A stretch of DNA of 64,000 bases, taken from positions 9,930,698 to 9,994,697 of the forward strand of contig OZ037765.1 in assembly GCA_964035545.1 (NCBI GenBank), written 5' to 3'. Shown here one piece after another: positions 1 to 64,000 of the stretch. The position numbers were made by a program, and so were the translations under genes. Below the pieces are notes generated by a model. That model searched no databases, was not told the DNA's origin, and saw nothing but the letters and a program-made list of their open reading frames with translations. The DNA is from Bugula neritina (Eukaryota > Animalia > Bryozoa). Position 1 is the first letter of the stretch, and every line of letters starts with the position of its first letter.

Positions 1-448
1 TTACTTTTTTTCTAATCATTCACTGTCTAATTACCAGGCTCCCTGGTCCACCGTAGCCGGTTTTTTCGCTACTTCTCGGTTAGTAGAGGCTTCCTTCTTG
101 CTTTGCAGACACATAGACCATGGCTCAGCAGTCTTCGCCTTATCAGGGATGTCGAAGCTGTTGTTCCTGTTGATTCTGATCATTCTTTGCCAACTCAGGA
201 CTTGTTTTATGGCAATCTTTCTTGCTGATCCTAATGAAAACCTTGTCATCTCTAGGTGTGCTTATTTTTGGTCGGCCATTTTCAGGTCCATCTGCTACAC
301 TACCAGTGTCCATAAACTTCTTGATAAATTGATGTACAGTTGTCTTTACTTTGCCAACTTTTTCAGATATTTTCCTAATTGAATAACCTTCTTTTTGCAA
401 GAAAATTATTACAAACTTTGCCTCTGAAGGAAGATTTACAGCTCTCAT
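1..448 (-). pseudogene. Tc1-like transposase pseudogene (N-terminal HTH region)
   Basis: ORF 143-448 has paired-like HTH features and GRPKISTPRDDK (Tc1 GRPR-type motif). After a frameshift near 185 it continues SLIRRRLLSHGL...ARRKPLLTEK*RKNRLRW...N*TVND*KK, with in-frame stops. Confidence 0.85.
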
Positions 449-846
449 TTAGTCTATGGGCAGCACCCAAGTAGACACCATGTAAAAGCTCACAACTAAA
501 TGACATATTTTAAATTATAAAAGAAAGTTATACTTTATGATATCATGATGCCACGCACAAAGTCAAATTTCACTATTTAGCCTTTTGTGGTTATAAAAGT
601 CGATAAACTTTGGTTACATAAAAATACAGGAGTTGCGCTTCCCTAGCTGCCTGTGCACTTGGCCCAGAAATGGGTAGAAAAAATCACAACAGCAAGAATT
701 TAGAAGATGGAAATTGTAGAGCACATTCTAAGGGTCATTTTGATATATAGAACTTGCAGGAAAATATTAAGAACTTACAAGAAATGCCTATTAAACAAGA
801 TACATAGAAATTTCTGCAAGCGTCCTTAAACTTTTTCACATCACTG
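1..846 (-). mobile_element. Degenerate Tc1/mariner (Tc1-like) DNA transposon, truncated by the window edge
   Basis: The minus-strand end reads CAGTGATGTGAAAAAGTTTAAGGACGC (a CAGTG-type Tc1 TIR start at 846) and is flanked by TA at 847-848. Transposase remnants lie inside. The other TIR is outside the window. Confidence 0.85.
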
Positions 847-1754
847 TATGTTTTTATACAGTTTTATACAATTTTGTAGTTGTTTTCTCTATTGTATGTC
901 CAGTTCCTTAGTAACCGCTAGGGCTAGGAGATGCTTTCGATTAAGAAATGAAGTAGATTTTTGCCAAGACCTTACTTTTCTCATATCATAATCATATACA
1001 CATAAAATGCTTTCAATCTCAAGTAGGCCAATTTATGTTAACTTATATTGCTTTAAGATCAAAATCTGACGAAAAGCTACTTTCACCAAACTTTCCTAAT
1101 CAATCGGACTGAATAAATCTTAGACTTATAATAATAAAATTTTCCTATACTTATAGTAATACTATTACCTATTAGTAAAGCTCACTGACACTAACAGTAA
1201 CTTAAACTGTACTACCTAAGCTAATGGCTATAATACTAATAGTAATACTAATAATAAATTATCGCTAGTGTTATGCAAATACTGTAAACTTCTCCAATCA
1301 CAATAACCTATTATTTATTCCCATTCAAGTGAATGTAATTATTTGTGTATGCAATGTCAATAGTAAGTAAACATTATGACAATCGAATGCTGCTGTTCTA
1401 TTAGTTCTATTATTTCTCACAGTAAGTAACTCACAGTCCCTGCAGGCTCAGTATTGCTGCAACTATTGAATACGTGTTTGCTATTGGCTATTGATAATAG
1501 TATTATCGTTGCTCTAAGGTACCATTGCCATTATACTGGACATTGTCATAAGAGCAAGACTTGTGTATACTTGCAGGTTATAGAACTATGATTTTATATC
1601 AATGTGATTATTAGTGCTGAGTTTTTAACAGTTGCTCGCTTGGCAGGGTTCTTTAGTGTCACATTGATCAACGACATCTCTCATATTATAATGTCATATA
1701 GGTATGTAGATGTTAATTATTTACACACATACACTTACAGAAGTTTTACAATCC

Positions 1755-1828
1755 GTATTACTATTAGTATTACGATGTTAGACTTAGTATTACTATTAGT
1801 ATTACAATGTTAGACTTAGTATTACTAT
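1755..1828. repeat. 32-bp tandem repeat (about 2.4 copies) interrupted by the LTR element
   Basis: Unit GTATTACTATTAGTATTAC(G/A)ATGTTAGACTTA at 1755-1786 and 1787-1818. The third partial copy is split at CTAT and resumes after 7089. Confidence 0.8.
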
Positions 1829-2180
1829 TGTAGTGAGTAGTGCAAGTACAAATACAGGAATCGCCCTCTCCCTATTCTTGGAATACTTAGACTCTTATGT
1901 AGCAACCAATTAGCAGCTCCGGAAGATATGCTTCCGAGTCACGTGACACTGCCCGGGTTAATAAGATTATATCACGTTGTTGTAAGCGGAGGCTTGTAGT
2001 AGTAACATGTGTTAGTAGTTGACTCTTGTATAGGATAATTTGATGTGATGTTTGTTTTATGCTTTATTGTGGATAATAAATATAATTACTCGACAGCTAC
2101 CCTAGTAATTGATAACAGAATAACCAGCTAACTATACGCAAGTAAATAACTCACGCTCAGTAGTTGCACAAATTACTACA
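1829..2180 (+). repeat. 5' LTR (352 bp)
   Basis: TG...CA termini; matches 6738-7089 with no difference found by eye; CCAAT 1906-1910, GTCACGTGAC 1938-1947, AATAAA 2075-2080. Confidence 0.97.
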
Positions 2181-2181
2181 G

Positions 2182-2199
2182 TGGTGGCAGCAGTGGGAT
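2182..2199 (+). other. Primer binding site, probably tRNA-Leu
   Basis: TGGTGGCAGCAGTGGGAT lies one base after the LTR and is complementary to a tRNA 3' end ...ATCCCAC(T/C)GCTGCCACCA, as recalled for metazoan tRNA-Leu(AAG/TAG). Confidence 0.8.
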
Positions 2200-2215
2200 C
2201 TTGCGTATAGCAGTC

Positions 2216-3166
2216 ATGGCAGAAGACGGCACGGAGCTACCCATTCCACTGAATGAAGGTGAGAGAGATAATGTTGATATACCTGTGGAACCAGTGGTGT
2301 TAGATGAAGAAGTGAGAATTCTTAGAGAGCATGGTGAAGATAGATATCGGCTGAAGGCGCCCAACTTCACTGGCGAAGAAGCAGTGGAGCAGTTCATCCA
2401 AGAATTCCAGGATGTGACGGAGATTGCAGAATGGCCGCCAAGGGTGGCGTTGCTAAAGCTCAGGATGGCGCTGACGGGCAAAGCTAAGCCGTACGGAGCT
2501 GGACCTGACATAGACGGAATCTTTGCTTCCCTGCGGGCCCGTTTTGGCATCTCTCCCATAGATGCGCGGGCCCGTCTACAGAGGATGCGGCGTGATCCTC
2601 ACACGTCACTAGAAGAGCACGCTGCCACGGTGTACCCATTAGCGCAGATTGCATTCCGCGATCTGCCTCCGGTACACCGTGAGAGGTATACCTATGATGC
2701 CTTCGTGCAGTCCATCAACGACTTGGGGCTCCACCATCAACTCCAAGCGAGGGGAGTCACCACAGTCGAAGATGCACTTGCGGTGGGAGAAGCCTATCTC
2801 TTGGCGACTCATATGCACCGCAACCGCGTGGCCTCCCGCCAGGTGACCACGGAGCACTCTACTGCTCACACCGAATTAAATGCGGAACCCTCCGCGGTGG
2901 CTAGTGTGAACCAGATGTCACTAGCGTCAAAAATCTCACAGATGTCTGACATGCTAGATAAACTGGTCACCACATTAGCCTCCCCAAGCCAGGTAGATAC
3001 TGCCCGTGAGCCTTGCGGGCCGCAGGTACAATCACCAGGCATGGGGCACCATTTCTGCTGGGAATGCGGAAGGCCAGGACATTTCCAGAGAAACTGCCCT
3101 CAACTCCCACCAGGGTTAAACTACCCCGGCCCGCAGATGTTCCCACCTCCTGCGGGCCGTCTGTGA
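2216..3166 (+). CDS. gag: Gag protein (316 aa): capsid-like region plus CCHC zinc knuckle
   Basis: First ATG is at 2216. RYRLKAPNFTGEEAVEQFIQEF...W...L.MALTGKA resembles a retrotransposon capsid start; CWECGRPGHFQRNC is C-x2-C-x4-H-x4-C. Confidence 0.92.
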   Translation: MAEDGTELPIPLNEGERDNVDIPVEPVVLDEEVRILREHGEDRYRLKAPNFTGEEAVEQFIQEFQDVTEIAEWPPRVALLKLRMALTGKAKPYGAGPDIDGIFASLRARFGISPIDARARLQRMRRDPHTSLEEHAATVYPLAQIAFRDLPPVHRERYTYDAFVQSINDLGLHHQLQARGVTTVEDALAVGEAYLLATHMHRNRVASRQVTTEHSTAHTELNAEPSAVASVNQMSLASKISQMSDMLDKLVTTLASPSQVDTAREPCGPQVQSPGMGHHFCWECGRPGHFQRNCPQLPPGLNYPGPQMFPPPAGRL

Positions 3167-3180
3167 ATCACCCAGGGAGG
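3115..3180 (+). promoter_or_regulatory. Putative -1 programmed ribosomal frameshift signal
   Basis: G_TTA_AAC in the Gag frame (3115-3121), a 5-nt spacer, then a perfect 10-bp stem CGGCCCGCAG (3127-3136) / CTGCGGGCCG (3150-3159). ORF2 is in the -1 frame. Confidence 0.75.
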
Positions 3181-5373
3181 CCCGCGCGTCTGTCGCCCCG
3201 CTGGGCGCCGCGCGGAGATGCTGTGAAGTGGCGACCCCCGCGACAAGTAGGCTCAAGCCACTCGCCGCCTGGGTCCTCTACGCCACTCCGGCACCAACAC
3301 GGAGCCGGCAGACGGTTGACCACAGAGCCTGCGAGGGAAACGGTACAAGCGCCGCAAGGCGTACTGCCCCAACCTCGGCAGCTGGTCAATAGTCGCCGCC
3401 AACCGTGGACCCCTCGACCCACAGCGAGGGAGGTGCAACCACGGCACACTCAATTGCAGCCGCACGGAAGTAGCTACTTCCTGCCAGGGAAGTTAGCCGG
3501 CAAGCCTGCCAACTTCCTCCTGGACTCCGGCTGCACCACCAACCTCCTTAGCCGTCAGTTCTTTGACACCCTCAGCGCTAAGGTCAAGGACAGGTTGGCA
3601 CCGTACGAGGGGGATCACGGCACCTTGGCAGACGGGTCGTGCATTCCCTTCTACGGCATTATTGAGCTAACTGGTTACGTCCGTAACCAGGCCATCCAGG
3701 AGACGTTTATCGTCGGGCAGCTCAACGAGGATGCTATCCTCGGGATGCCATTCTTACAACGACACGGTTGTCGCATTGATTTCAGTAAATCTGCGATAAT
3801 CATGGGCGACAAGGAGCTCGCTTGTGTCGATAAGTTTGGTCGTCCTCTAGCGGGAGCAGTGCAGGTAGTACGGAGCTGTACTATACCAGGCCACTCCCGG
3901 GCTACCGTCCGCTGCAAGGTAGACGGTGGCCAAACCTCTAAGTTGGGAGTTGTCGAAAGTACGCACTCGAGAGTCCAACTTGCCCGTAGTTTTAGCCGGC
4001 TCACGGGGCAAGGAGAGATCTCAGTGCAGTGTGTCAACCCCTTCTCAGAGACAGTAGACCTACCACCCAGATCCATGCTGGGTCGCTTCCATCCTGTCCA
4101 GGAGGAAGCCATTGGGCCGTCGTCGGGAGCTACGACGGAAGGTCCTCAACAGAGCCCGTCTCAAGGGCGGAGGACCGTCCCAACCCATGCCTCCCCTCCT
4201 CCAGGGACGCGTGGCTGCACAGGCAACGGGAAGCGCCAGGCTATGGCTAGGTTGCCACATGGGTACAGTGAGGCGTTCAGCCACACAGACCACGGAGCCC
4301 GCCTAAATAGAGCAGGCTGCCGTGAGGTACCGCGGGCGGCGAGGACCGCCCCTGCTCAGCCACTTCAACAGAGGGCTGACACGCCCCCGGAGGCTGCCCA
4401 GAGCCTCCGCGCCAAACCTGTATGGGCTGGTAACGTTAGGGAGCTGCCGAAGCTCCAGGAATGCCTTCCTGGGGTGGTAGCCGACGTGTACCGAGCGAAA
4501 CAGGAGGGGCGACGACCCAGTAGTACACAACGGCGACAGGGATGCGCCGAGTTACGGCTGTACTGTCAACGTTGGAGCTCTCTGCGGGTCGGGCCAGATG
4601 GTCTGCTAACCATGACCTTGGCCACCAACAGCAGACAGCCAGCCAGGAAGAGGGTTGTCTGCCCAGTTGCCATCCGCCGGAAGTTGATACAAGACACTCA
4701 CGAGGAGACTCACGGAGGAGTCCAAGGGGTGGTCACCAAGCTACAACTCCGGTGGTACTGGCCTAACATGGAACGGGATATCCGACGCAGAGTGAGACGG
4801 TGCAAAGTCTGCCAGACCAACAAGCATAGCCGTCTCCCTGGTGAAGTGGGGCGGCAGACGCATTGTGCGAGAAGGTCTCGGCAGGCGGAGACTGTCAACC
4901 TGGCCGGAAACACCTCCATGACACGTCAGGAAGACTTGGCGAGGCGAGAAAGGCCACTTCCGTCCTTGAAAGTGCGCCCACCGCCCCCAACGTCAAGCCT
5001 GCCATCATCACCACTTCCGGAACCAGAAACAGGTCCGGAAGTGCAAAAACCCCCCGTGGGAGGGGCTCCGCAAGGAGATGCCAACATAGGACCAGCACCA
5101 CACACTAGGCAACTTCCAGCGTGTCTCAGAGACTGTGTACGTGACCGCGGTATAAGCGGCAGTAACAAAAGTCTAGAGAGGCCTCGCGTAGGAAAACAGG
5201 CAAAGAGCCGTGGGAGTTGTGATCACCACGAGAATCTCAACTTTTGCCTCGGCGGAATCTCACACGAGATTCATCCGCTGGAAGTGAAAAGCCCTAGTCA
5301 CGTTTCACAACCACGCTGTCCGGCCTTTTCCTATGTTGATGCAGTCGAGAGTAGACGTGCCAGTAAACAGTAA
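3121..5373 (+). CDS. pol: Internally deleted Pol: aspartic protease plus integrase Zn-binding (HHCC) domain; no RT, RNase H or DDE core
   Basis: The frame is open from 3013 to 5373. FLLDSGCTTNLL (DSG at 3523-3531) and DAILGMPFL mark a retropepsin; HEETHGG...WYWPNM...CKVCQ (4699-4812) is an integrase HHCC. No YxDD, RNase H or DD35E motif is visible. Confidence 0.88.
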   Translation, partial: LPRPADVPTSCGPSVNHPGRPARLSPRWAPRGDAVKWRPPRQVGSSHSPPGSSTPLRHQHGAGRRLTTEPARETVQAPQGVLPQPRQLVNSRRQPWTPRPTAREVQPRHTQLQPHGSSYFLPGKLAGKPANFLLDSGCTTNLLSRQFFDTLSAKVKDRLAPYEGDHGTLADGSCIPFYGIIELTGYVRNQAIQETFIVGQLNEDAILGMPFLQRHGCRIDFSKSAIIMGDKELACVDKFGRPLAGAVQVVRSCTIPGHSRATVRCKVDGGQTSKLGVVESTHSRVQLARSFSRLTGQGEISVQCVNPFSETVDLPPRSMLGRFHPVQEEAIGPSSGATTEGPQQSPSQGRRTVPTHASPPPGTRGCTGNGKRQAMARLPHGYSEAFSHTDHGARLNRAGCREVPRAARTAPAQPLQQRADTPPEAAQSLRAKPVWAGNVRELPKLQECLPGVVADVYRAKQEGRRPSSTQRRQGCAELRLYCQRWSSLRVGPDGLLTMTLATNSRQPARKRVVCPVAIRRKLIQDTHEETHGGVQGVVTKLQLRWYWPNMERDIRRRVRRCKVCQTNKHSRLPGEVGRQTHCARRSRQAETVNLAGNTSMTRQEDLARRERPLPSLKVRPPPPTSSLPSSPLPEPETGPEVQKPPVGGAPQGDANIGPAPHTRQLPACLRDCVRDRGISGSNKSLERPRVGKQAKSRGSCDHHENLNFCLGGISHEIHPLEVKSPSHVSQPRCPAFSYVDAVESRRASKQ

Positions 5374-5396
5374 TCAGATACCACTTTCATTCCAAA

Positions 5397-6444
5397 ATGT
5401 CTTACTATTCTGGATCGAAGGGTGAGTTAATTATGTTTTTGGTACGATAACTAGACTGCATCAGTCAGCTACACTAGCTAGCTGGAGATTCGATAATGAT
5501 AAACAGTGGTGGGAATACACGTCGACTTTGATTTTAAATAATCTGTCATAGCGAGTGTGTTCTCCATCAACTATTCATTAGCCTGAATCTCACGAGTGTA
5601 ACTGAACAGAGTACCGGTCAGGCTGTACACGCCGACGGTGTCTCAGTGTATAATCTTTAACACTGCTACTCTTTCAGATCACACTCGAGTGACCACCTCC
5701 CGGTCACGAGACCAGCCAACCTCTCTGTCTATGGAAGAAGAGCCTGTAATGGAGAATGGCATACCAGTAGTACTCCGCCGACGACACCGTTGGGTGTCAA
5801 CCACGACAGAGAGGAGAATTGAAGAAGCCTGGGGACCCAGTGGACCACACCGAACCTGCCAGGTCTGCTTTGAGGAGTGCCCGTCACACCGCTCCTTGCG
5901 TTTACATGTGGATGCCCATTTCCTACTCCACTTCTGTCCCTGCGGCTTCCACGACGTCTACCCGTATCCCGTGACAGTACATAAGCTAAGCTGCTTCGCC
6001 GGAGAGAACCACACTGTTGATGAAGACAGTTTCCCCCTATACCTGGATGCCATCAAACCAGTCATCAGGAAGGCTATTACCCTGGCCGCACTAACGTCAG
6101 GGTTTCACGTACTGATACTATCTGCCCGCCATAAGTCCCCTATGGTTCAGGGCCCGCCTCCTACCCCCGTCAACCCTAGCAACACCCCAGAAGTAGAAGA
6201 AACAACCATATCCCGTATCACGGAGACCCCCGTAACCCCACCAAGACCTAGCCAGCTGGCTAACGTAGAAGAGCGGCTTCTAAGACTGCAAGCCGAGTTC
6301 ACACAACTTGCCCCTGACTTGCTGGATACGACGACAGGTCTATACCAGTTGAAGGACTCAGTGGGACGACTGAAGAGGCGGCTACGGGCCCGACAGGCTC
6401 GACACAGAGCACGGTCGCTACAAGAAGCAGAGTCCAACCAATGA
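5397..6444 (+). CDS. Retroelement ORF3: two zinc fingers, leucine zipper and basic tail; predicted spliced (5397-5421 + 5678-6444, 263 aa); unspliced fallback start ATG 5731
   Basis: The frame is open 5638-6444. CQVC-x12-H-x3-H is followed by CPC-x12-H-x3-C, then heptads L/L/F/L/L/V/L and RLKRRLRARQARHRAR. CAAAATG at 5393-5399, GTGAGT donor at 5422 and CTCTTTCAG acceptor ending at 5677 join in frame. Confidence 0.72.
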
Positions 6445-6726
6445 GAATGCCTGGGGTAGGCACCTTCGTTGAGCTATAGCTCGTTTAGGATATGACGAGC
6501 GCTCCGACATTGGCCCGCGTGCTGGTAAGCACCCTCTCTCTTAATAGCTGACTAGATGTGTGTGATCGATCACCCTGTTGTCTTCTAATGTAAATGTTGT
6601 CGTGTTTAACTATTTCTTTTCTTACTCTTTGTGGGTTTACTTATGAATATTTCCTTTTTGGATTATTGTATGGTTTTTCATTATGTTTTTTTATTGTTGT
6701 GTTATCAGAAAGTAGGGCTTTCTGCT

Positions 6727-6737
6727 GGGGGGGACGG
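6727..6737 (+). other. Polypurine tract
   Basis: GGGGGGGACGG immediately precedes the 3' LTR. Confidence 0.8.
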
Positions 6738-7089
6738 TGTAGTGAGTAGTGCAAGTACAAATACAGGAATCGCCCTCTCCCTATTCTTGGAATACTTAGA
6801 CTCTTATGTAGCAACCAATTAGCAGCTCCGGAAGATATGCTTCCGAGTCACGTGACACTGCCCGGGTTAATAAGATTATATCACGTTGTTGTAAGCGGAG
6901 GCTTGTAGTAGTAACATGTGTTAGTAGTTGACTCTTGTATAGGATAATTTGATGTGATGTTTGTTTTATGCTTTATTGTGGATAATAAATATAATTACTC
7001 GACAGCTACCCTAGTAATTGATAACAGAATAACCAGCTAACTATACGCAAGTAAATAACTCACGCTCAGTAGTTGCACAAATTACTACA
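6738..7089 (+). repeat. 3' LTR (352 bp)
   Basis: Copy of 1829-2180, followed by the TSD CTAT. Confidence 0.97.
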
Positions 7090-7801
7090 CTATTAGTGTT
7101 TTTAGTAGGCCCTATAACTACTATATGATGCATGTATTGGTTATTTCAATTAGAATTTACTGATTCATAATTTAGTTTTTTTTCAACAAATCATTTAAAA
7201 TCTCTCAAAGCAGGTACTTTCTGCAACCACAAATACAGCAGCAAAAATTATTTAAGTTTCATTTGGAAGCTGAAGCTAAAATGTGTTTCTGTAATGGTTC
7301 AATATGGGTTAATTATATTTATGAAAAGAAGGTTTAAATAGTTTAGCTATATAAATATATATTTTAAAAAATTGAGAATGGATTGTACACTCAGCTTATT
7401 ATCATTATGTAATGCTGTAATCCTATTTGAAATGTATGTAGGCAATAACAGTGTAAAAATTAAATTTAAGCTTTGATTACCCACATACCAATATTATTGT
7501 TTTTGCATTTATTTCACATTTGCAGGTATGATCAACCTACTAAAAAAAAAACAAATATATCATCAAAAATTATTCTAATGTTATGCATAATGAGTTAATG
7601 TTGAGTCTCATTAACAATATTAAGTTGGTTATAAAATTATTGGCTTAGTAAAGCTAATGTCATATTTATAGACATGGCCTGTTTTGTTTAAGCCAACTAG
7701 ACTGGTCCAAGCTTGGACTAAATTGATTTTTGCCTAGTTCTGCTTTTAAACTGGTTTTCATCAAACTCACTCCTTTATCTATTCTGTTTGTTCTGTTTCA
7801 G

Positions 7802-7887
7802 TTATAAGCAAGCTACCTGCAAAGCCTCTTCACACACACCTTGAAAAGTACTCATTAGTGTCATTCAGCAAGCCAGTCTGTAAAAGG
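7802..7887 (+). other. Probable non-coding 5' exon of the gene starting at 8991
   Basis: Strong acceptor TTCTGTTTCAG and donor AAG|GTGAGT bound an 86-nt ATG-less segment. The next strong acceptor, TTTTCTTTTAG, lies just before ATG 8991. Confidence 0.5.
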
Positions 7888-8990
7888 TGAGTGAGCCTGG
7901 TATTTAATTAGTTTTATTTATTTTTGTTAAATAATCTTTTTGTTATCAGGAGTTAACAATGAGCAATATTTAGATCAATTTGCTAGTTTCAATTTTACTG
8001 GTAATACCAGGTCACCAACTAGAGCTAAATCAAGATATTGGTGCCAAAATAAAATATAATATTTTGAAAAACAAAACCACATCAATAAAATAAATCTTAC
8101 CCAGTTTTGGTGATACAACTTTATGACACAATACAAACAATTAATTGGGCGACATGTATAAAAGCTTTTTCCTCCTTCTATGAAAAAGTTATGTTTATTG
8201 AGGTCAACAAAATTCTGAAAAAATGCTGCTTCAAATATTTAAGCCTGACCAATATATGTGCAGTATAAGACACAAGCTCAATACACCACATGGTAATTGT
8301 CCCATTCTCTAATGATATATAATAATTATCTGTCGGTGAATAATTTAATAATTTGATATAATATCATTATACTATTGCACATTATTGCCACGTTTAGACC
8401 ATTTTGCAGTAATTAGGTGCAACTTTTGGCTGCCTTTGAATTGTAACTCGGGTTGATGTAAAGTCCACAATAATGCTGATAATGTTTTAATAATAGTTTG
8501 CTAAAAGAAAATTCTTTAATGACTATAAATTTCAAGTAAAACAAAAGATTAGGTGCAATATAACTCTCAACCTTACTTAGTAATTTTATATTACCTAAGC
8601 CACTATGTAGTCCTGTGCATTGTATGCATATTTTGACAAAGTTGAGCTGTGCCACATTCATTATGAAAGCTTCCTCTGAAATTGATCTTATGTCAATATA
8701 TATTTGGTTGCACTTGAACAATTCACACTGAATTATTAAGCAAACTTTATCCATAGAACTTAGTTACTAAGTAGGCGCTCTTTACCCAAATTAGGTATGA
8801 CTGTAATCTACCTGAGGTTGTTACTTGTTACACTGTTTGTTGTAACTGGTGCTTTGAAATGCTTCTAATTTATTTTTTCCAGTTATGGTTGCCTAAAAGG
8901 TAATATGTATGGAGTAGTATAATTTTGTACCTACTTTATAAGTGAATATTTTAAACTGTTTTCTTTTAGTTAGACTGTACTTGCTACGTT

Positions 8991-11900
8991 ATGGGAAACT
9001 CAAATTCTCCATTGAAACGAAGTCGTTCACAGTATGGCAGTCAGAGAAGCGTTGCATTTAGCCTGCCTACAAAATGGGACAGGCACAGCTACGCCTATGA
9101 CCCATCAATAAACAGAAGGCGGCCATCTTCTGCCTCTTCAGTGCACTCATTACCAAGTAAACCTATTCTTAGAAATAACTCCAATGCCAGCTCATTGTAT
9201 TCAGGATATGACGCTGAGTTGAGACAAAGAAGTTTGTCCCGCAGTATGCTCTCACTTCAAAATGTTCATACAAATGAACAGAATAGGCTTCCTGTTTCTA
9301 GGACTACTAGCATGTCCAGTTTACAACAATCCAATAGCATAACTCCTAAAGAATATAGTGACATATACTTAAGAAATGACCTCCGTAGAGTGTTTAGAGC
9401 TCAAGATAGAACAAATTCCGTAGCACAGCTAGGTGATATGGATACTGAATATTTAGACTCTACAGTAAGCCTAGATCAAAAGTTGTTAGCTTTGAAAAAT
9501 CAGAGAAATATGAATTCTAACTTCCCTAGTAGACATCAAGAATCTGAAGATTCCGGAAGAAAGGGAGCAGCACAGCGCCGTATTAGGAGTAGAAAAATGA
9601 AACTTGCGCCATCAGTACCAAATGTTACACAATCACAGACTAATGACTATAGTGTCAACAGACCAACTGGTTTGTATCGTAAAAAGTCAACTTCTGCCCC
9701 TCAGCCTCCTTTACGTGACAAAGCTCAATCGATGCCCTCTTTGACTATACCTGGTTCAGAGTTGGACAGATGGCAAGATGCATCCCAGAGATCGCTAATT
9801 CAGGAAATTGAAGCAGAAATAAAAGCAAGAAAAAACAACTTAAACTCATCAAATGGCAACGGCATAAAAATACCAACACCAGATTATGATTTATCTTCAA
9901 AAAATTCAATAAAACCTAAACCAGCTGTTAAACCCAAGAAAATCAAACCTCCAGCTCCCACCATTCCAGTGAAAAACAAAGAGCTGTCTTTACCAGTTCA
10001 CAAATCAAGAAAAGTTGACAGTGTAGATATTGATGAGAGTATGAATAAAACACAAGTGTTAAGTGTGGCAGTGGATGTTCATACTACTCCTCCCGAATCG
10101 TGGGAAAGTACTGGCAAAGCTTCAATTAGTACCACAGATGAAAGGAACACTACCACGGTAGACACTTGTTCTCAACAGCACTTTATCCCTCGAAAGTTAG
10201 TTGCTATGCCAGCAAAAGAAGTCAAGGAAATAGCTATACAGTACGATGCTCCAGTTGAGATAGCCATTCAATGCAGCGGCAATACTCTGAAAGAAAAGAA
10301 GACTAAAACAGATGTCTCTTCGCCTGATAATTCTTTATCAGAGCTTCTGCAACTTTTTAATGAGGCAATTCAAGCAGGAAAAAAAGAGCCAATAAGTGAA
10401 GATTTTGGTAGAGCTGCTCCTGCTCTTGAGGCTACGGATAATCTATCAGTCAGCAGTGTTAATTCATCTAATAATAAAAACTCTGGTCTGAAAAAGATTG
10501 TTCCTCTACACGAAGTTTTAGCCGATATTCCGGCACCTCCACCTTTGCCTGATTTAAATGTCAAGTTGATACAGACTAGGACGATTACAGAGAATGCTCC
10601 TATTAGTATGGCACCAGCAGAGCCATCTCCAACATCCAGTGCTCCGGAAGATGAATCTCCTCGCGCATTTTCTACCTTCCAGCAAGAACTTCTCAAAGCT
10701 TATAAAAAAATAGAAGAAAAACGTAAAATTTGTCCAACTGAAACTAATTCCAAGTCCTTCCAACGGCAAACATCAAACAGCTCAGCTGAAGCTAGTGTGT
10801 TGAGTGTATATCGCCATGCTCGTACTATTATTGGTGTGCAGACGCCACAAGAATCTGGGTCAGATTCAGGTCACGATGAGCCGTCGGATTGCAGTAACTC
10901 TCACAGCGACCAAACTCCAAGCATACCAGATTTTGTGTTTGCAGGTATTGCTAAAAATCTTCACAGTCATTTCGAGTCACATACTTCAAGGTCATTACAA
11001 AGCTCAGCAAAGAAAGACAAATCCAAGTTTAACAGCATCAAGCGAATAAGACAATCAATCAAAGAATTTGTTTCAACAAAGGCCAGACAGACAGATCTCC
11101 CTGACGATGACGTATGTAGCCAACCACCACTGTACTCTCATGAGAACTGGACACTGTCGGGCCGACCTAAGTCATCTCGTCCTGTCATCATGCAATCTGG
11201 TACATTCTCTCATGGTGAAACATTCAATCCTGCAACAGACAGTTTCGGAAACGCGGATAAGGATGCTCCCAGCAACTCACTTAATATTAAAAGGTGAGCT
11301 TGTGCTATATTGAAACTTCTTTATTGTGTTAGGTTACAGTGTCATAATATAGAAAGTATTATAGCTAGAGCATATCATGTCTTCTATACACATCAATAAT
11401 CTTGAATAGTTTTTCTATAGTGATTTCCATTGAACATGATGCCCGGATAAGCACTCTTCAATACCTCTCTTGTATCCAGCTACTCATACAGGAGATATGT
11501 GGGATTGTAGTTTGTATTCCTCTTGTATGCGTAATAGGAGAAACTAGTTTTATAGTTCATGTTGAAAACTGTTCCTATATCAAGCACAGCCTCACATCTC
11601 TTCTGTCTTTTCATGTCTGAGCTAAAAAAACTGTACACGTGCTTACATATATACATATATACATATACATGTTATAAACATACAAACATATACATATACA
11701 TGCATGAATATATTCATATACGTGCATATATAGTATATACACACACAAACATAAATATATCTACCCATGGACTTATGCTAGGAATTTCCAAAATTGTCAT
11801 TTTGATTGGGTAGCTAAAATATTCTTACAAGCGTGCACAATCATATTATTAATTTAAGTTATAGTTCGGCTATTGAAACTGATTTGCCCAAAATGGTCAA

Positions 11901-14624
11901 TTAGTTACGATGTGTTTCATAACTTTCTTGATGTGTTCAGTAGACTTTTCTACTGATAAAAAAAAGATATTGCTTGATGGAATAATTGTTTTAAAATGAA
12001 ATTGATTTTATTTCATTCAGGAATATTATTTATTCAAATATTATTTTATGCTAACTTCAGAGTAGCATTCACCAATCACCATACTATTTTTCCTGTCCCC
12101 TTTTCCTCTCCTTCTCTCTTCCTCTCTCCTTTCTCTCCCCCTATGTATTTCCCCTTTCTCCCCCTCTCTCATGTAGCATGCATAATAATATTTTCAATAA
12201 GCCTCCACAGAAACATATCCCAGAGAGAAAAAGATAGTGTAGAGATCAAATTATTTCATCAACTTTTGTGGAGTATATTATTTTTAGTCTCACTGAACTT
12301 TCACTTAACATATTTCTACATACTATATTGTAGCTTCCAACAGTCTAAATCTTTGATAAATATAGCATAATATAGTAGTGTCATGTCTGAGAAGTGCTTA
12401 GCTTTTAAAGTTCAAAGATAGACTGCACTGTACACTATATTATTGTTTCAAAAGTCCCTCCGATACTGTTACACAGTTGGGATTATAATAGATGCATAGA
12501 CTTCAACCTCAAACAGAGCGGCTGATTGTGTGAAACTGTTAGCAACTTTTATTCTCAGTTGACAGACTAGCCTGAGCTGAACCATACCTTATTCATTTTT
12601 CACGCTGCACCCTTGTGCTACTATTATAATACATACACAATAAATATCATTTACCAATCAATAGTTTCCAATATTTTCTATTCAGGCAAAATAAAAGCCT
12701 TACTAGAATGGTTATAGAACCTTCATGTTTTGTTAACGACATAAAGGCTTTGTGCCGCTCTCTTTATTGTTGGTATTTTATTACCGTCTACAAACAAACC
12801 GAAAACTTTTGAAGCACTGGTTTGGTTTTTCTTAGCCCTCATATCCAAAACTAACGATCATTAAACAGCTGACCTCATGGAACCTCGTATTAAAACTAAA
12901 TTGACCCGATACAGAAACTTTCTGCTTGTAGGTAGCTTGGAGTAATGATTTTGCCTTTTAGTATTACCAATTACATTTAAACTGGTGGCGTGATTCAGAG
13001 ACTGTGATTCTTTCAAGATGTTACATACTTATGTTGTGTAATTGCATTCACGTCTAACAATGTCTACTTGGTGACACACCTATTACCAACTACAATGGCA
13101 CTTGGTTGTCTGTTTGCATAGGTTATTGTGAGCTTATTATGCACATTAACATATATATAGTAATTTTTATTGCTAACATAACTAAGTGATTCAGAAGGTA
13201 TTTCACATCTACTCTGTTACACAGGGCTACTAGCTCCTTTATTTGTTGGGTCAAGAGATTAGCTAAACTCTCCATTACACTGAAGACACAGTTTAGTAAA
13301 AAATTCAAACTATTTTCGGATGTTTTTTTTCATATTCTACATACTCTTCCTTTAAATCTTAAGCTTCTGTATTTTACAAAAAAACTCACTTGAATATATA
13401 ATCTTTATCCTTCTGAGAAACCCCTGATGGAAAGGTTATTTGTTAAAGCGGTCTAAGGACTTATTCATATGTGGCACAGGAGCAATTATGACTGAATGCT
13501 CTTCCTAACATTATCATTGGACTCAACCACTGAACTACTGTTTACTAGGCCAGCACTCTAACCACTACACTACAGCTGTTCCTATATTTTATAACAACTG
13601 CTAAAATACATTCAATGAAATGTTATATTAAGCAGTTGCTTCCTCTTGTTTCAGCTCATCACACTTCACACAGACAAATATGAACTCCTTCTCCCTGCTC
13701 ACCCCCATCAGTTACCCTGGAAGTGTTGGAGGTGGAAGGAGCCATCACTCAGACTCTGCTGATACCATGTCACACTCACGTCACAACTCTCATACCTTGC
13801 AGCTGCATGGGACAGAAGATCTAGCTGATATACGGTGAGTAGCAACCCCCCCCCCCTTATATGTTGCAAGCTAAGTTTATTGCTAAGAAGTGCTAACAGT
13901 AACAACATTGTAAATTTAATTTGCTTTGTTTCAGCATTTCCTTAAACACTATGTTAATTTTTTTCAGCAAGTTCTAGCTGTAATAGTTATAACTTATACA
14001 ACCTATAACTATTATATAATTATAACTCATGGTCATACTATTGTAGTTTTCAATGAAAAAACAGCTTCATAATGTTATGGCTGAAAAAAACATATTTCAT
14101 GTGTTGAAAATATCATTTCAGATAGCTTTAGCTTTGTACTAGTGGGCCTAATTATAATTGTAAATCTAGGACCGCGCGGAACATAATTTCTCGTTTCAAA
14201 CCATGTGAAGTGAAAATACTCTGCTGAAGTTACCTGCCATGCACAATGCATTGTCAGCTGCAGCAAAACTCAAATTACCAAGTGTATTTGCCAAAGGCTT
14301 TACTGTCCTTTTATAAATCATTTCATTTTGAAATCTCACTCGATATTCTCAATAATACACAATTGATTGGAACAAAAACGTAAAACTGAAACACGAAAAG
14401 TGGGCTCACTAAATAGTGATTAGCCAATTGGATCACTACTGCAACAACTTTTTGAAGTATCTGTTCAGCATTCTGAAATTCACACAAAACAACAAAATTT
14501 TCGGATTTTTCAATAATGCAAATTGCTTCATGTGGTCCTAGCCTAATGTTTGCTTAGTTTATAACTGGAGTATATAAAATACTAAATAGAGATGTAATAA
14601 TTCTACTGTCTTTTCAGGTTGTGA
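8991..14624 (+). CDS. Uncharacterised Ser/Pro/Lys-rich, probably disordered protein of about 829 aa with an N-myristoylation motif; exons 8991-11293, 13655-13834, 14618-14624
   Basis: A 768-codon ORF in AT-rich DNA ends at AAG|GTGAGC (phase 2). A 180-nt exon with TTTCAG/GTGAGT sites is open only in the matching phase. The last exon gives ...DLADIRL followed by TGATGA. The downstream exons are less certain than the first. Confidence 0.75.
11636..11762. repeat. Degenerate (TA/CA/TACA)n simple repeat
   Basis: ACATATATACATATATACATATACATG-type alternating sequence. Confidence 0.7.
13378..13583 (-). mobile_element. tRNA-derived SINE-like repeat, copy 1
   Basis: The reverse complement shares GTTAGGAAGAGCATTCAGTCATAATTGCTCCTGTG...ATATGAATAAGTCCTTAG and the head CAGCTGTAGTGTAGTGGTTAGAG with 32719-32935. 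Confidence 0.75.
14166..14541. mobile_element. MITE-like non-autonomous DNA element flanked by CTAG
   Basis: Ends CTAGGACCGCGCGGAACATAATTT and AAATTGCTTCATGTGGTCCTAG form imperfect inverted repeats. The interior matches the reverse complement of about 32947-33325. Confidence 0.75.
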
Positions 14625-15802
14625 TGAGGACAGGACCAATCAGTCAACATCTTCATTAAACAATCTCTCAGATGAAGTATAATTTATACTTCAGAACAAT
14701 TACTCTATGATGAAGCCTACATTTGACCCTTTGTACATTTATATAAATATTTTTTATTACTTTTCAAGGTTTTTTTTAAAGTTCAGTCACAATACTCATT
14801 ACTAACCTCTTTATCTAGGAAGTGGCATTTAGACAATTCAAAGTTATTATTTATGGTTTAAACTCCTGCGTGATTACATTAAAAAATAATTTTTTATTTA
14901 TTGATTTTCTAATTGTATTTAGTGTATTTAAGATAAAACCAATGACTTATAATCATAAATCTTCATGAATGTTTAGTCCATATTCTAATCAAGGTAGTTT
15001 GAAACTTTAGAAACTACCGTATTGTAGTTTCTTGAACAGTTGAATAAACATTCCAATAAATTGACGATTCCAGTATTAAAAGATTTATGTTTACAAAGAA
15101 TATTCTTGCAGCTTCTCAAATGTCATTCAGTTGATGGTTTTTCAATTTACTTTTAGTGAAATCAATAAAAGAGAAGATGAATCCTACTAAATTTTGCCAG
15201 AAACTTTATTTTATTCTGTATCACCACTTACAAAGATGTGGACAGTCTTTCACAAACTATGGCATATAAATATCACTGTATGTTACCAGATATTACTTTG
15301 TGGTCTGCGTTAACCAAATGTAATAAACAATGGCTTTGAGCATTTCAGATGCCATGGGCCTGACTATTTTTGAAAAAATATTCACACTAACTTTTTGATT
15401 ACCTAATAATAGGTGAAAAAGCATTTTACATAATTTATATAGGCTGATTGAGAAATTTGAAATGTATGTTATACAGCTTTTACAGACTTTAATTAGTAAA
15501 GTACCTAAGAAAAATACAAACATCGTTGTTCACAATTTAGCTGTGTTATAAAATGACTGCATGCACTATGATGAAAATATAACAAGACTGTAGTATAAGC
15601 ATAACTTACTATAGAAAATGGCAATAATCGTTGAAAAATGCATAGTAATAAAAACATTACAAATAATACTTCATCCAAAATTAGCAAAGCAATACAATAT
15701 TACAAAACTGTAAAAAATGTAGAGCAGGCTTAGGTAAGCTGACAAAAAAATTGGTCAGATGGCATAAGAAAAGTATAAAGCGAATTGTTTAAAAATAAAG
15801 CC

Positions 15803-18800
15803 TTAGGTTTTAATTATTGATTTATTAGTGTTGTTTTTCACATTCTCACAGGATTGCATGCTAGCAATTCTCTTAGCTTCTTCAGTGTAAGTTCGGAGCC
15901 TTAAATCATTGCCAGAGCAAAGCGGATGATTTTTAGCAATGGTTTCTTGGCTTGGCCATTTTTTTAAATTTGCTGTGTTGATTTTAGCTTTGAGACCATC
16001 TTTAGGATACATTAGCATAGGAACGATATTAGTTTCAGTGGCAGTGGTGGTAAGGCCATGATAACCCTTGCCATTCAGTTTCTTGACTGTTCTGGCCCTC
16101 CAGCTATTCGCTGATTGGCATCTGGCTGTGCCAGCAGACTGTACGCGGAATACATGAGCACTTTGAGCACGCTGGGCTGATTTAGCACCTGCTTTTTCTC
16201 TGTTGTCAGCACTACGACCAGAATGGGTTGTACCTCCGCCAGATGTCTTTCCACTTTTTACACTTCGTCCATCTTCTTCAATAGCATGCTCTTTTAAAAA
16301 CTCCGCCATAGTGTCTGATATTCTCATTTTTGTTTTTGTGTCTATGCTAGATGGCGATGACTGGGGTCTGTTTTTCAATATTGGTCTTCGGGCTAAGGTA
16401 TCTTTTACGCTGCTGGGTTTTGAGGGTTTAGGAAACTCGCTGTTCTTTGAATGCTCATAAGGATATGTTGACATAACTTGATTTTTGAGAGCAGAAACTG
16501 TGAGATAGATAAAATCAGGTGTTGGTACTTTACTTCTTATTTGCTTCTTTAGTAGAGCTTTCATATCATGGAGTGATGGGTCTGAACACGATGGTATATC
16601 TGGGTGTTCAAACGCCCAAGACACTCGTCTCTTGTCTAAACCTGGTGGAGCACCATCATTCTCCAGAGAAGTGTGGTCAGGTAATACCGACATTGATGCT
16701 GGCCTTTTCATAGAGCCAGCATCATCTGGGATCATTTCAGGCTCATCTTTCAGGGTTAGGTGTTTGGTTTGAGTAAATTCAGCTTCAGTTGCAGCCTTCA
16801 GCATAGAACCTACACATAACAGTATATAAAACAACTTGTACACACAGAAAGAGAGCATTGATCAACTCATACTGAGGGAGTGTTGCACTGAGTCCATTAA
16901 TATTCAGTCAATATGAATAAAATTCACCAAATCGATTTGTTTACTTAACTGAAGTAACACGAATTTTTAATAATATCAAAACAATAAACCTTATTATGGC
17001 TTTAGCAGTAAATATTTACACTGCCTTGAGATTAAACACAATCTTTAGTAATAGGTTCAGTTCATAATTTATGATAACAATAACTCAGTACTTTCTATAT
17101 CCATAAATAATTCATGCAATTATTCTCCACAGCTTGCCTATTTACGATAAGGCAAAAGCAGAGTGTACAATGAAATCAATCCAAAGGCAATGATCACATG
17201 TGATCAACTGTTTGAGAGAAAATAACTCTAATTCTAGTTTTTGTTATATTATACTTAGGCTTATCACAACAAAATATTTTTAGTTTTTAAACCTCCAATT
17301 GTAGACAACTTTACAAAAATTATGCTAAATAATATTGTCATTATCCTAGTGAGTGAGAGAAGGACGTGGTGTGACAAAATTTGCATTAATTAGCATCCCA
17401 CTGAATAAATATTTTGTTAACAGATATTTCACTTACTTCTAATTTATTTGAAGCATTTTATGGCAATGAAAAATAATGAAGTCATAGTATGTGTTACATT
17501 ACAAATGAACAGACAGGTAAGCAAAGAGCGTACTGAAAAGAGGCAGGTGTAGTAATGGAGAAATTGAGAAAAGCCTGTATTTTTGATGATAAATATAGCA
17601 TTTAAAGAAGTTATGCTCTCACAAGATTTTCAATCTGCACTACCTTTAAAGGGAAATAGTCCACTTACATTTCTCCACTACTGCACTTTATTAGCATAAA
17701 AACAACTTTAATTCACATTTACATCATGAATTAACCAACTTTTAAATACTGAGGTTGGAAAGTATGTTATGATTATACTTTCCAAATAAATAGTGCATAT
17801 ACCTTGAGAAAAAGCACTTTTTGCTGAATGCGCAGATGTGAGACGTGAAAATCTGGGTTTGTTTGTCTTTTTGACCAGCCTAGCATCAGCAGACCCAGTC
17901 CGTGCCATGCGTTGAGCTCGGATGTATGGATAAGAGTAGGTCTTCAGTGGAGTCTCCTGGTACTTTGTGTTGTCTACGAAAGACACCACTTTGTCCGTGG
18001 GTTGGCTGTAGTCCCACTCAATGCTCTCAAATGTCAGCATCAACACGTTGGTTTTTGTGTTTATCGTCATTCTAAAATTTAGAGTTTAAATCATAGCATA
18101 AGAAAGTTTAAAATATTACCCACTGGCAACTATAAACTGTACAAACTTATAGAATAGTTTTAAAATTTTGTGATATTAGTCTTCTTAATTATTTTTAAAT
18201 TAAAACATTGGGAAGCAGGCGAGCATACTGTATGGTATCAAGCTAAACTAGAAGTACATTTATGCTATTTATTGCCAGCAAAATTTTTCTTAGAAATTAT
18301 TATTCCAACTCTAAAATCAGTGAAATTCTATGCCACCAAATGCAAATGATTTTACTTGTGTAAATATTGAGAATAACATTTTTATAGCATTGAAAATAAT
18401 GAACAAGCAGCATAGGAGTACCTGTCGCCAATCGTAGATATGCTGAGGACTGGGTCGCTCTGACTGTTTCCCCTCATAATGCGACAACACTGGCCACTGA
18501 TCATGTTCCATATCCTAACACGGCCATCTTCTGCTCCAGTGATTACCCGAAGGTAAGAAAACTCCATACACAGAACAGGGCTTTAGGAAAAAATATAGTA
18601 ATTTGACATATTGAATAAGAAGAATAAAACTATGCATTTATCATATACTACAACACTCTTCTAATATTGTGCTGGATGTACTTTAAAAAGCTACTATAGT
18701 TTGTGGGAAAATTGTTTTACTAAGCTTATTATCACCATTACGGTATAGACACTTTATAATATTTTTGAATATAGTTTAATTGTATATTTTGCTTATAAAA

Positions 18801-21800
18801 TTAAAATTTTATGAATAAAATTCACATTTTCTGTTTAATGTAAATTTTAGTATTGTCACAAATGATAGACACAATTTCACATGTAGCAAGTCAAGCTTGC
18901 ACTACTGTAAACAAAATAAATACAAATATATGACAACGTATTCTATTATTAACTTTATGACTCATCATAATATTATCATCACTAACAGAAATTTACCACT
19001 TATAGGCAGAACTCACACTATATAAACTTATTCTAACTATAAACTATATAGCCCACCATAAGATCACTACTAGTATTACTTAGTCAGAACTCACACTATC
19101 TGAACTTACCATGGATGTCTTAAAGCAGTTAGACACCTTTTGTGATCACCTTGGTTACTCCAAGCTAACACGTAGCCGTCTTTGCTAGCTGTTACAATAT
19201 GCCATTTATCAAATCTTAGAGCCGTTATGATATTGTCATGGCCAAGCAGCATCTATGTGTTAACACAATTCACATTGAAAGTATATATGTAGTGTTATAT
19301 TATAGAGAATGTCAAAATAATATTATTATGTATCTACAGCATATTTGATAAGTATATACAAAGTAATACAAAAATACAAGTTCAATATATAATAGGCACA
19401 TGTGTAGGTCTCGCATAAGTATAAAACAAGGCGATAATTTCATTTAATAAACTTGTTTGATAGGTAATACGAAGTGAAGTTAACAGGCTAGTTGGCTTGT
19501 AAGTTATATCTTTATCATAGAATTATATAAAGCAAACACACCATCACATGATGTGTTGTGATACCTTTATAAGTTTTCCACTATGCAGATTCCAGACTTT
19601 AACTCTGCCCTGTTCACATCCAGTAATACATTGAGTTTTACTCAGAGCTACACTCAGCACTCTACTCCTATGTTTAAATGTCCGATAGCATGTCTTGCTA
19701 TTGATGTCCCAGACTGACAAAAAAAATATAATGTGAAAATAAGAATGATGCTCGTATAGGTTAATACTGTGTTTATAAGTTACTGTATGCCAACACGAGT
19801 CAAAATACATATGAGTGCAGTACAGTGCAGCTTAAGTTTTTTCATTTCTTTGAAAAATTGGTTTGGGTCGTCAGTTGAAAGTCTCGAAAGAACATAACTT
19901 CCTTCGTTACACTTCTAATCTAGAATACAGGCTTTTCTCAATTTTCCATTTTTGCAGCTCCCTCCATTATGGTCATTCACACATTTTACAGCAAAATATA
20001 ATTATATTCCATTAATATAATTGTTATAAAGAATATAATACGCCTTATAAGCATAAAGGTTTTTGTAATCTAAAATTTAGATTTATACCTTTACAAGATT
20101 TGTCATGGCATGCAGAAGCAAACTGTTTACTTTTAGCACAGTAGTCTAGAGCAACTACTGTGTCCTGATGGCCATTGAATATCTTTACACATTTCAGAGT
20201 GGACAAATCCCACTTCCTAAAAACGCCAATTGAGAAAATTTGTCAGCAAGGCATGTCAGAGATACAATACAATTTAACTATTAACATCTTGTCAGGTTAA
20301 TCAATCTCAATGACTCATATTCAAACAGCATATAAATATTTCTTACTGAATTTAGTTATAAAAAGCATATTTTTATTTATAGTATTTTTTTCTATATATA
20401 TGTAGTCCTTCTCTCACTCAATATTCTATACATTAGCTCACTAGGATAATGGCAATATTTTTTAACATAAATTTTGTAAAGTTGTCTGCTATTCAATGTT
20501 TAAAAACTAAAATATTATTAAGTGTAATAATAAGTAAAAATTATAATTAGAGTTGTTTTTTCTCTAGCAGTTTATTACATGAACATTGCATTTGGATTGA
20601 TTTAATTCTACCCTCTGCTTAAGAATATTTTTGTACATTATGCATTTGATAGACTTGTATATTATATATAAAACTGAAATATTTTTAGAATTACAATGCA
20701 CAGTATTATTTAATGACAATGTACAACGTTATTTAACAGTGAGATAGTTGCTATTGATATTTAGTGTCATACCGAATGCTCGTGTCAAAACTTCCCGTCA
20801 GGACAAATCCTTCCTCTTCCTGTATGTTAACACACTTGATGGAACCGGAATGTCCAGCAATAGGATTTTCTGTATCTCTGCCTGTGCTGATATCTATCAA
20901 ATGACATCTTCTGTCTTTACTGTAGGGCAAGTAGTTACCTCCACTTGTATGTATTACTCTGTCTTTGTTGTGTCTAAACAGTTAATTATTTCTTTACAAC
21001 TATTTCTTTACATTTTAACAAGAAAAAATACCTGAAATGTTAATTTTAAATATTAGCAAAACTTATGCATTATAGCTATTGACTTGTAATTTTGCAATAG
21101 AGCCAGCCCAGTTTTATGGAAAACTAGCTAAGGGTGGGCAATTGCTTGCCCTCTATTGGCTATGTGCAGGCAATTTATATATGTGCTAGTACATATATAA
21201 ATTGCCTGCACATATCCAATAAAGGTTGTTACTATAACTCTTATCTGACTATGTATTTTTTAAACTGTTATGCCCGACACAAGTAATCAAGCAGTACCTG
21301 AAAACATTTTATCTGTTAACAACACTTGGAACCAGTAAAAAATTTTAAAACTTTTGAAATTAACAACTTTTTAAATTCCTAAATACAATACAAATAAAAA
21401 GGTTTACGGAGTGGTGTAGTAACTCACTCATTGACTAGTACAAGAACATTATATGAGCCGCAAAACAAGTTTCTCTCTTCCATAATGACTTTTCTAGTGC
21501 TGTATCCAGTGTATGCATTCTCTATATTCATTTCACTCTTAAATCTCTCATCTTTAATCAACTTTGGCTCAGCTTGTTCGTTAAGTCTAATGCATTCAGA
21601 GGTCTCGGCTTTCACATTTGGAACCAACACATCGATGTCATTAGCATAGCTGGGGCTGACACCGGAAGAGCCCTAAAGACAGCATATATTTATTTGAGAA
21701 TTTGCAGTATAGGTGTGTCAGTGTATTGTAACACAGCTGTAAGGATTTATATTAAAAGTTGCAGTTTTTAGCATATCTAATTGATTGTTTAGGAAAAAAA

Positions 21801-24719
21801 CTAAACTAATAAACTTCCGTTGTTTTGGACCTTTCAAGCATGCACACAAGCTTCAAGAACTAGTCTTATATGAAGTAAGCTAAGGATGATGCATATGTAC
21901 AGACTGCATGTAATAAAGTAATTAGACGTCATTCTATAGTTTATACGAACAGGGGTAGTTAAGGATTTAAAGTATAGTTCACATAAGAAGCAGTGAACAA
22001 GCTACTAAAATTAGTGTGCTCAAAAGAAATACAATGAATATTTCAGCAAACTAAAATTTAATAGAGTAAAAATGTATGCAAACATTGAAAAGCAAAATTG
22101 GGAAAAGTTGCAGGATAAAATGTAACGGTTTAAAGGACTGTAAAAGTAGCAAATAAAGTTTTACCATTATATCCTGGCCTAGCTGCAAAAGGAGATTAGT
22201 TTCAAATGCTAAATTTATGCAACATTTATAATTATTAGATTTCAAAGACATGCATATTAAACTTCAAGTATTAACTGCTAAAATTCAATCTCTTAAAAGC
22301 AATAATTGTTAATTCTTTTCAATCCTTATAATTGTGTGTACTCAACTTGGGCTCAATTATAGAGTATTCTATTTCAGCCAAATCATTGATACTAAAAAAG
22401 TCTATTATATATAAGGACATTTTCTAAGTCGTGTGGTTTTCATGAATTATAACAAAATTCAGCAAAACATTAATATATCAAATATCTGCGTTTGTACCAT
22501 GTACGCTTTATAACTGCACGTGCAAGTTGAATAAATGAATTTTCATAGTAAATTATTGAAAATAGTTGCTTCAATTGCGATTATAGCACTTTCATTGTGA
22601 GAAACCTCAGTCTCTTTGTTTTAGTCACAGCTTGCATCATCAAAAATCAATACAAATCACTTTGATATCATTTGATTATTCTTTAGCCATGCTAATGAAT
22701 AGTTAGCTAAATTTGATAATGCGTACAGCGGCCATGATTTTAAGCGATATGTGAAACCGGGCAGTACTTTTCATGTGTAGCAAGCCAACAAACAATCACT
22801 TGTAGGCAATTCGCATGTTTAACAATAATCATAGTTGATAGAAGAGGTCATGAAGTTCAGACATACTTGCATCAGCATTATGTCTTCCCACATCTGCTGG
22901 TTTGCATAGAATTCAGCCCGCATTTCTTCCACTAACGAATGCCAGTGTTGAGAAACTTTACCACAGTTGAACAGCGTAGCTTCGTCAAGAAACCCCAGAA
23001 TACATTTTGACAGATGAACTGGTAATTCTTTTATGAAGTCTCGGTACCTATTAGTTTAAGCATAACCGACAAACCATATGGAATAGATTTTAAAAATAAA
23101 TACTTGACATGTATATAAACTAAAATATTGTCATCAATGTTTTCCAGTATAGCAAACTAGTAATAATTGAGTACAGCCTTCTTGTCAATCTTATAACAAT
23201 ATCAAAAGAACTGAAAAGAATATAAACATTTGTATTAATAAGTAGTCTACATAATTATTCTACTGCTTTCATTGTTGATGTTTAATCAAAATTCTATAAC
23301 TGTTTCAATTATCAATATTTCTGACATGTTTTATCAAAACTTGAGACACTTTAATAAAAACAAGCTTAATTGGTTTATATCCACTCCAGCAAGTTCTATT
23401 CAAACATATGAAATGAAAATGCTTTATTCATGATATACTAAATGGTAACAAATAATATAATTAATTTTCAATACTTCATTTAACTTAGCATCACACATTG
23501 ATTGCACTCAGTTTAAAGGCTTGTTTATTACAAGGAACATTACTTGAGTTAATTTCAGTTGCAGTCAGCTTTTACTTGCAGACATCACATTCACAAAGTT
23601 GATCTCTTTGCCAACTTTTCATCATTTAATATACTTGTACTGCATATTAGTAAGGGAATGTTTGTAAGCATGTAGAAGTTTACGTTAGATAATTCCTGAT
23701 ACATTGTTAGAAAGTAATGACAATTATAATATAATAGTAATTCACCTTGTTACTCCAACTAAAGCTTTTTCACTGCCCGGAGCAATAAACAGAGTAGGAT
23801 CTTCCACCTCTCCTTCACTAGAATCATTAATAATATCTCCAACAGCGTCTACTTTACGACTTCGCTTTACATTAGCGCTGTTGACCCTGTAGCCTGGTAT
23901 AGGTAGCTTCATTAGTTCTGGAGCAGTACGGGTACTAGAACCAGCGCTACTGTATCTTGACATGGCAGCCGCAGAACTTACTCTACTAGAATGGTGTAAA
24001 TCTAAAACATGAAACTTGCTTATAAAATTTAGTACTTTATAAAGCTATGCCATAAGAAATACACTGCAGTATTTTTTATGGACAAAATGTATCATACAAA
24101 CAGAGTCATTAAAAAAATGTCACTCTAATAAAGAATTAGTTGAAAAACAAATAAACTACTTTATAATACCTCTTTGAGTCAATGCTTTAATTTCTGAAGA
24201 GAGAAGTGTTTTTGCATGGTTTCCAACCATAAAAAGAAGATGAATTTCACAAAACTTGAAGAGACCGAGCAAAAAGTTACTTTTTGTCCAGTAGTTACTA
24301 GAAAGAAACCAGTTCCAGGTGTGCTTGATACTTAAATCAATATCATTCATAGAAAGAGCTCTGTCAGACGACGCCTGCGCCGTGTCGGTTTGCAGACTTG
24401 GTACGCTTCTGTTTCTAGCATAAGTAAAATCTTTAGAAATAAGAGGCTTTAGTAGTTGGACAGTGTATTTTAAAAGGTCAACACTATGAAACCTCTGAAC
24501 AATCCCCATAAGAAACTTTTTCTTCACTTGATGGCTGCACCTCCAAAACCAGTTTTTAGTAGAAAGTATGCTCTGTGCTAACAAACACGATTCGCATTCA
24601 CCACAGTCTTGATCCTCCAACAAACTCGCACATCGAAGTTCCGCAGCTTTACCCACATTAAACTCATAATACTCCGAGTTTCTGTCCAGCAGAATGTCTT
24701 CACAAAATACTGTCTCCAT
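15803..24719 (-). CDS. FBXW10: F-box/WD40 protein FBXW10 (CDRT1)-like, about 1095 aa, 11 coding exons
   Basis: Phase-consistent GT-AG exons: 24719-24170, 24001-23746, 23047-22867 (F-box DFIKELPVHLSKCILGFLD...VSQHW), 21672-21428 (MEERNLFCGSYNV), 20973-20773, 20216-20089, 19713-19565, 19252-19110, 18580-18422 (WD40: GH...TGSFDTSIRKWD, GAEDGRVRIWN), 18071-17803, 16809-15803. Total 3288 nt, a multiple of 3. The family was recognised from memory. Confidence 0.88.
21154..21221. repeat. Near-perfect 68-bp palindrome in an FBXW10 intron
   Basis: TATTGGCTATGTGCAGGCAATTTATATATGTG-CTAG-TACATATATAAATTGCCTGCACATATCCAATA; two imperfect pairs. Confidence 0.9.
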
Positions 24720-26084
24720 CTGAAAAAAATGTGTAAACAAATACTTATAAACCCGCAAAAAAATTTAAATTGAATGCAAGTTAACTGTGCAGTGCAGCTA
24801 CTTGTTATGACTAATGCATACAAAATATTTAGCTTTACATGATCAACATAATGTAAAGTTTGTTTTATAGAAAGTTAAATAATCATACAATGGAATACCT
24901 AATCTTTCACCATTTAAAATAAGACTCTGTCTAATTTTTAGCTGTAAAAAGAAAAAAAAATACTGAATTTATAGAGAAAATATTTTACAACAGTTAAACA
25001 TTTTCACACAAATAAATAAAACATTATAGAAAAACAATATAGAATTTAACTAACTTCCGCATTTTATTGTTTATCTTTACTAACTTGTTTATTATGTTTT
25101 AATAGAAAATTATTATAACTAAATGAATTGAACCACATTTTTTTCTAAAATAGGAATTTAATAATTCCTTTACTAAATGCTTTTTTTACAAATAGAGACA
25201 CACATACACTGTGTTTAAACTCATTGATTACTAAAACAACAAAGATTAGAACAAAAAGTTTTAGCTGCTTATATTGTGAAATTTTGCTTTTGATGAGGCT
25301 TAAATCTCAAAAACTTATAATTTTAATATAGTTTCAGTAGTTTCATAAATTGACATATCTTTAGTGTAATTCCAATCTGCAATTTTTAAAAAGAAAAAAA
25401 CAAATTAAATATATATATATATCTATACTCAAACTTTCAGAGTACTACAAGACAAAATGTTAGGTATATAATGACTTTTTTTACTAAATCAAACTAGCAA
25501 TTTATATTATTACAGCTGGGTTCAAGCAACTTTGACTTGAGTACTTATTAACTACAGTATTCAATTTCTTTTGATGGAAGTTGACTTCAACAACTTTACC
25601 TGCTCACCAGATTGACATAACCTTAGAATTTTAAATAACTACAGCAAACTATTGGAAATTGAGAAAATGCAAATCTAAAGTTATTATTCAGTTTTTATTA
25701 TTTAAAGCTATTCAAATAATCCTGATAATTAAATTATTTTTAATAAAATACATTATAATACTGTCATACTCATAGTCATAGTGATACTGATAGTGATAAC
25801 TGATAAGTGATAGGTCACTACCATATTCATAGTGATAATAATAATATTAATATTTATATACTATATAGGTTACAAGACGATACTTAAGTTGTACAAAAAA
25901 ATAGACTAGACAACAAATAAAAACAATAAATTTTATTTTTATTGTCCTCAATTTAATATAAACCGAGTCCAATTTTTATAATCCGTATTTCACTATTCTT
26001 TATTATGCGTTTATTATACTTTCATCAATCAATGAGTGAATTCACAATAAAAGCCATTGAAAACATTAAGGGCTAGTTCCTGAC

Positions 26085-26098
26085 GTTTCTATAGTAAT
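26085..26098. promoter_or_regulatory. Candidate RFX X-box in the FBXW10/DNAH3 divergent promoter region
   Basis: GTTTCTATAGTAAT resembles GTTNCYATRGYAAC and overlaps TGACGT. A second X-box-like ATTGCTAGGTAGC lies at 26333-26345. Confidence 0.45.
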
Positions 26099-26454
26099 CA
26101 TTGATGTCTTCATGAATAAAAATGTTATTGTTATCAATAGCTGTGAATGGCACAGAGGACTTTTTTTGGTTTTCTAAGGCTATAGCTCTGTGAAAAATTT
26201 ATTTTAATGCAAAATAATAACAAAAGATTTGTTAATGTATTTTTAAATTATTTTGTTGTTATAAATTTAAAACTAAACAATAAAATTTTAAACTTTTTAA
26301 AGTGTTTCTAAAAATTAAATTTTGAGACTATAATTGCTAGGTAGCGAGTACCCGGATAATCAACTAATGGCTCACTATCTGCCATGATTCTGGTATATAC
26401 ATGCGAGTAATGGTTTTTATTTATTTAGACATTTAATCTCTGCAACAAAGTATC

Positions 26455-63716
<37,262 letters not shown>

Positions 63717-64000
63717 GTATGTGTTTATCTGTAAATATTGCAGAGTTGAGAAGTTTCTTATGTTTTAGTGAACATGCATAGAAATAGAATGCCTAGCATT
63801 TACTGAAATGTGATCATGCTTCATATTAATTTAAAACATTAGATTATATCAACATCTAGTTACAACAATTTCTCAAAAATTAATATTTAAATTTTTGAGT
63901 ATTTTTTGTTAAATTTCTTTTCCACTTGGTGTAAACTGTGCAGTAGTGTTGCATGTGGTTTATGACAATTGACATTGACTGTAATTTAATACTAGCTGAT

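Follow-up and report, generated by a model that had tools for sequence, protein, structure and literature searches.

Families of LTR retrotransposons that do without their own polymerase are best described in plants, with TR-GAG elements in Coffea, Arabidopsis and Triticeae and, in sugar beet, 28 GAG/PROT-only families and 15 families still bearing part of POL (PMC13570524). Autonomous partners are believed to drive the movement of the plant GAG/PROT families, termed "semi-autonomous", and their POL remnants are described as decayed (PMC13570524). In the mouse, a 1.9-kb deletion in IAP 1Δ1 gives rise to a gag-pol fusion protein, and this non-autonomous form is the most active IAP subtype; in the ETn/MusD pair, a coding-competent element mobilises a related lineage that is itself non-autonomous (PMC6466679).

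Positions 1829-7089 of the window (the whole 64-kb stretch of DNA that was analysed) are a 5.26-kb LTR element with the anatomy of a non-autonomous Ty3/Gypsy-type element. Its kind is already known from the plant GAG/PROT-only families and from mouse IAP 1Δ1, and the bryozoan element is a well-documented new animal member. Like the plant GAG/PROT elements it is without reverse transcriptase (RT) or integrase (IN), keeps a gag (plus protease) ORF and forms families; in distinction to them it is 5.3 kb long, is open across both deletion junctions, and has a constrained integrase zinc finger and a spliced ORF3. The comparison to TR-GAG drawn in the earlier note holds as a functional likeness. It is not a TR-GAG proper, because protease, H2C2 finger and ORF3 are kept in addition to gag; the plant host and small size of TR-GAG are also not found, the host being metazoan and the length 5.26 kb. 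With IAP 1Δ1 the element shares an in-frame internal deletion, a novel fusion polyprotein, a presumed dependence in trans on full-length relatives and the success of the deleted form. IAP is, however, an unrelated class II endogenous retrovirus which has lost part of gag and pol, whereas the bryozoan element has gag and protease whole and two deletions in pol; the cis-acting role demonstrated for the IAP fusion protein is conjecture for the bryozoan one. As in ETn/MusD, a related element with LTR and terminal signals in common would mobilise the lineage, but ETn is devoid of any coding capacity while the bryozoan element has three selected ORFs.

Ends, terminal signals and age of the element

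The features are the following (positions in the window).

1825-1828, no strand: left target site duplication (TSD) CTAT, same 4 bases at 7090-7093
1829-2180, + strand: 5' LTR, 352 bp, TG..CA ends, AATAAA at 2075-2080, 100% identical to 6738-7089
2182-2200, + strand: primer binding site (PBS)-like TGGTGGCAGCAGTGGGATC, beginning with TGG... and presumed to pair with the 3' end of a tRNA, one base past the 5' LTR
2216-3166, + strand: gag, 316 aa, CCHC knuckle at 3056-3097 (Pfam zf-CCHC)
2259-5677, + strand: putative intron removed from the subgenomic RNA for ORF3, with donor AAG/GTGAGA (2258/2259), acceptor TTTCAG/AT (5677/5678), phase 1, with a spliced-form genomic copy in locus L010
3013-5373, + strand: pol-derived open frame, 786 codons (pre-protease spacer, protease, post-protease domain, pre-RT remnant, RNase H-integrase linker, H2C2 finger, tail)
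3115-3159, + strand: candidate -1 frameshift signal, heptamer G_TTA_AAC (3115-3121), 5-nt spacer and 10-bp G+C stem (3127-3136 with 3150-3159), within the 154-nt gag/pol overlap
3463-3792, + strand: aspartic protease, LLDSGC 3517-3534, ILGMPFL 3736-3756 (Pfam Asp_protease_2 and gag-asp_proteas)
4213-4359, + strand: pre-RT remnant up to deletion junction 1 (4359/4360), aligning with the RT-domain start of RT-bearing relatives
4360-4842, + strand: RNase H-integrase linker and integrase N-terminal H2C2 zinc finger, HEETH 4699-4713, CKVC 4801-4812 (Pfam Integrase_H2C2, E = 1e-14)
4888-4930, + strand: integrase core, of which the first strand is left (ETVNLAG, with Asn for the catalytic Asp), followed by deletion junction 2 (about 4921-4930), the junction being also in L002, L005, L006, L007 and L008
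4931-5370, + strand: Pro-rich C-terminal pol tail, also found 3' of the SH3-like domain in autonomous-type L003
5397-5690, + strand: conserved structured non-coding RNA domain overlapping the ORF3 acceptor, 74-97% identity versus 46-61% in neutral parts
5678-6444, + strand: ORF3 exon 2, with C2H2-like finger (CQVC 5857-5868, HVDAH 5905-5919), second Cys/His cluster, hydrophobic helix and C-terminal coiled coil; 142 family members
6701-6737, + strand: conserved block with the polypurine tract (PPT) at its 3' end, 86-92% identity across lineages, kept in L003 and L010
6738-7089, + strand: 3' LTR, 352/352 identical to the 5' LTR
7090-7093, no strand: right TSD CTAT, matching 1825-1828

The LTRs, which the earlier note had judged identical by eye, agree at all 352 positions of the alignment, and TSD, PBS and PPT, described there as intact, are all present, the TSD being the 4-bp CTAT. 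These are the ends of a Ty3/Gypsy element: direct LTRs with TG..CA, a TSD in the 4-6 bp range, and PBS and PPT adjoining the LTRs. The element is a very recent insertion, as had been proposed, because there are 0 differences in 352 LTR positions and the CpG observed/expected ratio is 0.7-0.9 within the element and 0.15 in the flank. The LTR pattern has only two occurrences within the 64-kb window, i.e. one element copy is present there. On the basis of LTRs, TSD and multicopy spread we rejected domestication as a host gene. The 5' flank (1755-1829) repeats a 32-bp unit in tandem, and the left TSD is located in the third copy, which is cut; the unit continues for 4 bases past the right-hand TSD, after which the match fades. 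Dynein heavy chain exons are present in the 64-kb window and indicate a metazoan host; with the related contigs derived from Bugula-associated samples, this host is taken to be a bryozoan, in all likelihood Bugula neritina or a near relation.

The PBS core GTGGTGGCAGC[AG]GTGG is unchanged across L001, L002 and the autonomous-type L003, and the PPT (GGGGGGGACGG at 6727-6737), directly before the 3' LTR, is conserved in the family. The PBS presumably resembles the 3' end of tRNA-Leu, which we take as a lead only; the tRNA scan for a candidate primer returned 0 tRNA genes in the window and ten loci. An exact scan with the LTR-end and PBS pattern gave 0 matches in metagenome and viral contig collections that evidently do not hold the two Bugula samples, and out of 17 pattern matches with protease-region alignment in metagenome contigs none was confirmed.

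The pol-derived frame and its two deletions

In the pol-derived frame Pfam detects an aspartic protease and Integrase_H2C2 (aa 551-606, E = 1e-14) only, and when an autonomous relative supplied the tblastn queries (its RT/RNase H, integrase-core and SH3 parts), the best E in all frames of the 64-kb window was 1. The absence of RT, RNase H and integrase core claimed in the earlier note is thus borne out in every frame. The Ty3/Gypsy order PR-RT-RNase H-IN is complete in L003/L004, where the called genes of L003 carry RVT_1, RT_RNaseH_2, rve and SH3_Tf2-1, while the window copy has protease and H2C2 only, which makes it a family derivative and not a complete member.

Mapped on L003, the deletions correspond to ~6835-8209 and ~8684-9686; both are in frame, as the earlier note had stated, and measure about 1.3 kb and 0.9 kb. 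The first removes RT and RNase H, the second the integrase catalytic core and the SH3-like domain. On the left of junction 1 the decayed pre-RT stretch noticed near 4264 (ARLPHGYSEAFSHTDHG, 4246-4296) can be aligned to the canonical pre-RT motif found in RT-bearing relatives, and its fusion to linker and finger, noted at about 4350-4400, is placed at 4359/4360. This remnant evolves in a manner indistinguishable from neutral (dN/dS 0.76, 0.46-1.35), and the subfamily of the window has an additional exact 90-bp loss in it compared with L002 and L005-L008. The linker and H2C2 segment aligns to 8209-8684 of L003 and, among PDB sequences, to prototype foamy virus (PFV) integrase residues 44-116 only; its four zinc ligands are retained in the window copy, P0001, P0002, P0006, P0010 and P0016. 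At ETVNLAG (4888-4908) the Asn in place of Asp and the loss of the core beyond it are as reported, and the relative P0002 retains the Asp. The pol tail is weakly constrained (dN/dS 0.65, 0.51-0.88).

When the observed changes are placed at random, the probability of finding no stop in 4378-5370 is <= 0.001, and the frame is open far beyond chance. The reported length of 786 codons and its stop-free state hold; the count starts at a TTG inside gag, and translation is likely to enter by frameshifting instead. The pol frame is -1 relative to gag with an overlap of 154 nt, in which the frameshift region folds with -27.1 kcal/mol (z = -4.0). Both the heptamer and the stem recur in L001, L002 (via G-U pairs) and L005, with 9/10 pairs in L008. 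Judged from this arrangement, -1 frameshifting at 3115-3121 is the most likely entry into pol.

Retained genes, selection and the ORF3 RNA

Gag has 119 homologues, nearly all in JGI metagenome contigs, and the retrieved loci derive from two Bugula-associated samples. These relatives are short contigs of host-contaminated metagenomes, none of them human in appearance, the bryozoan origin of which rests on the contig prefix, and the database proteins are ORF calls, which biases them toward open copies. The Pfam protease match (pol-frame aa 158-250) is below the gathering cut-off, and against PDB sequences the protease matches retroviral-like aspartic protease 1 (E = 1e-7). Gag and protease are retained as the earlier note had claimed; a third ORF at 5678-6444, absent from that note, is to be added, and it is also present in autonomous-type L003.

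Gag, protease and ORF3 are under purifying selection in the deleted lineages, and the integrase zinc finger is less so. The comparison across copies that had been suggested for gag and protease gives, between deleted lineages, dN/dS values of 0.19 (0.13-0.28) and 0.22 (0.15-0.32); for ORF3 the value is 0.20 (0.14-0.28) and for linker and H2C2 0.48 (0.37-0.64), versus 0.76-0.85 for spacer and pre-RT remnant, all being NG86 estimates from three branch-independent pairs and only six or seven DNA copies; such estimates are crude at this degree of divergence, and dS varies 2-3 fold along the element.

ORF3 resembles a protein of the zinc-finger and coiled-coil type. No Pfam domain is found in it or is on record for the 142 family members, no signal peptide is predicted, and distant profile matches are without informative domains; the AlphaFold model (29 sequences) has a mean pLDDT of 57 and its best Foldseek match against PDB has E = 0.49. 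Its RNA appears to be spliced: L010 is a genomic copy joining gag codons 1-14 exactly to the ORF3 exon, the donor is retained in L001, L002, L005 and L006, and the acceptor in L005, L007, L008 and L003. In avian leukosis/sarcoma viruses the env-type subgenomic mRNA borrows the gag AUG. The pattern is the same here, with a donor a few codons into gag (14 codons in L010) joined in frame to a downstream ORF; ORF3 differs in having no signal peptide and no Pfam or envelope fold match. An env-type membrane fusion glycoprotein was rejected for the lack of both matches, the env likeness being limited to the splicing pattern.

The domain at 5397-5690 folds with z = -4.6 and contains 14 pairs changed on both sides, where shuffles give 6.9 +/- 2.0 and slid controls 1-6; Rfam gave no match over 1500-7400 (E up to 0.1). 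A mini-exon was considered for the conserved ATG...GTGAGT block at 5397-5429 and downgraded to unproven, because no database protein starts in that way and the block forms a conserved hairpin. Given the proposed splicing, the structured RNA would be present on the unspliced RNA only.

Origin, alternatives and proposed life cycle

Copies ~99% identical to the window element (L001, L009) lie on other contigs, and the 5' flank of L001 is unlike that of the window. L002 and L005-L008 have a DNA identity to the window of 70-77% and equal architecture, with junction 2 and the right edge of junction 1 in common; the DNA copies of this architecture and junction 2 number six besides the window element. 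With respect to the copy count proposed in the earlier note, several copies (L001, L002 and L005-L009) do share junctions and the L001 flank differs; across the 70-77% copies junction 1 is shared at its right edge, and full TSD pairs are unreadable on the short contigs of these copies. In the tree every RT-bearing relative falls into one 99/99 clade and every deleted type outside, with four rows inside the deleted clade ending before junction 1 and being only putatively of the deleted type; the path from the window to P0002 is 0.49 changes per site. Some deleted copies have decayed, gag being broken in L002 and L006 and P0003 and P0004 stopping early. The earlier view of a lineage and not a one-off deletion is supported by the junctions shared among 70-77% copies, the at least ten distinct deleted-type proteins and the 99/99 split. 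As a whole, the best explanation, in which we have good confidence, is a single origin of the deleted lineage from an autonomous family still represented in the same host, followed by its spread and a split into several subfamilies.

A dead derivative, mobilised once by chance and open owing to youth and G+C-rich composition, would agree with the single copy in the 64-kb window and with the singleton deletion derivatives of other architectures that the family does contain (P0033, P0211, P0261, P0268), but it is very improbable given that junction 2 and the right edge of junction 1 are common to copies only 70-77% identical, and given the number of deleted-type proteins, the frame open beyond chance and the selection on the retained genes. 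In occurring singly, those other derivatives contrast with the deleted type, which has proliferated. That the window junctions are assembly artefacts is hardly conceivable: independently assembled contigs from two other samples have the same junctions, and no supporting point was found. Recombination is common among retroelements, and gag, protease and ORF3 might be refreshed from the helper by template switching between co-packaged RNAs, the low dN/dS then reflecting selection on the helper. A mosaic history could account for the dS of ORF3, which is 2-3x that of gag and protease in the same pairs, and L009 matches the window at 99% identity over the 5' part but at only 95-96% over the ORF3 part. 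The protease-to-pre-RT tree, however, cleanly separates deleted and RT-bearing types by branches of 98/98 and 99/99 and thus gives no hint of recent exchange in this region, and in the junction-sharing lineages linker and H2C2 and the frame across both junctions are open, which could not come from a helper without those junctions; we regard template switching as improbable.

It is somewhat less improbable, though still unlikely, that the zinc finger and tail are kept for cis signals in RNA or DNA or to avoid stop-triggered RNA decay, Gag, protease and ORF3 being the only functional proteins. The near-neutral values of tail and pre-RT remnant and the first-strand Asn of the window copy would fit, and gag-pol third positions, 65-70% alike versus 43-48% in ORF3 and 46-61% in LTR interior and 3' UTR, hint at constraint at the RNA level. 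Against this, linker and H2C2 evolve below the near-neutral internal segments and the four zinc ligands are kept in all six sequences named above.

The element probably belongs to a non-autonomous lineage with two in-frame pol deletions, its own Gag, protease and ORF3, and enzymes supplied in trans: RT and integrase are absent, the hallmarks of retrotransposition are present, and several copies carry the same internal deletion. An old lineage of this kind, with retained genes still under selection but without copying and pasting enzymes of its own, would spread on those borrowed from complete relatives. In the proposed cycle Gag would be made together with a Gag-protease-(integrase zinc finger) polyprotein via -1 frameshifting, and ORF3 from spliced RNA starting at the gag AUG; the element would package its own unspliced RNA, autonomous relatives would supply RT and integrase in trans, reverse transcription would proceed from the common PBS/PPT, and integration would occur through the common LTR ends. 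No intact autonomous helper is among the copies examined. L003 has the same PBS core, PPT block and LTR tips, yet it is broken, pol of L003/L004 being in at least 4 ORF pieces, and its identity to the window element is only ~73%; one 10.5-kb contig encodes the gag and the ORF3 that come next in similarity, P0161 (77%) and P0045 (72%). A bolder extension, which we consider doubtful, is that of a true satellite with its own capsid, protease and ORF3, in which the zinc finger, retained throughout the existence of the lineage, would serve for docking, by multimerising with the helper integrase or Pol and drawing the borrowed enzymes into satellite particles, and the 5397-5690 RNA would be the matched packaging signal; if true, an animal would here harbour LTR retrotransposons that live as satellite and helper and have long co-evolved.

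In annotation, such elements run the risk of being taken either for "intact but odd" copies of Gypsy or for degraded elements. The evidence here exceeds a catalogue entry, comprising shared junctions, a tree and per-gene selection estimates with near-neutral internal controls. This way of life, until now known chiefly from plants and mice, gains a clean animal example from the little-studied phylum Bryozoa: a semi-autonomous LTR lineage which has lost polymerase and integrase activity, is deeply diversified and is still jumping. It shows what a parasite of a parasite keeps, namely capsid, protease, ORF3 and, less so, the integrase zinc finger, the pre-RT remnant being left to decay.

Structure of the element

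The LTR retrotransposon is complete at window positions 1829-7089 (5,261 bp) and is composed of the features listed below.

Features of the element (window coordinates, strand)
1825-1828 and 7090-7093: target-site duplication CTAT, on both element flanks
1829-2180, +: 5' LTR, 352 bp, TG..CA ends
2182-2200, +: primer-binding site, beginning TGG, one base after the 5' LTR
2216-3166, +: gag, 316 aa, CCHC knuckle (Pfam)
3013-5373, +: pol-derived open frame, 786 codons, -1 relative to gag, 154-nt overlap
3115-3159, +: candidate -1 frameshift signal, heptamer G_TTA_AAC (3115-3121), 5-nt spacer and 10-bp G+C stem
4246-4296, +: pre-RT stretch ARLPHGYSEAFSHTDHG
4888-4908, +: ETVNLAG
5678-6444, +: ORF3 exon 2, family of >140 proteins
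6727-6737, +: polypurine tract (purine run), abutting the 3' LTR
6738-7089, +: 3' LTR, 352 bp, TG..CA ends

The earlier note had proposed a young element with pristine LTRs and intact target-site duplication, primer-binding site and polypurine tract, and all of these are borne out. The two LTRs are identical at all 352 positions (95% upper bound on their divergence 0.85%), and the LTR start pattern occurs just twice in the 64-kb window. G+C content is 50-62% in the element interior versus about 33% in host sequence, and the CpG observed/expected ratio is 0.7-0.9 versus 0.15 in the adjacent flank (7090-8990), a contrast that fits a recent arrival of the element. The host DNA at this locus looks heavily CpG-depleted, while the element does not. 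The insertion lies within a 32-bp tandem repeat (1755-1829, 2.3 copies, 97% matches) and cuts its third and last copy; to the right of the duplication the repeat continues for four bases only.

The signal in the gag/pol overlap looks like a textbook -1 frameshift site. Its heptamer is a known slippery sequence, the stem has a fold z of -4.0, and both are conserved across subfamilies, the stem being kept through G-U pairs in L002, a contig with a related copy.

In the pol-derived frame Pfam finds only an aspartic protease, with intact DSG and ILGMPFL motifs, and Integrase_H2C2. By PDB sequence search, residues 152-267 match retroviral-like aspartic protease 1 and residues 542-613 match PFV integrase residues 44-116, the region around the N-terminal zinc-binding domain, well short of the catalytic core. 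The RT/RNase H, integrase-core and SH3-like segments from an autonomous relative, used as tblastn queries against all frames of the whole window, gave no match. The open frame thus lacks RT, RNase H and integrase core, as had been claimed from the sequence, and the decayed pre-RT remnant and ETVNLAG are present as then described.

Elsewhere in the window, dynein heavy chain exons at 30997-60716 (+ strand), where ORFs at 56204 and 60285 match the microtubule-binding stalk and D6 domain (Pfam), identify the window as metazoan. Large unannotated ORFs are found at 8991-11297 (+, Ser-rich, 768 aa) and 15803-16858 (-).

Relatives and deletion junctions

With the 786-aa frame as query 39 proteins were found, nearly all from JGI metagenome samples. 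The contigs retrieved belong to samples 3300002729 and 3300003318 and carry the prefix AY690838, the accession under which the Bugula neritina mitochondrial genome is deposited; this prefix identifies them as host reads within bryozoan-associated metagenomes. Copies about 99% identical to the window element are present in these samples, on contigs L001 and L009. Together with the metazoan exons, these copies make B. neritina or a close relative the most likely source of the window; no human sequence is involved. L009 (1-4770) has the order ORF3, LTR, gag, pol, which could reflect either two tandem elements sharing one LTR or a collapsed repeat of the short-read assembly. Identity to the window is 99% in the 5' part of this contig and 95-96% in its ORF3 part. 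Just upstream of the 5' LTR of L001, part of the element's 3' end is repeated in inverted orientation (1-151; polypurine tract region and LTR start, 95% identical).

Contigs L003 and L004 hold an autonomous-type relative (L003 4543-11923), whose two LTRs are 98-99% identical to each other. Its called genes match RVT_1, RT_RNaseH_2, rve and SH3_Tf2-1, with pol broken into at least four ORFs. Compared to L003, the window element lacks approximately 6835-8209 (RT and RNase H) and 8684-9686 (integrase core and SH3-like domain); otherwise the two are collinear, with Pro-rich tail, ORF3 and polypurine tract all in place. The LTR interiors have diverged, and the last LTR bases, the primer-binding site core, the polypurine tract block and the first LTR bases are conserved, which is what trans-mobilisation by a relative's RT and integrase requires. 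The earlier note called for an autonomous partner with the same LTR ends and primer-binding site; L003 has these terminal signals in common with the window element, but its pol is split, and no intact helper was found among these relatives.

The window, L001, L002 and L005-L008 have an identical second junction (about 4921-4930) and also share the right-hand edge of the first (between 4359 and 4360); at that first junction the window subfamily (window and L001) has lost another 90 bp exactly. L002 and L005-L008 have the same architecture as the window at only 70-77% identity. The 5' flank of L001 differs from that of the window. At least ten distinct database proteins pass from the pre-RT remnant straight into linker and zinc finger. 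A maximum-likelihood tree was built on the protease-to-pre-RT region common to both types (34 rows, 297 columns). It gathers all RT-bearing proteins into a single clade (99/99 support), and every deleted-type protein falls outside it; the deleted group includes four rows that stop short of the junction. The tree path from the window to the database protein P0002 is 0.49 changes per site. A one-off deletion is set aside by the common junctions in such divergent copies, the proteins and the tree split, which uphold the proposed lineage.

Other internal-deletion or rearranged derivatives in the family are singletons (proteins P0012, P0033, P0211, P0261 and P0268). Among them are gag joined to RT/RNase H, RT joined to the rve end, rve upstream of gag, and deleted types that have lost still more.

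ORF3 and the structured RNA domain

ORF3 and its splice were absent from the earlier note. The protein family has no Pfam domain among its >140 members. In ORF3 a C-x2-C-x12-H-x3-H finger is accompanied by another Cys/His cluster and a hydrophobic helix, and the protein ends in a basic coiled coil; ORF3 is also present in L003. A profile search, with exon 2 alone as query, reaches P0287 (XP_067940964.1), a 596-aa "uncharacterized protein" of the bryozoan Watersipora subatra, which matches the N-terminal zinc-finger domain (E = 1e-37) and may be either a copy of the element or a gene that has been domesticated.

Contig L010 (829-2282) carries a genomic copy that runs through primer-binding site, leader and gag codons 1-14 and then, at an exact join, into the ORF3 exon. 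Missing is window 2259-5677, a 3,419-nt GT..AG intron (GTGAGA...TTTCAG), and the reading frame is kept. This exact join indicates that ORF3 is expressed from a spliced subgenomic RNA using the gag AUG, and the copy shows that this RNA has returned to DNA on at least one occasion. The two LTR-like ends of L010 do not match each other.

Between lineages the non-coding stretch 5397-5690 shows 74-97% identity, versus 46-61% for their 3' UTRs and LTR interiors; its conservation exceeds that of ORF3, and it is found in the autonomous relative as well. It has a fold z of -4.6 and, in a consensus structure from six sequences only, 14 pairs changed on both sides versus 6.9 +/- 2.0 in shuffled and 1-6 in slid controls. 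No Rfam family matched. Two helices pair across the ORF3 acceptor, and the spliced form lacks the domain altogether. The domain may plausibly act in splicing balance or in genomic RNA packaging. At 5397-5429 an ATG plus 25 nt precedes a GTGAGT; this block is 85-97% conserved and its phase fits the ORF3 acceptor. The initial reading of this block as a mini-exon was set back because it sits in a conserved hairpin and no database protein starts with it; it could be an exon or RNA structure.

Selection on the retained genes and kind of element

Codons were read in the window's frame from the nucleotide alignment and dN/dS was pooled over three pairs sharing no tree branch (window-L002, L006-L008, L005-L007).

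dN/dS (NG86) with bootstrap intervals
gag: 0.19 (0.13-0.28), one pair only, window-L002
protease: 0.22 (0.15-0.32)
post-protease domain: 0.39 (0.30-0.54)
linker plus H2C2: 0.48 (0.37-0.64)
tail: 0.65 (0.51-0.88)
pre-protease spacer: 0.85 (0.60-1.23)
pre-RT remnant: 0.76 (0.46-1.35)
ORF3: 0.20 (0.14-0.28), two pairs, window-L002 and L005-L007

With the spacer and the pre-RT remnant as internal near-neutral yardsticks, the comparison across copies proposed for gag and protease gave 0.19 and 0.22; all the estimates are limited by the small number of copies, the roughness of the estimator and a database biased towards open frames. All four zinc ligands of H2C2 are kept in all deleted types aligned. 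When the observed substitutions were re-placed at random, number and type held, a mean of 6.6 to 7.8 stops arose in 4378-5370, and no more than 0.1% of trials were free of stops. The actual sequences of the window, L002 and L008 are stop-free there, and L007 has a single stop, which terminates its frame near the stop of the window copy. For the same copy pairs (window, L002, L005, L007, L008) synonymous divergence in ORF3 is 2-3 times that in gag and protease, and gag-pol third positions are more alike than LTR interior or 3' UTR, which could reflect a recombination mosaic or constrained synonymous sites.

The facts of the earlier note were right, and so, in essence, was their meaning as an enzyme-less satellite lineage. 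Plant families keeping GAG or GAG/PROT are a known kind of non-autonomous LTR element (PMC13570524); in mouse, the IAP 1Δ1 form, an in-frame gag-pol fusion, depends on full-length IAPs, and the ETn/MusD pair is a further example (PMC6466679). The window element is not a strict TR-GAG, because it keeps more than gag. Literature searches bearing on the subject returned nothing relevant, and the element is taken as a new, unusually well-documented non-autonomous LTR retrotransposon in an animal phylum where none appears to have been described.
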